From: Vicinamibacterales bacterium
Lineage (GTDB): Bacteria > Acidobacteriota > Vicinamibacteria > Vicinamibacterales > UBA2999
Direction of reading: 5' to 3'
Assembly (NCBI GenBank): GCA_035495795.1
Contig: DATJFF010000196.1
Coordinates: 1,326 to 65,325 of the forward strand
Length of the DNA stretch: 64,000 nucleotides
Shown: one piece after another, positions 1 through 64,000 of the stretch
Layout of the letters: the number at the start of each line of letters is the position of its first letter
Numbering within the stretch: the first letter of the stretch is position 1
The notes under the pieces: model-generated
Database searches by the model: none
Told to the model about the DNA's origin: nothing
Seen by the model: the letters and a program-made list of their open reading frames with translations, nothing else
Made by a program: the position numbers and the translations under genes

Positions 1-428
1 CTGAACGGCTGCCGATCCACCCCTTCTATCACTGCAAGGTCTCGCTCGAGGACGAGCCGGGCGCCAGAATCGATGACCCGTAGCAGCCCGAATCAAGCGA
101 GTTCGAATCCCAGTCAGGTGTTACTGCCGGCCTCGGATCAACTCGAAAGCATCGCCACCTCCGAGTTCTATGTCGCGTCCGGATCGCTGCCATAGGTGTC
201 CGCACCGGTGCCGCAAGGCTGCGCCCGGGCGATCGGCCACCGCCTGAACTGACCCACAGGCGAACGACCGTGAGAGTACGAGTGCCGAATCGATTACGCG
301 CATGCCGAACACGACCTGGTTATTTTCGACGGCAGCGAGACGGTTGGTGCTAACCTCAAGACCCCCGTTCGACGTTCGAGTTGAGAGTTCGCATCACACA
401 ATCAAGCGTCCCTTCTCGGGAGGTCGGC

Positions 429-998
429 ATGGTCAGCGTTGGCCTTGGACGTCGCGCGTTCGTCGAAGCGCTCGCTGCGGTGCCGTTCGGAAGGGTCGCT
501 CCATTGATCCAGACATCGAACCAGCCTGTTGTGAAGGTGGCTGCGGGATCCGGACGCGCGAACGACATCATCAAGCTGCCGGGCGGCGACCGCCTTCACG
601 TCAAGGTCGCGACCCAGGATAGCGGCGGCGCGCTCTTCATGACCGAGCAGCCGATCGAGCGCCGTGGATCCGGCCCACCCAGGCACTACCACGAAGAGCA
701 GGACGAGTGGTTCTATTGCCTTGCCGGAGAATACGTCGTCGAAATCGGCGATCAACGGTTTCGGCTGGGCCCAGGTGATTCGGTTCTCGGACCTCGACGT
801 ATTCCGCACGCGTTTGTCTACGACGGTGCCGGGCCGGGACGAATCCTTATCGGATTCACGCCCGCGGCCCGCATCGAGCAGTTCTTTCGTGACCTCGAAA
901 AGCGGGGCGAGTACTTCGGGAATGGCTCGGCGGCGGACAAGGAACTCGTACACCGCCTGTATGGCATCGTGAATATTGGACCGCCCCTAACACTGTGA
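429..998 (+). CDS. Cupin-domain protein with Tat-type signal peptide
   Basis: Lies within ORF 381..998. ATG 429 follows GGGAGG. The N-terminus MVSVGLGRRAFVEALAA carries a twin-arginine motif. Cupin motifs PRHYHEEQDEWFYCLAGE and GPRRIPHAF are present. Confidence 0.8.
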   Translation: MVSVGLGRRAFVEALAAVPFGRVAPLIQTSNQPVVKVAAGSGRANDIIKLPGGDRLHVKVATQDSGGALFMTEQPIERRGSGPPRHYHEEQDEWFYCLAGEYVVEIGDQRFRLGPGDSVLGPRRIPHAFVYDGAGPGRILIGFTPAARIEQFFRDLEKRGEYFGNGSAADKELVHRLYGIVNIGPPLTL

Positions 999-1170
999 GC
1001 CACATCGGTGGCCTTTCCGCCATTTGCACGACGTCAACTTCGGCGTCGCCTCGCCTTCCATCCTCGTCGTTGGCGACTGGGAAGGCAGCGGTCTTCCGCC
1101 GGGCTGGATCGCGTCCAGGCAAACGAAGCGGGAAGGAAGCCGTGGCGTACAATCAAGGCGCCTGCCAGCG

Positions 1171-2148
1171 ATGGAATTCTCGATGACCAACCGACTCCTG
1201 ACCAGTGGCTGCGTGGTCGCGGCCGCACTCGCTGTCGCGCACGCCCAGCAGCAGCCGCCGACGTTCGGCACCACGACACGCACCGTCGCAGTCTACGCGA
1301 CCGTCACCGACTCCCAGGGCCGCCTCGCGACCGACCTCTCACGCGACAGCTTCGAGGTCTACGACAACGGCGTCAAGCAGGAACTGACCGTGTTCTCGAA
1401 CGACCTCCAGCCGATCACCGGTATCATGCTGCTCGATCGCAGCGGCAGCATGAAACCGAACCTCGAGCTGCAGGTTCGCGCCGCAGAAACGTTCGTCCAC
1501 GGCATGCTCGCCGAGGATCGGCTCCGCATCGGCAACTTCGGCCAGGACATCGTCATCGAGCCGGACGACTTCACGTCGGACCGTAATGCGCTGTTGAAGG
1601 TGCTGCACGGCGACTTGCAGCGCGATGGGCCGACGCCACTGTGGAACGCGATCGACCGCGCAATCGACAAGTTGCTGCTGGAGAAGACCCGCCGCGTCGT
1701 CGTCGCGATGAGTGACGGCGTCGACGAGCCCGTCGACTTCAGCGGCCGCGCCAAGTCGATGAAGGACGTGATGAAGCGCGCCGAGGACGACGACATCATG
1801 ATCTACGCCGTCGGCGTGGAAGGACTGTCGCCGATGCAACCCGCGGCGCAAGGGTTCGGCGGACCGGGGGTCATGCCGCCGCAGCGGCGCAACCAGCCTT
1901 TGATGCAGAAGCCCGACGATGGCATGGCGAAGATCGCGGCGGCGACTGGTGGCGGCTACTTCGAGCTGGCCTCGCCGGGTGATGTGCTGGGTAAGTTCGA
2001 TCGCGTCATCGACGAACTGCACCACCAGTACGCACTCGGCTTCGTGCCGCAGAAGGCCGATGGCAAGCTGCACGAGCTCACCGTGAAACTGAACAGGCCG
2101 GGCTACAACGTCCGGGCGCGCAAACACTATCTCGCGCCGCGCCGCTGA
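1171..2148 (+). CDS. Secreted von Willebrand factor A (VWA) domain protein, acidobacterial VWFA-related type
   Basis: Lies within ORF 1024..2148. ATG 1171 gives the signal peptide MEFSMTNRLLTSGCVVAAALAVAHAQQ. MIDAS-like LLDRSGSM and later AMSDGVD are present. The N-terminal FEVYDNGVKQEL block fits the TIGR03436-type family (name recalled from memory). Confidence 0.85.
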   Translation: MEFSMTNRLLTSGCVVAAALAVAHAQQQPPTFGTTTRTVAVYATVTDSQGRLATDLSRDSFEVYDNGVKQELTVFSNDLQPITGIMLLDRSGSMKPNLELQVRAAETFVHGMLAEDRLRIGNFGQDIVIEPDDFTSDRNALLKVLHGDLQRDGPTPLWNAIDRAIDKLLLEKTRRVVVAMSDGVDEPVDFSGRAKSMKDVMKRAEDDDIMIYAVGVEGLSPMQPAAQGFGGPGVMPPQRRNQPLMQKPDDGMAKIAAATGGGYFELASPGDVLGKFDRVIDELHHQYALGFVPQKADGKLHELTVKLNRPGYNVRARKHYLAPRR

Positions 2149-2213
2149 GGGCCAGCCAGGTCATCACCTTGCGGCGTTTCGCGTATGGCTAAGACTCCGC
2201 ACGTTCTGATTCG

Positions 2214-3320
2214 TCAGCTCGCGGTCGTCAGCATCTGGCGCCGCTTCTCCCCGACAGTGGCGACCAACTGATCGAACGAGGTGGCAAATGCCCTGATCGC
2301 ATCTGCCTGCAGCTGCTCGGTGATCGCGTGCACGTCAAGCCCGACCGCCGCCGCAGTCGCCAGTATGGCGTCCACTTCTTCTTGCCCTGTCCCGAGCGTG
2401 GTCCGAACCCGTCCGTGATTTCGAAACGCATCGAGCGTCGCGGGCGGAATCGTCGTGACCGTCTCCGGACCAATCAGCGCTTCGATGTACAGAACATCGG
2501 AGTACGACGCATTCTTGCTTCCCGTGCTCGCCCATAGCGGCCTCTGGACGCGCGCCCCACCTCGCTTGAGGGTCGTGAACGGCTCGGCGTCGAACAGCTC
2601 ACGGAACCGGCGGTAGATACGTCTGGCGTTTGCGATGGCAATCTTACCCCGCAAAGAAAGCGCGGCGGGCGAACCGATCTTCTCGAGCAGGCGGTCCGCG
2701 ACTACGTCGAGTCGACTGACAAATACAGACGCAACCGATGTCACTTGATGGGGCTCCGGGTGGCGTTGAATGCCTCGAAGGTAGGCCTGGGCCACGGCCT
2801 CGTAGTGCTCGAGAGAGAACATCAGCGTGATGTTCACGTTGATTCCGTCAGCTGTCAGCATCTCAACCGCCCGAATACCCGCTTGCGTGGCTGGCACCTT
2901 GATCATCACGTTCGGTCGAGCCACGACCTGCCAGAGATGCCGCGCTTCGGCGACGGTGGCGCCAGTGTCGTGAGCAGAGTCTGGCGAGACTTCGAGGCTG
3001 ACGAAGCCGTTTGCGCCGTCGCTGTGGTCGTACTCCGGTCGAAGGACATCAGCGGCCAACTGGATGTCCTCGACGATCAGGCGCTCGACGAGCGCTCGAT
3101 CACCGATGTTACGTTCAGCATCGAGCAAGCGACGGAGTTCCGCATCGTAGTCGGTGCTACCGGCAATTGCCTTGTCAAAGATGGTGGGGTTGCTGGTCAC
3201 CCCGCCGAGACGGTCCTGTTCGATCAATCGGTGGAGTACGCCGCTTGTAATCAGGCTGCGGCTGATGTGGTCCAACCACACGAACTGGTCACGTTGGTTC
3301 AATGCGAGGAGTGGATTCAT
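2214..3320 (-). CDS. tal: Transaldolase
   Basis: From ORF 2214..3383, with the start moved to ATG 3320 (MNPLLALNQRDQFVWLDHISR) behind AAGGGA. GVTSNPTIFDKAI and the active-site lysine block MIKVPATQAGI are transaldolase signatures. Confidence 0.9.
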   Translation of the reverse strand: MNPLLALNQRDQFVWLDHISRSLITSGVLHRLIEQDRLGGVTSNPTIFDKAIAGSTDYDAELRRLLDAERNIGDRALVERLIVEDIQLAADVLRPEYDHSDGANGFVSLEVSPDSAHDTGATVAEARHLWQVVARPNVMIKVPATQAGIRAVEMLTADGINVNITLMFSLEHYEAVAQAYLRGIQRHPEPHQVTSVASVFVSRLDVVADRLLEKIGSPAALSLRGKIAIANARRIYRRFRELFDAEPFTTLKRGGARVQRPLWASTGSKNASYSDVLYIEALIGPETVTTIPPATLDAFRNHGRVRTTLGTGQEEVDAILATAAAVGLDVHAITEQLQADAIRAFATSFDQLVATVGEKRRQMLTTAS

Positions 3321-3739
3321 GAGGGTTCCCTTTCGGAGCTCGGTACCACTCGAACAAAGCGGGTCGCCCGCTTTAGCTCGCATGGCCTGCGACTGATCCT
3401 TCGTCTGGTTTGTCAGCAGATGTCCCGTTCAACAGCAACTTTCGTTCCCATCGCTTTTCATGACAAAACGCGGAATCAGGCCGGCTTCCTGTCGTTCAGT
3501 GAGAAACGACCCTTTCAGAACGAAATCGCGCTCGCCTAATCAAGATCGGCGCGGGCTGTCGGCTGCATAAGCTGGACCCTCCTTTGCTCCTCGTTGGATC
3601 GTTGGCAGTTGGGGTGGCGCTCAACGGAGGTTGAACTCCTGAAGTTCCAGCTCGACCGGCGTTCCCTGGGAGCGTTGACGAGTGGCAACCCGCGCTGCAG
3701 CGGCCGTGTCTCGCGCGTATTCTCGGACCAGGAGGAATC

Positions 3740-3829
3740 ATGAATCCCCTTGCCGGTCCTGACGCCGTTATCGAATGGCTTCGCTACGTGCAACATCAGG
3801 GCCCCGAGTGCCACGGAGAGTCGCGGTGA
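3740..3829 (+). CDS. Candidate small ORF (29 aa), possible upstream ORF of the usp gene
   Basis: ATG 3740 lies 4 nt after a perfect AGGAGG (3730-3735) inside a ~580-bp intergenic region. The peptide is MNPLAGPDAVIEWLRYVQHQGPECHGESR. No family recognised. Confidence 0.3.
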   Translation: MNPLAGPDAVIEWLRYVQHQGPECHGESR

Positions 3830-3904
3830 GGGGCGCCAACTGGCTGAACCGGCTGCTGTAGGTGAAACTATCGTGGATCGCCTGGGAGCCGAAGGAGCTT
3901 GAAA

Positions 3905-4783
3905 GTGCCATTGCGAGGACCCGTCCTGGTGGGCACCGATCTGACGGACGCGGCCGAAGAGGCGTTACGCGCTGGCGCCGAGCTCGCCCGCGCCCTCAAG
4001 AGCCGGCTGGTCGTCTGTCACGTGATTCCCGACCTGTGGCCCGAGGGTTCTCTGTTCGACCACTTCAGGAAGACGAACCGCCACGCGCGCGACGTCGTTC
4101 TCGCCAACGCACGGCTCGCGGTCCAGGCACAGTTGGATTCCGTACTCACAGATCCGATCGCTGATAGCGTCGACGTCGTGATCGAAACGGGGACGCCGCA
4201 CGTCGGCCTGCTTCGCCACGCAGAGCAGATGGGTGCCGGGGTCGTGGTCGTCTGGCCCGGATCCGCCGCCACCGATGTCGTGCGGCATGCAGCGACCTTT
4301 GTCTTAGTGGCGCGACGCTCGCCGCGCGGCCCGGTGGTCGGCGCTTCGGACTTCTCCGATCCATCGCTTCCCGCGTTGCACGTGGCGGCAGTCGAGTCGC
4401 AGCGCCGTGGCGTGCCGCTTCACCTCCTCCACGCCTTTGACATTGTTCCGTTCGCAGAGCGCCGTCCGCCCGCGGCGGCGATGCCATATCTGCAGGACAA
4501 GTCGTGGATTGCGCTCGAAGGACTCGACGAAGTCCACTCGATGGCCAGGCAGCGCCTCGAGCAGGCGCTGCATGAAAGCGGCCTACCGGGCGAGACCGCC
4601 ATTGTCTCGGGTTCAGCGAGCGAAGTCATCGTCCGATATGCCGAATCTGTCGCCGCGGAGCTCGTGGTGGTTGGAACTCAGGGGCGCAGTGGCCTCACGC
4701 TTCTGAGGCTCGGCAGCACCGCCGCGTGGGTCGTTGACCGAGCGCCGTGCTCCGTCTTGGTCGTGCGGCTCGACACTCACTGA
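3905..4783 (+). CDS. Universal stress protein (tandem Usp domains)
   Basis: The track gives ORF 3899..4783 with a TTG start. GTG 3905 is better spaced from GAAGGAG (3891-3897). The protein has two Usp halves, and the C-terminal motif VVGTQGRSGLTLLRLGSTAAWVVDRAPCSVLVV is the UspA ATP-binding type. Confidence 0.85.
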   Translation: MPLRGPVLVGTDLTDAAEEALRAGAELARALKSRLVVCHVIPDLWPEGSLFDHFRKTNRHARDVVLANARLAVQAQLDSVLTDPIADSVDVVIETGTPHVGLLRHAEQMGAGVVVVWPGSAATDVVRHAATFVLVARRSPRGPVVGASDFSDPSLPALHVAAVESQRRGVPLHLLHAFDIVPFAERRPPAAAMPYLQDKSWIALEGLDEVHSMARQRLEQALHESGLPGETAIVSGSASEVIVRYAESVAAELVVVGTQGRSGLTLLRLGSTAAWVVDRAPCSVLVVRLDTH

Positions 4784-4807
4784 TCGGGTCATCGAAAGAA
4801 GGCCCGC

Positions 4808-5225
4808 ATGGCAGGTTTCAAGGCCGGATACTTCGTTGGCAGCCTCGCGACCAGGTCCATCAATCGCTTGCTCGCAAGAGCGCTGGTCAGAGTGGCGCCG
4901 GCAGATCTCCAGCTGACGGAGATCTCGTTCAAGGATTTGCCGCTGTATAGCTACGACAACGACACGAACTACCCTCCAGTAGCGACGGCATTCAAGGACG
5001 CCATCGCGGCGGTGGACGCCGTGCGAACACCTCCGCAGCATTCTTGCCTTCTGCAATTCGCCTCTGATGAACTCGATCGAGGCATACATTCAGGTCGAGG
5101 ACGGCCTGATCAGCGAGGACGGGAGCGTGTCATACGGGCCAACAAAGGAGTTCCTCCAGAATTACATGTCCGAGTTCCACAATTTCATCGCGCGCGTTTA
5201 TACCGTATTGCCGCGCAATACCTAG
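4808..5225 (+). pseudogene. NAD(P)H-dependent FMN reductase (ChrR/YieF-like) disrupted by an internal out-of-frame deletion
   Basis: The N-terminal part, in the frame of ATG 4808, reads MAGFKAGYFVGSLATRSINRLL...DLPLYSYDNDTNYPPVATAFKDAIAAVDAV up to ~5023. The family's C-terminal part reads in a different frame from 5025 (EHLRSILAFCNSPLMNSIEAYIQVEDGLISEDGSVSYGPTKEFLQNYMSEFHNFIARVYTVLPRNT, stop 5223-5225). The central LFVTPEYN...flavin-binding segment is absent. Confidence 0.7.
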
Positions 5226-5325
5226 AGGTGTTTGGCGACGGTGGCATTGAGCACACGGCGCGGTTCCTTCGATTGCACCCGGACCGTACAGAGTTAAGAC
5301 CGACGCCACTTCGGCGAGGGTCGTC

Positions 5326-7293
5326 ATGACAACACCAAACCCGCAACCGCCTGCGTCATCGACGGGCGACACGCCGTCCCCGGTGCCGCCACCTAGCCAC
5401 GCTCCACAAAAGCCGTGGCGCGCCGAAGGTCTTCCACCCCGCCAGCCGGAGAAGCCGCGGCTGCGGCGGTCAACCATGGCGATCTGGCTGGTCGGATACC
5501 TGCTGCTGTTCGGAGTGCTGACGGTTCAAGATCGGCTGGCCGGACCACAGCCCGTGCCCTACACCGAATTCAAGAATCAGGTGGCCAGTAAGAACGTGGG
5601 CGCCCTCTTCGCACGTGGCAACTCCATCCAGGGCGAACTGAAGAAAGCTGCGGCGATTCCCGACGAGAAGGAGCGGACGTATCAACAGTTCTCGACCGAG
5701 CGGCCGACGTTCGCGACCGACGACCTGCTCACTGAGTTGACCGGCGGCGGTGCGACGGTGCGGGCGACGCCTCTTGTGGCGCAGCGCGGGTTCCTCGCGA
5801 ACCTCCTGATCTCCTTCGCACCGATTCTGCTGCTCGTCGCGTTCTACGTCTGGATGTTTCGCCGCCAGCAGGGCGCGATCGGCAGCATCCTCGGCGGCGG
5901 GAAACAGAAGCGCGTCGATCCAGAGACGATCCGTGTCAATTTTGACGATGTCGCCGGAATCGACGAAGTGGAAGCAGAAATCAATGAGGTCGTGGACTTC
6001 TTGAAGGACCCGGAGAAATATCGCCGCCTGGGTGCCCGTGCTCCGAAAGGTGTCCTCCTCGCCGGAGCGCCAGGCACCGGAAAGACCTTGCTCGCTCGCG
6101 CGACCGCTGGCGAGGCCAAGGTTCCGTTCTTCAGCGCCAGTGCCTCCGAGTTCATCGAGATGATCGTCGGCGTCGGCGCCAGTCGGGTCCGCGAGCTCTT
6201 TACCGAGGCGAGGAAAGTTGCGCCGGCGATCATCTTTATCGATGAAATAGACACGATCGGCCGGGCGCGTGGAGGTGCACGGGCCGTGGGCGGCCACGAC
6301 GAGCGCGAGCAGACGTTGAACCAGATCCTGACCGAGATGGACGGATTCTCCGGCCACGAGGGGGTGGTCGTGCTCGCTGCCACGAATCGACCGGACGTTC
6401 TCGATCCAGCGCTATTGCGGCCCGGCCGATTCGACCGCCAGATCATCGTCCACCCCCCGGATCACAAGGGCCGTGTAGAAATCCTCAGAGTGCACACGCG
6501 CAAGGTTCCTCTTGCGGCCGACGTGAATCTCGAACAACTCGCAAGCTCAACTCCTGGCATGACTGGCGCCGATCTCGCAAATCTCGTGAACGAAGCGGCG
6601 CTCCTTGCCGCCCGTCGCAGGCAGGATGCGGTCCAGCAGCGAGATCTGACGGACGCTCTCGAGAAGGTTCAACTGGGCACTGCGAGGAATGTCGTGATTC
6701 CCGAGGCAGAGCGACGTCGCACGGCGTACCACGAAGCCGGGCACGCACTGCTTGGGATGCTCCAGCCAGGTGCTGATCCGGTTCGGAAGGTCTCGATTAT
6801 TCCGCGGGGCCGTGCGCTGGGTGTCACGCTGTCCACGCCCGAATCAGATCGGTACGGGTACGACGCGAACTATCTTCGCGGACGCATCATCGGCGCACTG
6901 GGCGGCATGGCGGCAGAACAGGAGGTCTTCAACATCGTGACGACCGGCGCGGAAAGCGACCTCGAGATAGTCACGCGGATCGCGAGATCCATGGTCGGTC
7001 GGTGGGGGATGTCCGAGCGGATCGGCACGCTCTCGGTCCTGCCTGCGGAAGGCGATCCGCGGATGTTCGGCATCTCTGACGGACTGCTCGACGCGGTCGA
7101 TGAGGAGGTGCGGCGGATCACTGACGAATGCTACACAGAGGCCCGTCGGCTGCTGCGCGACAATCGCGACAAACTTGATGCCATCGTCACGCAGTTGCTG
7201 GTTCGCGAGAGCCTGGACGAGCCAGAGATCTACGCCGCGGCTGGAATCGCGCGTTCAGTGGGCAAGCCCTCGCCAGCCCCAGTCCCGGGGTAG
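5326..7293 (+). CDS. ftsH: ATP-dependent zinc metalloprotease FtsH
   Basis: Walker [14 protein letters not shown], Walker [32 protein letters not shown] and the zinc site HEAGHAL are all present. ATG 5326 follows GAGGG. It gives a ~50-aa Pro-rich N-terminal extension. The alternative ATG 5476 has no SD. Confidence 0.95.
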
Positions 7294-7454
7294 CGTGCCG
7301 GGAATCGTCGCTGTCGGTTGCGACGCTTGCGCGAGTCGCGTCGCCGAAGTGTCGATACAGACTGACAGCATAAACGGCGAGGCACTGGCCTCACCTCCAC
7401 TGCTGGACACAGAGGCCGGCGGGCAGGACCCACACGCCCTGCGTTACGACGGGG

Positions 7455-7658
7455 CTATTCGTCGAGGACGAACGTGACCATCATGTTGACCTGATAGTCG
7501 AGAATCTTATCGTTGTCGCAGCGCACGTGCTGCTCTTTGATCCAGGCGCCGCGGATATTACGAAGCGTCTTCGAGGCCCGCATAAGCCCCTGTTGGATGG
7601 CATCCTCGAAACTCTTCGATGACGTGGCACTGATCTCGGACACCTTGGCGACAGACAT
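7455..7658 (-). CDS. Dodecin-family flavin-binding protein
   Basis: 67 aa: MSVAKVSEISATSSKSFEDAIQQGLMRASKTLRNIRGAWIKEQ...YQVNMMVTFVLDE matches the dodecin pattern (..SFEDAI...A.KTLRN...YQV...F.L). GAGGAGG lies upstream. Confidence 0.85.
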   Translation of the reverse strand: MSVAKVSEISATSSKSFEDAIQQGLMRASKTLRNIRGAWIKEQHVRCDNDKILDYQVNMMVTFVLDE

Positions 7659-7984
7659 CGCGTCCTCCTCTCGTGAATCCTCGGGCTAGTGGCAGGAGCG
7701 ACCTCGCACGCAGGCCACCGCCTGAGCCGTGTACGGCGACCCACCCGCTCTCTGAGTGTAATAGGTTCGACGGCACGAGCGGCTGGAGCAGCCGAGCGAT
7801 TTCAACATTCGACGCAAGTAACCGCACGCCACGCCGAGGCCCGTGAGCTGGCGGCTGCGTCTTTTTCTGTGCCGATTCGCTTCTATCAGGCACAGTGTTA
7901 GACTCGCGGCGTACGGCGCGGCGGAGCACTGAGCCGCGCAAACTGAGCGCAGGGGCCAGCGTGACGGACCAACGCCAACCCTCC

Positions 7985-10813
7985 ATGATCGGCACCCCAA
8001 AGGATTCGAGTGACGTTCTCGAGCGTGTGAGTGACGGCGTCGTCGCGCTTGACCGGAACTGGCGCTACACCTATGTGAACTCGCGAGCGGCGATACTGTT
8101 CGGCCGTCAGCCTGACGAGCTGGTCGGCCGACATATCTGGACCGAGTTCCCGGAAGGTGTCGGGCAGCCGTTCCAGCTTGCCTACCAGAAGGCCATGGAC
8201 GAGCAGATCTTCATCGAGATGGAGAACTACTACGAGCCCTGGGACCGCTGGTTCGAGAACCGCATCTATCCATCGCCCGACGGCGTCTCGATCTTCTTTC
8301 ACGAGATTACAGAACGCAAGCACGCCGAGCAGGCGGCTCGTGACAATGCGGCGCTGCTGCTGGGCCACAACCAGGTGCTGGAGCTCATCGCGCGGCGCGA
8401 GCCGCTCGAGCACACGCTCGATGCGCTGCTGCGCCTGATCGAAGCGCAGTGTCCGGGCATGCTCTGTTCAATTCTGCTGCTCGATTCAGACGGTATTCAT
8501 ATTCGCCATGGGGCCGCGCCTAGCCTGCCAACGGCGTTCGTGCGCGCCGTGGATGGCCAGCCAATTGGTCCACGCGCCGGCTCGTGCGGTACGGCCGCCT
8601 ACCGACGCGAGCCAGTCATCGTGGCCGACATCGCCACGGATCCCCTGTGGGACGATTATCGAGAGGCGGCGCTCGCACACGGGTTGCGTGCCTGTTGGTC
8701 GACGCCGATTGTCGACGAGGAGCGTCGTGTCCTGGGGACCTTTGCGGTCTATTTTCGTACGCCGGGGCACCCGACCGACCAGCATCGCCGGCTCATCGAC
8801 CTGTCCACATCCACCGCTGCCATCGCGATTGCGAAACACCTGGAGACGCACGCGCTGCGCGCCAGCGAGGAGCGTCTGCGCCTGGCCGTGACCCGCGGCA
8901 ACATTGGCATCTGGGAGTGGACCATCGACACGAACCGCCTCGAGCTGAGCGACGAATTGAAGGCCATACTCGGCTGGGTGCCGGATGTTCCACTCACGCA
9001 GGCGATGTTCGTGGATGCGATCCATGCCGACGATCGCGCTGAGGTCGTGGCCGCCCTCGAACGCTCCCTCGCCGATCGCAGCCGCTTCGATGCCGAGTTC
9101 CGCGTGCCGCGCGGCGCGGCGCCGCGCTGGATCGCCGTCACCGGGCGTGCCGAATACGATGCGGCCGGCCGGCCCGTTCGGATGCTGGGTGTCGGGCGGG
9201 ATATCACCAACCGCAAGCGCGCCCAGGAGGAGACCTCCCGGCGAGAAGCGCAGCTTGCCGAGGCACAGCGACTGGCCGCACTCGGCAGCTACGAATGGGA
9301 CGTCCGGACCAACACGGTCGATCGCTCAGAGGAACTGTGCAGGATTTTCGGCATGACCTGCGACACATTCGAGCCCACGTTCGAGGCGTATCTCGCGCGC
9401 GTTCATCCCGAAGATCGAGACACAACCAGGCGCATCGTCGAAGAATCCTTCCGCGACGGTACGCCGTTCGAATTCGAAGAGCGCATCATCCGGCCCGATG
9501 GCGTCGTTCGGCTACTGCATAGTCAGGGCCACTGGATCTTCGACGACGACCGGCAGCCGCTGAAGCTCGTGGGCATCTGCCAGGACACGACCGAACGACG
9601 TCGCGCAGAGGACGACCTGCGACGGAGCGAGCAGCGTTTCCAGATTGTCGCGCGCGCCACCAACGACGCTATCTGGGACTGGGATCTCGAAACCAATCGC
9701 CTCTGGTGGAACCAGGGCATCACGACCTTGTTTGGGTACGCCGCCGCCGACGTCGACGCCGCAATCGATTGGAAATCGTCACGTCTTCATCCGGACGACT
9801 TACCTGACGTGCTTTCAGGCATCCGGGCTGTCATGGAAGCGGGAGCCCAGTTCTGGTCTGGTGAGTATCGCTTTCGGCGGGCCGACGGCTCCTATGCCGA
9901 CGTCTTCGACCGCGCGTTTGTCATGTATGACGAGACCGGCTGGCCGTGCCGCATGATCGGAGCGATCGGGGACATCACCGATCGGAAGCGGGCGCTGGAC
10001 ATCCTGGAGCAGCGAGTGGCGACCCGCACCGAGGAACTCCAGGTAAAAAATCGTGAGCTCGAGGACGAGGTGATTCAGCGCCAGCGGATCGCGGAATTAT
10101 TGCGAGAGCGGAACGAAGAGCTGAAGGCGTTTGCGTATACCGTGTCACACGACCTCAAGGCGCCGCTGCGGGGCATTGCCGGTTATGCCCAGGAGCTCAG
10201 TCGCCGGCATCGGACAGGGCTCGCCGATCGTGCAGTGTTGTGTATCGACCAGATCGTGACGGCGACCCACAACCTTGACCGTCTCATCGAGGACTTGCTG
10301 AAGTACTCCCGACTCGACGCCGAGACGCCGACGAGTACGATGGTCGATCTGACGGATATGGTCGATACGATTCTGGCCGATCGAAAGGCGGTGATGCTCG
10401 AGCAGTCGGTGACGATGGAGGTCGTCCTCAGCGCCACAACCATCCGGGCATGGGAGCGTGGCCTGTTTCAGGTACTGGCGAATCTCATCGACAACGCCCT
10501 CAAGTACAGCCGAGATGCGACCCCACCTCGGGTTCGGGTCGCAAGCCAGACGCACGCCGGCGTCGTCCGCATGGTCGTGACCGATAACGGGATTGGTTTC
10601 GACATGAAATACCACGATCGAATTTTCGGGCTCTTCAACCGCCTCGTGAGGCAGGAGGAGTTCGACGGCACCGGTGCCGGATTGGCCATCGTGAAGAAGA
10701 TCGTCGACAAGGTTGGCGGCAAGATCTGGGCGGAGTCGAGCCCGGGCGCGGGCGCGAGCTTCTTCGTCGACTGGCCAGAGGGCGGTTCTCCCACCGGCGA
10801 TGCGACTCGATGA
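7985..10813 (+). CDS. Cytoplasmic multi-PAS/GAF sensor histidine kinase
   Basis: ORF 7895..10813. The start is uncertain (7895, GTG 7961 or ATG 7985). There is no TM segment. The order is PAS, GAF, then three further PAS-like repeats. H-box YTVSHDLKAPLRGI, N/G boxes DNALKYS, DNGIGF and GTGAGLAIVKKIV are present. Confidence 0.9.
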   Translation: MIGTPKDSSDVLERVSDGVVALDRNWRYTYVNSRAAILFGRQPDELVGRHIWTEFPEGVGQPFQLAYQKAMDEQIFIEMENYYEPWDRWFENRIYPSPDGVSIFFHEITERKHAEQAARDNAALLLGHNQVLELIARREPLEHTLDALLRLIEAQCPGMLCSILLLDSDGIHIRHGAAPSLPTAFVRAVDGQPIGPRAGSCGTAAYRREPVIVADIATDPLWDDYREAALAHGLRACWSTPIVDEERRVLGTFAVYFRTPGHPTDQHRRLIDLSTSTAAIAIAKHLETHALRASEERLRLAVTRGNIGIWEWTIDTNRLELSDELKAILGWVPDVPLTQAMFVDAIHADDRAEVVAALERSLADRSRFDAEFRVPRGAAPRWIAVTGRAEYDAAGRPVRMLGVGRDITNRKRAQEETSRREAQLAEAQRLAALGSYEWDVRTNTVDRSEELCRIFGMTCDTFEPTFEAYLARVHPEDRDTTRRIVEESFRDGTPFEFEERIIRPDGVVRLLHSQGHWIFDDDRQPLKLVGICQDTTERRRAEDDLRRSEQRFQIVARATNDAIWDWDLETNRLWWNQGITTLFGYAAADVDAAIDWKSSRLHPDDLPDVLSGIRAVMEAGAQFWSGEYRFRRADGSYADVFDRAFVMYDETGWPCRMIGAIGDITDRKRALDILEQRVATRTEELQVKNRELEDEVIQRQRIAELLRERNEELKAFAYTVSHDLKAPLRGIAGYAQELSRRHRTGLADRAVLCIDQIVTATHNLDRLIEDLLKYSRLDAETPTSTMVDLTDMVDTILADRKAVMLEQSVTMEVVLSATTIRAWERGLFQVLANLIDNALKYSRDATPPRVRVASQTHAGVVRMVVTDNGIGFDMKYHDRIFGLFNRLVRQEEFDGTGAGLAIVKKIVDKVGGKIWAESSPGAGASFFVDWPEGGSPTGDATR

Positions 10814-11259
10814 ATACCCTGGTGCGCCCGATCCTGCTCGTCGAAGACAATCCGATGGATGTCGATCTGACGCTGCAGGCGTTCACCGAGCACGGCGTCG
10901 CCAACGCGATAGTCGTCTGCCGGGACGGGGAAGAGGCGGTGCGTTATATGGAAGCGCACGCCGTCGGCACCGATCCGCAGCTGCCCATTCTCGTGCTGCT
11001 CGACTTGCGGTTGCCGAAACTCGATGGGATCGAGGTCCTGCGATGGGCCCGCCAGCACCAGGTGTGGCGGCAGGTGCCGGTCATCGTATTGACGACGTCA
11101 CGCGAGAACACCGACATCGAGTCGGCCTACCGTCTGGGGGTCAATTCCTACATCGTCAAACCCGTGGATTTCCCGGCCTTTGCCGCGGTTGCAGCGACGA
11201 TCAAGATCTACTGGTTGCTCACCAACGTACCTCCGTTTCCGGACAGCCGCGGGCTCTGA
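10810..11259 (+). CDS. Single-domain response regulator (receiver only)
   Basis: The ATGA start overlaps the upstream kinase stop. Receiver motifs ILLVEDNPMDVDL, VLLDLRLPKLDG, VIVLTTS and SYIVKP are present. Confidence 0.9.
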   Translation: MNTLVRPILLVEDNPMDVDLTLQAFTEHGVANAIVVCRDGEEAVRYMEAHAVGTDPQLPILVLLDLRLPKLDGIEVLRWARQHQVWRQVPVIVLTTSRENTDIESAYRLGVNSYIVKPVDFPAFAAVAATIKIYWLLTNVPPFPDSRGL

Positions 11260-11262
11260 GCG

Positions 11263-13284
11263 ATGGCCGAGAACCTGCGCGTCCTCTACGCGGAAGACAA
11301 CGCGTTCGATGCCGAGCAGCTGACCGACTACGTGGCCCAACACGCGTCGGACATCGCGGTCGAGGTCGTTCCAACAGGTGAGCGATGCCTCGCTCGCCTC
11401 ACAGCCGGCGTTTACGATGCGCTGCTTTTGGATAACCACCTGCCCGACATGGACGGGATCGATGTCCTGCGGCACCTGGCCACTCGCGGCCAGTTCCTGC
11501 CGATCGTCGTCGTGACCGGTGTCGGTGATGAGCAACTGGTGGTGCAAGCGCTTCGACTTGGCGCTGTCGATTATGTGCCGAAGCAGGGCAACTATCTCGA
11601 CGGCCTGCCTGCGGTGCTGAGGAGCGCGGTTACTCTGTACCGAAACCGGCCCGGGCGCGATGCGATCGGCCGCCCACGTGCGTGCCGCGTCCTGTACGTG
11701 GAACGTCACGCGCACGACATCGACCTGACGCTGAGGCATTTTGCTGATGCCGCGCCGCATCTGACGACGGAGATCGTGCGGTCCGCCACCGACGCACTGG
11801 CCCGCCTCCAGGAGGCTACGTTCGATCTCGTGCTCGCCGATCTCCGAATGCCCGACCTCAGCGCGCTGTATCTGCTCAGAGCCACACGGGCGCGTGAGAT
11901 CGATGTGCCGTTCATCGTGATCACCGGACAGGGCGACGAATCAGCTGCGGTTGCGGCGTTGAAGCTGGGTGCCTATGACTACATTGTCAAGCGTGACAAT
12001 TACCTCACTCAGCTGCCGTACGCGATCGATCACGCCATTGCACGATTCGAGCTCGAACAGCTCAATCGACGTCTGGAAACGGAGCTCGGCGAGCGCAAGA
12101 AAATGGAAGCGGACCTGCGCGAGCAGGCCATCGCGCTGGCCGACTCGGCGCGGCAGCGGGAAGAGTTTCTCGCCATGCTCGGCCATGAGCTGCGCAATCC
12201 ACTCGCGCCGATTCGCACTGCGCTCGAATTGCTCCGACCCTTCACCGCCGACGATCCCATTGCGGTGAATGCGTATCAGGTCATGGACCGTCAGATCGTC
12301 CATATGGTTCGGCTGCTCGATGATGTACTCGATGTGGCACGCATCACGAGCGGGCGAATCAAGCTCGATCTTCGCCAGATCGATTTACGAATCGTTGTCG
12401 CAGAGGCGGTCGAGAGCGCCCGTCCGCTCATCGAGGGGCGCAAGCATCAGCTGCGGACGTCGCTGCCGGATATGCCGCTGATCGTGCGTGGCGATCTCAC
12501 GCGGCTTGTCCAAGTTCTGGTCAACCTGCTGAACAACGCCGCCAAATACACCGAGCAAGGCGGCACAATCGAGGTCAGTGCCGCTCGAGCCAATCAAGAC
12601 GCCGTGTTGCAGGTCAGAGACACCGGGGCCGGCATATCAGCGCAACTGCTGCCGAAAATATTCGACCTGTTCACTCAGGACGACCGGACACTCGACCGGG
12701 CGCAAGGAGGCCTCGGCCTGGGGCTGACGCTCGTGCGACGAATCACCGAGCTCCATGGTGGCCGCGTGGACGCACGAAGCGAGGGGCCGGGACGGGGCAG
12801 TAGCTTCTCGATCACGCTGCCAGCGCTCGTGCTCGAGGAGCCCGTGGATCTGCGGCGCCCGAGTGGCGCACCGCCCCTGCCCGCCGGTCCGCTCCGCTGC
12901 CTCATCGTGGAGGACAACATTGATGCCGCGGAGATGCTCCAGCTCGCGCTCGAATTGGAAGGCAACACCGTGCGCCTGGCGTTGGACGGAGAGGAGGCGG
13001 TGGCCGGTGCCGCCGCATTCCAGCCCGATATCATCGTGCTCGACATTGGATTGCCCCGCATGAACGGGTACGAAGTCGCCCGTGCGGTCCGTCAGATTCC
13101 CGGGCTCCACGACGTTGTCATCATTGCCGCGACCGGATACGGCCAGGACGCCGACCGCCACAAGAGCCAGTCCGCAGGCATCAATCAACTTCTGGTCAAG
13201 CCGGTCGAGCTCGAGGCGCTATTGCGTGCATTCGCCGTCGAACGGGAGCGATTGTCCAGCCGCCCGGCGCCACCGCGGGATTGA
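11263..13284 (+). CDS. Hybrid histidine kinase with two N-terminal and one C-terminal receiver domains
   Basis: REC1 has LLLDNHLPDMDG and REC2 has VLADLRMPD. A coiled coil follows, then H-box FLAMLGHELRNPLAPI, HATPase blocks NLLNNAAKYT, DTGAGI and GGLGLGLTLVRRI, and REC3 with IIVLDIGLPRMNGYEV. Confidence 0.9.
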   Translation: MAENLRVLYAEDNAFDAEQLTDYVAQHASDIAVEVVPTGERCLARLTAGVYDALLLDNHLPDMDGIDVLRHLATRGQFLPIVVVTGVGDEQLVVQALRLGAVDYVPKQGNYLDGLPAVLRSAVTLYRNRPGRDAIGRPRACRVLYVERHAHDIDLTLRHFADAAPHLTTEIVRSATDALARLQEATFDLVLADLRMPDLSALYLLRATRAREIDVPFIVITGQGDESAAVAALKLGAYDYIVKRDNYLTQLPYAIDHAIARFELEQLNRRLETELGERKKMEADLREQAIALADSARQREEFLAMLGHELRNPLAPIRTALELLRPFTADDPIAVNAYQVMDRQIVHMVRLLDDVLDVARITSGRIKLDLRQIDLRIVVAEAVESARPLIEGRKHQLRTSLPDMPLIVRGDLTRLVQVLVNLLNNAAKYTEQGGTIEVSAARANQDAVLQVRDTGAGISAQLLPKIFDLFTQDDRTLDRAQGGLGLGLTLVRRITELHGGRVDARSEGPGRGSSFSITLPALVLEEPVDLRRPSGAPPLPAGPLRCLIVEDNIDAAEMLQLALELEGNTVRLALDGEEAVAGAAAFQPDIIVLDIGLPRMNGYEVARAVRQIPGLHDVVIIAATGYGQDADRHKSQSAGINQLLVKPVELEALLRAFAVERERLSSRPAPPRD

Positions 13285-13570
13285 CGACGTAATCCGAAGC
13301 CGGTCTTGGACCGGTTGGCGGCTGGACGCCAGCGCCTCCCAAATGGCTCCCCGAAAAGGAGCAGCTGTTGCGTCCCGGCCACATCTCATTTCAGACCAAT
13401 AACTTACAGACGACGAGTGCCTGTTGCGAATCTCCTGCCCCGCTCGGCCCACCATCCTGTTTCTAACTTCAACTTCCGCTCGTCGCAGCTCCCGATTATT
13501 TCCACCCTCGATTCCGGTATGAACTGATTGAGCATCGCCGAACGCGTCGGCGCTAACCGGGAGCGGAACC

Positions 13571-14647
13571 GTGAGCGGAACTCAGATCCCATCGGGATCG
13601 GCCGAAACGACAGCGCTGACCGCGGCAATTCGTGCTGGTGACGAAGAGGCTTTCAACCATCTCGCCGGCCGCCATCGTCGCGAGTTGCTCATCCACTGCT
13701 ATCGCATGCTCGGCTCCCTCGACGACGCCGAGGATGCCGTCCAGGACGCGCTTCTCCGCGCCTGGCGCTATCGGGCGAGCCTCATCGAAGGAGCGCCACT
13801 GCGTCCGTGGCTCTACCGCGTGGCCACCAACGTCTGCCTCGATGCCATCGCCCGCGACGAACGGCGGTCCGTTCTGGCCGCGAAGTCTGTGGAGAACGAT
13901 ACTCCACCGTCGACCGACGAGGTCGCGTGGCTTCAGCCGATTCCAGACTCTCTGATCGAGCCGATCTCGCAACCGATTTCGCAACATGCTGCCGACCCGG
14001 AAACGATCGTGTTGAGCCGCGAAACGATCGAACTCGCGTTCCTCACCGTTATTCAATTGCTTACGCCGCTGCAGCGGGCGGTGCTCATCCTCTGTGACGT
14101 GCTGGGCTGGTCGGCCAAAGAAGCCGCTGGGCTCCTGGATGTCAGCACCGCGGCGGTCAACAGCGCCCTGCAGCGGGCGCGCGTGACGCTTCAGCGAAGG
14201 CTGCCATCGCGGAGGCCCGAATGGCCGCCCGGCGCGGATCCCAGCGTCGCCGAGCGCGAATTGTTGAAGAAGATCGTCGATGCGAGCGAGAACGCTGACC
14301 TCGAAGCATTCACGTCGATCATCCGCGACGACGCCATCTTTCGAATGCCCCCCCAGCCGGACATCGTTGTTGGCCGGGACGCCATGTTCAACCTCTGGGT
14401 TGACGAAGGCTTTGGGTCGGAGCGGTTCGGCCGCCTTCGCTGTGTGCCCACACGTGCCAACTTGCAGCCGGCGGTGGCCAACTATGTGCTGCGTCCAGGC
14501 GATGCGGCGTGGCGGGCGCTGACTCTCGATGTGCTGCGAATCGAGGAAGGCATCATCACGGAAATCGTGACGTTCGCAGGTGCTGTCTTTCCACGGTTCG
14601 GGCTCCCCCTGACGATAGACGAACAGGCGGGAGGAGAAAGGACATAA
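13571..14647 (+). CDS. ECF sigma factor with long C-terminal NTF2/SnoaL-like extension (TIGR02960 / ECF41-ECF56-like)
   Basis: GTG start. Region 2 reads HCYRMLGSLDDAEDAVQDALLRAWRY and region 4 reads LTPLQRAVLILCDVLGWSAKEAAGLLDVSTAAVNSALQRAR. About 150 extra C-terminal residues follow. No anti-sigma gene is adjacent. Confidence 0.85.
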   Translation: MSGTQIPSGSAETTALTAAIRAGDEEAFNHLAGRHRRELLIHCYRMLGSLDDAEDAVQDALLRAWRYRASLIEGAPLRPWLYRVATNVCLDAIARDERRSVLAAKSVENDTPPSTDEVAWLQPIPDSLIEPISQPISQHAADPETIVLSRETIELAFLTVIQLLTPLQRAVLILCDVLGWSAKEAAGLLDVSTAAVNSALQRARVTLQRRLPSRRPEWPPGADPSVAERELLKKIVDASENADLEAFTSIIRDDAIFRMPPQPDIVVGRDAMFNLWVDEGFGSERFGRLRCVPTRANLQPAVANYVLRPGDAAWRALTLDVLRIEEGIITEIVTFAGAVFPRFGLPLTIDEQAGGERT

Positions 14648-15315
14648 TGAACGCTCCCTCCTCAATCACCATCACGCCAGTCCGCGTTGCCGACCTGCTC
14701 GCCGCGGGCGAGCGGATGCCGGTCTACGTGCACGTCATCGACCACCCCGATGCGCGCGTGCTGGTCGACACCGGCATGACGGAGCTGCACCCGGCGGTGG
14801 CCGACCTCGATCCCCGGCTCCGTCCACTGAGCGAGCAGGACTTCGACCTCGCCGCCGTCGACATCGTCATCAACACGCACCTGCACTTCGACCACTGCGG
14901 CGGCAACCACCTCTTCGCCGGCAAGCCGATCTACGTCCAGCGTCTGGAGCTCGACGACGCGCGCAGCCAGGATGACTACACCATCCGCGAGTGGGTCGAG
15001 GCGCCCGGCGTGACGTACGTGCCAGTCGACGGCGAGCACGAGCTGCTTCCCGGGCTCCGGCTCCTCCCGGCGCCGGGCCACACCCGCGGCATGCAAGTGG
15101 TCGTCGTCGAGACCGGCGGGCGTCCGGTCGTCGTCGGCGGCGACGTGGCGGTCTGGTTTGGCGAGCTCGACGAGCCGCAGACCGAAGGCCAGCTGCGAGT
15201 CCGCGCGCTCGACCCCGAGCTGGTCTGGCTCACGCACGCCGACGAGCCCTGGCGACCTCAGTTGAGCGTCATCACCCGAACGCCGAGCCAGATGCCCAAT
15301 CCAAAGAAGACATGA
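14647..15315 (+). CDS. MBL-fold metallo-hydrolase (lactonase-like)
   Basis: Lies within ORF 14509..15315. ATG 14647 overlaps the sigma stop (TAATG) and follows GGGAGGAGAAAGG. HxHxDH motif INTHLHFDHCGGN, then PAPGHTRG. Confidence 0.85.
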   Translation: MNAPSSITITPVRVADLLAAGERMPVYVHVIDHPDARVLVDTGMTELHPAVADLDPRLRPLSEQDFDLAAVDIVINTHLHFDHCGGNHLFAGKPIYVQRLELDDARSQDDYTIREWVEAPGVTYVPVDGEHELLPGLRLLPAPGHTRGMQVVVVETGGRPVVVGGDVAVWFGELDEPQTEGQLRVRALDPELVWLTHADEPWRPQLSVITRTPSQMPNPKKT

Positions 15316-15743
15316 CTGACCAGGCTGCTGACGAACAAGCGCGTGCCGGCCGGACCGTGCGCGCCGAAGAAACCGTATCCCATCGCGGGAAACATCAGCA
15401 GCCACGGGAACACGTCCGTGCAGACGCCGAAAGCCAGCGCCGGTGACAGGCCTCTCGCCTGCCAGCCGATTCGATTCGCCATCAGAACAAAGAGCGCGGT
15501 CAGGAACATGCCGATCGCATAGTGCCCCGGAATTGCGATCGCGAGTTCGTTACTTGTCGAGGCCGCGCGAGCGATGTCCTCATGCAGTGGGTGAGCGCGC
15601 GCGACCGCGGCGAACCAACGGCCGATCAGGTTCGGCGCCAGCGGCGCGATCAACCGCAATCGAATCGCGATGGCGCTCAGCCCATCCATCGACGCTGTCG
15701 CGATCACACCGGCGAGCAGCATCTGCCACCATTTCAACGGCAT
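15258..15743 (-). CDS. DUF2938-type small membrane protein
   Basis: Lies within ORF 15258..16022. ATG 15743 follows GGAGAG. MPLKWWQMLLAGVIATASMDGLS...LIGRWFAAV...PGHYAIGMF...SLVSHVFFGLGIWLG fits the DUF2938 pattern (from memory). It overlaps the upstream gene's stop by 10 nt. Confidence 0.75.
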   Translation of the reverse strand: MPLKWWQMLLAGVIATASMDGLSAIAIRLRLIAPLAPNLIGRWFAAVARAHPLHEDIARAASTSNELAIAIPGHYAIGMFLTALFVLMANRIGWQARGLSPALAFGVCTDVFPWLLMFPAMGYGFFGAHGPAGTRLFVSSLVSHVFFGLGIWLGVRVMTLN

Positions 15744-17005
15744 GGCGAACTCTCCGTGGTGGTGGCCCCGGCGATCGGTAGTGACCCTGCCAGACTCTCT
15801 CGAAGAAACGCCACGGCCTCCAGCCACGCCGCCCGATTCGCGGCCGCCTGGCCCCGCGGCTTGCCGCCCAGTGCGAACTTGCCGTCCAGGACGCTTGTCG
15901 ACACACCCGGGGGGCGCATCAGATGGCCGGCGTCCGGGTAGCGGACATGCCGCGAGCTGAACGGATGTCCGTGAGCCGCCAGGCGGTTCATGATCTGCTG
16001 TCCCATGTATGAGGCCGGCCACATCCTGTCGTCATCTCCCGACACAAGGAGAATCGGACCGTTCGTGTGCTCGACCGGAATGAAGACATCGGCGGGGAGC
16101 GGCCCGTCGAAAGCCGCGTCGAAGAGGGGCGTCAGCGAGACCGGTGATTCGCGGAACACGCGCTCTCTCACCGCCGACAGCGCCGGCGTCATGAGCGAAA
16201 AGAACGGAATCGAACGGCCATTGGTCGTCCACGCCGGCAGATCGGCGGGGCGATCGCCATACAGCCCGTTCCAGACCACGCTGCTCGGGCAGTACGCGAC
16301 CACGGATCGGACGTACGGGAGGCGGGATCCCAGTGTCAACGCCAACTCGGCGCCGCGCGAAATGCCGACGACGCCGAGTGCATCCGGCCGAACCCCGGGC
16401 TGCGCGATCAGCCACTCGAATCCGCCGGCAAAGTACTCGAGCGGAATCTCCACGAGCTGCGGCGGCAACTCGCCGACACCGAAGTAGGCGAGCGCGAGCG
16501 CAGCAAAGCCGTGCCGCGCAAGCAGGGCCGCGACCTGTGCCGACCAGGCCAGCGCGCCGGACGACCCGCCGAGGACGATGACGGCCGGCCTCGGTTCGAT
16601 TGAGGCTGGCTGAAAGAACACACCCGAGAGATGCGGCTCACGCACACGCGTCGTCAACACGTCGGCGGCGACAAAGAGCCGCTTGGCCGCGGCGGCCGCC
16701 ACCACACGGCCGCCACACTCCGCCGTCAATGCCACGATGAGCGGCGAGGTGCTGGTAGTGTCGAACGGACGACGTACGGCGTCCGGGCTAGGTGCCATGG
16801 ACGCGATCAACTCGTCAGCATCTATCTTTGCTACGCCGTCACGTCCGGCGCAGAGCGCTCGGTGCGATCTCCATAGGAGGTTACGCGAATCGCGCAGCTC
16901 TGCGCGGACGGTCACGCATTCTCCCTGAGGCAGGCCGCGGACGAACCCGTGCAGGGGCTCGTCGATCGGTCCGGTAGTCGGTGTCAGCACAATCTCGATG
17001 TTCAT
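15734..17005 (-). CDS. BAAT/acyl-CoA thioester hydrolase family protein
   Basis: 423 aa. The N-terminal BAAT-type beta domain is followed by an alpha/beta-hydrolase half with the nucleophile elbow GISRGAELAL and a dienelactone-hydrolase-like C-terminus. Confidence 0.85.
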   Translation of the reverse strand: MNIEIVLTPTTGPIDEPLHGFVRGLPQGECVTVRAELRDSRNLLWRSHRALCAGRDGVAKIDADELIASMAPSPDAVRRPFDTTSTSPLIVALTAECGGRVVAAAAAKRLFVAADVLTTRVREPHLSGVFFQPASIEPRPAVIVLGGSSGALAWSAQVAALLARHGFAALALAYFGVGELPPQLVEIPLEYFAGGFEWLIAQPGVRPDALGVVGISRGAELALTLGSRLPYVRSVVAYCPSSVVWNGLYGDRPADLPAWTTNGRSIPFFSLMTPALSAVRERVFRESPVSLTPLFDAAFDGPLPADVFIPVEHTNGPILLVSGDDDRMWPASYMGQQIMNRLAAHGHPFSSRHVRYPDAGHLMRPPGVSTSVLDGKFALGGKPRGQAAANRAAWLEAVAFLRESLAGSLPIAGATTTESSPCR

Positions 17006-17094
17006 GTCTGCATGATTTCGCGGTCGTACGCATCATGCGATGACCTTGCACGACAATGTGCTGACCGGAGGCGCCAGGTGTCGATATTGATCAG

Positions 17095-18156
17095 TCACTC
17101 TTGCGGAGACGCCGGCGCCTGGGCACGAAATGCTTGCGGCGTCGTGCCGTGCCATCGTCTGAAGGCACGATGAAACGCTGTTGGCTCCGAGTAGCCCAGC
17201 AGGTAGGTCACTTCGGCGATCGTCAGCGTCGTCTTACGTAGATACATCTCCGCCGCCTGTCGTCTCGCGTCATCGCACAAGGTTTCGAACGATGTCCCCG
17301 CTCGCGCGAGGCGACGCTGTAGTGTGCGAGGAGTCGTCGAGAGTCGTCGGGCCACCGCGTCGATCGTCATCTCGCCCGCCGTGGCTTGCGTCGAGAGGAC
17401 GCTTCGCACCTCATCGCACGCGTCGCCGCTGGCCGGCAGACGGGCGAGAATCGCGGCCGCTTGACGTTCGAGCCAGCCCCGCAGCACCGGGTCCCGGCGT
17501 CTGAGCGGGAGATCGAGCGCTGGCTTGGCTATGACGACACCGGCCCAGGACGCCTTCGCATGAATCTGGCAACCCAGAACCCTGGCATATTCCGTGACAT
17601 CATCGGGTTCGTGCGTGAAGCTCACGTGCGTCGCTCTGAACTGATCGCCGGTTTCGCGCATGAACCGAATCACGCACAGGGAGAGCGCCAGCTCGGTGAA
17701 GAACGGCGTCGGTGCGCGCTCGACCACCACTCGCACGGCGCTCGGTTCTCGTCGAAGTGTCAGGCCGACGCTCGGGTTCACGAGGCGGAGATATCTCGTG
17801 AGGCGTTCGAGGCCGTGTCCCACCGAATCGGAACTGACGATCAGGTAGTCGAGGAGCGGGTTCGCGCCGATAGGCGTACGCTGAGCGAGCTGCAGTGCCA
17901 GGTTGCAGACGCGTTGTTCGCGATGAGCGTTCTCGAAGAGGGCGGCACACGCCCTCGGCGACAGAAACGCATCGGGATCTTCCACGTCGCGGCGCTGAAG
18001 GCCGGCCGAGACGAGCAGCGCATCGAGGTCGTAGCCCAACTGCTCGAGGACACGGAGCATCGGGCGCACTTCGCGGACGTCGTGGGCATCGGCCGATGGC
18101 GGAGCGGAGGGTATCTTCGTGGCGGCTCCTGTCACTGCATTGTCGCGCGGGGTCAT
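17095..18156 (-). CDS. AraC-family transcriptional regulator with AraC-binding-like N-terminal domain
   Basis: ORF 17095..18438 trimmed to ATG 18156, because the longer form would run into the upstream OMP gene. The C-terminal HTH reads IAEVTYLLGYSEPTAFHRAFRRWHGTTPQAFR. It is a paralogue of 51230..52261. Confidence 0.85.
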   Translation of the reverse strand: MTPRDNAVTGAATKIPSAPPSADAHDVREVRPMLRVLEQLGYDLDALLVSAGLQRRDVEDPDAFLSPRACAALFENAHREQRVCNLALQLAQRTPIGANPLLDYLIVSSDSVGHGLERLTRYLRLVNPSVGLTLRREPSAVRVVVERAPTPFFTELALSLCVIRFMRETGDQFRATHVSFTHEPDDVTEYARVLGCQIHAKASWAGVVIAKPALDLPLRRRDPVLRGWLERQAAAILARLPASGDACDEVRSVLSTQATAGEMTIDAVARRLSTTPRTLQRRLARAGTSFETLCDDARRQAAEMYLRKTTLTIAEVTYLLGYSEPTAFHRAFRRWHGTTPQAFRAQAPASPQE

Positions 18157-18338
18157 CGCTTGGCGGCGACGACCGCGACCATCGCCTTGCGTCCGGTGCG
18201 CACGTACTGCAAGTGGGCGGGACTGCTGGCGGCAAAGTCCTTTGAACCTGCACGCGCCCACCGTGCCTCTTCGTACCTGGGCGGCAGAATGTGGCAGAAG
18301 GCGTCGATCATGGTCACGGATGTTCCTGCGTAACACCT

Positions 18339-18860
18339 CTACCGTTTGCCGACATCGAATGAGATGCCTTGAGCCATGCGAAACTGCTCCGATCCCTGAA
18401 GGCCAAAGGACTTGAACCACCGAGCATCGGTTCGCCAATCCAACTTTTCATTCATTGGCATCTTCAGGCCGCCTCCAGCCGTCACCATCATGGCCACGCG
18501 CGGCTCGGTGCCGATCGGACGACCGTTGGAGGACAACACGGGCGCCCCGTATTGCGATAGCCCAACGCCCCCAGTGAAATACGGCATCGAGTGGCCGACG
18601 CGCGGAAGGAAATACAAGAGACTGGTGCTCGAACTCAGCGCGTGGATGCGGCCCTCGCCACGACGATAGGCAACGTCTGTCTCGACACTGAGCGTCGACG
18701 TGACAGGGAACGTGACGGCGGTGCCGACCGGAGATGCCCCGGCCGAACCCAGCGCCACATACGGCGTCACTTCTACGGTTCTTGCGTCCTGCGCCCCCAC
18801 CGGCAATGCTTGAAGAGTGAACGCGGCGAATGCGAAGGCAGCAGAGTTGTAAGCCCGCAT
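18339..18860 (-). CDS. Small outer-membrane beta-barrel protein
   Basis: Signal peptide MRAYNSAAFAFAAFTLQALPVGAQD. The sequence has an alternating beta-strand pattern rich in G/Y/T. GAGGAGG lies upstream. Confidence 0.75.
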   Translation of the reverse strand: MRAYNSAAFAFAAFTLQALPVGAQDARTVEVTPYVALGSAGASPVGTAVTFPVTSTLSVETDVAYRRGEGRIHALSSSTSLLYFLPRVGHSMPYFTGGVGLSQYGAPVLSSNGRPIGTEPRVAMMVTAGGGLKMPMNEKLDWRTDARWFKSFGLQGSEQFRMAQGISFDVGKR

Positions 18861-19030
18861 GGCACCTCCTCAGCCGCTTGACTGCGGCCGCTGAACATTA
18901 GACGGCCACAAGCTGAGAACAGCTGGGCCATCTTCGCGAGTAGAGACGTCAGGCCCTGCTGCCGAATGTCGGTCGCAGCTGAGGTCACTCTCTTTGCATC
19001 ACCGATCCTCGGGTGCACGGGAGGAATCTG

Positions 19031-19759
19031 ATGAAGCGCACTGCTCTGCTATGGGTGGCGGTCCTTACCGTCATCATCGTCATCGGTGGCTGCTCGAACA
19101 CCGAAGTGACGAAGGGGCCAGGGTCCGAACCGCCCGCAGGACGCGGAGCTGCAGTCGGCACGGGCGGGGCCGGGGCGAATGTGAAGAGCGACGGCGAGTT
19201 CGTCCATGACGTGGCTAGCAAGATCATGGCGGGGACCGAGCTCAGCCGCATCGCTCTCGCCAAGTCGATGAGCCCTGAGGTCAAAGCCTTTGCTCAACTG
19301 ATGATCGACGACTATGGCGCGGCCGACAGTAAGTTGAAGAGCGCTGTTTCAGGTGATGCGATCGACTGGCCGGCCCAGCTCGACGAAAAGCAGAGGGACA
19401 CTGCCGACGATCTGGCGAAGCAACAGGCTCCGGATTTCGATCGCGCCTATGCCAAAGCAATGGTCGAGGTGCAACAGGATCTCGCCGCCAAGCTGGAATC
19501 CCGGCTCGACGTGCAGTCGCTCGCGGAGTGGAAGACCAGCGCCGCGGGCCGCGCGCAACAGAAGGCGCTGCCCGAACCCAAAGTCGAGATGGCCGACGTG
19601 CCAGTCCGCCCCAACAAGAGTGGCAACGAGATCACGGTGAAGATCAACCAATGGGCGGCGGACACGTATCCCGTCGCGCAAAAGCACCTCGACACTGCCA
19701 GGACGTTCGCAGCGAAAGACGCTCGACGAACGGAAAGCAGCGGACGCGGCAGTAAGTGA
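19031..19759 (+). CDS. DUF4142-domain lipoprotein
   Basis: ATG 19031 follows GGGAGG. The lipobox is VIGGC. FVHDVASKIMAGTELSRIALAKSMSPEVKAFAQLMIDDYGAADSKLK fits DUF4142 (from memory). Confidence 0.8.
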   Translation: MKRTALLWVAVLTVIIVIGGCSNTEVTKGPGSEPPAGRGAAVGTGGAGANVKSDGEFVHDVASKIMAGTELSRIALAKSMSPEVKAFAQLMIDDYGAADSKLKSAVSGDAIDWPAQLDEKQRDTADDLAKQQAPDFDRAYAKAMVEVQQDLAAKLESRLDVQSLAEWKTSAAGRAQQKALPEPKVEMADVPVRPNKSGNEITVKINQWAADTYPVAQKHLDTARTFAAKDARRTESSGRGSK

Positions 19760-19795
19760 TCATTCGACTCGCCACGACCTGCGAGATAGGAGGTG

Positions 19796-22459
19796 CTAAT
19801 CGGTGCGAATCGCGCGCACCGGATCGACACGAGCCGCGCGGCGTGCCGGAATTGCGCTTGCGGCGCACGCGACCAGGCTCAGCGCCACTGCGACGGTGAT
19901 GAACGTGACCGGATCGCGCGGGTCCACGTCGCTGAGAAATGTCGACAGTAAGCGCGTCGATGCCAGCGCGCCGGTGAGGCCGAGGGCGAGCCCGACCGCG
20001 ACCAGCACGAACGCCTGGCGCATGAAGAGCATGATCACCTGGCCCGCCCTCGCGCCAAGCGCCATGCGCACGCCGATCTCGGCGGTCCGCTGGCCGACCC
20101 CATGCGCGGTGAGCGCATACAGACCGACGCACGCGAGCACGACCGCGATCAACGCGAGGGTCTGGAACCACGATCCGACCATCCGGGCGCCCGAGCGCGT
20201 CAGCGCCAGCATCTCGTCGAGCGATTGGACCGCGTGCACCGGCAGATCGGGATCGAGTGTGCCGACTTCGTGCCTGAGCGCGGCTGCGGCCGCCGCTTTC
20301 GATGTCGAACGCGCGATTACCGAGATGCCGCGCGGTTGAGACGGATCGCTCGGCAGCGGCGCGTAGACCGCCATGTCGTCCGGCTGGTTGGGAAGATAGT
20401 CCGGGAGCGTCGGCGCGATGCCGACGACGGTCCGCACCAGCGGCGGCGCCTGAGCACCGGGCGTTGTCAGCGTAATCCGCCGGCCGACTGGGTCGTCGCC
20501 GCCGAACAGCGCCGCGGCTGCGCGCTCGTTGATGACCACGCCCGGCGATCCCGACGCGCTGTCGTCCGGGTTCAGGGCCCGGCCGCGGACGATTGGAAAT
20601 CGCAGCGTCTCGAAGAACCGCTGGCCGGCGAGGAGATACGTGACGCGCGGGAGCTGTTCGTCGGGCTCGATTGCGCGCCCTGCGACCGCGACCAGCCTCG
20701 TCGCCGCGGTCAACGGCTGAATCGGCACCTCGCTGGCGATGGTCGACTCGGAGAAGACGCCGCTGGCGTCGATGCGCTCCTCGAGAAGCCGGAAGAACTC
20801 CCGCCGTTGTTCCGGCGTCGCATACCTGGTGGGCGACAGCGTCAGCCGCATCGCGACCAGATCCCGGGTGTCGATCACCGGACTGGTCCGGTAGAGCCCA
20901 AAGAAGCTTCGCGCGAACAAGCCGCCCGGGACGAGCAGCATCACGGCAACGGCGATCTGCCCGATCATCAGCGCGGCCGCCCACCGCCGCGACGACCGCG
21001 TCGCCGCGCCGAGACGGCCGTCCTTCAGTATGTCGTTCGTGCCTGCCTTCGACAGGTGCAGCGCGGGAACCAATCCGGCGGCGAGGCTTGCGAACAAGAA
21101 CGCCGCGCCGCCGAAGAGCCAGACTGCGCCGTCGGCATCGGGATTGAACCAGTAGACCTTGCGCGGCCGATCCGGAGCACCAATCTCGAACACGTTGAAG
21201 GCCGCGGACATCGCGTTGAAGCCGAACCACGACAGATACGATCCGAGCAGGCTGCCGGCCACCCCAATCAACGCGCATTCGATCAGCACCTGGCGGACCA
21301 CCCGCCATCGGGTGGCGCCGAGCGCCAGTCTCACGGCGATCTCTCGCGATCGACGCCACGATCGCGCCAGCAGCAGGTTCGCGACATTGGCGCTCGCCAC
21401 CAACAGCACGACGACCGCGGCGCCGAGCAACGCCATCATCAGCGAGAGGGCGTCCGGGGCCAGCGTGCCTTCCTTGAGCGGCAGCACGACCACCCTGCGG
21501 TCCCTGGCCAGTTCCCGATGCTCGCGCGCGAGGCGGCTGGAAATCGCTTCGACCTCGGCCCGCGCCTGGGCGATCTCGGCGCCCGGTTTCAGGCGGCCAG
21601 CAATGCCGAACGAGGTCGAGGTCCAGGTGAACGATCGCAGGTTCGGCGCGAGGTGCATCGGCATCCAGAGATCGGTCACGAGCGGATAGGCGAACCGCTC
21701 CGGCATCACGCCGATCACCGTGGATGGCTGCTCGTTGACGCGAATGACGCGCCCGATCACCGACGGATCGCCGCCGTAGCGCGTGCGCCACAAGCCGTAG
21801 CTGATGATCGTCACCGGCACGGCTCCGTCCTCGTCGTCGCTGTCGGTGAAATCCCGTCCGAGCGCCGCGGCTACGCCGAGAGTCCGGAACGTCGTCGCGC
21901 TGATGAACGCGCCGCTCAGCCGCTCGGCGGCGTGCGCGGCATCGCTGACACTCACGGATTGATTGAGATCTGCAGAGAGGGATTCGAAGGCCGTCGATTC
22001 GCGACGCCACTCCTGGAACTCGAGCCATGAGATGCCGCCGTTGAAGCCTCGCGGATCGATCGTCCGGACGGTCAGCAATCGATGCGGATCCTCGAAGGGC
22101 AGGTCGTGAAGGACGGTCGCGTTCACAAACGCAAACACGGCCTGGCTGACCGCCATGCCGAGGGCCAGCGTGACGATCGCGACAATCGCAAACCGGCGAT
22201 CCTTGACGAGCACGCGGAGTCCGTACTTGATGTCCTGCGAGGCGTCGCGCAGCGCCGGCGACACCCACACATCGAGGGCGCGTTCGCGCGCGAGCAGGTC
22301 GTTCCCCATCGCCCGCTGAGCCGCCGACAGAATCTCGGTCTCCGGGATGCCCTTCGCGCGCAGTTCGTCCTGCTTCATCAGGCGGTGGAACTCGAGCTCG
22401 CTCTCGAGACCGTCATCCCGCCGCAGCAGGAACGCGAGACGCCGAAGGAGACGTCGCAT
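19796..22459 (-). CDS. ADOP-type duplicated FtsX/MacB-like permease (copy 1)
   Basis: 887 aa. The N-terminus MRRLLRRLAFLLRRDDGLESELEFH is followed by two MacB-like periplasmic plus FtsX 4-TM halves. The C-terminus is IPARRAARVDPVRAIRTD. The gene starts 1 nt after the padR stop. Confidence 0.9.
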   Translation of the reverse strand: MRRLLRRLAFLLRRDDGLESELEFHRLMKQDELRAKGIPETEILSAAQRAMGNDLLARERALDVWVSPALRDASQDIKYGLRVLVKDRRFAIVAIVTLALGMAVSQAVFAFVNATVLHDLPFEDPHRLLTVRTIDPRGFNGGISWLEFQEWRRESTAFESLSADLNQSVSVSDAAHAAERLSGAFISATTFRTLGVAAALGRDFTDSDDEDGAVPVTIISYGLWRTRYGGDPSVIGRVIRVNEQPSTVIGVMPERFAYPLVTDLWMPMHLAPNLRSFTWTSTSFGIAGRLKPGAEIAQARAEVEAISSRLAREHRELARDRRVVVLPLKEGTLAPDALSLMMALLGAAVVVLLVASANVANLLLARSWRRSREIAVRLALGATRWRVVRQVLIECALIGVAGSLLGSYLSWFGFNAMSAAFNVFEIGAPDRPRKVYWFNPDADGAVWLFGGAAFLFASLAAGLVPALHLSKAGTNDILKDGRLGAATRSSRRWAAALMIGQIAVAVMLLVPGGLFARSFFGLYRTSPVIDTRDLVAMRLTLSPTRYATPEQRREFFRLLEERIDASGVFSESTIASEVPIQPLTAATRLVAVAGRAIEPDEQLPRVTYLLAGQRFFETLRFPIVRGRALNPDDSASGSPGVVINERAAAALFGGDDPVGRRITLTTPGAQAPPLVRTVVGIAPTLPDYLPNQPDDMAVYAPLPSDPSQPRGISVIARSTSKAAAAAALRHEVGTLDPDLPVHAVQSLDEMLALTRSGARMVGSWFQTLALIAVVLACVGLYALTAHGVGQRTAEIGVRMALGARAGQVIMLFMRQAFVLVAVGLALGLTGALASTRLLSTFLSDVDPRDPVTFITVAVALSLVACAASAIPARRAARVDPVRAIRTD

Positions 22460-22460
22460 A

Positions 22461-22796
22461 CTAGGTGGTTGCCTTCAGCACCTTGTGAATCGCGAGAATC
22501 ATCCGGTCGAACTCGTCGACTTCGACCGTCAGGCGTTTCTTGCCGGCAGTGGTGAGGGTGTAATACCTGGCCTTGCGATTGTTCTCGGAGACACCCCACT
22601 CACCCTTGACCCAGCCGTTCAAAAGGAGGCGCTGCAGGGCCGGGTACAAGGAGCTCTCGCCGACCTGCAGCACATCGTCGGACTGAGCCCGCAGGTGCTC
22701 GGCAATACCGTAGCCGTGCTTCGATCCCCCGCGCAGGGCGCGGAGGATCAGCAAGTCCAGCGTTCCGGGCAGAAGGTCAGGGGTGCCGCTTCCCAT
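22461..22796 (-). CDS. PadR-family transcriptional regulator (copy 1)
   Basis: LLILRALRGGSKHGYGIAEHL...LYPALQRLLLNGWVKGEWGVSENNRKARYYTLT is the PadR winged-helix signature. Confidence 0.9.
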   Translation of the reverse strand: MGSGTPDLLPGTLDLLILRALRGGSKHGYGIAEHLRAQSDDVLQVGESSLYPALQRLLLNGWVKGEWGVSENNRKARYYTLTTAGKKRLTVEVDEFDRMILAIHKVLKATT

Positions 22797-22850
22797 CGTT
22801 TGCCGATGGGAAACTGTAGATCAACTCCCATCGGTTGTCGATGGGAGTTG
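22790..22850. promoter_or_regulatory. Two tandem perfect palindromes (candidate PadR-1 operators)
   Basis: Palindrome 1 is TTCCCATCG-TTTGC-CGATGGGAA at 22790-22812 and includes the padR start codon (22794-22796). Palindrome 2 is CAACTCCCATCG-GTTGT-CGATGGGAGTTG at 22822-22850. They share the core TCCCATCG-N5-CGATGGGA. Confidence 0.6.
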
Positions 22851-22965
22851 CAGATGAGCTGGAAGGATGGGACGACGGCGGTCGGCCCCATTAAAAGTAT
22901 CCCTCACACTACCGCTCGCTTCAAGACTGTTTGTTGGCGGACAGCACGGGTATCATCGCCGGCCC

Positions 22966-24684
22966 ATGTCGAGAACCACGAACCGCGATTCGGCGCCCCG
23001 GCCCGGGAGCCCGGCGGACCATCGGCTCGCGCGCCTCCTGGACGCGCCGTTCCTCGCGCGTGTCGTACCGCACCTCGCGCCCGAGACGCTGCATCAGCTC
23101 ATCGAGTACCGCGGACTCGACGCGTGCGGTGAGCTCGTCGCGTCGGCAACGCCGGCCCAGCTCACCTCCCTGCTCGACCTCGATCTCTGGCGCCATGCGC
23201 GGCCGGGACGGGACGAGCAGTTCGACGTCGATCGGTTCGGCGAATGGCTCGAAGTGCTGGTGGACACCGGAGACTCAGTCGCCGCACGCGCCGTCGCCGC
23301 CCTCGACACAAGTCTGGTCGTCGCCGGTCTGTCCCGCTACGTGCGTGTGTTCGACCCGGGCATCTTTGAGCCGACGGCCCAGAGCGATGACGAATCGGTC
23401 GACCGCCACGAGGCAATGCGCGAGGGCGACCGCCACGCGCCGATGCGCAATCCAGATGACGATGGGCTCGAATGTGAAGTGGGCGGCTACCTAGTCCGCG
23501 CGCGGAGAACCGACGCGTGGGATGCGATCGTCATGCTCCTCGTCGCGCTCGAGATCGAGCACCACGACCGCTTTCGCGCGGTCATGCAGGGTTGCCGACG
23601 CCTGTCCAACTCCAGGCCTGAGATCGACGGGCTCGACGATGTGCTGATGGCGCCCGAGCAGCACCTCCACGACCTGGCAGTCGAACGAGAGCAACGGCGC
23701 TCGCGGCGGGGTTATGCAACCCCGGCCGACGCGCGGGCCTTCCTTCAGGTAGCACGACACACTCGACGGACGCCAGGTGCAGCGGCGTCGCTCGCAATCA
23801 ACTCCATCGCCATGGCCTACTTTCGTTCGGCCGATGAGGAAGAGGACACCGCAGCCGAAGGCACAACCCCTGAAATGCGTGACAGTGCGCCACCTCGCGA
23901 CGCGCCGGACGGTTCCGCCCGCGCCGGCAACGACATTCAGGCATCGGTCGATGCCGTCATCGAGTTACTGGCCGAGGCCGGCGTGATGCCGGAACAGCCC
24001 CGGCCGCTGCTCGGAGCCGCACACGGGGACCCGCGAGCCGCGAAACTCCCTCTCCTCAGGCGGCTGATGGAGTTCGTGCTGCACCACGACCAGACTGCGT
24101 ACCTCACGCGCAGTCGCGAGCTTGCGTTTCTCGCGAACACGTTGCACGCCGGATCCTCGGTTCAATCGAGGCCATTCACGCGCCAGGAAGCCTCGGACGC
24201 GGCCGCTTGCATCTGCAACCTGGGGCTCGAATGCAGCGGAACCTCCACCCTTGCCGACACGTTCCTCGTGGACCACGACCTCGTGGCGGCGTTCGAACGG
24301 GGCTGGTCGATGCTGTACGAGGACGTGAGCCTGTTCGTGGCCGATCAGCTCATCGCGACCCTGGCCGATCTCCGCTGCGACGACGCCGACATCGACCGAG
24401 GACTCCGGGCGCTACAGCGCACGCTCGTGAAGCAGCGCGATGCCGGGACGCCGTGGCTCGCGCGCGACGCCGCCGACGTCCTGGCCACGCTCGACACGAC
24501 CGCCTGGATCAGCGTGCTCGGGCTGCTGGACGAGTGTCCCATCCTCCCGGAGACGCTGACCGCGATTCTGGAGCGCCGCACCGCGCCGGTCAGCCCAACC
24601 GCGTTCCAGTTCATCTCGACGACCGCTCAGATCGGTGACATTCGCGTCTTCATGAGGACGCTTTCCAGCACGTTGTCTCGCTGA
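22966..24684 (+). CDS. Large soluble hypothetical protein (possibly DUF6178-like)
   Basis: Lies within ORF 22867..24684, starting at ATG 22966. Composition is protein-like with no TM segment. The N-terminus LARLLDAPFLARVVPHLAPETLHQLIEYRGLDACGELVASATPAQLTSLLDLDLW resembles DUF6178 proteins as I recall them (unverified). Confidence 0.65.
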   Translation: MSRTTNRDSAPRPGSPADHRLARLLDAPFLARVVPHLAPETLHQLIEYRGLDACGELVASATPAQLTSLLDLDLWRHARPGRDEQFDVDRFGEWLEVLVDTGDSVAARAVAALDTSLVVAGLSRYVRVFDPGIFEPTAQSDDESVDRHEAMREGDRHAPMRNPDDDGLECEVGGYLVRARRTDAWDAIVMLLVALEIEHHDRFRAVMQGCRRLSNSRPEIDGLDDVLMAPEQHLHDLAVEREQRRSRRGYATPADARAFLQVARHTRRTPGAAASLAINSIAMAYFRSADEEEDTAAEGTTPEMRDSAPPRDAPDGSARAGNDIQASVDAVIELLAEAGVMPEQPRPLLGAAHGDPRAAKLPLLRRLMEFVLHHDQTAYLTRSRELAFLANTLHAGSSVQSRPFTRQEASDAAACICNLGLECSGTSTLADTFLVDHDLVAAFERGWSMLYEDVSLFVADQLIATLADLRCDDADIDRGLRALQRTLVKQRDAGTPWLARDAADVLATLDTTAWISVLGLLDECPILPETLTAILERRTAPVSPTAFQFISTTAQIGDIRVFMRTLSSTLSR

Positions 24685-24729
24685 GCCAGGCTTCGCGACC
24701 GCGGCGAGCGTCATCCAGGCAGGCTCACG

Positions 24730-26244
24730 CTACTGGCAACGGAAGTTCCTTGCCTCGTCGGTGCTGCCGCTGCCAATGTAGTGCGCCGTCGCCGGATACG
24801 CGCACAGCGGCCGAGTGCGGTCGACGACGCCGCTGGTCAGGTGCGAGGCTTCGATCGACTGCGGCTTCTGGCCGGTTTCGACCCAGCGATCGAGCGTACC
24901 CACTTTGTCGAAGACGTCAGTGCCTGGCCCGCCCTGGCAATGTGCCATCCCCGGCACCATGAACAGCGCGACCGCATTCGAGCCCGCCGATCCGACCGCC
25001 TTCGAGATCCGCTCGTACATGATCAGGCTGGTGTCGGGCGAGACGAGCGGATCGGCCCAGCCGTGATACATCAGCAGTTTGCCGCCGCGTTTGAAGAAGG
25101 GCGAGAGGTCGGGATCGCCGCCGTACAGCAGGCCCTGGTCCGCTTTCACCGCGCGCTCCACGTCCTCTGGCACCTTGATCGTGTGATAGTCCCAGCTGGG
25201 TGTGAACACGATCTTTCGCATCCCTTCGTGAGACTCCCCTGACGGCACGGGGCCTCCGACGCCGCCCCATCCGAGCTCGGATCCCGGATAGTAGCGGCCC
25301 GGATGCAGAACGGCGCCGCTCTTCGGATCGCGAATCGGACGCATCATGGCGTTCGCCGTCTCGACCTGATCCTTCGTCAGGCAATCGGCACGATCCTCTG
25401 CGGCGCACGTGAGCGTCGCGAAGTCGAAAGAGCACTTTGACGGATCCTCGATGACGCCGTCCTTCACGCCGTCCAGGGCATCGCACCGGTTGAGGACCGC
25501 GTTGTGCATCATCGAATACTTGCTCGGGGGGATCACCGCGGCCGGCGTGCGGTTGACGTAAGTGTTCAACCATACACGCGCGGCGTACAGGCGCATCTGA
25601 TCCCACGACGGATCGCCGGCTGCGATGCCATCGAAATCCTCGGGATACCGCTGCGCCTCGATCAGGGCCTGACGTCCGCCGGTCGAGCAGGAGTTGAAAT
25701 ACGAGCGAGCCGGCGGCGCGTCGTAATGCGCGGCGACGACCGCCTTCGCGGTCACCGTCATCTCGTGAATCGCGCGGTAGGCGAAGTCGACGAGCTTCTC
25801 GGGATGTCCGGGGACGAAGTCGGCGTTGCCGCCCACGTGACCGCCATCGGTTCCGGCGGCGGCATATCCGGCTTTGACCGACGCCGCCATCGCCGGATAC
25901 GGAATCTCTCCTCCCAAGCCGCCGTTTCCCGACGCCTGCAGCTTGCGATTCCACCCCGACTGCGGCAGCCACACTTCGACGCGGATGTCGGAGTCGGCGG
26001 ATGGAGCCAGCTTCAGCGTCACGCGACAGAACGCCGGCAGCGTCGTGAATACCGCGGTCGCGGCCGCATTGGCCGCCGTTGGCGGCGCGAACGCGCCAGC
26101 CTGCACGGGCTCAGCCGCCAGCACCCTTCCATTCGTCACCGCCACCTGCGCGAGTGACTCGCATGCAATCGGCGCAGACGTTGGGGCATTCAAGGCATCG
26201 ACTGTCGCCGCACCGAACAAGGCGATCAAGACCGCGATTCTCAT
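24730..26244 (-). CDS. Secreted tannase/feruloyl-esterase family hydrolase
   Basis: Signal peptide MRIAVLIALFGAATVDA. The nucleophile block FNSCSTGGRQALIEAQRYPEDFDGIAAGDPSWD is typical of the tannase/feruloyl esterase family. Confidence 0.9.
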   Translation of the reverse strand: MRIAVLIALFGAATVDALNAPTSAPIACESLAQVAVTNGRVLAAEPVQAGAFAPPTAANAAATAVFTTLPAFCRVTLKLAPSADSDIRVEVWLPQSGWNRKLQASGNGGLGGEIPYPAMAASVKAGYAAAGTDGGHVGGNADFVPGHPEKLVDFAYRAIHEMTVTAKAVVAAHYDAPPARSYFNSCSTGGRQALIEAQRYPEDFDGIAAGDPSWDQMRLYAARVWLNTYVNRTPAAVIPPSKYSMMHNAVLNRCDALDGVKDGVIEDPSKCSFDFATLTCAAEDRADCLTKDQVETANAMMRPIRDPKSGAVLHPGRYYPGSELGWGGVGGPVPSGESHEGMRKIVFTPSWDYHTIKVPEDVERAVKADQGLLYGGDPDLSPFFKRGGKLLMYHGWADPLVSPDTSLIMYERISKAVGSAGSNAVALFMVPGMAHCQGGPGTDVFDKVGTLDRWVETGQKPQSIEASHLTSGVVDRTRPLCAYPATAHYIGSGSTDEARNFRCQ

Positions 26245-26303
26245 GGGTGGAAGTCTAGACCCGAACCCGGGCCTCCGCGCGGACGTGCGACACTTCTGTA
26301 CCG

Positions 26304-26439
26304 GGCTGCTGAAAAGCGCAGCCTGAAGTGAAAAGTGAGAGGTGAGAAGTGAGAAGCACGATCCATCCCCCGAAATTCAGAGCTTCTCACCTCCCACTTC
26401 TCTCTTCTCACTTCAGGTGCTGGCTCCTTCAGCAACCTG
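26304..26439. repeat. Near-palindromic intergenic element built from GTGARAR heptads
   Basis: The core arms 26322-26357 and 26382-26417 pair at 32 of 36 positions (31 Watson-Crick plus 1 G:U) around a 24-nt loop. The left arm is four tandem heptads, GTGAAAA GTGAGAG GTGAGAA GTGAGAA. The outer ends form small hairpins at 26304-26323 and 26414-26439. Confidence 0.8.
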
Positions 26440-26454
26440 CCAAGGAGGTGCCTC

Positions 26455-26949
26455 GTGAAGAAACTGCTCGTTGCCGTGCTCACCGTCGGCTTGCTCGCCG
26501 CCCATGACCTAGCGGCGCAGTCGACGCCCCCGTCGATTCAAGGCGTGTGGCGGATCGTCGAAGCGACCACGACCGGCCCCGGCGCCCGAACGATTCCGTT
26601 CGCCGGGCGACCCAACCTGACCATCATCACCGGCAAGCACTACAGCCGAGTCGAAATCCAGGCCGAGGGGTCACGGCCGGTTCTGGCGGATGCGGCAAAG
26701 GCGAGCGCCGACGAACTGCGAGCGGTATGGGGGCCTGTCGTCTGCGAAGCCGGAACGTATGAAGCGACAAAAGACGGCCTGATCACGATGCGTCCGATTG
26801 CCTCGAAGAACCCCGCGGTAATGGGCGAGGGCGTATTCATCACGTACGCCTACAAACTGGAAGGGGACACGCTGTCATTGACGCAGCAGCGCAACCAGAA
26901 CGGGCCGTTCGCCAACCCGTTCTCGCTCAAGTTCGTGCGGGCCGAATGA
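26455..26949 (+). CDS. Secreted lipocalin-like domain protein (paralogue A)
   Basis: GTG 26455 follows AAGGAGG. Signal peptide MKKLLVAVLTVGLLAAHDLAAQ. The IQGVWRIVE...GKHYSRVEI pattern is lipocalin-like. It is a paralogue of 36344..36853. Confidence 0.75.
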   Translation: MKKLLVAVLTVGLLAAHDLAAQSTPPSIQGVWRIVEATTTGPGARTIPFAGRPNLTIITGKHYSRVEIQAEGSRPVLADAAKASADELRAVWGPVVCEAGTYEATKDGLITMRPIASKNPAVMGEGVFITYAYKLEGDTLSLTQQRNQNGPFANPFSLKFVRAE

Positions 26950-26956
26950 CCGCTTC

Positions 26957-27943
26957 CTAGAATCGAAGCCCGATCTTCACGACGAACTCGTTGGTCCTGT
27001 TCAACGGCTCGTACGCGCCGAGCTGCTCCTGCGCGGTGATGCCGTTGACCGTATACGTCGCCGTCTCGTAGCTCACCGGCGAGTCACTGACGTTCCAGTG
27101 GATGTACTGGGGCTCCACCGACCACTGCCTCGTCATCTGGTACTTCGCGCTGGCGCGCAGCGCCCATCCCGAATGCTGATCGAACGACACGTCGGTGAAT
27201 CCCTCGATCGTGAACGCCGGTGCGGTCGCAGTCGCCGGCACGTCCCCGCCGCCCAACTGCGAGTCGCGCGTGGTCTGCCAGCCGTGCAGCAGGTGGTCGT
27301 ACTCGAGGCCGAAGCTCAGTGCGTTGTGCGAAGCGACGATGGTGCGGGCTGTGATGCCGAGCGGCAGATAGAGATATTCGTCGGTGCGGTATCCATTGAC
27401 TCCGGCGATGCCATTCGACAAGTGACGGATGCCCAGGCCGACATCCGGCGACCACGCCCATCTGTCTCCGATGAAGTCCTTGCCGACCAGCGCGCGGCCC
27501 TCAACGTACCAGTCGTTGTCGCCGCTCTCGCTGCACGGCGACGGCTCGCCAAGATCCAGCGCGTAGCCGTTTGGCGACCTGCTGTCGGGAGTGATCAGGA
27601 ACGGCGAACACCATCCGTCGTAGGTGGTGTGGCCAAAGAGGCCTTTCGCCTCGGCCTGAAGAAACCAATGCCGAGCCGGGTTGAGTGACATCGTGCCGGT
27701 GTATTCGCCTCCGAACTTCGGGCCATGGATCGAGATGCTCGTATCTCCCGGCTCGACATACTTGTATCCGCCCACGCCGAAGCTCACTTCATGGCCGACC
27801 GGCGTGGCCAGGGTGCTCTCAACAGGGGCCGTCACCGGCGATTGAGCGGATCCGGAAGTCGAGCCGGACGTTTGCGCGAGCGCATGGAATGGGATGAACG
27901 CGGTGAGACCCGCGAGCAAGAGCTTCCTCAAACGACGTGACAT
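26957..27943 (-). CDS. Outer-membrane beta-barrel protein
   Basis: Lies within ORF 26957..27991, starting at ATG 27943. Signal peptide MSRRLRKLLLAGLTAFIPFHALAQ. The aromatic-rich alternating strands end in ...VVKIGLRF, a terminal Phe typical of OMPs. Confidence 0.75.
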   Translation of the reverse strand: MSRRLRKLLLAGLTAFIPFHALAQTSGSTSGSAQSPVTAPVESTLATPVGHEVSFGVGGYKYVEPGDTSISIHGPKFGGEYTGTMSLNPARHWFLQAEAKGLFGHTTYDGWCSPFLITPDSRSPNGYALDLGEPSPCSESGDNDWYVEGRALVGKDFIGDRWAWSPDVGLGIRHLSNGIAGVNGYRTDEYLYLPLGITARTIVASHNALSFGLEYDHLLHGWQTTRDSQLGGGDVPATATAPAFTIEGFTDVSFDQHSGWALRASAKYQMTRQWSVEPQYIHWNVSDSPVSYETATYTVNGITAQEQLGAYEPLNRTNEFVVKIGLRF

Positions 27944-28020
27944 GAAACACCGCCTCGGCAGGCAGTCGCGCTGGCATTTCGATCCTGGCACAACTCCGCG
28001 TGCTCAGCGCTTCGTCCGGG

Positions 28021-28497
28021 TCAGCCTCGCCGCGCTGCTTCGATCGTGGCAACGTCGATCTTCTTCATCGGCATCATCGCCTCGAAGGCACGCTTCGCCT
28101 CGGCGCCCCCGGCCGCGAGCGCATCGGTCAGCACGCGCGGAGTGATCTGCCAGGAGAGCCCCCAACGGTCCTTGCACCACCCGCACGCGCTCTCCTTGCC
28201 GCCGTTGCCGACAATCGCGTTCCAGTAGCGGTCGGTTTCCTCCTGATTGTCCGTGGCGACCTGGAAGGAGAAGGCCTCGTTGTGCTTGAACTCCGGGCCG
28301 CCGTTGAGGCCAAGACAGGGGACGCCCAGAACGGTGAAATCCACCGTCAGGACGTCGCCCTTCTTGCCGCCCGGGTAGTCGCTGGGCGCCTTGTGAACGC
28401 CGGTTACTTCGCTGTTGGGAAACGTGGCGGCGTAGAAGCGCGCCGCGTCATGGGCGTCCTTGTCGAACCAGAGGCAGATGGTGTTCTTTGGTTTCAT
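28021..28497 (-). CDS. VOC/glyoxalase-superfamily protein (PhnB / 3-demethylubiquinone-9 3-methyltransferase-domain type)
   Basis: MKPKNTICLWFDKDAHDAARFYAATFPNSEV...FTVLGVPCLGLNGGPEFKHNEAFSFQV...ETDRYWNAIVGNGGKESACGWCKDRWGLSWQITP matches this family closely. Confidence 0.85.
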   Translation of the reverse strand: MKPKNTICLWFDKDAHDAARFYAATFPNSEVTGVHKAPSDYPGGKKGDVLTVDFTVLGVPCLGLNGGPEFKHNEAFSFQVATDNQEETDRYWNAIVGNGGKESACGWCKDRWGLSWQITPRVLTDALAAGGAEAKRAFEAMMPMKKIDVATIEAARRG

Positions 28498-28541
28498 GAC
28501 TCCGGTATGAAACTACCCTTCGAGCCCACGGCTCAAGTGGC

Positions 28542-28850
28542 TCACGCCGCGTTGGGCAGCTTGGCCCCGAGCACCTCGACGCGCTCGATGACCGGCGGTG
28601 ACGCCAGCAGGTCCGGCGCCTGCGCCATCAGCGCCTGCGCAATCGGTCCGCTGAGGTGGGCCTGCCGCCCGGCCTCATCGGCGAACGCGTCGAACACCCC
28701 GAAGGTTGACGGCCCGAGCCGCAGCGCAAACCAGACCGGCGTCGTCGCCTCCAGTCGCGCGAGCTCGAGGCTCTGCGCGAGAAACGCGGCCACCGCCGCT
28801 TCCTTCCCCGGCTTAGCTTCCAGACGAACGAACAAGCTCAGTTTCGGCAC
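28542..28850 (-). CDS. ABM-domain (antibiotic biosynthesis monooxygenase-like) protein
   Basis: 102 aa: LSLFVRLEAKPGKEAAVAAFL...TPVWFALRLGPSTFGVFDAFADEAGRQAHLSG is the typical ferredoxin-like ABM pattern. Confidence 0.8.
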   Translation of the reverse strand: MPKLSLFVRLEAKPGKEAAVAAFLAQSLELARLEATTPVWFALRLGPSTFGVFDAFADEAGRQAHLSGPIAQALMAQAPDLLASPPVIERVEVLGAKLPNAA

Positions 28851-29013
28851 TGTCGAATTCCTCCTGGCCGCGGCTCCACGCCGCAGCCGAATCCGACATT
28901 ACCGAGTCGCCTGGGAATGGCACGAGTGGCAAGATTGTCACTTTTGGTAGTGATACTGCCAAGCGGTCCCACGGTCTTGACCGGGGCCAGCACTGTCCAC
29001 ATACTATCTGTTC

Positions 29014-29367
29014 ATGTCAGGTATCAACGCGCGCGCTCTCGACCGGGAGCTCAAACGCGGATCCGCGGAGCTGCTGATTCTCTCGCTGCTCGATGCCCGT
29101 CCCCGGCACGGCTACGACCTGAGCAAGCTGATCGAAACGCGATCCGGCGGACAGCTGAAGTTCCACATCGACTCGCTGTATCCGCTGCTATATCGCCTCG
29201 AGGAGCGCGGCTGGATCAAGGGCACCTGGGTCGAGAAGCCGGACGAGCGGCGCCGGCGCTTCTACAAGGTCACGGCCGAGGGGCGCCTGGTGCTCGCGGA
29301 GCAGCGACGCACCTGGGAAGCGTTCGTCGAAGCCGTGCGTCGCGTGACCGGAGACGACCATGCCTGA
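29014..29367 (+). CDS. PadR-family transcriptional regulator (copy 2)
   Basis: LLILSLLDARPRHGYDLSKLIE...LYPLLYRLEERGWIKGTWVEKPDERRRRFYKVT. TACTAT (29002-29007) lies 6 nt upstream of the ATG and there is no SD. Confidence 0.9.
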   Translation: MSGINARALDRELKRGSAELLILSLLDARPRHGYDLSKLIETRSGGQLKFHIDSLYPLLYRLEERGWIKGTWVEKPDERRRRFYKVTAEGRLVLAEQRRTWEAFVEAVRRVTGDDHA

Positions 29368-32047
29368 CTGGAAGGCCGAAGTGCGGGCGCGGCTGTCGCC
29401 GCTCCAGCTGTCACCGGTGCACGAAGCAGACATCGTCGAGGAGCTGTCGCAGCACCTCGACGATCGATACCGCGAGTCCATTGCCGGTGGCGCGTCACCA
29501 GAAGAGGCGACCCGCCACGCTCTTGCCGGCTTCGAGGGCGGTGACGCGCTGTCGCGGCATATCGCGGCTCTCCGCCAGACGAACGCTCCGCTTCCAGTCA
29601 CACCGGCGGCGCCCACCGGCCGCGCATTCGGGGATGTCACGCAGGACCTCCGCTATGCGCTGCGCATCCTCAAACGTCAGCCGGGATTTGCCGCGACAGC
29701 GATTCTGACGCTCGGGCTCGGCATCGGCGCGACCACGGCGATTTTCAGCGTGGTCTACGGTGTCCTGCTGAAGCCGCTGCCGTTTCGTGACCCGGACACG
29801 CTCGTCGCCCTGCTCCATCGAGGGCCGGGCGTGAACCTGGAGACGATGAACCAGGGCCCGGCGACCTATCTCACGTATCGCGACAACCAGCGCGCGTTCG
29901 AGGCGACCGGCGCCTGGGACACCAATCAGGTGTCCGTGACCGGGCGAGGCGATCCGGAGCAAGTCGAGGCGCTGTCAGTCACAGACAGCACACTGCCTCT
30001 TCTCGGCGTGCAGCCGCACCTCGGCCGCCTGTTCAACTCTGAGGACACCGCGCCGGGCCGGCCGCTGCGGACGATCCTCACCTACGGCTACTGGCAGCGT
30101 CGGTTCGGCGGTGACGACAACGTGATTGGGCAGCCGCTGACCATCGACGGCGCGGCGACGGTCATCGTCGGCGTGCTGCCACCGTCGTTCAGATTCCTGC
30201 GGACCGACGCCGCTCTGGTGCTGCCGATGCAGCTGGACGCCGCGACCGCGTTCCGCGGCATCAACTTCGATCGCCAGGCGCTGGCGCGATTGAAGCCGGG
30301 CGTCAGCCTCGAGCAGGCCAACGCCGACATCGCCGGGATGATCGCGCTCCTGCCGGAGTCCTACGGCGTGCTGAAGCTGGAGCCGAAAGTTCGTCCTCTT
30401 GTCGAGGAAGTTGTTGGCGACATCGGACGCATGCTCTGGATTCTGCTGGCCGCCGTAGGTGGCGTGCTGCTGATTGCCTGCGGAAACGTCGCGAACCTGT
30501 TCCTCATGCGCGCCGAGGGGCGGCAGCAGGAACTGGCGATGCGAGCGGCCCTCGGCGCCAGCCGGGCGCGTCTCGCGCGGGCCCTGCTGTCCGAAAGCGT
30601 GCTGTTGGCGCTCGCAGGTGGCGCCGTCGGCGTGGTGCTCGCCGAAGCCGCGCTCGGGGTGCTCAGAACCGTGGCACCGGCCGAGCTTCCTCGCGTTAGC
30701 GAGATCGATATCGACGTGACCGTACTGTCCTTTACAGTCCTCATCTCCGTGCTGAGTGGCGCGATATTCGGCACGATCGCGGTCCTGAAGTTCTGGACGC
30801 CGCAGGCGACAACGCTCAAGGAGGGTGGGCGCTCGAGCAGCGACGGACCGGCCCGGCACCGCACCCGGCACATCCTGGCGGTGTCTGAAGTGGCGCTGGC
30901 CCTGACGCTGCTCGTCGTGTCGGGGCTGATGATCCGTACGTTCGTGGCGATGCGGCAGATCGATCCGGGCTTCACACGGCCGAAGACCGTCCAGACGTTC
31001 CGCGTTGCCATCCCGCGGCGTCTGATCACCGGCACGGAGCAGGTGGCGCGAGCACACCAGAACATCGCCGAACGGCTGGCGCAGGTGCCCGGTGTCACCT
31101 CTGTCGGTCTCGCGTCCTCGATCACCATGGACGGGGAAGACAACGCGAACCCTCTTTTCGTCGAAGATGCCGCTCCGACCGAAGGGACGCTCCCGCCGCT
31201 CCGGCGCTACAAGAGCGTCGGACCCGGTTTTTTCGAAGCGATGGGCAACCGTATCGTCGCCGGCCGCGCGATCACGTGGGCCGACGTGTACACGCGGCGG
31301 CCGGTGGTGGTGATCAGCAGCACGCTCGCGCGGGAGTACTGGCACGAACCCTCGAGCGCGCTCGGGAGGCGGGTGCGGGGCGGGGGGTCAGATGAATGGC
31401 ATGAGATCGTTGGCGTGGTTGGCGACGAGCGCGACGATGGACTGAATCATCCGGCAACGGCCGTTGTCTACTGGCCGATGGGGAGCAGCAACTACCCCAC
31501 GCGAACGATGGCGTACGCGGTGCGTTCGGACCGCGTCGGCGCCGTCGGCTTCATGCGCGAGGTTCAGCAGGTCGTCTGGTCGGTCAATCCGGACCTGCCG
31601 CTCGCGGCGGTGCTGACGCTCGACGAGATCCAGGCCCGCTCCATGGCCCAGACATCGTTTGCGATGGCGATGCTCGGCATTGCCGCCGTCGTCGCCGTGT
31701 GCCTTGGCCTGGTCGGGATCTACAGCGTTATCGCGTATATGGCGGCGCTGCGGACGCGGGAGATCGGCATCCGGATGGCGCTCGGGGCACGGGTCCGGGA
31801 CGTGCGGACGCTCTTCCTGCGACAGGGTCTTCGCATGATCGTCCTGGGGATCGCCCTCGGCGTCGTCGTTTCGCTGGTGCTCACGCGGCTGATGGCGGCG
31901 CTGCTGTTCGGCGTCGGCCCGATGGATCCGGCGACGTATGCCGCGATGTCGGTGACCCTGGCAGCCGTGGGACTGCTCGCGTCGTATCTTCCGGCAAGGC
32001 GTGCGTCCCGCGTCGACCCGGTCACGGCACTCCGCGCCGACGTCTAG
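29360..32047 (+). CDS. ADOP-type duplicated FtsX/MacB-like permease (copy 2)
   Basis: 895 aa. It overlaps the padR-2 stop by 8 nt. It has two FtsX halves and ends YLPARRASRVDPVTALRADV. Confidence 0.9.
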   Translation: MPDWKAEVRARLSPLQLSPVHEADIVEELSQHLDDRYRESIAGGASPEEATRHALAGFEGGDALSRHIAALRQTNAPLPVTPAAPTGRAFGDVTQDLRYALRILKRQPGFAATAILTLGLGIGATTAIFSVVYGVLLKPLPFRDPDTLVALLHRGPGVNLETMNQGPATYLTYRDNQRAFEATGAWDTNQVSVTGRGDPEQVEALSVTDSTLPLLGVQPHLGRLFNSEDTAPGRPLRTILTYGYWQRRFGGDDNVIGQPLTIDGAATVIVGVLPPSFRFLRTDAALVLPMQLDAATAFRGINFDRQALARLKPGVSLEQANADIAGMIALLPESYGVLKLEPKVRPLVEEVVGDIGRMLWILLAAVGGVLLIACGNVANLFLMRAEGRQQELAMRAALGASRARLARALLSESVLLALAGGAVGVVLAEAALGVLRTVAPAELPRVSEIDIDVTVLSFTVLISVLSGAIFGTIAVLKFWTPQATTLKEGGRSSSDGPARHRTRHILAVSEVALALTLLVVSGLMIRTFVAMRQIDPGFTRPKTVQTFRVAIPRRLITGTEQVARAHQNIAERLAQVPGVTSVGLASSITMDGEDNANPLFVEDAAPTEGTLPPLRRYKSVGPGFFEAMGNRIVAGRAITWADVYTRRPVVVISSTLAREYWHEPSSALGRRVRGGGSDEWHEIVGVVGDERDDGLNHPATAVVYWPMGSSNYPTRTMAYAVRSDRVGAVGFMREVQQVVWSVNPDLPLAAVLTLDEIQARSMAQTSFAMAMLGIAAVVAVCLGLVGIYSVIAYMAALRTREIGIRMALGARVRDVRTLFLRQGLRMIVLGIALGVVVSLVLTRLMAALLFGVGPMDPATYAAMSVTLAAVGLLASYLPARRASRVDPVTALRADV

Positions 32048-32154
32048 CGCCGGCCGCGGCATTGCCGGGTCTGCAGCTGTAACGAAATCCGCTCCTGGTG
32101 ACACATAGGGGGTAAGAGCGCGGAGCACATGACGGTCCGCGACAGGAGGCCCCC

Positions 32155-32634
32155 GTGATCACCCAGAACCGCAGGCACTATCTCAAGACCAGCCAGGATG
32201 TCGCGTTCCAGTTCTTCGGCTCGCCGACCGTGCTGCACGCGACCAGCGAACAGACAGACGCTCGATTCTGCCTGTTGGAACAGCTCACCATGCCTCCCGG
32301 GCTTGCCTCTCCGTACCACAGACATCACAACGAGGACGAGGCGTTCTACGTGCTCGAAGGCCAGATGCGCTTCGTGTGCGACGGCGAGTGGATGAACGCC
32401 GGTCCCGGAACCTGGGTGTACGGCCCGCGCGACATTCCACACGGCTTCAAGGTCGTCGGCACCGAGCCTGCGCGGATGCTGCTGCTGTGTGCCCCGGCCG
32501 GCTTCGAGAAGTTCGTGGTGGAACTGTGCGCGCCGCTCGACGCGGCGCCCGCGCCGCCCGACATGGCCAGGCTGGCCGACGCGGCCGCCAGATTCAACAT
32601 CGACCTGCTCGGCCCGCTACCGGAAGAGGCGTGA
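32155..32634 (+). CDS. Cupin-domain protein
   Basis: GTG 32155 follows AGGAGG. Cupin motifs SPYHRHHNEDEAFYVLEGQ and GPRDIPHGF are present. Confidence 0.8.
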   Translation: MITQNRRHYLKTSQDVAFQFFGSPTVLHATSEQTDARFCLLEQLTMPPGLASPYHRHHNEDEAFYVLEGQMRFVCDGEWMNAGPGTWVYGPRDIPHGFKVVGTEPARMLLLCAPAGFEKFVVELCAPLDAAPAPPDMARLADAAARFNIDLLGPLPEEA

Positions 32635-32671
32635 ACCCGAGTGGTCCGCAGCTCTCTTACAATGATGCCCG

Positions 32672-33211
32672 ATGACGGTTGGGCTGAGCGACGCCGATCT
32701 GGCGTTGCGAATCGGCCATGGCGATCGGGAGGCCGAAGCGGAAGTCTGCCGGCGGATGGCGCCGCGCATTCACCTCTACGGCCTTCGCCACTTGCGGTCC
32801 GCGCCAGCGGCTGACGATCTCGTTCAGCAGGTGTTGCTGGCAATGCTGGAAGCGTTGCGGTCCGGGAGGGTGCGCGATCCGAACAAGCTCGCTCACTTCG
32901 TGTTGGGGACGTGCAGGATGACCGTGGCCGGCCTGCGCCGCAGCGCGCGCCGCCAGGAGCGGCTGCTGGCGGAATTTGGCTCGGCGCTGGTGCCCGACCA
33001 GCCAACAGCGCCTCGGCTCGATGACGCTCAGCTCGCACGCTGCGTCCAGGCTCTCAGCGAGCGAGAGCGGTCGGTGGTCGTCCTGACCTTCTACGACGAG
33101 CAGACCGCGGCCGAGACGGCCGCATTCCTGGACACGTCGGAGTCCAACGTCCGTGTCATCCGTCACCGCGCACTTCGGCAGCTGCGGATCTGCATGGAGG
33201 CCACGTCATGA
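32672..33211 (+). CDS. ECF sigma factor (paralogue 1)
   Basis: Region 2 reads DDLVQQVLLAMLEAL and region 4 reads LSERERSVVVLTFYDEQTAAETAAFLDTSESNVRVIRHRALRQLR. TACAAT lies 8 nt upstream of the ATG. It is a paralogue of 44947..45531. Confidence 0.85.
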   Translation: MTVGLSDADLALRIGHGDREAEAEVCRRMAPRIHLYGLRHLRSAPAADDLVQQVLLAMLEALRSGRVRDPNKLAHFVLGTCRMTVAGLRRSARRQERLLAEFGSALVPDQPTAPRLDDAQLARCVQALSERERSVVVLTFYDEQTAAETAAFLDTSESNVRVIRHRALRQLRICMEATS

Positions 33212-33819
33212 CCGCCGCTGGGTCGGGGCACGCCGGCTGTTCGAGTCCGATCGATGAGGCGGCCCTCATGGACTACTGGCTGGCAATCCTGCCGTCCGCG
33301 GACGAGGAGGCCGTCGAAGAGCACCTGCTCACGTGCGACGACTGCGGGGACCGCTTGCGCGACGCGATTGCGCTGGCGGAGGGCCTGAAGAAGCTGGCGC
33401 GATCCGGTTCCCTGCACGTCGTCGTCAGCGATGAATACCTGAAGCAGGCTGCCAGAACGGGCCAGCGGGTGCGAGAGTACGCGGCGCCGCCGGGAACCAG
33501 CGTTCAGTGCACCGTCACCCTGGACGATGACCTGCTGGTGGCCCGTCTGGCCGCGGACCTGAGCGAAGCCGCACGCGTCGATCTCAGCTGGTGCGATGCG
33601 CAGGGCGTTGAGCTCCTGCGCATGACCGACATCCCGGTCCGGAACGACGCGCCCACGGTCCTCTGCCAGCAGTCCATCACCATGGCGAAAGCGTCGCCCT
33701 CGAATACTTTGATCGCGCGTCTCGTCGCTGTCGATCCGGAAAAGGGCGAGCGCCTGCTCGGCGAGTACGCGTTTCATCACACGCGAACGATTCCCGGCCC
33801 TGGTGCGCTTGATGTTTGA
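33208..33819 (+). CDS. Soluble ZAS-type (zf-HC2) anti-sigma factor with unassigned C-terminal domain (paralogue 1)
   Basis: The ATGA start overlaps the sigma stop. The ZAS residues are C11 ... H39-x3-C43-x2-C46 (EEHLLTCDDCGDRL). No hydrophobic TM stretch is present. About 150 aa of unrecognised C-terminal sequence follow. Confidence 0.75.
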   Translation: MTAAGSGHAGCSSPIDEAALMDYWLAILPSADEEAVEEHLLTCDDCGDRLRDAIALAEGLKKLARSGSLHVVVSDEYLKQAARTGQRVREYAAPPGTSVQCTVTLDDDLLVARLAADLSEAARVDLSWCDAQGVELLRMTDIPVRNDAPTVLCQQSITMAKASPSNTLIARLVAVDPEKGERLLGEYAFHHTRTIPGPGALDV

Positions 33820-33954
33820 GCTGCATGGATGAGCCAGCTCGGAAGTCATTCGGGCCCGCGACTCCATTTGCTATACTCCGCCGCCAGCGACGAACCGCTC
33901 CGACGAGCGCGCGCCGTCCAGCATCCAATCTCATTTCAAGACAAGGAGCGCTCC

Positions 33955-34209
33955 GTGCTATTCCACATCACGCAAGTACACACTCCGGAAACGTGTCCCC
34001 GCGATGAGGGAGGCTCGAACACGCTCTACGACCCGAACGTTCCCGGCGTCAAGCTGATCGGACGTTACGGCGCGAACGCGCAGCACGTCCTCTTCTACAT
34101 CGTCGAAGCCGACGACGCGATGGCGATCCAGCGGTTCCTGTGGCCTGGTTTCAAGCGGAGTACCGCCACGGTCACGCCGGTGATCGAAGTGCCTGTCTCC
34201 AAGAAATGA
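33955..34209 (+). CDS. Small hypothetical protein (84 aa)
   Basis: Lies within ORF 33829..34209. GTG 33955 is 6 nt after AAGGAG (33943-33948). The product begins (M)LFHITQVHTPETCPRDEGGSNTLYDPN...FLWPGFKRSTATVTPV. No confident family assignment. Confidence 0.5.
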   Translation: MLFHITQVHTPETCPRDEGGSNTLYDPNVPGVKLIGRYGANAQHVLFYIVEADDAMAIQRFLWPGFKRSTATVTPVIEVPVSKK

Positions 34210-34233
34210 CCGGCACGCAGAAACCGGCGGCAT

Positions 34234-36192
34234 TCACTCTCGCGACGGCAGGTCCATCATCCAGATGTCGCCGCGGTAGTTCCCGAGCAGAAACACGATC
34301 TGATCGCCGGCGACGATCGGCGCGGCCGACGCCACCATGGCCGGCACAATGGTTTCAGAGAGGCTGAGCACGTCAATCTGATCCGAGCCGACGCCTCCGT
34401 CTTGCGGATCGAACGTTCGGGCGGCCACGCGGTTTCGAATATCCACCGTCGGGGTGGTCGGCAGGTAATAGAGCAAGCGTCCGTCCCTCGACCAGAACGG
34501 ATGGCTCGCCGCGGCCTCCACCAGTTGCCATGCCGGCTCGCCTGCCCCGTGACCATCGGCGAGCCGCGCGACGAGCACCGAGGGCGTTCCGCTTGGCGGC
34601 GTCGCGTCGAAGGCCAGCCACCGGGCGTCCGGTGAAAGACGCGGATTCGAAAGGCGTCGATCGGATGACGCCAGGAGCGGGCGCTGGTTTCCGCTGCGCG
34701 TGTCCAGAATGTCAAACCGCGTCGAGCCCGCGGCGAACATCTCGGCGAGCAGCAGATCCTCGTCGAGCCAGAGCCGCGGCCGGCCGCCGCAGTCATCGGA
34801 GATCTGCCGCGACTCTCCATCCGCGAGCGTCGCGACAAAAACGGGACGGCGGAGCGGCGGCCCGGGCACCATCATCCCGAACGCGAGCCGCGTCCCGTCG
34901 AGCGAGATCACGGGGAAGCCGCGATCGCCGCGGGTGTCGGCGTCGAGCGACGTCTCCGTGCCGGACCGGACATCTCGGATGCGCAGCGCGGCGCCGCCCG
35001 GTCCTGCCGCGAAATACGCGAGCCTGTGACCGTCGCGGGACACGGAGAAATGGCTGACGAAGGCAGCGCCGCGAGTCAGACGTCGCGGCGCACCCTCGGC
35101 CTTGCCGGTTCGCGGGTCGATCCCGACCGACCACAAGTTCGTGTCGGTATGCACGCCGACGAATGCCAGGCGCTGGCGAGCCCCGGTCGGGAAGAACGCG
35201 GACTCGGTGCCCGGCGTCATCAACTCCGGTACACCAATCGCCTCGAAGGTCCTCGGCGAGATGCGCTGCCGCCACAGGTGGATGCCCGGCCGTCCGGCCG
35301 CGGTGAAGAAGATCGAATCGCCCATCCAGGCGATTGCCATCGAGATGACGATCAGCTCCCGGCGCCGCGCCTGGCCCAATGCGCCAGTATCGACGGGCGC
35401 GCCGCCGTCCACCGGCACGATCCAGCAATCGCGCTCGGCCGAGGAGTCCCGATGCCCGACGACGAGCAGATGCCGGGAATCTTCCGACCAGGTGACGGAC
35501 GTGACATCTTGGAGACCTGTCGCCGGCACGCGTTCTTCGCCGTCGCTCGATGCCAGTCGAACCTCGCCCGACTCAATGGCGAGATACGCGAGCCACTTGC
35601 CGTCAGGGGAGAACCGGCCATTTCGCGCGGCGCGCTTCAGCACGCGCGGCTGCCCGCCCAGCGCCGGAATCTCGTAGATGTGACGCGTGGAGTCGGCCGC
35701 GGCGTTGAAGATCACGCGCGTGTCGTCGGCTGAGAATGCCGGTTCCGCGCACTCCCTCATGCCGGTCGTGAGCTGCACGGCGGCACCGCCCACCTGCTGC
35801 AGCCACAGCTGTGGCATCGCGCCATCCTGCCCCGCATCCGACACGTAGACGACCATCCGCCCGTCAGACGAGAGCGAGGGCCAGAACGTGGCGGCGCTCG
35901 TCGAGGTCACGCGCTGCAAGCGAGCTCCGGCGATATCCCCGCCGGGCGCCATCGATCGCGCGGGCGGCGCGATCTGGCGGCTCTTCCACCAGGCGCTGAG
36001 CTCTGCCGGATCGGCGAAGACGCTGCCGCGCTCCGCGTGAGGAAGGCGATGCACCGGTAGCCCTTCGTCGCGTTCCCAGCGTTGGACCGTGCGAATGCCC
36101 CGGCCGAGAAACGCCGCGATCTCCTTCCATGAATCGAGCCGGCCGCGCTCACCCGCACTTCCTGGCGGCGGACCGCCCGAGGCGTCGCTCAT
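34234..36192 (-). CDS. HTH-domain protein fused to PD40/TolB-like beta-propeller repeats
   Basis: ORF 34234..36234, with ATG 36192 preferred. The N-terminal block LDSWKEIAAFLGRGIRTVQRWERDEGLPVHRL is HTH-like. Repeated PD40-type blocks follow (SPDGKWLAY, SRDGHRLAY, SLDGTRLAF, SPDARWLAF, SRDGRLLYY). Confidence 0.85.
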   Translation of the reverse strand: MSDASGGPPPGSAGERGRLDSWKEIAAFLGRGIRTVQRWERDEGLPVHRLPHAERGSVFADPAELSAWWKSRQIAPPARSMAPGGDIAGARLQRVTSTSAATFWPSLSSDGRMVVYVSDAGQDGAMPQLWLQQVGGAAVQLTTGMRECAEPAFSADDTRVIFNAAADSTRHIYEIPALGGQPRVLKRAARNGRFSPDGKWLAYLAIESGEVRLASSDGEERVPATGLQDVTSVTWSEDSRHLLVVGHRDSSAERDCWIVPVDGGAPVDTGALGQARRRELIVISMAIAWMGDSIFFTAAGRPGIHLWRQRISPRTFEAIGVPELMTPGTESAFFPTGARQRLAFVGVHTDTNLWSVGIDPRTGKAEGAPRRLTRGAAFVSHFSVSRDGHRLAYFAAGPGGAALRIRDVRSGTETSLDADTRGDRGFPVISLDGTRLAFGMMVPGPPLRRPVFVATLADGESRQISDDCGGRPRLWLDEDLLLAEMFAAGSTRFDILDTRSGNQRPLLASSDRRLSNPRLSPDARWLAFDATPPSGTPSVLVARLADGHGAGEPAWQLVEAAASHPFWSRDGRLLYYLPTTPTVDIRNRVAARTFDPQDGGVGSDQIDVLSLSETIVPAMVASAAPIVAGDQIVFLLGNYRGDIWMMDLPSRE

Positions 36193-36343
36193 GGCAGCGA
36201 CAGGATAGCGTAGCAGTGCGCCATCAGACGCCACTCGCGCCCCGGCGCGTGATGGCGCTTGAGCTGCATCGCGGTGCAGCGGAGACTCGAACCCACGCGT
36301 GGATCATCGAAACCGTCCATGCGCGTGAAACAAGGAGTCTCCA

Positions 36344-36853
36344 ATGTCGATGCATTCGAGCGTTCTCGTGGTCCTGTCGGGGCTCGGCGCGGCACTGCTG
36401 GTGGCGACAGTGGTGTCGGCGCGCACCACCGACTCCCGGGCGGCATTCCAGGGCGTGTGGCAGACGGTCGAGGTGGTGGTCCCCGGACCGACGCCGCAGA
36501 GGTTCACACCCGGCGCCACGCTGGCGATCTTCCATGGCACTCACTACAGCCGCGTCGAAGTCCACGCGGATGGTGCGCGGCCTGTGCTGGACAACCCGGC
36601 ATCGGCTTCGGCAGACGAGCTGCGCGCGGTGTGGGGGCCGTTTGTCGGCGAGGCCGGCACGTTCGAGGTGACCGACGACAACCGCGTCACGATGCACGCC
36701 TCAGTGGCGAAGAATCCAGCCGCGATGTCGAACGGCGCCGCCAGCGTCTATACCTACGAGCGGAAGGCCGACACCCTGACCCTGACCCAGGTCCGCACGC
36801 CTTCAGCCGCGAGCGCCCCTCCGGTGAGGGTCACGCTGAAGCGTGTGGAATGA
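36344..36853 (+). CDS. Secreted lipocalin-like domain protein (paralogue B)
   Basis: ATG 36344 follows AAGGAG. It has a signal/anchor sequence, FQGVWQTVE...GTHYSRVEV, and shares the identical run SADELRAVWGP with 26455..26949. Confidence 0.75.
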   Translation: MSMHSSVLVVLSGLGAALLVATVVSARTTDSRAAFQGVWQTVEVVVPGPTPQRFTPGATLAIFHGTHYSRVEVHADGARPVLDNPASASADELRAVWGPFVGEAGTFEVTDDNRVTMHASVAKNPAAMSNGAASVYTYERKADTLTLTQVRTPSAASAPPVRVTLKRVE

Positions 36854-36959
36854 ATCGTCGTCGCCCCCGTTGCAGATTTGACCGTGCGGCTCCGATATAA
36901 GGACAGGCCCTCTACCCGCCGGCGAGCCGCGGTGACGTTGTCAGGGGCTGGAGTGTCCC

Positions 36960-37559
36960 ATGCCGCCCGTCCGCACGCGTCAGATTCACGCCACAATCGC
37001 GCTGTTTGCCTTCGGCTGTCTGCTGGCTCGGGCCGAACCCGCGTTCGCCCAGGGCTTCGGGATCGGGCCGCGGATCGCCTGGGTCACCCCGAATTCCGAC
37101 GCCAACATCGATGTCGACGTCGACACGATGCGTTACTTCGGCGGTCAGATCCGCATGCTCTCTTCGCGGTTCGGCTTCGAGGTGTCGCTGGATCGGCACT
37201 CGGAATCGCTCGAGATCATCAACCAGAAGGTCACGGAGACACCGATCCAGACCTCGCTCCTCCTCCGGCTTGCCACCGGCCGCGTGTCGCCGTTCCTCCT
37301 CGGCGGGCCCGGCTGGTACAAGCGCTCCGTAGAGCCGCTCGATGGCGCCGGAAATAGCGTCAGCACGACCGAGTTCGGCTGGCACGCCGGCATCGGCCTG
37401 GAAGTCCTGGCGAACAGGCACTTCGGAGTTCACGGGGACTACCGCTACACGTTCCTCGACTTCGGCCATGACGACGATGAGGACAGGGGCCTCATCGGCG
37501 GGCTTCTGCCCGGCCACCGGGGATCGATGTGGACGCTGGGCTTTACCGTGTACTTCTAA
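36960..37559 (+). CDS. Small outer-membrane beta-barrel protein
   Basis: Signal peptide ...ATIALFAFGCLLARAEPAFAQG. An alternating strand pattern ends in WTLGFTVYF (terminal Phe). Confidence 0.75.
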   Translation: MPPVRTRQIHATIALFAFGCLLARAEPAFAQGFGIGPRIAWVTPNSDANIDVDVDTMRYFGGQIRMLSSRFGFEVSLDRHSESLEIINQKVTETPIQTSLLLRLATGRVSPFLLGGPGWYKRSVEPLDGAGNSVSTTEFGWHAGIGLEVLANRHFGVHGDYRYTFLDFGHDDDEDRGLIGGLLPGHRGSMWTLGFTVYF

Positions 37560-37614
37560 TCGGACGTCACCCGGCTCCGAGGGCCGATTCACTGCCGCTA
37601 GTGGTCCCGTGACC

Positions 37615-38628
37615 TCAGTAGATCGATCCCCCAGGCTGCGTCGACGTGATCACGCCGTTGACGACGTCGAGTGAGTACGTCGTGCCGTTGTGGCCCGACC
37701 AGCTCGGGATGTCGAACCGGCTGCCCGGCTGCGCCCGGAATACCTGAAGGTTGCGGTAGGTGAGCGGCGTCTTCGGCTGGCAGACTTCCGGCCTGCCGCC
37801 GCGGATGAAGTATGCGTACGGAGTCACATGGTCCGCGTTCGCCACGATTGTGGCGTCGCCCCGGGCGTCGACCAGCACCGCCGTCTCGCGATCGATGGCG
37901 ATGCTGCGGCTCTCGGCCTGCCATCCGTCCTGGACGATGCGGGCCATGAAGGCGAGCGTTCGTCCAAGCCGGTCGCGCTCGATCAGGTGCTGGTCGGAGA
38001 TCAAGCCGCTCATGTGCGGCAGGTGCAGGAAGTCACGGTCGAGGGTGATATCGCTGTTGAACGGATCGGCCAGGGACTTGCTCGAGACCGCAGACTGGCG
38101 CTGAGCCGCGTAGACGAACTCGGTCAGGATTGCGGTGCCGGCGCTGGTGCCCGCAATCGGAATCTCCCTCGCGGCCAGCTCGTGGATGGCATCCTCGACC
38201 GGCGTACCCTTCCAGAAGTTGACGTAGTTGGACTGATCGCCGCCAGCAATGAACAGCGCCTCGGCGTTGCGAATCGTCTGGAGGACGAACGGGTTATAGG
38301 AAGCCTCGCGATTCTTCAGCACCAGCGTCTCGACCGAGTCGAAATCGCCGAGGTCGTAGACGTACTGGTTGTAGCCGTCGGCGCCCGAGGCGCGAATGAC
38401 GACGAAATCGCCGCCGCCGGCGCGCTCGCTCATCCAGGTGAAGAGCGCATCGACGTCGGTCCCGCCGCCCATCAGGCCGATCCCGAGAGTCGTGTCGCCG
38501 GTGGCGTCGGCGGCGTTGCCGGTGAGGTAATAGTCGTACTTGGCCTGCGGCGCACCGCTGACGAGCGGGCTCAGCGCACAGACGACGATGGCGGTCAGGA
38601 TGAAGCGTCGGTTGATCATGATCCTCAC
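37615..38628 (-). CDS. Secreted S51-family peptidase (cyanophycinase-like)
   Basis: Signal peptide MRIMINRRFILTAIVVCALSPLVSGA. ALFIAGGDQSNYVNFW and the nucleophile block IPIAGTSAGTAIL match the cyanophycinase/S51 pattern. Confidence 0.8.
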   Translation of the reverse strand: MRIMINRRFILTAIVVCALSPLVSGAPQAKYDYYLTGNAADATGDTTLGIGLMGGGTDVDALFTWMSERAGGGDFVVIRASGADGYNQYVYDLGDFDSVETLVLKNREASYNPFVLQTIRNAEALFIAGGDQSNYVNFWKGTPVEDAIHELAAREIPIAGTSAGTAILTEFVYAAQRQSAVSSKSLADPFNSDITLDRDFLHLPHMSGLISDQHLIERDRLGRTLAFMARIVQDGWQAESRSIAIDRETAVLVDARGDATIVANADHVTPYAYFIRGGRPEVCQPKTPLTYRNLQVFRAQPGSRFDIPSWSGHNGTTYSLDVVNGVITSTQPGGSIY

Positions 38629-38739
38629 TTCACAGCGTGGCCGCGTCGCGGGGTGTCCGCGAACGCGCCGGCGGGAGGCGGCATTGTAACGCGTCCGCGT
38701 GCCCGTTCAACGGTCGAGCTCGTGCCATAGAATCAGCCC

Positions 38740-40542
38740 ATGCTCCGCCCCCTGTTCGCGTTGTTCGTCTCCGCCACGCTCGCCGTCCAGTCGCCGGCGG
38801 AGCAGATCTACGTTACGCGCGTGTTCCCGGCGCCAGGCCAGCTTGGACTCTTCGTCGCCAACGCCGACGGGACCGACGAGCGTGCGCTGCTCGCGGACCG
38901 CGGCCTCGACTACGACGCGACGTGGTCGCGCGACGGCGCCTGGATCGCGTTCACGTCGGAGCGGAGCGGATCGGCCGACCTGTTTCGCGTCCATCCGGAC
39001 GGCACCGGTCTCGAGCGCCTGACCGACAGTCCCGCCTACGACGACCAGGCCGCGTTCTCTCCAGACGGGCGAAGACTGGTGTTCGTGAGCACCCGCGGGG
39101 GTGGTACGGCCGACCTTTGGACGCTGGAGATCGGGTCGCGCGAAGCACATTCGCTCACGTCGGGCGCGGGCGGTGATTTCCGGCCGTCGTGGTCGCCGGA
39201 TGCCCAGTGGATAGCGTTCTCGTCCGATCGCGGCAACGGCCTGCCGTTCGCGCATGGCCGATGGGAAGCGCTCCACGTGGTCGACATCTACGTGATTCAC
39301 CCGGACGGAAGCGGTCTGAAACGCCTCGGCACCGGCGGTGGCTTCTGCGGCAGCCCGAAGTGGTCGGCGGACAGCCGGCGCGTCATCGCGTACTGCATGT
39401 CGGCCCAGGACACGATCGATTTCCGCTGGACCGCCGTGACCAGCGACGGTACGACGCGGTTGATGACCTTCGACCTCGACGGCGGCTCGTCGGAGGCGGC
39501 GACCGGCCCCGGAGTGAAGATCGCGCCATCCTTTGTTTCCGCCGGCGACATCGGCTTCATCCGCAAGGACCGAACCGCGAACGGCATTCACTATGCCAGC
39601 GGCAAGACCGGGCCCAAGGGCCCGATTCAGTACGCGGCGTGGTCTCCGGACGGTTCACGGGTTGTCTTCCACAAGGTCGTTCCGCCTCCCGGTAGTTCCC
39701 TGGGATCACCGATCTGGAGCCGCCAACCGCATTACGAGCTTCGCCTCGGCGAAGTCCAGCCATCGTTCAACCGGACCGGCGACAAGTTCGTGATGGCCAA
39801 CTACGTGCCGACGCCGGACGGGAACAACCTGCTGGTGGTCGACGCGGCAACCAATACGCGCACCGTGCTGTTTCACGACAAGACCCTCAGCGTGCTCGGG
39901 CCGCAGTGGACGCCGAACGGCCACACCATCCTGTTCGGGGTCGGGCATTTCGGCCTGTTCTTCAACATGTTTCACGATCTTTTCCTGAGCAAGCCCGATC
40001 GCGTCGATGGCGGGGCGCAGGTCGCGACGATCAACGCGGATGGCAGCGGCTATCAGGAATTGACCAAGGGTCCCAACAACAACGGCTTCCCGTCGCCCTC
40101 GCCCGACGGAACCGAGTTCGTCTACCGGACCTTCGGCCCGCAAGGCGACGGGCTGCGGATCATGAACGTGCAGAGCAGGGCGGTTCGCACGCTCACCGAG
40201 GGCTACGACAATTTCCCGCTCTGGTCTCCCCGCGGCGACCTGATCCTGTTCTCGCGCGTCGTCGACAACGACTACGAGATCTTCTCAATCGCGCCCGACG
40301 GATCCGGCCTCAAGCGGCTGACGGCGACCCCGGGCAACGACGCGCATCAGGGCTGGTCGCCCGATGGCAGCCGGATTGTGTTCGCCAGCGCGCGCTACGG
40401 GTTCAAGGACGAAGCGATCTACACCAACGCGCCGCAGCCCTATGGCGACATCTTCGTGATGCGCGCCGACGGCACCGACGTGCAGCAGCTCACCGACAAC
40501 CAGTGGGAAGAGGGGACGCCGGCGTGGCGGCCTGGACGCTGA
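38740..40542 (+). CDS. Secreted PD40/TolB-like beta-propeller repeat protein
   Basis: Signal peptide MLRPLFALFVSATLAVQSPA. Many PD40 blocks are present (WSRDGAWIAFTSERSG, FSPDGRRLVFVS, WSPDAQWIAFSSDR, WSPDGSRVVF, WSPDGSRIVFAS). TAGAAT lies 6 nt upstream of the ATG and there is no SD. Confidence 0.85.
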   Translation: MLRPLFALFVSATLAVQSPAEQIYVTRVFPAPGQLGLFVANADGTDERALLADRGLDYDATWSRDGAWIAFTSERSGSADLFRVHPDGTGLERLTDSPAYDDQAAFSPDGRRLVFVSTRGGGTADLWTLEIGSREAHSLTSGAGGDFRPSWSPDAQWIAFSSDRGNGLPFAHGRWEALHVVDIYVIHPDGSGLKRLGTGGGFCGSPKWSADSRRVIAYCMSAQDTIDFRWTAVTSDGTTRLMTFDLDGGSSEAATGPGVKIAPSFVSAGDIGFIRKDRTANGIHYASGKTGPKGPIQYAAWSPDGSRVVFHKVVPPPGSSLGSPIWSRQPHYELRLGEVQPSFNRTGDKFVMANYVPTPDGNNLLVVDAATNTRTVLFHDKTLSVLGPQWTPNGHTILFGVGHFGLFFNMFHDLFLSKPDRVDGGAQVATINADGSGYQELTKGPNNNGFPSPSPDGTEFVYRTFGPQGDGLRIMNVQSRAVRTLTEGYDNFPLWSPRGDLILFSRVVDNDYEIFSIAPDGSGLKRLTATPGNDAHQGWSPDGSRIVFASARYGFKDEAIYTNAPQPYGDIFVMRADGTDVQQLTDNQWEEGTPAWRPGR

Positions 40543-40768
40543 ACCTGGACGCCGAGCGCCGCCGCGGCCCGTGCTTGGGCCACCTCGCCATCGCCTTCGG
40601 ATCGGTGGCGCAGGGCCGTGTCGCGAAGTCCACGGACTCAGCCACGCGGACCCTCGATCGCATACGATGGACGAGGTTCGCGATCGCAGCGTGCGCGTGT
40701 CTGCCTGGTAACGGCTCCTCCTGCCCCCCCACCGGCTCACGTCTGCTCGCGCGCCGCCAGGAGGGCTC

Positions 40769-42643
40769 ATGGCGGACCGGTCGGTCGGCGACCGGCAACG
40801 GCAATCGCAGGTGCAAGCGGCGGAAACCCGCCTGCTCTACGAGAATGCCAACACCGGGACGGTCGTCTCCATCGTCATCGCGTCGCTGCTCGCCTACGCG
40901 CACTGGGATCTGCGCCCTCGCGTCGCGATTCTGACGTGGCTGGTGTACGCGCTACTGGTCTCGGCGGCGAGGCTGGTGCTGGTGAACCTGTATCGGCGGG
41001 CCACGCCCGCCGACGCCACCATCGGCCGATGGACGGCGGCGTTCGTGGCCTTCGCCGGGATGGCGGCGGTCGGCTGGGGGGCCGGCGCGTTCGTGCTCTA
41101 CCGGCCCGGTGAGTCGGCGAGCGAGCTGCTGGCCGTCTTCGCCATCGGCGGCGTGATGCTCGGCGGAGCCTCGCTCCTCGCGGCACGCCCCGAGGCGTTC
41201 CTCACCTTCCTGCTGCCGACCGGATTTCTCACGGCGGTGCGCCTGGCGCTCGAAGGCGACCGAGGCCACCTGATGATGGCCTTCCTCGCCGCGCTCTTCA
41301 CCGTGGCCACGGTCCTGACGACGTGGCGATTCCATCTGGCGATGGAAACCTCGTTCCGCCTGCGATTTGCCAACGAGGATCTCATCGAGAGCCTCCAGCG
41401 GGCCAAGAGCGACGCCGACGCGCTCAATCGGGAACTGGAGCTCAGGGTCCGCGACCGCACCGCCAAGCTGACCGAAGCCGATCAACGCAAGGACGAGTTC
41501 CTGGCGACGCTCGCGCACGAGCTTCGCAATCCGCTGGCCCCGATCCGCTTCGCGCTCGAGGCCCTGAAAGCGGACGCCCAGCAGCCCACGGGCGTCCGGG
41601 CTCGTGACGTGATCGAGCGCCAGGTCGGGCAGCTCGTGCGGCTCGTCGACGACCTGCTCGACGTGTCCCGGATCACCGCCAACAAGATTCAGCTGCGCCG
41701 CGAGCCGCTCGACGTCGGCCGGCTGATGGCGCTGGCCGTCGAGTCGATCTCACCGCTTGCGACCGCGGCCGATCAGACCCTGCACGTGCAGCCGCCGCCC
41801 GGCGGGATTTTCGTCGACGGCGACAGCGCCCGCCTGGTGCAGGTCTTCACCAACGTGCTGCAGAACGCGGTGAAATTCACGCCACGCGGCGGGCAGATCT
41901 GGTTCACTGCCAATCAGCAGGCCGGTGAAGTTGTCGTGCGTATCCGCGACACCGGCGTCGGCATCCCTCCCGACGTCCTGCCGAGTGTGTTCGATATGTT
42001 CCACCAGGTGGAGCCGGTGCTCGACCGGACGACCAGCGGCCTGGGGATCGGACTGACGCTGGCGCGACGGCTGGTGAAGATGCACTCCGGCCGGATCGGC
42101 ATTCACAGCCCGGGCCCGAACCAGGGAACCGAAGTCGAGATCCGCCTGCCAACCACGCTGGCAGTGGCGGCGGCAGTGCCGGCCGAACGGCCGCCGATCG
42201 CCGCTGGACGCGCCCTTCGGGTGTTGATCGTGGAAGACAATCTCGATGCCGCGGAGATGCTGGAGCTGGCGGTGGCGCGCCTCGGCCACGACACGCGGCT
42301 GTCGCACGATGGCGCGACCGCAATCGAGGTCGCAAGTCAGTTCGACCCTGACGTGGTGTTCCTCGACATCGGCCTGCCGGTAATGAACGGGTACGACGTG
42401 GCCCGGCGGCTGCGCGAAATCCCCGAGTTGAGGAATCTCCACATCGCTGCCCTGACTGGATGGGGACAAGACGAAGATCGCCGCAAGGCCCGCGAGGCCG
42501 GCTGCGACAGCCACCTGACGAAGCCGCTGTCGCCGGCGGCGCTGGAAGAGCTGCTGGCGGCGATCTCCCAGCATCCGGCAGAGCGGCGAGCCGAGGCCAG
42601 CGCGCCGCCAACCCGGCACGCCGACGCCGCACCATCGGCCTGA
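40769..42643 (+). CDS. Membrane-bound hybrid histidine kinase/response regulator
   Basis: ATG follows AGGAGG. The N-terminus has ~5-6 TM helices. The H-box is FLATLAHELRNPLAPI. HATPase blocks NVLQNAVKFT, DTGVGI and GLGIGLTLARRLV are present. The C-terminal REC has VVFLDIGLPVMNGYDV. The kinase core is paralogous to 11263..13284. Confidence 0.9.
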   Translation: MADRSVGDRQRQSQVQAAETRLLYENANTGTVVSIVIASLLAYAHWDLRPRVAILTWLVYALLVSAARLVLVNLYRRATPADATIGRWTAAFVAFAGMAAVGWGAGAFVLYRPGESASELLAVFAIGGVMLGGASLLAARPEAFLTFLLPTGFLTAVRLALEGDRGHLMMAFLAALFTVATVLTTWRFHLAMETSFRLRFANEDLIESLQRAKSDADALNRELELRVRDRTAKLTEADQRKDEFLATLAHELRNPLAPIRFALEALKADAQQPTGVRARDVIERQVGQLVRLVDDLLDVSRITANKIQLRREPLDVGRLMALAVESISPLATAADQTLHVQPPPGGIFVDGDSARLVQVFTNVLQNAVKFTPRGGQIWFTANQQAGEVVVRIRDTGVGIPPDVLPSVFDMFHQVEPVLDRTTSGLGIGLTLARRLVKMHSGRIGIHSPGPNQGTEVEIRLPTTLAVAAAVPAERPPIAAGRALRVLIVEDNLDAAEMLELAVARLGHDTRLSHDGATAIEVASQFDPDVVFLDIGLPVMNGYDVARRLREIPELRNLHIAALTGWGQDEDRRKAREAGCDSHLTKPLSPAALEELLAAISQHPAERRAEASAPPTRHADAAPSA

Positions 42644-42658
42644 GAGAGGCGCTTCGCA

Positions 42659-44053
42659 GTGGGGACTGGCCCCGGCAACAATCTCGAGTCGGCGGCAGAG
42701 CAGGCGCGCCGCATCATTCACGACAACGATGTCGAACGCCTGAAGCAACTGCTGGCCGAGTATCCGGCGCTACTGAGCTGGCGGAGCAGCAGCACCGACG
42801 GCGGCCTGCTCGGTCTCGCGACGAGCTCGTATGGCGACAGCTTCGACGCCAGCCGCGAACAGGCCTTCACCAGGGCGGCGTGCGCGGAGCTGCTGATCGA
42901 CCGTGGTGCGGCCGTGACGCCATCAATCGTCGACGGCCTCATCCAGTCCCGCGCCAGAGGGCTTTTGCGGCTGTTTCACGGTAAAGGCCTGCTTCCGCAC
43001 ACGCTCAGGTTTGGGGCCGCGCTCGGCGACCGCGACGCGGTTCGCGCGTTGCTCGATGAAAGCGGTGTCGATCTGGCGGCGATCAACGACGCGTTCATGT
43101 GCGCCTGCCGCTTCGAGCACGAGGGCATCGCGTTACTTCTCCTGGAGCGATCGATCGCGCTCGAGCCCACGCTCGGCGCACACGTTGATGGCGGTATGGG
43201 CCGGCTCGCGTTCGTCACATTCCTGTGCGCGGAACGAGCACTGACCTTCACCGACGCCGCGCCCGCCGGACCGTGGCAGGCGTATCTGATGGAGCGCTTC
43301 ATGCGCGCCGTTCAGGAGGGCGACTTGCCCACCTTCGTCGACGGGTTGAAGCGCGAGCCGTGGCTGCTTGGTGAATCAGAATTGGGGTTCCAGGTCGGGC
43401 TCGTCGAGCGGGCGGCGGTACGGGATCGCGGAGAATTCATTGCCGCATTGCTCGATCTCGATCCCGCGCTCGTCGGGCGGCGGCCGCCGCCGCCATCGCA
43501 GGCCATCGAGTTCGCGCTCACGTATGCCCATCCGCATCTCGTTCCCATCCTCACCCGGATCTGGCCACTGCCGGACGACCTCCCGCATGCCGCGGGAATG
43601 GGACACCTCTCAAAGGTGCAACGGTGGTTCGACGAGAACGGCGCGCCGCGGCTGGGCGCTCTCGACCATCACTATCCATGCAGCAACCGGCAGGCGCGGA
43701 TGCACGACGACCTCCACTGGGGAGCGCCGGCGCCGCAGCACGTCATCGACAGCGCGCTGGCCTGGTCCGTGATCAACGGCCACTTCGAGGTGGCCGACTT
43801 CCTCCTCGAACACGGCGCCGACATCAACACGAACTGGAGCTCACACGAACCGGCAAGCATCCTCCACGAGCTGGTCTTCCACGCGAACTACGCCGCGATG
43901 CGGTTCTTGATCGATCGCGGCATCGACATGACAATCGAGGACTACCGCTGGCGCGGCACCGCAAGCGGTTGGGCGTTGTATGCCGCAAAGGACGAGCAGA
44001 TGGCCCGCTGGCTGGAAGACGCGCGGCGGCAGCGGGAGAAGAGCACGCGTTGA
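42659..44053 (+). CDS. Ankyrin-repeat-like protein
   Basis: GTG start 15 nt after the kinase stop. Repeated ANK-like blocks are present (ELLIDRGAAVT, ALGDRDAVRALLDESGVDL, GHFEVADFLLEHGADINT, ANYAAMRFLIDRGIDMT). Confidence 0.7.
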   Translation: MGTGPGNNLESAAEQARRIIHDNDVERLKQLLAEYPALLSWRSSSTDGGLLGLATSSYGDSFDASREQAFTRAACAELLIDRGAAVTPSIVDGLIQSRARGLLRLFHGKGLLPHTLRFGAALGDRDAVRALLDESGVDLAAINDAFMCACRFEHEGIALLLLERSIALEPTLGAHVDGGMGRLAFVTFLCAERALTFTDAAPAGPWQAYLMERFMRAVQEGDLPTFVDGLKREPWLLGESELGFQVGLVERAAVRDRGEFIAALLDLDPALVGRRPPPPSQAIEFALTYAHPHLVPILTRIWPLPDDLPHAAGMGHLSKVQRWFDENGAPRLGALDHHYPCSNRQARMHDDLHWGAPAPQHVIDSALAWSVINGHFEVADFLLEHGADINTNWSSHEPASILHELVFHANYAAMRFLIDRGIDMTIEDYRWRGTASGWALYAAKDEQMARWLEDARRQREKSTR

Positions 44054-44139
44054 GGCCGGTCCCCGGGCCGCGTAACACCTGGCCTGGTCGTGACACTTCC
44101 ACTCAGACGCACGCAAGTGACCGCGTCAGGAGGTGACAG

Positions 44140-44895
44140 ATGGCCCGGATCGACGAAGTCGCGCCAGATTTGTTTCGAGTCTCGGTTTATGCGCCGCAGT
44201 TCGACCTGCAATTCAACCATTTCCTGATCAGGGACGACGAGCCGCTCCTGTTCCACACCGGGATGCGCCGGATGTTCCCGGAAGTCCGCGACGCGGTCGC
44301 GCAGATCATCGACCCGGCCACGCTGCGCTGGATCAGCTGGAGCCATTTCGAGGTCGACGAGTGCGGCGCCCTGAACCAGTGGCTCGCCGTCGCTCCCAAG
44401 GCCCAGCCCGTGTGCAGCAAGGTTGGCGCCGCCGTCAACCTGGACGACTTCGCCGATCGCCCGGCCCGCGGCCTCGGGAAGGACGAGGTGATCGAGACCG
44501 GCCAGCACCGCTATCGCTTCGTGCCGACGCCGCACCTGCCGCATGGATGGGACGCCGGGGTGCTGTTCGAAGAAACGACGGGCGTGCTCCTCTGCTCCGA
44601 CCTCTTTCACCAGCTCGGCGACGTCGAGCCGGTGACCTCCAACGACGTGCTGGGCCGATGGGACGCGGCGGTGGCGGCGTACCAGAAGCATCCCGTGCTC
44701 ATGGATTACGTGCCGCTGACGCCGGCGACACGGCGGCGGCTGAACGAGCTTGCCGACCTGCAGCCGCGCGTGCTCGCCGCGATGCACGGGTCCACGTTCG
44801 TCGGCGACGCCGCGGCCGCGCTGCGCAATGCTGCCGACATGCTCCAGAATCGCCTTGGAGTGTCGGCACTGGACCTGGCCGGCGCGAAGGCCTGA
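44140..44895 (+). CDS. MBL-fold protein of the flavodiiron/ODP-like type (no flavodoxin domain)
   Basis: ATG follows [23 protein letters not shown] and [17 protein letters not shown] carry the H-x-E-x-D-(H/E) di-metal motif arrangement of FprA-like MBL domains. Confidence 0.75.
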
Positions 44896-44905
44896 CGGTG
44901 CGCCG

Positions 44906-44946
44906 TCACTTTTCACTTTCAGGTTGCCGGGTTTTCCAGCAACCTG
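44906..44946 (+). repeat. Solo copy of the ~40-nt terminal hairpin module of the 26304-26439 element
   Basis: TCACTTTTCACTTTCAGG (44906-44923) differs by one inserted T from the reverse complement of 26322-26338. It is followed by the hairpin CAGGTTGC-N11-GCAACCTG (44920-44946). The module ends directly at the ATG of the ECF sigma gene. Confidence 0.65.
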
Positions 44947-45531
44947 ATGGCGATGCCGGAGACCGACGCCACGCTCGACGCGGTCAGCGACGAGGGGCTC
45001 GCCCGCCGCATTGCCAGCGGGCTGCCGGGATCGACCGACGCCGAGGAAGCCGAGTTATACCGTCGCTTCGCGCCCAGGGTCCGGTTGTATGGACGCCGGC
45101 ACCTGCGCGACGAAGCGGCGGCCGAGGACCTCGCGCAAGAGGTGCTGCTGCTGACGATCGAACGCTTGCACGCCGGTGAAGTGCAGAAGCCGGAGCAGAT
45201 TGGTTCGTTCATCCTGGGAGCCAGCCGGATGATGGCCCACGGCGAACGCCGAGTGGCGCGGCGGCGGGAAGCGCTTGCCGCCCGCTTCATGCCGACCGCG
45301 GCGGAAACGGCGCCGATGTCTCTCGCCTCGCTCGACGCGCCGCGCGTGGCTGCTTGCCTGCGGGGGCTCGCCGAGCGCGACCGGCTGGTGTTGCTGCTCA
45401 CCTTCTACGCCGAGCGGGAAGCACCGCGCATCGCGGACGACCTCGGCGTCTCGCCGGGCGCGGTCCGCGCCATCCGCCATCGGGCGATGGCCCGGCTTCG
45501 CGACTGTGTGCTCGGGGAGGCCCGATCATGA
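44947..45531 (+). CDS. ECF sigma factor (paralogue 2)
   Basis: FAPRVRLYGRRHLRDEAAAEDLAQEVLLLTIERL aligns with MAPRIHLYGLRHLRSAPAADDLVQQVLLAMLEAL of 32672..33211. Region 4 reads LAERDRLVLLLTFYAEREAPRIADDLGVSPGAVRAIRHRAMARLR. Confidence 0.85.
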   Translation: MAMPETDATLDAVSDEGLARRIASGLPGSTDAEEAELYRRFAPRVRLYGRRHLRDEAAAEDLAQEVLLLTIERLHAGEVQKPEQIGSFILGASRMMAHGERRVARRREALAARFMPTAAETAPMSLASLDAPRVAACLRGLAERDRLVLLLTFYAEREAPRIADDLGVSPGAVRAIRHRAMARLRDCVLGEARS

Positions 45532-46097
45532 ACGCCTCAGGATGTGAGCGACTCGCCCTCGCCGATCTGACCGATTACGCCGCGGGCGAGTTGCCCGCGT
45601 CCGAGGCGGACGCCATCGAGGAGCACCTCTTCTCCTGCGCCGACTGCAGCGCCCGGGCGGCGGAGTTCGACGCGCTTCTGCGCGCGATTCGACCCGCGGT
45701 TCGATCCGCGGAAGTCGGCGGCTTCGTCACCGACGACGTCCTGAACCGGTTGGCGCGCGAGGGCGTGCGGGTGCGATCGTTCGTGGTGTCGCCGGGCGCG
45801 ATGGTTCCGTGCGCGGTATGGGACAGCGACGAACTGCTGGCGCTGCGGCTCCGCGCAGACTTTGGCGGCGCCGGCGAAGTCACCATGTCACAGCGCGTCG
45901 CCGGCGCGGAGGTGGTCCGGGCCACGGCACCGGTGGCCGGCGGCCCGCACGGTGAGCTGATTTACGCGCTGCCGGCAAGCTGGGTGCGGGAGCTCCCCGT
46001 CGTCGAGGTCGAAGTGTTGCTCACCACACACGAAGGCGGCGAGGACCGTCCGATCGCCAGCTACACGCTCCTCCACGGCGGATCGCTCCAGCGATAA
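45528..46097 (+). CDS. Soluble ZAS-type (zf-HC2) anti-sigma factor with unassigned C-terminal domain (paralogue 2)
   Basis: Lies within ORF 45354..46097. ATG 45528 overlaps the sigma stop (ATGA). The ZAS residues are C6 ... H33-x3-C37-x2-C40 (EEHLFSCADCSARA). No TM stretch is present. Confidence 0.75.
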   Translation: MNASGCERLALADLTDYAAGELPASEADAIEEHLFSCADCSARAAEFDALLRAIRPAVRSAEVGGFVTDDVLNRLAREGVRVRSFVVSPGAMVPCAVWDSDELLALRLRADFGGAGEVTMSQRVAGAEVVRATAPVAGGPHGELIYALPASWVRELPVVEVEVLLTTHEGGEDRPIASYTLLHGGSLQR

Positions 46098-46163
46098 CGG
46101 CTGCCGCCGGTCGCCCTTCCCCGGCTCGCGGCGGAGCCGCCCTCTCCTTGCCTGCTTGCGTTT

Positions 46164-46185
46164 GTATATTAAACGATATATATAC
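46164..46185. promoter_or_regulatory. AT-rich palindrome / promoter of padR-3
   Basis: GTATAT-N10-ATATAC lies within tttGTATATTAAACGATATATATACTgg, a sharp AT-rich island in GC-rich DNA. TATACT (46181-46186) is 10 nt upstream of ATG 46197 and there is no SD. Confidence 0.5.
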
Positions 46186-46196
46186 TGGCCAGTCAC

Positions 46197-46559
46197 ATGG
46201 CCGACAGACAGCGAAGCGTCGATCACCTGCTGCCGTTGAAGCCCAAGGTCCTGCACGTCCTGCTGGCCCTCGCCGATGGCCCGCGCCACGGATACGGCAT
46301 CATGCAGGAGGTCGCGGCGCGCACGGAGGGACTCGTGCGCCTCTGGCCGGCGGCCTTGTACGGAACCCTTCGCGAGCTCGAAGATCTCGACTGGATCGCC
46401 GAGGCCTCCGAGCGGCCCACCGATGACGACGAGCGGCGCCGCTATTTCGCGTTGACGCCCCTCGGCAAGCGGGTGCTGAGCGCCGAGGTCCGCCGCCTCG
46501 AAGCGATTGTCGATCTCGCGCGCGCCAGCCGGGCCTTGCGCAAGGAAGGACGCGCATGA
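46197..46559 (+). CDS. PadR-family transcriptional regulator (copy 3)
   Basis: VLHVLLALADGPRHGYGIMQEV...LYGTLRELEDLDWIAEASERPTDDDERRRYFALT. Confidence 0.9.
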   Translation: MADRQRSVDHLLPLKPKVLHVLLALADGPRHGYGIMQEVAARTEGLVRLWPAALYGTLRELEDLDWIAEASERPTDDDERRRYFALTPLGKRVLSAEVRRLEAIVDLARASRALRKEGRA

Positions 46560-49165
46560 GGCTCTACAACCGGCTCCTTCGGCTGCTGCGCGGCCGGGAT
46601 ACCGACGAGCGGCGCGCGATCCAGGACGATGCGGAGCGGCTGCTGGACACGGCGCGCGTGCGGGGAGGCGCCGCGGTAACGGCGACCTGGCTCGCCCTGA
46701 TCTGGGATCTCGCGGCCGGTGCCACCCACGATCTGGCCCGAGCGGTTCGCTCGCTGATCCGAGCGCCTGGCTTCACCGTGACGGTGTCGCTGCTGCTCGG
46801 CCTGGGTGTCGCGGCCACGACAACGCTGTTCGCCCTGATCAACGCGGTCATCCTGAAGCCGCTCCCCTATGCCGACCCGGAACAGCTGGTCATGTTCTGG
46901 GAGTGGAACGCCACGCAGAATCGCGTCGAGGGACCCTCGCCCGGCAACGTGGACGACTGGGTTGCTCGGAGCGATGCCTTCGAGGCGATCACCGCGTGGT
47001 GGACGGCATCGGCGACGCTCCGCGGGCGGGACGGCAGCGCGCCGGTCACCGGTGTCCAGGTGACGAAGGGCTTCTTCGCGGTCTTCCGCCGCGCGCCGCT
47101 CCTCGGCCGGACCTTTGCCGACGACGAGTATGCGGGTACGCCGTCGATCGCGTCAGGCCGGACCGGCGGCCGCGAGCCGGTGCTGGTGCTGAGTCATCGG
47201 CTGTGGCAGAACCTCGGCGCGAATCCGGCGCTGGTTGGCGACACCGTGTATGTCGAAGGACGGAATTGGCGCGTCCTCGGCGTCATGCCTCCCGATTTCG
47301 CGGTACCGGACGCTGGCGCAGGCTTCTGGACACCGTGGGACGTTCGCGAGGCGTATCGCGGCGCCCGCTTTCCGGACGGCCCTCCGCGCGACTTCCGGTT
47401 CCTGAACGTCGTCGGTCGAGTGACCGCCGGCCTCTCGCGCGAGGCTGCGAGCGAGAGGATGGAGGTGCTCGCATCCCGCCTCGCCGCGGATCATCCGCGC
47501 ACGAATGCCGGCTGGAGCGTTCAGCTGGTCCCGCTGAACGAACAGCTCGTACGATCGAGCCGCACCGAGCTGCTGCTCGTCTTCGGCGCGGTGTCCTGTC
47601 TTCTTCTGCTCGTCTGCGCCAACGTGGCAAGCCTGGCGATCGCCCGCGGCGCTGCGCGGGCGCGTGAGACTGCGATCCGCCTGGCGCTGGGCGCCGGCCG
47701 GAGCCGCATCGTCAAGGAACACCTCGCGGAAAGCGGACTCTCGGCGGCGCTCACGGCACTCGTGGCAATCGTGCTCACGATCGGATCGCTGAGCGGCACC
47801 GTCGCGTTCGCTCCGTCGGACATCCCCCGCTTGCACGAGGTCGAGGTGAACGCGCAGGTCGTCGCGTTCGCCGTGGCCATCTCGCTCCTGGTCACCCTCG
47901 CCGGCGTCGTACTCCCGGGCCTTCGAGGCAGTGCCCCCGCGATCGCGGCGGCGCTGAAGGAAGGCGCGCCGATTTCTGGGCGGCGCGGCAGCCAGGTGCG
48001 GCGCGCGCTCGTGGTCGCCGAGATCGGTGTCACGGTCGTGCTCCTCGTCGGCGCGGGCCTTCTGGTCCGCAGTTTCGCGCGGCTGCAGCGTGTAGACCCG
48101 GGCTTCGACGTCCGGAACCTGCTGGTGCTGCGAATCTCGCCCGATGTAACCAGATACCAGGGCCCCCGCGTGACCGACTACTACGGCCGCGTCCTCGATT
48201 CGATTCGCGAGTTGCCAGGGGTTGCGGCGGCGGCCGCGGTCACCGTCCTGCCGATGAGCACGATCGGCTCCGATTTCTATCGGCCGTACTGGCTGGAAGG
48301 CGCGCCGACCAGCGGGAACACCGCCACCGTGGCAAACGTGCGCATGGCAACACCGGAATACTTCAGCACGCTTGGACTGCCGCTCGTCGCGGGCCGTGAG
48401 TTCTCCGCGCAGGACACCTTGCAGGGGCCGCGGGTCATCATCATCAACGAGAGCCTGGCTCGGAGCGCGTGGCAGGGTCAGGATCCCGTCGGCCGCGAAC
48501 TCATCCTGGACTACCAGGGCGGCGCGACGCCGCGCCGCGTCGTCGGCGTCGTCCGCGACGCCAGGTACGACGGCCCGCGCAGCGCGCCGGCGCCCGAGAT
48601 CTTCATCCCGCACGCGCAGAATCCGTATCTCGTCATGAACCTCCTGGTTCGGACGACGATCGACCCCGAGGCGTTGGCCCGAGCCGCACGCGCCCGGGCG
48701 TTGGCCGTAGACCACGACCAGCCGGTTCACTCCGTCACCACCATGGAGCGCCTGCTCGACGACACCATGCAGCAGGATCGGTTCGCGATGCTGTTCGTGG
48801 GCTTGTTCGCCGCCGCCGGCCTGGTGACCGCCGCGACCGGTGTGTACGCCTTGCTCGCCTACACGGTCGCGCAGCGCCGACGCGAGATCGCGGTTCGGAT
48901 GGCGATCGGCGCATCGTCGAATTCGGTGGCGCGTCTGGTCGTCATGGAGTCGTTGATGCTCGCGCTCGCCGGCTGCGTCACCGGCGGGCTCGGCGTCGCG
49001 GCGGTCAGCCGTCTCGGACGATCGATCCTGTTCGGCATTGCCCCGCAGGACCCGCTCACGCTGGCGGCAACTGCCGCCGTGCTTCTCGTGACGGTGCTGA
49101 CGGCGAGCTGGCTGCCGGCGCGGCGGGCCGCGAGAATCAATCCGGTCTCGGCGATGCGAGTCTGA
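46556..49165 (+). CDS. ADOP-type duplicated FtsX/MacB-like permease (copy 3)
   Basis: 869 aa. The ATGA start overlaps the padR-3 stop. It has two FtsX halves and ends WLPARRAARINPVSAMRV. Confidence 0.9.
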   Translation: MRLYNRLLRLLRGRDTDERRAIQDDAERLLDTARVRGGAAVTATWLALIWDLAAGATHDLARAVRSLIRAPGFTVTVSLLLGLGVAATTTLFALINAVILKPLPYADPEQLVMFWEWNATQNRVEGPSPGNVDDWVARSDAFEAITAWWTASATLRGRDGSAPVTGVQVTKGFFAVFRRAPLLGRTFADDEYAGTPSIASGRTGGREPVLVLSHRLWQNLGANPALVGDTVYVEGRNWRVLGVMPPDFAVPDAGAGFWTPWDVREAYRGARFPDGPPRDFRFLNVVGRVTAGLSREAASERMEVLASRLAADHPRTNAGWSVQLVPLNEQLVRSSRTELLLVFGAVSCLLLLVCANVASLAIARGAARARETAIRLALGAGRSRIVKEHLAESGLSAALTALVAIVLTIGSLSGTVAFAPSDIPRLHEVEVNAQVVAFAVAISLLVTLAGVVLPGLRGSAPAIAAALKEGAPISGRRGSQVRRALVVAEIGVTVVLLVGAGLLVRSFARLQRVDPGFDVRNLLVLRISPDVTRYQGPRVTDYYGRVLDSIRELPGVAAAAAVTVLPMSTIGSDFYRPYWLEGAPTSGNTATVANVRMATPEYFSTLGLPLVAGREFSAQDTLQGPRVIIINESLARSAWQGQDPVGRELILDYQGGATPRRVVGVVRDARYDGPRSAPAPEIFIPHAQNPYLVMNLLVRTTIDPEALARAARARALAVDHDQPVHSVTTMERLLDDTMQQDRFAMLFVGLFAAAGLVTAATGVYALLAYTVAQRRREIAVRMAIGASSNSVARLVVMESLMLALAGCVTGGLGVAAVSRLGRSILFGIAPQDPLTLAATAAVLLVTVLTASWLPARRAARINPVSAMRV

Positions 49166-49703
49166 ACAGCTCATCGACAACGATGCCGATCGGCCGCATT
49201 GTCTCGATTTTCCGCGCACGCAAGCCGGTGTAGAGAGGGAACCGCTCCCCGATCACCGCTTTCTCTGCGGCGGCAGACCGCGCAAACGGCCGGCTGAGCT
49301 GCCGACGCACGGTCTCGGCACCGCAGGCGTCGCGGTCGAGCGACGGAATCAACACGAACGTGGTGGGACTCTCCTCGATCGCCATCCGGAGCCTCGGGTA
49401 CTCGGGATGGATGTCTTCTGGATAAGTCATGAAGCCGGACGACAAAGCGGCAACCCACCGGCATTCGTCATTGTGCAGCGTCCGGTATGTCTCGACGTTT
49501 TTGCGCGCGTAGGCGCGGTATCCGAAGCGATCGATGTACTCGCTGATGTCACCGGCACGAGCCTCGAAGCGCCGGTCGAGATCCACGAACGCGATTCTCA
49601 ATCGCTCCGCGAGCGAAGCGCCGATCGTCGTCTTGCCGGCACCGCCCGGACCAACCAGCGTGATGCGCATCGCTCCGACTCTCCCGTTGGGGATGTCTTT
49701 CAT
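49137..49703 (-). CDS. Shikimate-kinase-like P-loop kinase
   Basis: This is the C-terminal 188 codons of the artefactual 704-aa ORF 49137..51251. ATG 49703 overlaps the upstream stop (ATGA); the alternative ATG is 49670. Walker A MRITLVGPGGAGKTTIG is followed by FVDLDRRFEARAGDISEYIDRFGYRAYARKNVE, which is AroK-like. Confidence 0.75.
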   Translation of the reverse strand: MKDIPNGRVGAMRITLVGPGGAGKTTIGASLAERLRIAFVDLDRRFEARAGDISEYIDRFGYRAYARKNVETYRTLHNDECRWVAALSSGFMTYPEDIHPEYPRLRMAIEESPTTFVLIPSLDRDACGAETVRRQLSRPFARSAAAEKAVIGERFPLYTGLRARKIETMRPIGIVVDELFRLASPRPD

Positions 49704-51169
49704 CGATGGAAGACGATCCGAAGCACGAACGTCGCGGCCAGCGCTGCCACGCATGACCACGCGAACGCGTCTCCGATCTTTGCATACACGGTTGGCACGC
49801 GTTCGACCGGAAGGTTCGCCGTCATCGTCCGGTCGGCGGCCGTGAAGTAGTCCGAGACGTTGAGGACCCGGCCGCGAGAGTCCACGGCGGCAGAGATCCC
49901 GGAAGCGGCCGCCCGCACGATTGAGACGCCGTTCTCGATCGCGCGAAACACGTGCATCTGCAGGTGGAGGTGTTTGATGCTCTGCCAATCGTTCGCAGGC
50001 ACGATCAACACATCCGCGGCCTGCATGCCGGCAGGCCTGATGAACTCGGGAAAGTCGGCCTCGAAGCAGATGGCGCCGGCCATGCGGCCCAGTGCTGTTG
50101 CCACAACCAGGATCCCATCGCGGCCGCGTCGCATGATGCTTTCTTCCCAACCCGCCACCGGCCGGTTCTTGAGGTGCGAGCCGACGGTCGCGCCGGACGG
50201 GTCGATCAGCACCAGCTTGTTCTCGAAGGGCAGCGGCTCTCCGACATGGATAGTGCCCATTCCGATTGCCAGATAGACGCGCTCGTCGGCGGCCACCTTG
50301 CGCGCGCGCGCCAGGAACGCCGGCTCGTCTTCCGCAAAGACCAGAAGGTTCTGCTCCGGCCAGACGACCATGCGAGCCCCGGCCCGCGCCGCCCGGCGAG
50401 TCTCGCCCAGAAACCAGTCCTGCAGCTTCTCGAGCCTGGCCCGCTCGACATCGCGCCCCGACGCCGCGACCCGTCCCTCGGAGACCCTCGTCATCTCGCC
50501 AGGAACGAGGAGATCGACCGGCCGGTTGACGGTCGCGATCGGAATCGAAACGTGAGCCGCCGGTGCAATCGCGAGCCGAACTCCGCCTGCCACCAGCGCC
50601 GCGCCGACGGTGATGGCGCATGGCAGCCAGGCGCCGCGGACTGACGCATCGAAGCCGAAACGCCAGGCCAGCTCGAAAGCCGAGGCCGACCAGGAAATCA
50701 GGAACGTAATGCCCCAGATGCCGGCAAAAGCGGCCACCTGCATGATCGGCGGAAACCCGTACTGCGAGTAGGCAATCGAGCCCCAGGTGGCGGCCGGCGT
50801 CAGGCGCGAGCGGAGGAACTCGGCGGCAACCATCGCGACCGGAAAGACGAGCGTGCCAACCGCACCCCCGACCGGCGGCGCGAGCAGCCGATCCAGCAGG
50901 AACGGCACGGCCACCACCGAGGCTTCGGCTGCCATGATCGGCAACCAGACGGCAAAGGGTACCGGCATCGTGTCGCGCCTGGCGATGCCCAACGACACTG
51001 CGAGCAGTAGCCACAGCCAGGTGAGGCCCGGCCCGATGGGCATCGCACGCGACGCGTGCAGGAGGGCAGTCAACCCGATCCATGCGGCGGGCGGGACGGC
51101 TGCGCGTGTGGCCAGGCCGTAAAGGCCGGCGCCGATGAGCAGTGAGAAGAGCTGACCAGCGTACGCCAT
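49700..51169 (-). CDS. lnt: Apolipoprotein N-acyltransferase-like protein (polytopic N-terminus plus CN-hydrolase domain)
   Basis: 489 aa. About 7-8 N-terminal TM helices are followed by a nitrilase-superfamily domain with candidate E-K-C residues (MVVWPEQ, FENKLVL, GAICFEADFPEF) and a final TM helix. Confidence 0.75.
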   Translation of the reverse strand: MAYAGQLFSLLIGAGLYGLATRAAVPPAAWIGLTALLHASRAMPIGPGLTWLWLLLAVSLGIARRDTMPVPFAVWLPIMAAEASVVAVPFLLDRLLAPPVGGAVGTLVFPVAMVAAEFLRSRLTPAATWGSIAYSQYGFPPIMQVAAFAGIWGITFLISWSASAFELAWRFGFDASVRGAWLPCAITVGAALVAGGVRLAIAPAAHVSIPIATVNRPVDLLVPGEMTRVSEGRVAASGRDVERARLEKLQDWFLGETRRAARAGARMVVWPEQNLLVFAEDEPAFLARARKVAADERVYLAIGMGTIHVGEPLPFENKLVLIDPSGATVGSHLKNRPVAGWEESIMRRGRDGILVVATALGRMAGAICFEADFPEFIRPAGMQAADVLIVPANDWQSIKHLHLQMHVFRAIENGVSIVRAAASGISAAVDSRGRVLNVSDYFTAADRTMTANLPVERVPTVYAKIGDAFAWSCVAALAATFVLRIVFHR

Positions 51170-51229
51170 GGGCTACCTCCAGCGATCCAGCGGATGGCAC
51201 AATGGTGCACGTCGGCCGAAGGATCGGCG

Positions 51230-52261
51230 ATGACAGCGGGCGCCAAACCATTGACCAGGCACGTCACCGACCGCGCATCCGGCGCGAGGCTGACCCTGCC
51301 GGCCCACGATCTGCGGGTGATCCTGGATGCGCTCGCCCGTCTCGGCTACGACGGCGGCACCTTGCTGCTCGGGACCGGACTCCAGCACGTCCGGTTCGAG
51401 GATCCTGATGCGCGAGTGCCCTGCACCGCGGTCGGGCAAGTGCTGGCGCTGGCGCAGCAGCGCCGTTTCACGCCCAACCTCGCGCTTGAATTGGCTCGCG
51501 TCATCCAGGTCGGCGCGTGGCCCTTGATCGATTACCTGGTCATGACTTCCGATTCGGTCGGGGCCGGGGTTCAGCAGCTCGCGCGTTACTTACGGATCAC
51601 CGGCGCACCGATTGAGCTGCACGTCCGAGACGAAGCGGCGCCGGTCCGCGTCGAGATGGAGAGCGCGGCGGATCCGTTCGTAATCGAGTTCGAGGCTGCG
51701 CTCATCGTCTTGCGCCTGCGGAACGAGGCCGAAGGCCCCTTCGCGCCGGCGATCAGCTTTGCGCACGGACTCGACGATCCGGCAGCATTCGGGCGAGCGC
51801 TCGGCTGCCCGCTGGCGACCGGGGCATCGTGGAGCGGGCTGAGCGTGCCGGCCCACATGTGGCGGCTGAAGCTGCGGCGGCGAGACCCTGTGCTTCGACG
51901 GATGCTCGAGGGATTCGCCGACGAGGTCGCGGCGGCGCTCCCGGCGCACGACGGGTTGGCCGACGAGGTTCAGCGCGCGCTGGTGTCGCGGCTGTCAGGC
52001 GGCGACATTCGTCTGGCGTCGATCGGCCGCGAGTTCGCCCTGTCGGCGCGCTCGCTGCAACGCCGGCTGGCGTCCGAGGGCGTCTCGTATCAGCAGTTGC
52101 TCGAGGCAGCCCGCAAGGCGGCAGCCGAGCGGTATGTCACCGCGTCCGAGCTCGCCATCGGTGAAATCGCGTTCCTGCTCGGCTATTCGGAGCCGGCGCC
52201 CTTCCATCGGGCCTTCAAGCGGTGGTTTGGCAAGACGCCGGAGGCGGTCCGGAAGCGCTGA
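51230..52261 (+). CDS. AraC-family transcriptional regulator (paralogue of 17095..18156)
   Basis: ORF 51194..52261; the start is ATG 51194 or 51230. It shows LRVILDALARLGYDGGTLLLGTGL where the paralogue has MLRVLEQLGYDLDALLVSAGL. The C-terminal HTH reads IGEIAFLLGYSEPAPFHRAFKRWFGKTPEAVR. Confidence 0.85.
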   Translation: MTAGAKPLTRHVTDRASGARLTLPAHDLRVILDALARLGYDGGTLLLGTGLQHVRFEDPDARVPCTAVGQVLALAQQRRFTPNLALELARVIQVGAWPLIDYLVMTSDSVGAGVQQLARYLRITGAPIELHVRDEAAPVRVEMESAADPFVIEFEAALIVLRLRNEAEGPFAPAISFAHGLDDPAAFGRALGCPLATGASWSGLSVPAHMWRLKLRRRDPVLRRMLEGFADEVAAALPAHDGLADEVQRALVSRLSGGDIRLASIGREFALSARSLQRRLASEGVSYQQLLEAARKAAAERYVTASELAIGEIAFLLGYSEPAPFHRAFKRWFGKTPEAVRKR

Positions 52262-52311
52262 CGCCGGCCCGACACCTTCGATGCCGCCGCGCATCGAATT
52301 CGTCAGTGGTG

Positions 52312-52329
52312 TATAGTTCATAGATGAAT
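52312..52329. promoter_or_regulatory. marR -10 box plus operator half-palindrome overlapping the start codon
   Basis: The sequence is TATAGTTCATAGATGAAT. TATAGT (52312-52317) lies 6 nt before ATG 52324. TTCAT-AG-ATGAA is a palindrome that contains the ATG. It shares TAGTTCATnGATGAA with 52760-52774. Confidence 0.55.
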
Positions 52330-52746
52330 AAACAACCCCAGGCTACGGATCTCGGGGGCCTGCTCCATGCGGCGGCCGCCGCCCAGGACGAGGTCGAAAC
52401 CAAGCTGGGGGAGATCGGCCTGTCGCTGGCCAAGCTGGCCGCGTTGAAGGTCCTCTCGGACGCGGGCGAGTCGCTGCCGCTGACCCAGCTCGCCGACCGG
52501 TTGTCGTGCGTGAAATCGAACATCACGCAGCTCGTCGATCGTCTCGAGGCGGATGGGCTCGTCGAGCGTCAGGCGGATCCCAACGACCGCCGGACGCGGC
52601 TGGCGACACTGACCGCGACCGGCCGGAAGGCCTGTCGCCACGGGTCACGGATCCAGGACGGCGCCGAGAAGCACGTGCTGCGGAAACTGACCGCAGCTGA
52701 ATCACGACAGCTCGCGGAGCTGCTGGCGAAGATCACCGGCGGGTAA
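52324..52746 (+). CDS. MarR-family transcriptional regulator
   Basis: LTQLADRLSCVKSNITQLVDRLEADGLVERQADPNDRRTRLATLTATG is the MarR wHTH signature. Confidence 0.9.
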   Translation: MNKQPQATDLGGLLHAAAAAQDEVETKLGEIGLSLAKLAALKVLSDAGESLPLTQLADRLSCVKSNITQLVDRLEADGLVERQADPNDRRTRLATLTATGRKACRHGSRIQDGAEKHVLRKLTAAESRQLAELLAKITGG

Positions 52747-52761
52747 TTTCTTTCGATTGTA

Positions 52762-52775
52762 GTTCATTGATGAAC
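52762..52775. promoter_or_regulatory. Perfect 14-bp palindrome (candidate MarR operator) upstream of doxX
   Basis: GTTCATTGATGAAC lies between the marR stop (52746) and the doxX start (52802). Confidence 0.55.
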
Positions 52776-52801
52776 AGTCTATCGGTAAACAGGAGGACGT
52801 G

Positions 52802-53317
52802 ATGGATCTCGGAATTCTGATGTTGCGACTGGCAATCGGGCTGGCAATGGCTGGACACGGCAGCCAGAAGCTGTTCGGGTGGTTTGGCGGCTACGGTCCC
52901 GACGGTACCGGCCGGTTCATGGAGGGGCTCGGGTTTCGTCCCGGCCGGCGGCACGCGCTGGCGGCCGGCGCGGTTGAAGTCGTCGGCGGACTGCTGCTCG
53001 CGTTCGGCCTCCTGACCCCGCTGGGCTCGGCGCTCATCGCCTCGGTCATGGTGGTGGCCGCGGCTACGGTGCATGGCAAGAACGGCTTCTTCATCACCAG
53101 CGGCGGCTACGAGTTCAACCTGGTGCTCGGCGTCGCCGCCCTCGCCGTCGCGTTCACCGGTCCCGGCGCGCTGTCTCTCGACGCGCTGGCCGGGTTCGTT
53201 GCTTCCGGCATCACGTGGGGCGCCGGCGCCATTATCGTGGCGATTGCCGGAGCGATTGGGCAGCTGGCGCAGCGGCGGATCGTGGCGGAAGAGGGCGATC
53301 CGGCCACCACCGCTTGA
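52802..53317 (+). CDS. DoxX-family membrane protein
   Basis: The track ORF starts at GTG 52799. ATG 52802 is better spaced from AGGAGG (52791-52796). MDLGILMLRLAIGLAMAGHGSQKLFGWFGGYG is the DoxX signature. Confidence 0.85.
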   Translation: MDLGILMLRLAIGLAMAGHGSQKLFGWFGGYGPDGTGRFMEGLGFRPGRRHALAAGAVEVVGGLLLAFGLLTPLGSALIASVMVVAAATVHGKNGFFITSGGYEFNLVLGVAALAVAFTGPGALSLDALAGFVASGITWGAGAIIVAIAGAIGQLAQRRIVAEEGDPATTA

Positions 53318-53367
53318 TGCGGGTCGCGAATCGTCTCGAGCAATCGAACTGAAGCAGGAGGTGCAGC

Positions 53368-54267
53368 ATGTCTGGACAGCACGCAGCTGAATTCGAGAAG
53401 GCGGTTGTGCGCGGGCTCGCGCGAGTGGTGACACTGCCGCCTCCCGCGCCCGGATTCATCGGCCCGGGACACACAGCCGTCCATGCGATCGACGCGCGGG
53501 AGTTCGCGCTGAACGATCCGTTCATCATTCTTGCCGACGACCTCGTGGACCTGCCGCGGGGCCGGCGGGCCGGCGGCGCGCACCCGCACGCCGGCTTCGA
53601 GATCGTGACCTTCGGGGTCGAGGGCGAGGCGCGAGACCGTGACGAGGGCGTGCTTCGGGCCGGCGATGCGCTCTTCATGACCGCGGGCTCCGGCGTGGTC
53701 CACAACGAGGACTTTGAGCCGCTCGGCAGAGTCCGGATCCTGCAGCTGTGGATGACGCTGCCCAGCGCGTCGCGTTGGGCGGAGCCGCGCTTCGAGCATG
53801 TCCCTCGCGATGGCTCGCCGCTCCGTCAGGAGCCCGGGGTCGAGGCACGGGTCTACAGCGGAACGTCCGGCTCCATCAGCGCGCCGTCGCGCAGCCATCT
53901 GCCGCTGACCATGGTGGACATCCGGCTCCAGCCGCAGGCTGTCTTCGAACAGGCGCTCCCCTCCTCGTACAACGGGTTTCTCTACCCGCTCGAGGGCGAT
54001 CTCCAGGTCGGAGGATCGTCGCCGCAGCGGCTTGCGATCGGGCAGATCGGATGGCTCGACCGGCGGGACGGAGCCGCCGCCACGGTCGTCCGCCTCACCG
54101 GCGGCGCCGCCGGGGCACGCGTCGTGCTCTATGCCGGCGAGCGCCAGGGCGTGCCAATCGTGACGCACGGGCCATTCGTGGGCGAAACACGGGCGGACCT
54201 GATGCGGGTGTCGCAGGCGTATCTCGACGGGCGGATGCCCGCGGTCAGTGACCTGAGCCGGCGGTAA
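53368..54267 (+). CDS. Pirin-family protein
   Basis: AGGAGG lies upstream. GGAHPHAGFEIVTFGVEGE...FMTAGSGVVHNE is the bicupin pirin pattern. marR-doxX-pirin is a commonly seen arrangement. Confidence 0.9.
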   Translation: MSGQHAAEFEKAVVRGLARVVTLPPPAPGFIGPGHTAVHAIDAREFALNDPFIILADDLVDLPRGRRAGGAHPHAGFEIVTFGVEGEARDRDEGVLRAGDALFMTAGSGVVHNEDFEPLGRVRILQLWMTLPSASRWAEPRFEHVPRDGSPLRQEPGVEARVYSGTSGSISAPSRSHLPLTMVDIRLQPQAVFEQALPSSYNGFLYPLEGDLQVGGSSPQRLAIGQIGWLDRRDGAAATVVRLTGGAAGARVVLYAGERQGVPIVTHGPFVGETRADLMRVSQAYLDGRMPAVSDLSRR

Positions 54268-54388
54268 CAGCTGCCGGTTCACCACCGGGCGCTTGCCGGA
54301 TTCGCGCCCGGCTGAGGTATTCTCCCCCCTCGCCCCAAGACACCTGCCCGCACTGGATCGCCGGGCGGATATCAGCGAGGAGTTCCTC

Positions 54389-55129
54389 ATGCCCCGACCG
54401 CGTTTGCTTGTTCGTGCCTTCTGCGTCGCCGCCGCCGCGGCGCTCGTCATCTGGCCTGGCGAATCCCTGGCCCAGCGCACCAGCGTCGCCCGCGACTTTC
54501 CGATCTACAACAACGGCGGCAAGCCGGATCTCGCGGTCGATCCGCAGCGATTTGTGTCGCAAATGGAGATCGTGGACCGGGTCTTCGCGCCAGAGGACTG
54601 CGCCATTGCGGAAGGCGTGGTTGGCGGATCCGGGGTTCGGCGCCTGCTGCGCTTCGACACCGTGCTGATGAACCGTGGTGACGGCGACCTCGTGGTCGGC
54701 GACCGCAGCGATCCCAACAACCCCTACGCGCCGTATTTCGTCTATCACCAGTGCCACGGGCACTATCACATTCGCTACTTCTCGATTTACGAGCTGCTGA
54801 CGCCCGATGGCGACCTCGTCGTGGCCGGAACCAAGCAGGGATTCTGCTTCGAGGATTCGTTCAAGTACGAAGACGGCGGCAAGAGCCACGGCTACGAGTG
54901 CGCCGATCAGGGCATCTCTTCCGGGTGGGGCGACTGGTACTACAAGCAGCTGGTCGGCCAGTGGATAGACATTACAGGCGTCCCCGAAGGCGAGTACATC
55001 GTGCGGGTATCGATCAACACCGGGCTGTACTCGCCGATATTCGACGAGGGCGACAATCGCTATTCCAACGTCGTCGAGGCACGGATCACGATTCCGAGCC
55101 CCAGGAAGAAGGTCGCCACGGCCCAGTAA
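54389..55129 (+). CDS. Secreted lysyl-oxidase-like (LOX catalytic domain) protein
   Basis: Lies within ORF 54293..55129. ATG 54389 follows GAGGAG. Signal peptide MPRPRLLVRAFCVAAAAALVIWPGESLAQ. The Cu-site-like block is VYHQCHGHYH. GTKQGFCFEDS, GDWYYKQLVGQWIDITGVPEGEYIVRVSIN and NRYSNVV align with human LOX blocks [32 protein letters not shown] and DYTNNVV (recalled from memory). Confidence 0.75.
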   Translation: MPRPRLLVRAFCVAAAAALVIWPGESLAQRTSVARDFPIYNNGGKPDLAVDPQRFVSQMEIVDRVFAPEDCAIAEGVVGGSGVRRLLRFDTVLMNRGDGDLVVGDRSDPNNPYAPYFVYHQCHGHYHIRYFSIYELLTPDGDLVVAGTKQGFCFEDSFKYEDGGKSHGYECADQGISSGWGDWYYKQLVGQWIDITGVPEGEYIVRVSINTGLYSPIFDEGDNRYSNVVEARITIPSPRKKVATAQ

Positions 55130-55170
55130 GACGTTCGCGCTTCCTCACGCCGAATCCGCTGCGGATGCCC

Positions 55171-55200
55171 GCCGGGCGGCGCGTCCTGGCGCCGCCCGGC
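55171..55200. terminator. GC-rich perfect hairpin in the convergent gap (candidate bidirectional terminator)
   Basis: GCCGGGCGGCGC-gtcctg-GCGCCGCCCGGC has a 12-bp perfect stem and a 6-nt loop. It lies between the LOX stop (55129) and the haloperoxidase-like stop (55232). No U-tract is present. Confidence 0.45.
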
Positions 55201-55231
55201 TGAAAGCTGGAATCGTGGTCACGGCAGCCGC

Positions 55232-56551
55232 TCACTGAATGCGATTCAGCAGCATCGAGACGGCTCGCCGGCCGATCTTGCGGCCGTGCTGGATACCTTC
55301 CTCCGTGGCGTTGCGGAAGTGGATGCCGACCAGAATTCGCGACAATCCATTCTCTTCGGCAGCTGCCGAAAAGCTGGTGAACGAACGGAGCACGGGTGTC
55401 GCATCGGCGCACGTGCTCCCCGCCGGCAGCGACAGGCTGCAGGCGCTGAACGGGATGTCGTCGCTGGCGAACACCCGCTTCAGCACTTCCGCGGCGGCGC
55501 CGCCCTCCACGCTGTGTGCCGAATCATGATCCGGCATCGGATACGTCGGTTGCAAAGGCGTCCAGGTTGGATCCGCCTCGGTGTCGGGGTTTCCGTCGGC
55601 GTCTGCGGTCCGAATTGCGGTCACCGGCCTCCAGAATCGATAGTGGAATTTCGCCTCCCAGGACCCGATGTAACCGTCGGCCATGGCGATGTTCAACAAA
55701 CCGAACAGGCGGGCGTTCTCCCACACATCCAGTCCCTGGCCCTCCGACACGGCGCGCGCGAGGCGATTCCATGCCAGGGGAGAACTTTCGAGCCAGAACA
55801 ATCCGATCTCCGTCTGTTCGGAAGTACGGACCGTGGGGGTGGTGACACCGTCACCGCCTAATGCCTTTACCTCGTTGAAGTCCTCCTCGTAGCGCTTCGA
55901 GGACAGGTGGTACGGTGCGTTGGGCCGGTACTGCGAGCTGCGCCTCAGCGCGAACGGCGTGACGCGCCCCCAGCCCGGCGCGAAGACGAAATCGAACCCC
56001 GGCGTGAATCGGTATTCGCCCGGCTCGGTGCCCTGTTCGAAGTCGGTCACCACGAGCGGGGTGTCGGATCCGTCGGCGGAACGCCGCGACACGATTTCCG
56101 CCGCCGCCGCCTGCCCCAGCGCGATGCCGGCGGTTTTCGAGGGTCCGCTGGGAACGGCCGCGAGCGCCGCCGCGTAATCGGTGGCGACACTGGTCAGCGC
56201 CGCAGTCAGACATTCTGCCGGGAATGGCAGCTGGCTGATCGCCGCCACCAGCACATCACGGGCCGCCGCCGCGACGGCGGCGTCCGCCGAGGTCGGCGTG
56301 GTTACGTGCGCATCGAACGCGTACGGTCGAGATCGTCGGTCGATCGCGTTGAGCGCATCGTGAATGGCGATGTGCATCATCGCGTACATGCGCGACTCGT
56401 GCAGGGGATCGAGCGCCGGGCTGATGCATGCGGCAACCGCCGCCCGGCCGGCCGCGGCGTTCCAGTTCGTCACCACGTCCGCCCGAGCCGCCTGGCTCGC
56501 GGCCAGCCCCAGACCTGCTGCCAGACACAACGTGAAGGTGATGCGAGGCAC
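55232..56551 (-). CDS. Secreted vanadium-haloperoxidase / PAP2-superfamily protein
   Basis: ORF 55232..57289 trimmed to GTG 56551 behind AAGGAGGGAG. Signal peptide (M)PRITFTLCLAAGLGLAASQAARA. The PAP2/VHPO motifs are KFHYRFWRPVTAIR, PDHDSAHS and SRILVGIHF. Confidence 0.8.
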   Translation of the reverse strand: MPRITFTLCLAAGLGLAASQAARADVVTNWNAAAGRAAVAACISPALDPLHESRMYAMMHIAIHDALNAIDRRSRPYAFDAHVTTPTSADAAVAAAARDVLVAAISQLPFPAECLTAALTSVATDYAAALAAVPSGPSKTAGIALGQAAAAEIVSRRSADGSDTPLVVTDFEQGTEPGEYRFTPGFDFVFAPGWGRVTPFALRRSSQYRPNAPYHLSSKRYEEDFNEVKALGGDGVTTPTVRTSEQTEIGLFWLESSPLAWNRLARAVSEGQGLDVWENARLFGLLNIAMADGYIGSWEAKFHYRFWRPVTAIRTADADGNPDTEADPTWTPLQPTYPMPDHDSAHSVEGGAAAEVLKRVFASDDIPFSACSLSLPAGSTCADATPVLRSFTSFSAAAEENGLSRILVGIHFRNATEEGIQHGRKIGRRAVSMLLNRIQ

Positions 56552-56680
56552 GGCTCCCTCCTTGTGCGCCTCACTATTCACGTTCGCCGCGGCGGAGTCC
56601 TGACCGATTCTTCGCGTTTTCCTGAAGTTGTCGCAGCCCGCCGCGAGCACTAGAATTCGGGAACTCCCTCGGGTGATCAG

Positions 56681-57337
56681 GTGAAACTCCGGTTTGGCGA
56701 CTGCGCGCTCGACAGTACGGCCCGCACGCTGTTTCATCGCGGTCGCGAAGTGCATCTGGCACCCAAGGCGTACGAGGTGCTGGCGGTGCTCGTCGACGGC
56801 CGGCCACGCGCCCTTTCGAAAGCTGAGCTGCTGGGACGCGTCTGGCCGGGGGTGTTCGTCGGCGATGACAGCGTGGCCAAGGTGGTCAGCCAGCTGCGCA
56901 AGGCAATCGGCGACGATGACCGGGCACCGATTATCCGCACTGTGCATGGCTATGGCTACGCGTTCGTCGCAACGGTGGAGTCCGATGGGGCGCCCGCGCC
57001 AGCGCGGGATGCCGGCCGGGCGGTGTGCTGGCTCTTTTGCGGCAATCGTGAGTTCCCGCTCGGCGATGGTGAGCACGTGATCGGACGCACCGCCGACGCG
57101 GACATCTGCCTCGAGTCGCCCAAAGTCTCTCGTCGCCACGCCCGGCTGGTGGTCGACGGCACTCGAGCGACGATCGAGGACTTGGGCAGCAAGAACGGAT
57201 CGTTCGTCAAGGGAGTCCGAATCTCGACGCCGACCCGCCTGGCCGCCGGCGACGAGGCCTCGATCGGTCCATTCCGGCTGCGATTTCACATTGCTTCGGA
57301 AGCGGGATCGACGGACACGGAAGTCGTCGGGCGCTGA
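56681..57337 (+). CDS. OmpR/PhoB-type winged-helix DNA-binding domain fused to an FHA domain
   Basis: GTG start. The wHTH reads LAPKAYEVLAVLVDGRPRALSKAELLGRVW...IIRTVHGYGYAFV. The FHA reads HVIGRTADADICLESPKVSRRHARLVVDGTRATIEDLGSKNGSFVKG. Confidence 0.85.
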   Translation: MKLRFGDCALDSTARTLFHRGREVHLAPKAYEVLAVLVDGRPRALSKAELLGRVWPGVFVGDDSVAKVVSQLRKAIGDDDRAPIIRTVHGYGYAFVATVESDGAPAPARDAGRAVCWLFCGNREFPLGDGEHVIGRTADADICLESPKVSRRHARLVVDGTRATIEDLGSKNGSFVKGVRISTPTRLAAGDEASIGPFRLRFHIASEAGSTDTEVVGR

Positions 57338-57340
57338 CCC

Positions 57341-58288
57341 TTATCGAAGCCGAAAGCTCCAGGTCAAACCCATCGTGACGCCGACCCCGTAGTGCGTGTC
57401 GCTGCCAGACACGAAGGTCACGACCGCGCCATCGAGCTCGAGCGAATCGGTGAGCGACACCGTCGTACCCCCACCGACGTGCCAGTAGCGGCTGGCGAGC
57501 AGCCGGTCGTGAACGAGGAACAGCTCGACGTCTTCGTACGCTTCGCTGAACGACACGCCGCCGTGGGTTCGCAGCCAATCGACGAGCGCCCGGACGCTGA
57601 CCCGCGGCGCCAGGGTGACACCGACTTCGATCTCCGCGGCGCTCCGATCCATCGACACGCCGGCGAGATTTTCGACGAACGAATAGACATAGCGGCCGTG
57701 GACGTAGGCTCGCGGAAGCCACGGGTAGAGCAGCGACCCGACGTTGACGCCGGTGTGCAAGGCACGCAGGTTCTGGCCGGGTGCAGCCTCGCCGACCGTT
57801 CGATAGTCGTGGCTCGGAATCGTGACGCCAACGACCGGGGTGACGACGACCGGACGCGTGACAAGGCCGTAACGGATCGTGAAGCCGAAATCCTGGAAGG
57901 TGGAATAGAACGCACCGGTATCGAGCGAAGTGACCGCTGCATCCGGGTTCGCCCGGCGAAACTCCGCGTACCGATCGTTGAGGAACGCGGTGACCGGCTC
58001 GTCATCACCGCCGGTGAACCGCGACGACACGTAGGGGAGCCTGACCGTGAAGGCGACCTTCTCGGTGAGTCCGTGCTCGAATTCCAGGATGCCGAGAAAC
58101 GCCCGTGAAGGCACGGCGCCGGTCAGCTTGGTGCCGTGTTCGTCGAAGTGTCCGCCGAAGTCGAGGGTCTGGAAGGTGAGCGTCAGAGCACTTTCGCCGG
58201 AGCCGGGTAGCCACGCCGATTGTGCACCGGCATTAGACGGGCACCAGAGCGGGCTCGCCACCAGGAGCGCGACGATCAGCCAGACCAT
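57341..58288 (-). CDS. Outer-membrane beta-barrel protein (putative transporter type)
   Basis: Signal peptide MVWLIVALLVASPLWCPSNAGAQS. It shows a long alternating strand pattern. Family not firmly assigned. Confidence 0.7.
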   Translation of the reverse strand: MVWLIVALLVASPLWCPSNAGAQSAWLPGSGESALTLTFQTLDFGGHFDEHGTKLTGAVPSRAFLGILEFEHGLTEKVAFTVRLPYVSSRFTGGDDEPVTAFLNDRYAEFRRANPDAAVTSLDTGAFYSTFQDFGFTIRYGLVTRPVVVTPVVGVTIPSHDYRTVGEAAPGQNLRALHTGVNVGSLLYPWLPRAYVHGRYVYSFVENLAGVSMDRSAAEIEVGVTLAPRVSVRALVDWLRTHGGVSFSEAYEDVELFLVHDRLLASRYWHVGGGTTVSLTDSLELDGAVVTFVSGSDTHYGVGVTMGLTWSFRLR

Positions 58289-58321
58289 GGTCGGGTGTCG
58301 GCTCCAGACCGAGCCGGCTGC

Positions 58322-58840
58322 TCACGCTTTGCGCGGCGTCCCGGTCGTCGAACGAACCGCGTCGGCGATGGTGGTGAGATAGCGGGTGGCAAGGCTCGGC
58401 GCCTTGATCAGGAAGCGCCACACGGTTGCCGCTTCGGCTGCCTCCGCGTCGCTCAACTGGTAGGCCACGGCGATGAGGGCCACCCGCGACGGGGCCAGCG
58501 CCGGCTGCAGGTCGCGCGCCTCCGCGACGTGGGCGAGCACGATGTTGTACTGACCGCTGGCCAGCGACGCCTGAAGCTCCTGCGCCGTCGTCACCTCGCG
58601 GTACTGATGTCCAACCTTTCGCAAGGTGTCGAGGAGGTTCAATTCCCGAGCCGCCCCCTGGAGTTTCGAACCAGCCGGGTTGTAGATCAGCACAGACGCG
58701 GGATAGCGCGCCGCGAGTGCACGCTGCATCCGGATACCGCCGGCCGACAGCGACTTGTCGCCGCACGCAAGAAGATCGGGGGCTGCAGAGGCAACCAGAA
58801 GGGTGAGAAGCGACGAGGCTGCGAAGGTGCGCGTCAACAT
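58322..58840 (-). CDS. Hypothetical lipoprotein
   Basis: The signal peptide has a lipobox (...AAPDLLACGDKS). 172 aa, no recognised domain. Confidence 0.6.
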   Translation of the reverse strand: MLTRTFAASSLLTLLVASAAPDLLACGDKSLSAGGIRMQRALAARYPASVLIYNPAGSKLQGAARELNLLDTLRKVGHQYREVTTAQELQASLASGQYNIVLAHVAEARDLQPALAPSRVALIAVAYQLSDAEAAEAATVWRFLIKAPSLATRYLTTIADAVRSTTGTPRKA

Positions 58841-58929
58841 ACTTCGCCTCCGACTCGCGGTCCCGGAATCGCCTGGAAGCCGGCACTCTACACCCGGCGG
58901 ATCGGGCGGTCAAGCAGCGGGGAGGGGCG

Positions 58930-61518
58930 CTACGGCGACAGGCCTTCGACGAGATACAGGTTTCTGAGAAACGTCCAGTAGGTGAAGAGGTAGGTCTCCC
59001 CGTCAGGAGTCATGGCCAGTTCGCCGCGGCCATCGGCGATCCCGACCACGCCCGCCGGGTCCGCCGGCTTCAGCTGCTTCACCAGGGCGGTGCGCCCGGT
59101 CGCGATGTCGAATCGAAGAATCTGTACTGTGGACGACTCACTATCCCTCACGTAGAGAAACCGACCGTCCTCGCTCCATTGGATCGGACGGTATTCCGGA
59201 GGCAGGGATTGCAGCGCCCGCGGCGGCGTGTTGTCGAGCGGCCAGATGATGTAGCCCTCCAGCGGGTCATTCACAAGGACGCTTCGGCCGTCGGGAGCCA
59301 CCAACACTGCGAGCAACCCCTTTTCGGCAATCGGTTCGAGCGCTCCGGTTTCGATCCGCTGAACGTACGAACCAGGTGTGCGGTCAGCGTCCTCGCCGAC
59401 GATCAACAGTCGCTCTCCGTCCGGGAACCAGCGGGCCCAGTAGATGTCGGCCAGCCCCTGAGCAGACAGCTCGCGGGACACGCCCGCGCCCGTGGGGAGG
59501 AGTACCAAATGCGGTTGTGGTGATTCCTGGAGCGCGAGCGCCAACCGCCCATTCGGCGACAGCGCCAGCGCCCGCCCGTCGCCCAGCCGTACGGCATCCG
59601 CGTCATCGAGGGTACGAAGATAGACAACCGGGTTGGCGCTCACGGCCTCTCCCCACTCGTAAAACAGAATCCGCTTGCCGTCACGGGACAGGTCGGCCAC
59701 CGTCGACCAGTCGAGCCAGGTCAGATCGCGTTGCTCCGCTCGGTTCGACCACACCATGTTTCCTCGCGCCAGGCCGTGGGCGACCAGGGCGCGGCCGTCT
59801 CTCGACAGATCCTGGAGGAACAGCGCCCCGGGAACGTCGAACACGAGGCGACGCATACCCGACATCGAAACCGCATAGATGCTGGCGATTCGGGCTCGAT
59901 CGCCGGCAGACACCCAGATCTCGGTGCCATCCGCAGTCCACGCGATATCGCGAATCTGAGCCCACCCGCTCCCGACCGACTGCACGCGGCCCTGAAGATC
60001 GATGACCTTCAGCACACCTTGTTCTGCCGAGATCTCTTCGTACTCGAGGAACGCGATGCGATCGCCCCGCGGCGAAAAGCGCAGGTAGCCAAGCTTGCTT
60101 GCTGTCTTGTAGAGCGTCGTCCCGGGCGGGTAGTCGAGCTGGTACAGCCCATTCGCCGTCCGAATCGCGGCGAGCGTCTGTCCCTCGGGGGACCAGTCGG
60201 CGCTGAGGACGTCCTCCATGATCTCGCGTGGAACGTCTCCGTCCTGCGGCATCTGGGCCAGCGTACCAACGCAGTTCGCCCAATCAAGGCGGCATCCCAG
60301 GATCAGCGCCAGCTCGCCCTTCGAGGAGATGCTGGCGACGCTCGATCCAGCGGGCCCGAGCGGCCGCGACTCGGGGCCGGTGAGCCGTGTCTCGTAACTC
60401 TGAACCGGTGCGCCACCCCAGCTCGCGCTGTAGAGAATGGTCTTGCCGTCCGGCGCGAAACGGGCGCTGACCACATGGCCGCGCCCGAACGTCACCTGCT
60501 TGAACCTGGGCGCGCCCGCTTCGGCCGAGGCCCCAGGGCTGACGGTGCGGGCGGCCAGATACCCGGTAGCGACGAGGGCGGCCGCGAATATGCCGGCCGT
60601 TGCCCACGCCAGAGGGTTGTTGACAACGCGCCGCTTGTCGACCCTCAGCAGTTCGGCGCTGTGGTCTCGCAGGGCGACCAAATCGAGCGCGAGGTCGCGC
60701 GTCGACGCGTACCGATCCCGCGCATCCTTCGCGAGACAACGATTCAACAGCCAGCGCAACGAGGGAGGCAGCGCCGTAATGACGGTGTCTTCCGGCGGAT
60801 CCTCGTTCAAAATCATCGACAGCGTTTCAACCGACGTCGAACGCTGGAAGGCGCGGCTCCCGGAGAGCAGTTCGTAGAGAATCGCGCCGAATGCGAACTG
60901 ATCGGCGCGGGCATCGGCCGGCTCGCCGCGCACTTGCTCTGGAGCCATGTACCCGACCGTGCCCCGGATGACGCCCTGTCCCGATTCGGTGGCCGAGTCC
61001 TGCTCGGACTTGAACAAGGTCGAGCGATCGGTGAGTTTGGCGAGCCCGAAATCGACGATCTTGACGTGCTCGTCGGGAGTGACCATCACGTTTTCGGGCT
61101 TGAGATCGCGGTGTACGACGCCAGCCTCGTGTGCCTTGGCCAGGGCCGCGGCCAGCTGCGTCGCAATGTGCAGCGCCTTCCTGAGCGGCCGCGGGCCGCG
61201 CCGCAGGAACTGGCGGAGGGTCGTGCCCTCGACCAGCTCCATCACGATGTAGAAGCGGCCCTCGCTCTCGCCGGTGTCGTGAATCGTCACGATGCCGGGA
61301 TGGTTGAGCGCAGATGCGGCTCGCGCTTCCTGCTCGAGTCGCCGAAGCGGGGCGCCGCCGCCGACCGCGCCGGGATTCAGCACCTTGAGCGCGACGAGAC
61401 GGTTGAGCCTCGGGTCGTAGGCCCGATAGACCGCGCCCATGCCGCCGGCGCCGAGCGGTTCGACGATCTCGTAGCCGCCGAGTCTCACCCCGCGAGCCAA
61501 CAGCTGGTCAGGGTCCAT
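58930..61518 (-). CDS. Ser/Thr protein kinase with TM segment and C-terminal PD40/TolB-like beta-propeller
   Basis: ORF 58930..62319 trimmed to ATG 61518, because the upstream part overlaps the cation-exchanger gene in another frame. Kinase motifs GAGGMGAVYRA, VALKVL, HRDLKPENVMV, DFGLAK and GTVGYMAPEQ are present. The TM segment is WATAGIFAAALVATGYLAA. PD40-type blocks follow. Confidence 0.9.
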   Translation of the reverse strand: MDPDQLLARGVRLGGYEIVEPLGAGGMGAVYRAYDPRLNRLVALKVLNPGAVGGGAPLRRLEQEARAASALNHPGIVTIHDTGESEGRFYIVMELVEGTTLRQFLRRGPRPLRKALHIATQLAAALAKAHEAGVVHRDLKPENVMVTPDEHVKIVDFGLAKLTDRSTLFKSEQDSATESGQGVIRGTVGYMAPEQVRGEPADARADQFAFGAILYELLSGSRAFQRSTSVETLSMILNEDPPEDTVITALPPSLRWLLNRCLAKDARDRYASTRDLALDLVALRDHSAELLRVDKRRVVNNPLAWATAGIFAAALVATGYLAARTVSPGASAEAGAPRFKQVTFGRGHVVSARFAPDGKTILYSASWGGAPVQSYETRLTGPESRPLGPAGSSVASISSKGELALILGCRLDWANCVGTLAQMPQDGDVPREIMEDVLSADWSPEGQTLAAIRTANGLYQLDYPPGTTLYKTASKLGYLRFSPRGDRIAFLEYEEISAEQGVLKVIDLQGRVQSVGSGWAQIRDIAWTADGTEIWVSAGDRARIASIYAVSMSGMRRLVFDVPGALFLQDLSRDGRALVAHGLARGNMVWSNRAEQRDLTWLDWSTVADLSRDGKRILFYEWGEAVSANPVVYLRTLDDADAVRLGDGRALALSPNGRLALALQESPQPHLVLLPTGAGVSRELSAQGLADIYWARWFPDGERLLIVGEDADRTPGSYVQRIETGALEPIAEKGLLAVLVAPDGRSVLVNDPLEGYIIWPLDNTPPRALQSLPPEYRPIQWSEDGRFLYVRDSESSTVQILRFDIATGRTALVKQLKPADPAGVVGIADGRGELAMTPDGETYLFTYWTFLRNLYLVEGLSP

Positions 61519-61574
61519 GGCGTGCCGCCGGTGTCGATTATGGTCGTGGCCCCCCCGGCGATCAACGGAAGCAG

Positions 61575-62654
61575 TCAGGGCACCATCGACAGGAACAGAA
61601 ACGCTGCGAAGACGACAAGGTGGACGGCGCCCTGCATCATGTGGGTCCGGCCGCTGCCCAGCGTGAACGCGCTGACTACGAAGGTGAGGGCGAGCAGCAC
61701 CAACTCTTTCGGCTCGAGCCCGAGCACCAGCGGCAGATCGAAGATGACCCCCGCCAGGACGACGACTGGAATCGTCAGGCCGATGCTGGCCAGGGCCGAT
61801 CCGACCGCGAGATTGATGCTGGTCTGAAGTCGATCGGCGCGGGCCGCGCGCGCCGCGGCGACGGTCTCCGGCAGCAGCACCAGGAGGGCAATCGCGATGC
61901 CGACCACGGCCTTCGGCGCTCCCGCCGACTCCACCATCCGCTCGATGGTCGGCGACAGCATCTTGGCGAGGCCGACCACCGCCACGAGGGACGCGAGAAG
62001 CAGGCCGAAACTGATCCAGGCATCGCGAGCGCGCGGCGGCGGAGCATGCTCCTCCGGATTGGCGGCGCCGACTGCCGGCAGAAAGTAATCGCGGTGCCTG
62101 ACGGTCTGGATGAAGACGAAGATCGCCCAGAGGAACGCCGAAGCCACGGCGACGAAGAGCAGCTGGGCGGTGGTATAGGTGCCGCCCGCGGAACTCGTCG
62201 TGAAGGCCGGAATCGCCAGCGTCAGTGCCGACATCACCACCAGCGCGGCCATGCCGACCTCCGCGCCTTCGACGCGGAAGCTCTGCTCGCGATGCGCGAG
62301 GCCGCCCAGCAGCAGGCACAACCCGACGACGCCGTTGCAGATGATCATCACCGCCGCGTAGATCGTGTCGCGCGGCAGCTCCGCCATCTCGGCGCCGCCG
62401 GCTACCATCATCGACAGGATCAGCGAGGCCTCGATGACCGTGACGGCGAGCGCGAGCACCAGCGTGCCGAAGGGCTCACCGACGCGATGCGCGATCACCT
62501 CCGCGTGATGAACGGCGGCGATCACCGCGGCGCCAAGCCCGATCCCGCACAACGCCGCGAGCCCGGGGCCAATCGTCCCGAAGGTGGCTGCGACCGCAAG
62601 AAGGACCAATGACGCCGCGGGCGCCAGCCACGTCCAATGCCTGCTGATCATCAT
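61575..62654 (-). CDS. Calcium/cation:proton antiporter (CaCA family, ChaA/y4hA-like)
   Basis: 359 aa with ~10-11 TM helices. The two alpha-repeat-like blocks are VTVIEASLILSMM and LPETVAAARAARADRLQTSINLAVGSALASIGLTIPVV. Confidence 0.85.
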   Translation of the reverse strand: MMISRHWTWLAPAASLVLLAVAATFGTIGPGLAALCGIGLGAAVIAAVHHAEVIAHRVGEPFGTLVLALAVTVIEASLILSMMVAGGAEMAELPRDTIYAAVMIICNGVVGLCLLLGGLAHREQSFRVEGAEVGMAALVVMSALTLAIPAFTTSSAGGTYTTAQLLFVAVASAFLWAIFVFIQTVRHRDYFLPAVGAANPEEHAPPPRARDAWISFGLLLASLVAVVGLAKMLSPTIERMVESAGAPKAVVGIAIALLVLLPETVAAARAARADRLQTSINLAVGSALASIGLTIPVVVLAGVIFDLPLVLGLEPKELVLLALTFVVSAFTLGSGRTHMMQGAVHLVVFAAFLFLSMVP

Positions 62655-62780
62655 CGACCTCTAGCGGACCGCGGGCCAGCCCGACGACTCGCAATACTTC
62701 ACCGCACACCTCGGTTTGCGTGCTACGTTCGATAACCTGCCGGGCCGATCGGGCGCCCTCCTGAACAGAAGGAAAACACC

Positions 62781-63611
62781 ATGAGCACGGTGACGACGAG
62801 CGACGGGACAACTATCTTTTACAAGGACTGGGGACCGAAGACCGCGCCGCCAATCGTATTCCATCACGGCTGGCCGCTCAGCGGCGACGACTGGGATGCC
62901 CAGATGCTCTTCTTCCTGGCAGAGGGATATCGGGTCATCGCCCACGATCGCCGCGGCCATGGCAGGTCGAGCCAGGTGTGGGATGGGCACGACATGGATC
63001 ACTACGCCGCGGACGCCGCCGCGGTCGTCTCCGCGCTCGACCTCCGCAACGCGATACACGTCGGCCATTCGACGGGCGGCGGCGAGGCTGCGCACTACGC
63101 CGCGCGCCACGGCAAGGATCGGGTCGCGAAGGTCGTCCTGATCGGCGCGGTGCCGCCGATCATGGTGAAGACGGCGGCGAATCCCGGTGGCCTGCCAGTC
63201 GAAGTGTTCGACGGCTTCCGGCAGCAGCTCGCCGCCAACCGTGCTCAGTTCTATCGCGACGTCGCGAGCGGCCCGTTCTACGGCTTCAATCGCCCTGGGG
63301 CGCAGGTGTCCGAAGCGGTCATCGACAACTGGTGGCGGCAAGGCATGATGGGCGGCGCCAAGGCGCACTACGATGGCATCAAGGCGTTCTCGGAAACCGA
63401 CTTCACCGGCGATCTGAAGGCGATCGCTGTGCCGACGCTCGTCATGCACGGCGACGACGACCAGATCGTGCCAATCGCGGATTCCGCGCTCCTTTCGGCA
63501 AAGCTCCTCCGGAGCGGGACCCTCAAGGTCTACGAGAAGTTCTCGCACGGCATGTGCACGATCAACGCCGACGTCATCAACCGTGATCTGCTCGCGTTCA
63601 TCCGGAGCTGA
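62781..63611 (+). CDS. Alpha/beta hydrolase of the non-haem chloroperoxidase / arylesterase type
   Basis: [41 protein letters not shown]...[15 protein letters not shown]...[10 protein letters not shown]...[11 protein letters not shown] matches this family closely. Confidence 0.9.
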
Positions 63612-63650
63612 CCTTCGTGTTGACGTGGCACGCATGGTAGCGTCTGTGCG

Positions 63651-64000
63651 ATGCCTGACGGACGGAACCGTTCCATGGACCCGGCGCCGGGTGCGTCGTG
63701 GTCCGTGGCGGCAACCCTCGTCCTCGTCATCGGCGCGTTCCTTCGGCTCGCACGGCTGGACCTGATCGAGTTCAAGGGCGACGAACAGGAAGCGCTCAAC
63801 CTCGGCATCCGGCTGCTCGAGAACCCGCCCTGGACGGCCGCGGGCGAGCTCCCGCAGCACGGCATGCCCAGCTCGCAGGGAATCGCCAACGCTCCCCTCT
63901 TCAACTGGATCATGGCGGCGGCGTGGGCGCTCACCGGTCATCCGATCGGCGCCACCGCGCTGATCGGTGCGGCGAATGCGGCGGCACTGTATCCGCTGTG
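63651..64000 (+). CDS. Partial (5' end) membrane glycosyltransferase, ArnT/PMT (GT39/GT83)-like
   Basis: This frame is open from ATG 63651 to the window edge and is not in the ORF track. It encodes the TM helix WSVAATLVLVIGAFLRLARL followed by a loop with a DE motif (IEFKGDEQEALNLG), which is typical of ArnT-like N-termini. Confidence 0.5.
   Translation, partial: MPDGRNRSMDPAPGASWSVAATLVLVIGAFLRLARLDLIEFKGDEQEALNLGIRLLENPPWTAAGELPQHGMPSSQGIANAPLFNWIMAAAWALTGHPIGATALIGAANAAALYPL

Follow-up and report, generated by a model that had tools for sequence, protein, structure and literature searches.

The DNA stretch analysed here (the window, 64 kb in length) contains one long inverted repeat of the hairpin type, and it lies in the gap between two divergently transcribed genes. 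One gene encodes a tannase (24730-26244, - strand; PF07519, E 5e-104) and the other a 164-aa lipocalin-like protein (26455-26949, + strand; weak Lipocalin_5 matches in homologues). The question raised by this locus is whether the palindrome belongs to the gene pair, as a regulatory element placed between its two starts, or has come to the site from elsewhere.

An inverted-repeat search returned two arms of 36 nt each (26322-26357 and 26382-26417) that are 86% complementary and 24 nt apart, in agreement with the preliminary description of the locus, and the four tandem GTGARAR heptads given there were all found to be perfect by heptad search (26328-26355, + strand, within the full purine arm). 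The pyrimidine arm (26382-26417, + strand) consists of degenerate YTYTCAC heptads complementary to the purine arm, as judged by the inverted-repeat search and the pair table. Five matches to a GTGARAR double heptad were found in the window, all five inside the element, as compared with 0.21 in shuffled sequences, none of 100 shuffles reaching five. The loop of 24 nt (26358-26381, + strand) is partly conserved when aligned with CACGA...AATTC.GAG, the loop of the repeat family described below. The unit begins and ends with small REP-like palindromes on the + strand, reading CGGGCTGC-TGAAAAGC-GCAGCCTG on the left (26302-26325) and CAGGTGCTG-GCTCCTT-CAGCAACCTG on the right (26414-26439). These contain the outer hairpins noted previously, GGCTGC-N8-GCAGCC (26304-26323) and CAGGTGCTG-N7-CAGCAACCTG (26414-26439), which are conserved in the family. 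Both terminal ends are self-complementary as read from the sequence, and the unit has two folding options, one long hairpin or a 'clover' with each end self-folded.

The element has no coding capacity, and its contiguous 7-nt units form two inverted arrays with no spacers, which bears out the earlier statements that it is not a CRISPR array and contains no ORF. The reported lack of terminator context also agrees with the data: the copy lies between two divergent starts, a promoter and terminator consensus scan of 26100-26600 gave nothing promoter- or terminator-like, and, judged as an intrinsic terminator (a G+C-rich stem with a T run after it, 3' of a gene), the window copy does not qualify.

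An exact-sequence protein look-up with the 164-aa protein of the window gave no record, and homologues were used instead. These point to the Acidobacteriota, with a Vicinamibacterales MAG (79% identity) as the nearest named relative. The gap between the tannase gene and the 164-aa gene is 210 bp in the window, as compared with 68 bp in L121 (164-aa ortholog 95% identical) and 67 bp in both L130 (89%) and the contig P0002 (91%; gene coordinates only). L153 (87%) has an empty site with a short tannase-side gap, and L154 (80%), in which the upstream gene is a different one, is empty at the insertion point. Alignments with L121, L130, L153 and L154 revealed a clean indel, with 142 extra nucleotides in the window; the difference between the gaps (210 - 68 = 142 nt) equals the length of 26298-26439, and the flanks in the window are ~97% identical to those in L121. 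The relatives read GTGCGACACTT(C/T), the next 4-6 nt and then GGAGGTG, and at the junctions in the window GTAC + CGGGCTGC...CAACCTG stands between CACTTCT and CCAAGGAGG with nothing duplicated.

Since the nearest and the more distant relatives are all empty, the short gap is ancestral and the unit was gained in the lineage of the window. As judged by the aligned sequences, 26298-26439 is evidently a recent insertion and not ancestral intergenic content. The ~136-bp element originally placed at 26304-26439 is thus real, and its extent is refined by the empty-site comparison to a complete unit of 142 nt (26298-26439, + strand), to which the gap sizes and the nhmmer profile of the family also point. 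The unit starts with the 5' tetranucleotide tag GTAC (26298-26301, + strand), assigned from the junction table and the L134/L174 pair considered below. On a further contig, P0003 (JGI 3300056388), a 90% identical ortholog has an upstream gap of 182 bp instead of 67-68 bp, which might represent an independent insertion at the same spot.

The empty sites bear on the proposal that the palindrome is a locus-specific regulator of the divergent tannase and lipocalin-like genes, acting as a cruciform, an operator, a structured leader or an RNase III site. Such a role would suit its position between two divergent starts, by which it should be transcribed in the leader of the 164-aa gene, and it would suit a fold far better than that of shuffled sequences. 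The comparison with shuffled controls, named as a check in the preliminary description, gave z about -8 on both strands: the RNA fold of 26290-26455 has -79.9 kcal/mol on the + strand (shuffles -47.7 +/- 4.1; z -7.9) and -89.4 kcal/mol on the - strand (z -7.8), and the ssDNA fold of 26298-26439 has -35.1 kcal/mol (z -6.2). The minimum-energy folds of the element, both RNA and ssDNA, are the long hairpin. However, the site is empty in five relatives with 80-95% identical proteins, and the unit is also found beside unrelated genes elsewhere. Furthermore, a search of Rfam at a permissive E-value gave no family at its gathering threshold (the best, mir-671, scored 30.6 bits against a threshold of 65), and the sub-threshold matches were all of the microRNA-precursor type, hence generic hairpin noise. 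A regulator that evolved at this locus is most improbable. The cruciform regulatory DNA and the evolved structured leader suggested before are unsupported as locus-evolved functions, given that the orthologous 67-68-bp gap works without the element, and with the comparison of orthologous regions the locus-specific reading falls while a real, dispersed element stands. The statement that the element must overlap both promoters was too strong, as the distance from the insertion point is 54 nt to the tannase ATG and 15 nt to the start codon (GTG) of the 164-aa gene. The palindrome is a passenger and not a regulator that evolved for the tannase/lipocalin-like pair, for which annotation and regulatory inference should use the 68-bp ancestral region.

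The insertion point has a conserved box on one side and, on the other, the ribosome-binding site of the 164-aa gene. The box, GTGCGACACTT, forms the flank directly 5' of the insertion point and lies outside the element (26285-26297, + strand); at 26285-26295 it is invariant in L121, L130, L153 and L154, although the upstream gene of L154 differs. On the 3' side, the flank (26444-26457, + strand), as judged by alignment and leader folds, comprises the ribosome-binding site GGAGGTG and the GTG start (26455). In three of the four empty relatives, the minimum-energy fold pairs the box with the ribosome-binding site and start codon around a 4-nt loop, and the short leaders of the relatives fold no better than shuffles (z -0.1 to -1.2). 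The box is complementary to the ribosome-binding site and GTG start of the 164-aa gene and may thus form a leader hairpin in which this site is masked, and the window copy would then have landed in the 4-5-nt apical loop of this small hairpin. By its position, the insert very probably belongs to the 5' leader of this gene. In the leader fold of the window, the basal helix 26286-26297/26444-26457 is kept and extended by the inserted hairpin (-86.7 kcal/mol, z -6.4). This helix is retained because the insert folds on itself and, on the folding model, the insertion is therefore probably near-neutral, at most modulating the stability or translation of the 164-aa mRNA. A secondary effect on this mRNA, through RNase III cleavage or altered translation, is also possible. 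The 164-aa gene itself is intact.

Metagenome contigs were scanned with a pattern satisfied by both arms of the window copy, and 21 loci were returned. The same ~140-nt element was present in 12 of the 21 loci, on contigs that all have 63-70% G+C. On the left, the family layout is CTAG-CAGGCTGC-TGAAGAAC-GCAGCCTG-AAG followed by (TGARARG)n, and on the right it is a loop of ~25 nt, (CYTYTCA)n and CTTCAGGTTGCTGGCTTTTTCAGCAACCTG with or without a final CTAG. The family ends read CAGGCTGCTGAA..., and both terminal palindromes are kept in all full copies. An nhmmer profile made from the full copies gave E-values of 1e-35 to 4e-51 for these copies and 1.3e-43 for the window (26299-26441). The window match scored 148 bits in the + orientation and 81 bits in the - orientation, and the unit therefore has polarity. 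The window copy and a typical family copy have 83% identity. The number of heptads varies between copies, with about ten on one arm in L142 and 4+3 in L139.

The copies occupy unrelated intergenic sites and mostly abut gene 3' ends. Their neighbours are unrelated housekeeping genes, including those for a phosphoribosyltransferase, a DUF465 protein, phosphatidylserine decarboxylase and an amino-acid permease, and further neighbours encode an alcohol dehydrogenase, an S9 peptidase and an aldo-keto reductase. A neighbour gene on one of the family contigs also points to the Acidobacteriota. In L144 (3043-3119), a few bases separate the end of a family copy from the 3' terminus of a tRNA-Arg(CCG) gene. 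Partial copies and solo ends were found in L147, L149, L151 and L152, those in L147 and L149 being solo ends. The window itself has a solo right end at 44905-44948 (+ strand; nhmmer E 6.6e-4), made up of two heptads and the terminal palindrome CAGGTTGCCGGGTTTTCCAGCAACCTG. It matches the family end pattern exactly, with 0 matches expected by chance, and lies in the 51-nt spacer that follows the stop of a metallo-beta-lactamase-fold gene (44140-44895) and precedes an ECF sigma-factor gene, which has its ATG at 44947. No family copy was found in ~45 kb of DNA scanned from relatives. An extension of the family to other phyla was considered and rejected, the nhmmer matches in L067 (Schlesneria) and L079 having heptads only, without the terminal palindromes.

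Two full copies in L148 (110-256 and 857-1003) are 747 nt apart in the same orientation and flank a 150-aa ORF without a Pfam match. The second of these and the copy in L141 (1100-1246) have a common right flank but not a common left flank, a pattern that could have arisen by recombination of one copy with another or from sequences joined at the repeat during assembly.

A MITE/REP-like element was among the candidates in the preliminary description, which proposed a search for further copies. Such copies were found on 12 metagenome contigs, and the candidate is supported by a unit that occurs at unrelated loci and is absent from the orthologous site in the close relatives examined. We consider it likely that the window copy is a dispersed, non-coding, non-autonomous mobile palindromic repeat of the REPIN/MITE type in soil Acidobacteriota.

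The manner in which the unit moves was approached through its junctions. The junction table gave the tag CTAG for six copies, CTAC for two and GTAC for the window. CTAG is found on both sides of many copies and TCAG on both sides of L140, which raised the possibility that a 4-bp target had been duplicated. For elements of the IS5 group, CTAG-like targets of 4 bp are typical. The main rival to a REPIN-type reading is accordingly a classical MITE driven by a DDE transposase, that is, a deletion derivative of a DDE insertion sequence (e.g. of the IS5 or IS630 type) that is cut and pasted with its target duplicated. Clear terminal inverted repeats are in its favour, together with small size, lack of coding capacity and multiple copies; target-site duplication, another feature of MITEs, is not seen in either filled/empty pair.

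A second comparison is that of a filled and an empty aldo-keto reductase/RidA fusion gene (L134:78-223 and L174:3940-3960). In the empty ortholog L174, the gene ends ...GAG ATG CCG GGC TGA, and in the filled L134 the block CTAG-CGGCTGC...CAGCAACCTG stands between GAGGT and CCGGGC. Compared with L174, CTAG...CCTG has been inserted between GAGAT and GCCGGGC with nothing repeated, in a target without CTAG. The insertion replaced the last three codons, and the TAG of the element is the new stop codon in L134, so that the C-terminus MPG* became V*. Hence, CTAG as the 4-bp target duplication of an IS5-like MITE was rejected, the L134/L174 pair showing that it arrives with the element. No target duplication was found in either of the two independent filled/empty comparisons, the window against L121, L130, L153 and L154, and L134 against L174. 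L140 is the only copy with identical non-palindromic 4-mers (TCAG) on both sides, which could be a 4-bp target duplication. Another gene that ends on the TAG of a family element was seen in L144. Clean filled/empty pairs of this kind offer a means of learning how such repeats move while leaving their target unduplicated.

A DDE-driven MITE further predicts a source of transposase. A search among 10 genes adjoining family copies and 30 mid-size genes of the window yielded housekeeping genes only and no transposase of any kind, and no parent insertion sequence with the same ends was found in the family loci examined or in annotated plasmids and phages, against which a BLAST search with the family consensus gave no match. 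Solo ends and the hairpin-or-clover architecture also fit REPINs better than a MITE. Movement as a classical MITE is therefore unlikely, and a DDE transposase would be a less likely mobiliser than a tyrosine transposase.

The REPIN-type reading was examined against published systems. REPINs form a long hairpin or clover, include singlets that are decayed remnants and show frequent compensatory changes (Bertels & Rainey 2011, PMC3116915). Like REPINs and their RAYT system (PMC3116915), the heptad family has two inverted terminal palindromes around a spacer, folds as a long hairpin or clover, occurs as dispersed extragenic copies and solo ends, shows compensatory changes and lacks target duplication. 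The compensatory changes were seen in seven full family copies, which have one common hairpin of 53 pairs, 5 of them changed on both sides; the pairing between the two halves is maintained through changes on both sides. Unlike in REPINs, the spacer arms are tandem GTGARAR heptads, the tag is CTAG, CTAC or GTAC and not GTAG, the host belongs to the Acidobacteriota, and no RAYT gene is linked to the family: the Y1 transposase RAYT (PF01797), in REPIN systems a single-copy gene with the repeats on its flanks, was not found among the 10 genes beside copies and the 30 window genes.

REPs carry a GTAG or CGTC tetranucleotide tag (Di Nocera et al. 2013, PMC3733652), and neither tag is that of the family. 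The likeness to GTAG- and CGTC-REPs (PMC3733652) lies in the tetranucleotide at the foot of a small palindrome and in copies mostly downstream of coding regions, and the difference lies in the tag sequence. Acidobacteria carry RAYT-like 'TIRYT' Y1 transposase genes flanked by long inverted repeats, and the associated repeat families consist of single, dimeric or grouped units (PMC3733652); these TIRYT families were compared with the present one by description only. No TIRYT gene was found in the window or among the family-adjacent genes examined. Because TIRYT genes with long inverted repeats have been reported in Acidobacteria (PMC3733652), a tyrosine-transposase route is plausible. The mobiliser would be a transposase of the tyrosine type (HUH/Y1, RAYT- or TIRYT-like) whose gene lies at another place in the genome, and copying would proceed via a single-stranded hairpin intermediate. 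At its usual sites, the element would act as a hairpin at the transcript 3' end, stopping or stabilising the transcript.

Other small bacterial repeats resemble the family in part. Correia elements of Neisseria are bounded by specific ends of 26 bp and insert with duplication of a TA target; they are transcribed together with adjacent genes, and their hairpins can be RNase III substrates and alter mRNA stability. The present units are likewise intergenic and palindromic, ~100-150 nt in length and with inverted ends, as in other bacterial MITEs, but no duplication was seen and there is no sequence similarity to Correia elements. The minisatellite-containing BrickBuilt MITE of Porphyromonas gingivalis (PMC4596501) is also small, intergenic and multi-copy, with a tandem short repeat between small inverted ends. 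BrickBuilt has a 23-nt repeat in one direct array, has promoter activity and is confined to a single species (PMC4596501), whereas the heptad family has two inverted arrays that form a hairpin. The kind of element is already known, and the heptad-built stem with terminal mini-palindromes tagged by CTAG-type tetranucleotides is an unusual design. The repeats constitute a new REPIN/MITE-like family in the Acidobacteriota, a phylum with few characterised mobile repeats.

Heptad-built hairpins are not confined to this family. A scan for three tandem GTGARAR heptads, with one genome per species, gave at least 120 loci in many phyla, and GTSARAR-type heptad hairpins were found in at least ten bacterial phyla and in viral contigs. 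Among the matches listed, 44 arrays belong to a hairpin, and the purine arm comes first in all 44. An independent test was made on viral contigs (L155-L190) using patterns of identical composition, and 18 loci were purine-first as compared with 2 that were pyrimidine-first. Genuine multi-heptad viral hairpins were purine-first by 10:1 for the GTGA type and 4:0 for the GTCA type, and the GTAA matches in these contigs are chance two-unit matches. The gene context of the hairpins, again among the matches listed, was convergent in 11 cases, tandem in 14 and divergent in 2, the window copy being one of the divergent cases. Of 65 long reading frames that enter a hairpin, 59 have their stop codon between -28 and +26 nt relative to the first base of the hairpin, and the TGA of the heptad itself is the stop codon in 20 such frames. 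A literature search for the literal heptad arrays returned no description in bacteria.

STRR of heterocystous cyanobacteria are intergenic tandem 7-nt repeats that are in places associated with small mobile repeats. Their heptads differ (e.g. CCCCAGT), and to our knowledge they have not been described as paired inverted arrays with fixed polarity.

Copies within one genome have common loops, as in L008 and L058 and in three copies in L025, and housekeeping neighbours. The three homologous hairpins of L025 (162-406, 4514-4678 and 6905-7062) all fall inside an 8-kb section of a Fibrobacteria contig, with housekeeping genes between them, and one of them has its loop flipped relative to the arms. 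In L113 (5930-6145), on a contig of 67% G+C, outer heptad arrays of 7 and 13 units enclose a loop filled by a second long palindrome. Among the 10 genes beside the heptad hairpins of L025 and L113, no transposase was found, all being housekeeping genes.

The strict 7-bp period, with an invariant GTGA core and three variable last bases, and the fixed orientation of the arms across phyla would also be expected if the arrays were bound by a protein that recognises 7-bp repeats, the dispersed units then being a set of its binding sites and neither selfish nor RNA-level elements. By analogy, the model could be the omega repressor of plasmid pSM19035, a ribbon-helix-helix protein whose targets are WATCACW heptad arrays. 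However, no candidate binding protein is encoded near any examined copy, and the units lie at gene 3' ends and not at promoters. In addition, the loop length ranges from 3 to 217 nt among the matches listed, and the arm pairing is kept by two-sided changes, which a duplex binding site does not need. We therefore regard a protein-binding role as very unlikely and retain the reading of the window copy as a mobile hairpin repeat.

The arm polarity was considered in terms of stop codons, as GTGA heptads close all three frames. This cause was rejected: the GTCA hairpins, which carry TGA in the 3' arm, are purine-first by 4:0, and the window family, read from the right, leaves one of the three frames open. 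With the purine arm 5' and the pyrimidine arm 3', RNA from either strand forms a hairpin of the same type. A pyrimidine-rich 3' arm would leave a weak RNA-DNA hybrid while the hairpin closes, and this would explain the polarity.

A tentative proposal, which we hold to be possible though rather less than probable, is that hairpins of tandem GTSARAR heptads form an unrecognised cross-phylum class at gene 3' ends, that they are bidirectional transcript-end modules, and that several lineages have mobilised them as REPIN-like repeats. Such modules would act in termination or 3'-end protection, favoured by the weak pyrimidine-RNA/purine-DNA hybrid, and the window copy would be one mobilised module in an unusual place. 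If the purine-first, stop-adjacent rule applies across whole genomes, it would indicate a shared constraint on the way in which bacteria end transcripts. The locus alone is of moderate interest, which would be higher if the cross-phylum heptad-hairpin rule holds.

Two minor observations were made elsewhere in the window. A second weak Lipocalin_5-like gene is present at 36344-36853. Genes for PadR-family regulators are located at 22461-22796, 29014-29367 and 46197-46559, each directly upstream of a large co-directional gene.

Follow-up and report, generated by a model that had tools for sequence, protein, structure and literature searches.

A probable family of miniature, non-coding DNA transposons with hairpin ends and 7-nt repeat arms in soil Acidobacteria

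The hairpin modules that recur in a 64,000-nucleotide stretch of DNA from a Vicinamibacterales bacterium (contig DATJFF010000196.1; this whole stretch is called the window) are very probably the ends of an undescribed family of miniature non-coding, non-autonomous DNA transposons (MITEs) of Acidobacteria. The assignment is based on the fact that the modules belong to a dispersed, sharply bounded, non-coding repeat which has inverted ends and 4-bp direct flanks and for which empty sites exist. Within the window, the family is represented by a complete element (26302-26439) and a solo end (44906-44946). A previous sequence-only reading had described three copies of a hairpin module, designated M1, M2, and M3, always located 5' of a gene and carrying a compensatory stem substitution, and had favored selection on structure. 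Much of this description was confirmed. The three module sequences are present where they had been placed, the distance to the start codon is 59 nt for M1 (ATG of the tannase gene at 26244 on the minus strand) and 15 nt for M2 (GTG at 26455), M3 ends at 44946 and adjoins an ATG at 44947, and the stems read GGCTGC/GCAGCC in M1 and GGTTGC/GCAACC in M3. The recurrence exceeds chance, as six occurrences of the 13-mer TCACTTTTCACTT, with two mismatches at most, were counted in the window, compared to 0.37 expected from shuffles, and this count was reached by 0 of 100 shuffled sequences. All but one of the occurrences lie inside the three modules. The exception, a two-mismatch occurrence at 56571-56583 (TCACTATTCACGT), has neither an adjacent hairpin nor a match to the covariance model R1 and was rejected as a chance match.

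The three modules are, however, not three independent copies. M1 and M2 belong to opposite ends of a single 138-bp palindromic element and are thus arms of one inverted repeat, which leaves two loci. The features of these loci and of the neighboring genes are the following:
24730-26244, minus strand: tannase/feruloyl-esterase gene, neighbor outside the full element (Pfam PF07519, E = 5e-104)
26298-26301, no strand: left flanking tetranucleotide GTAC, putative decayed target-duplication position, as judged from the family flanks
26302-26439, no strand: complete 138-bp repeat element containing M1 and M2 (inverted-repeat and tandem-repeat structure)
26302-26325, plus strand: R-type terminal hairpin, M1 core, CGGGCUGC-UGAAAAGC-GCAGCCUG from outer to inner (R1, 59.7 bits, E = 3e-14)
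26326-26357, plus strand: 7-nt repeat array, AAGTGAR, about 4.6 units (Tandem Repeats Finder, period 7)
26358-26381, no strand: 24-nt center separating the inverted arms (repeat pair I1)
26382-26413, minus strand: inverted 7-nt repeat array, reading CTTCTCA on the plus strand (inverted and tandem repeat detection)
26414-26439, minus strand: L-type terminal hairpin, M2 core (R1, 47.8 bits, E = 1e-10)
26440-26443, no strand: right flanking tetranucleotide CCAA, followed by the Shine-Dalgarno sequence GGAGGTG of the lipocalin-like gene (sequence)
26455-26949, plus strand: lipocalin-like gene, neighbor; the element is inserted just 5' of its Shine-Dalgarno sequence (homologs, spacer alignment)
44140-44895, plus strand: ODP-family metallo-beta-lactamase-fold gene, upstream neighbor of M3 (Pfam PF19583)
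44906-44919, minus strand: two 7-nt repeats of M3, TCACTTTTCACTTT on the plus strand (sequence)
44920-44946, minus strand: L-type terminal hairpin of M3 (R1, 44.5 bits, E = 1e-9)
44953-45531, plus strand: ECF sigma factor gene, downstream neighbor of M3 (Pfam; ortholog alignments)

The complete element is composed of a terminal hairpin, a 7-nt array, a 24-nt center, an inverted 7-nt array, and a second hairpin. Its inverted arms (26322-26357 and 26382-26417) are 86% complementary and separated by 24 nt, and what had been called the "5' block" of the modules is a tandem array of 7-nt units, identified by Tandem Repeats Finder with period 7 as GAAGTGA (4.6 copies, 26325-26356) and CTTCTCA (4.6 copies, 26383-26414). 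The R-type hairpin (26302-26325) has a folding energy of -15.2 kcal/mol (z = -3.1), and the M2 hairpin, which contains one bulge, reads CAGGUUGCUG-AAGGAGC-CAGCA-CCUG on the minus strand from outer to inner. When the whole element is folded at minimum energy (-70.3 kcal/mol, z = -7), both ends pair with each other. GTAC on the left and CCAA on the right presumably represent the decayed position of a 4-bp target duplication; the flanks of both window copies are too decayed to display one, and the empty sites of relatives differ at 26298-26301 and 26440-26443, so that a duplication is not demonstrable at the full window copy. A match with 88% identity to this copy is located at an unrelated place (locus L172, positions 80-218), and the L172 element defines, together with those in L160 and L205, the subfamily to which the window copy belongs.

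A pattern scan of species-representative genomes revealed at least 13 matches in a single metagenome-assembled genome (MAG), Acidobacteria gp6 AA50 (QHWF01), and single matches in about ten other Acidobacteria MAGs, among the matches listed. Metagenome contigs were scanned with a pattern that accepts any base at stem positions 5 and 6 and at the positions pairing with them, and about 85 of the 121 matches listed are true members. With the model R1, 131 modules were recognized in 81 soil-metagenome loci, again among the matches listed. R1 detected no copy in the 64-kb window besides the full element and M3, no module in 109 kb of loci from organisms related to that of the window, and only two matches, both in one doubtfully labeled MAG, in 708 kb of loci from outside the Acidobacteria. 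The viral contigs gave three chance pattern matches and not a single family member (none by R1), and the plasmid collection gave no match to the family. The repeats therefore constitute a dispersed family which is restricted to Acidobacteria and common in soil members of this phylum. The source names of proteins homologous to those of the window likewise place its organism in the Vicinamibacterales. The doubtfully labeled MAG is 'uncultured Bifidobacteriaceae' (CAYJPQ01), with members at L085 7421-7468 and L092 4375-4422; the two stretches have a G+C content of 68-71%, and either the label or the binning seems doubtful.

Members of the family share a common layout, i.e., (C)TAG, a stem-loop CAGG...CCTG, four to five AAGTNAR units, a center, inverted repeats, a second stem-loop, and CTAG. 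Full copies have a length of 125-147 bp, with modes at 129 and at 139-140 bp, and are non-coding, as their interior consists of 7-nt repeats. The 7-nt periodicity is found family-wide, with an autocorrelation of 0.59 at lags 7 and 14 versus 0.21-0.33 elsewhere (119 distinct arms). Two types of ends can be distinguished. The R-type end, to which M1 belongs, reads CAGGCTGC-TGAAAAAC-GCAGCCTG from outer to inner and has the hairpin consensus CAGGCTGCTGAAAAACGCAGCCTG, whereas the L-type end, represented by M2 and M3, reads CAGGTTGCTG-AAAAAGC-CAGCAACCTG and has the hairpin consensus CAGGTTGCTGAAAAAGCCAGCAACCTG; in the MAG AA50, an L-type variant CAGGTCGC...GCCGACCTG is present. All 44 cleanly typed full copies carry one R and one L end and never two alike, which means that a "GGCTGC" end is always combined with a "GGTTGC/GGTCGC" end. 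The first 15 nt of both ends (CAGGYTGCTGAAAAA, outer to inner) form a terminal inverted repeat with 14 of 15 positions identical.

Besides the full copies, several other forms were observed. Short variants of 69-74 bp have two hairpins and almost no 7-nt repeats (e.g., among L029 3563-3631 and L147 6395-6468); further places of short variants are L154 (about 1378-1435), L175 (about 566-624), and L032 (4496-4516), and one lone hairpin in this group lacks 7-nt repeats altogether. In L146 (45-233), three modules (minus, plus, minus) are found within 190 nt, an arrangement resembling a nested or tandem insertion. A subfamily in L153, L161, L169, L171, and L202 carries GAACTNA 7-nt repeats in its inner arms; GAAC, which is part of these repeats, forms the core of -35 boxes of the ECF type. 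Many contigs start or end inside an element (L042 1-115; L032 6804-6851; ends of L155, L159, L238, L138, L173, and L248), and the repeat appears to break short-read MAG and metagenome assemblies.

The exchange of a C:G for a T:A pair seen in the window corresponds to the difference between the R and L types and is compensated throughout the family. Of the 121 distinct modules, 74 have C-G and 41 have U-A at stem pair 5, which is unpaired in 2 cases, and stem pair 6 is U-A in 93, C-G in 18, U-G in 3, and unpaired in 3 cases. The observed covariation score was reached by no shuffle, and the true stem partners pair in 90% of cells versus 3-47% for slid partners. The element in L180 even has two additional compensated pairs (CCGGTTGCCG/CGGCAACCGG). 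Many individual copies, on the other hand, contain uncompensated mismatches, and the covariation states separate a few element lineages, so that the number of independent events is small. Because the lineages are few and uncompensated copies are many, the structure is regarded as a property of the propagating element which is not maintained at the individual insertion. The compensatory change as such is thus confirmed by pairs 5 and 6 across the family, but the gene-regulatory meaning given to it is not, since it belongs to element lineages. A strand bias of G.U wobbles (examples in M1, M3, L029, and L077) was considered as evidence for a functional strand and dropped, as transversion mismatches are equally common.

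The mobility of the element is reflected by its boundaries. The 12 copies in AA50 have a mean identity of 88% and a maximum of 99%, whereas their flanks are 30% identical, which equals random sequence; the ends of the element are sharp. CTAG is present on both sides in 17 of the 44 full copies, and four intact copies are bounded by direct repeats other than CTAG, namely TTAG/TTAG (L167, L243), CTAA/CTAA (L142), and GTAG/GTAG (L008). Only these four are informative with respect to a 4-bp or a 2-bp duplication; L071, L216, and L205 are compatible with either a 4-bp or a TA-only duplication, and L178 displays the inverted pattern CTAA/TTAG. Because the variants are direct repeats and not inverted complements, the tetranucleotide is not part of each inverted end, and both an inverted-repeat part and a REP-like tag were ruled out as explanations of CTAG by the direct non-CTAG repeats. 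Judged from these sequences, the flanks appear to have arisen by duplication of 4-bp, YTAR-like targets, as in IS5, which duplicates 5'-YTAR-3' (PMC5009759). IS630 prefers TA within 5'-CTAG-3' and duplicates TA only (PMC2170065). A TA-only duplication inside CTAG requires an additional coincidence in each of the four copies.

The same four copies bear on a REP- or REPIN-like origin, in which the hairpins would be REPs with a 5' tetranucleotide tag and inverted doublets would replicate via single-stranded DNA with the aid of a single-copy RAYT (HUH/Y1) protein. The family has palindromic units of 24-27 nt preceded by NTAG, which are found singly or as inverted doublets of about 130 nt, outside genes and frequently at their 3' ends. 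Furthermore, the compensated stems, including the two compensated pairs of L180, fit the recognition of a folded single strand, and the two palindrome types per doublet recall the Y and Z REPs contained in the BIMEs of E. coli. RAYT-like genes occur in Acidobacteria (PMC3733652). A REP tag predicts inverted complements, however, and the variant tetranucleotides at the four intact copies form direct repeats. The putative tag is NTAG with a variable first base and therefore neither GTAG nor CGTC, and no RAYT gene adjoins copies in the fetched loci. Target duplications are not known from REPINs. We consider this origin very unlikely.

Comparison with relatives revealed empty sites at both loci of the window. 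The spacer between the tannase and the lipocalin-like gene comprises 210 nt in the window, but only 68 nt in L132, 67 nt at the P0122 place (derived from gene coordinates only), and 67 nt in L131, the lipocalin identities being 95%, 91%, and 89%, respectively. In the alignment, the difference is a single clean inserted block between ...GACACTTC and GGAGGTGCCTCGTG. The spacer between the ODP and the sigma factor gene has 14 nt in L124, L125, and L126, whose sigma factors are 83-84% identical, versus 51 nt in the window. Near-identical strain contigs (L001-L004) are uninformative for such a comparison. The full copy thus entered the tannase/lipocalin spacer after the split from the relatives with 89-95% identity, and it would now separate the native upstream region from the Shine-Dalgarno sequence of the lipocalin-like gene.

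These empty sites also argue against the reading proposed earlier, i.e., a cis-regulatory RNA with a defined structure, such as a 5' leader or an operator-like element, positioned before genes and with its stem under selection. All three window modules are near gene starts, M3 folds well, two stem pairs covary, and in L044, L097, and L110 a start codon lies directly next to a solo module. Against this, close relatives lack the modules in their orthologous spacers, target duplications border the copies, Rfam gave no match, and the covariation separates few element lineages and not many independent events. The placement of M1 and M2 "always 5' of a gene" is a by-product of a palindromic element lying between divergent genes.

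The history of M3 points in the same direction. The ECF sigma factor most likely starts at the ATG at 44953 (ATGCCGGAG), as suggested by alignment with the orthologs in L124, L125, and L253, and the ATG at 44947 is situated at the insertion junction with M3. In the window, the M3 hairpin folds with -24.2 kcal/mol on the minus strand (z = -6.5) and with -19.7 kcal/mol on the plus strand (z = -4.7). An ortholog of M3 is kept in the relative L253, the sigma factor of which is 88% identical, but its stem (CAGGCGGC...GCACCCTG) has two broken pairs, neither of which is compensated, and shuffled sequences fold just as well as this region (z = -0.7 and 0.15, compared to -4.7 and -6.5 in the window). 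Since the stem decayed without compensation in L253, M3 is considered an old insertion under neutral drift, and 44906-44946 is an older, decaying solo end within the ODP-sigma spacer. Locally, its consequence would be a hairpin of -19.7 kcal/mol placed directly 5' of the sigma factor start. A separate small terminator-like hairpin at 44893-44908, with the sequence TGACGG-tgcg-CCGTCA ahead of CTTTTCACTT, extends over the stop codon of the ODP gene and into the beginning of M3; the chance expectation for this region is about 0.2 sites of this kind.

With respect to genes, the elements occur between convergent, tandem, and divergent gene pairs, and their orientation to genes is random. Gene starts reading away from the ends are 3-108 nt distant without a peak, and the solo modules in L044, L097, and L110 adjoin start codons in either orientation. 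The scan therefore did not bear out the positional constraint assumed in the sequence-only reading, as stops, starts, and convergent genes were all found next to modules, with either end facing them. A cis-regulatory RNA, at odds with both orientations, the many positions, the lack of the modules in relatives' spacers, and the uncompensated loss of the M3 stem in L253, is largely refuted here and must be regarded as extremely improbable. A false lead is thereby removed: the ECF sigma factor, tannase, and lipocalin genes are not regulated by the hairpins. Another ECF sigma factor gene (PF07638, E = 2e-48) has a solo R-type module (L110 3545-3622) directly against its ATG; this module is oriented oppositely to M3. 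ECF sigma factor genes are numerous in the phylum Acidobacteria, and this placement is probably a coincidence.

One position is nevertheless conspicuous. At 20 of the 137 outer ends that were assessable (15%), the stop codon of a long high-GC3 open reading frame lies directly against the hairpin (19 TAG, 1 TAA), whereas every other stop distance up to 30 nt is represented by 0-2 cases; R and L ends are equally affected (11 of 82 and 9 of 55, respectively). The spike could indicate a host-exapted 3' element, that is, a terminator or mRNA-stabilizing hairpin right after stop codons, the mobility of which would be merely historical. Apart from the 15% of ends located exactly on a stop codon, the stability of the hairpins and the folding of the whole element into one long hairpin fit such a function, and effects on mRNA stability are known for other bacterial MITEs and REPs (PMC3733652). 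However, no U tract follows the hairpins, copies are also found before starts and, as in the window, in divergent promoter regions, and their orientation is unbiased. Promoter and terminator scans gave nothing in the full element and no terminator site in 26150-26550, and the only terminator site near M3 is the separate hairpin at 44893-44908. The spike is explained by the CTAG target, since the TAG of the abutting stop codon is the flanking tetranucleotide itself: in a genome with about 66% G+C, stop codons offer CTAG sites at which a duplicating insertion spares the gene. Exaptation as a 3' element is accordingly judged highly improbable. The family rather illustrates how TAG stop codons, as places where an insertion does no harm, can allow a CTAG-targeting element to spread through a genome rich in G+C.

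For the MITE family favored here, the following mechanism can be proposed. The element would insert at YTAR-like tetranucleotides, mostly CTAG, and duplicate them. Mobilization in trans would probably, on balance, be due to a DDE transposase of the IS5 kind; an IS630-like, TA-duplicating enzyme is a distinctly less probable mobilizer. The stem-loops and 7-nt repeats would serve the active element, either in transposase recognition or as part of a single-stranded intermediate, and not host genes. Other transposons carry repeated subterminal motifs as binding sites, and the 7-nt repeats may likewise be subterminal binding sites. Among the matches listed, no autonomous partner or transposase adjoins any copy or is located within the approximately 1.3 Mb of loci, and in all of these loci there are neither sites with the terminal repeat only nor inverted ends 0.6-3 kb apart. 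Open reading frames between neighboring copies are ordinary genes, encoding a DUF4097 protein, a glutamine synthetase, a PDZ protease, and a response regulator.

A DDE mechanism alone leaves two properties unaccounted for, namely the self-complementary, compensated stem-loop termini and the fixed pairing of R and L ends (44 of 44). The compensated termini, the two fixed kinds of ends, and the 7-nt-repeat arms are the reasons for considering a single-stranded, hairpin-recognizing transposition with 4-bp duplication. Such a mechanism, or else an exaptation as stop-proximal RNA hairpins or outward promoters, is unlikely; if the single-stranded mechanism were true, it would combine a REPIN-like lifestyle with a DDE-like footprint.

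Rfam contained nothing at gathering score for the whole window, and at E-value thresholds the elements gave only weak matches to microRNA precursors, which reflect generic long hairpins. In the literature searched, no MITE or REP family of Acidobacteria with such features was found. What emerges is a widespread repeat family in uncultured soil Acidobacteria, the Vicinamibacterales among others, of which neither Rfam nor the literature searched gave any trace. Recent insertions are usable as strain markers, and both annotation and MAG assembly can benefit from knowledge of the family. How such elements are recognized is, moreover, a small question raised by the compensated hairpin ends and the 7-nt arrays.

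Among the known systems, ERIC sequences are imperfect palindromes of about 127 bp which are found in intergenic transcribed regions in either orientation, with partial copies being common. The acidobacterial element resembles them as an imperfect intergenic palindrome, but it belongs to another phylum and has an unrelated sequence, and ERIC sequences are without two-kind hairpin termini and 7-nt arrays. REP, REPIN, and BIME sequences share with it the palindromes of 20-40 nt, the occurrence as singlets and inverted doublets, the two types, the extragenic location, and the compensated stems. In contrast to them, the acidobacterial element has target duplications and a long 7-nt-repeat spacer between the palindromes, carries no GTAG or CGTC tag, and has no RAYT linked to it. 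MITEs of the IS630/Tc1-mariner type, such as Correia of Neisseria and Nezha of cyanobacteria, are similar in their size of 100-160 bp, the long hairpin formed by the whole element, the intergenic location, and the sequence CTAG, which is the commonest acidobacterial flank; Correia elements are sometimes co-transcribed with their neighbors. They show no sequence similarity to the acidobacterial element, in which the outer bases of the tetranucleotide also seem to be duplicated (TTAG/TTAG, CTAA/CTAA, GTAG/GTAG), favoring a 4-bp over a TA duplication. IS5-derived MITEs are likewise short and non-coding, have terminal inverted repeats of about 15 nt, are dispersed in intergenic regions with empty sites in relatives, and are flanked by 4-bp direct repeats, which in the acidobacterial family are CTAG, TTAG, or CTAA (YTAR) plus one GTAG. 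In the fetched loci, no IS with the same ends was found among the matches listed, and no such IS is known. What distinguishes the acidobacterial element from IS5-derived MITEs are its termini, which are compensated stem-loops, its interior arrays of 7-nt repeats, and its two fixed kinds of ends.
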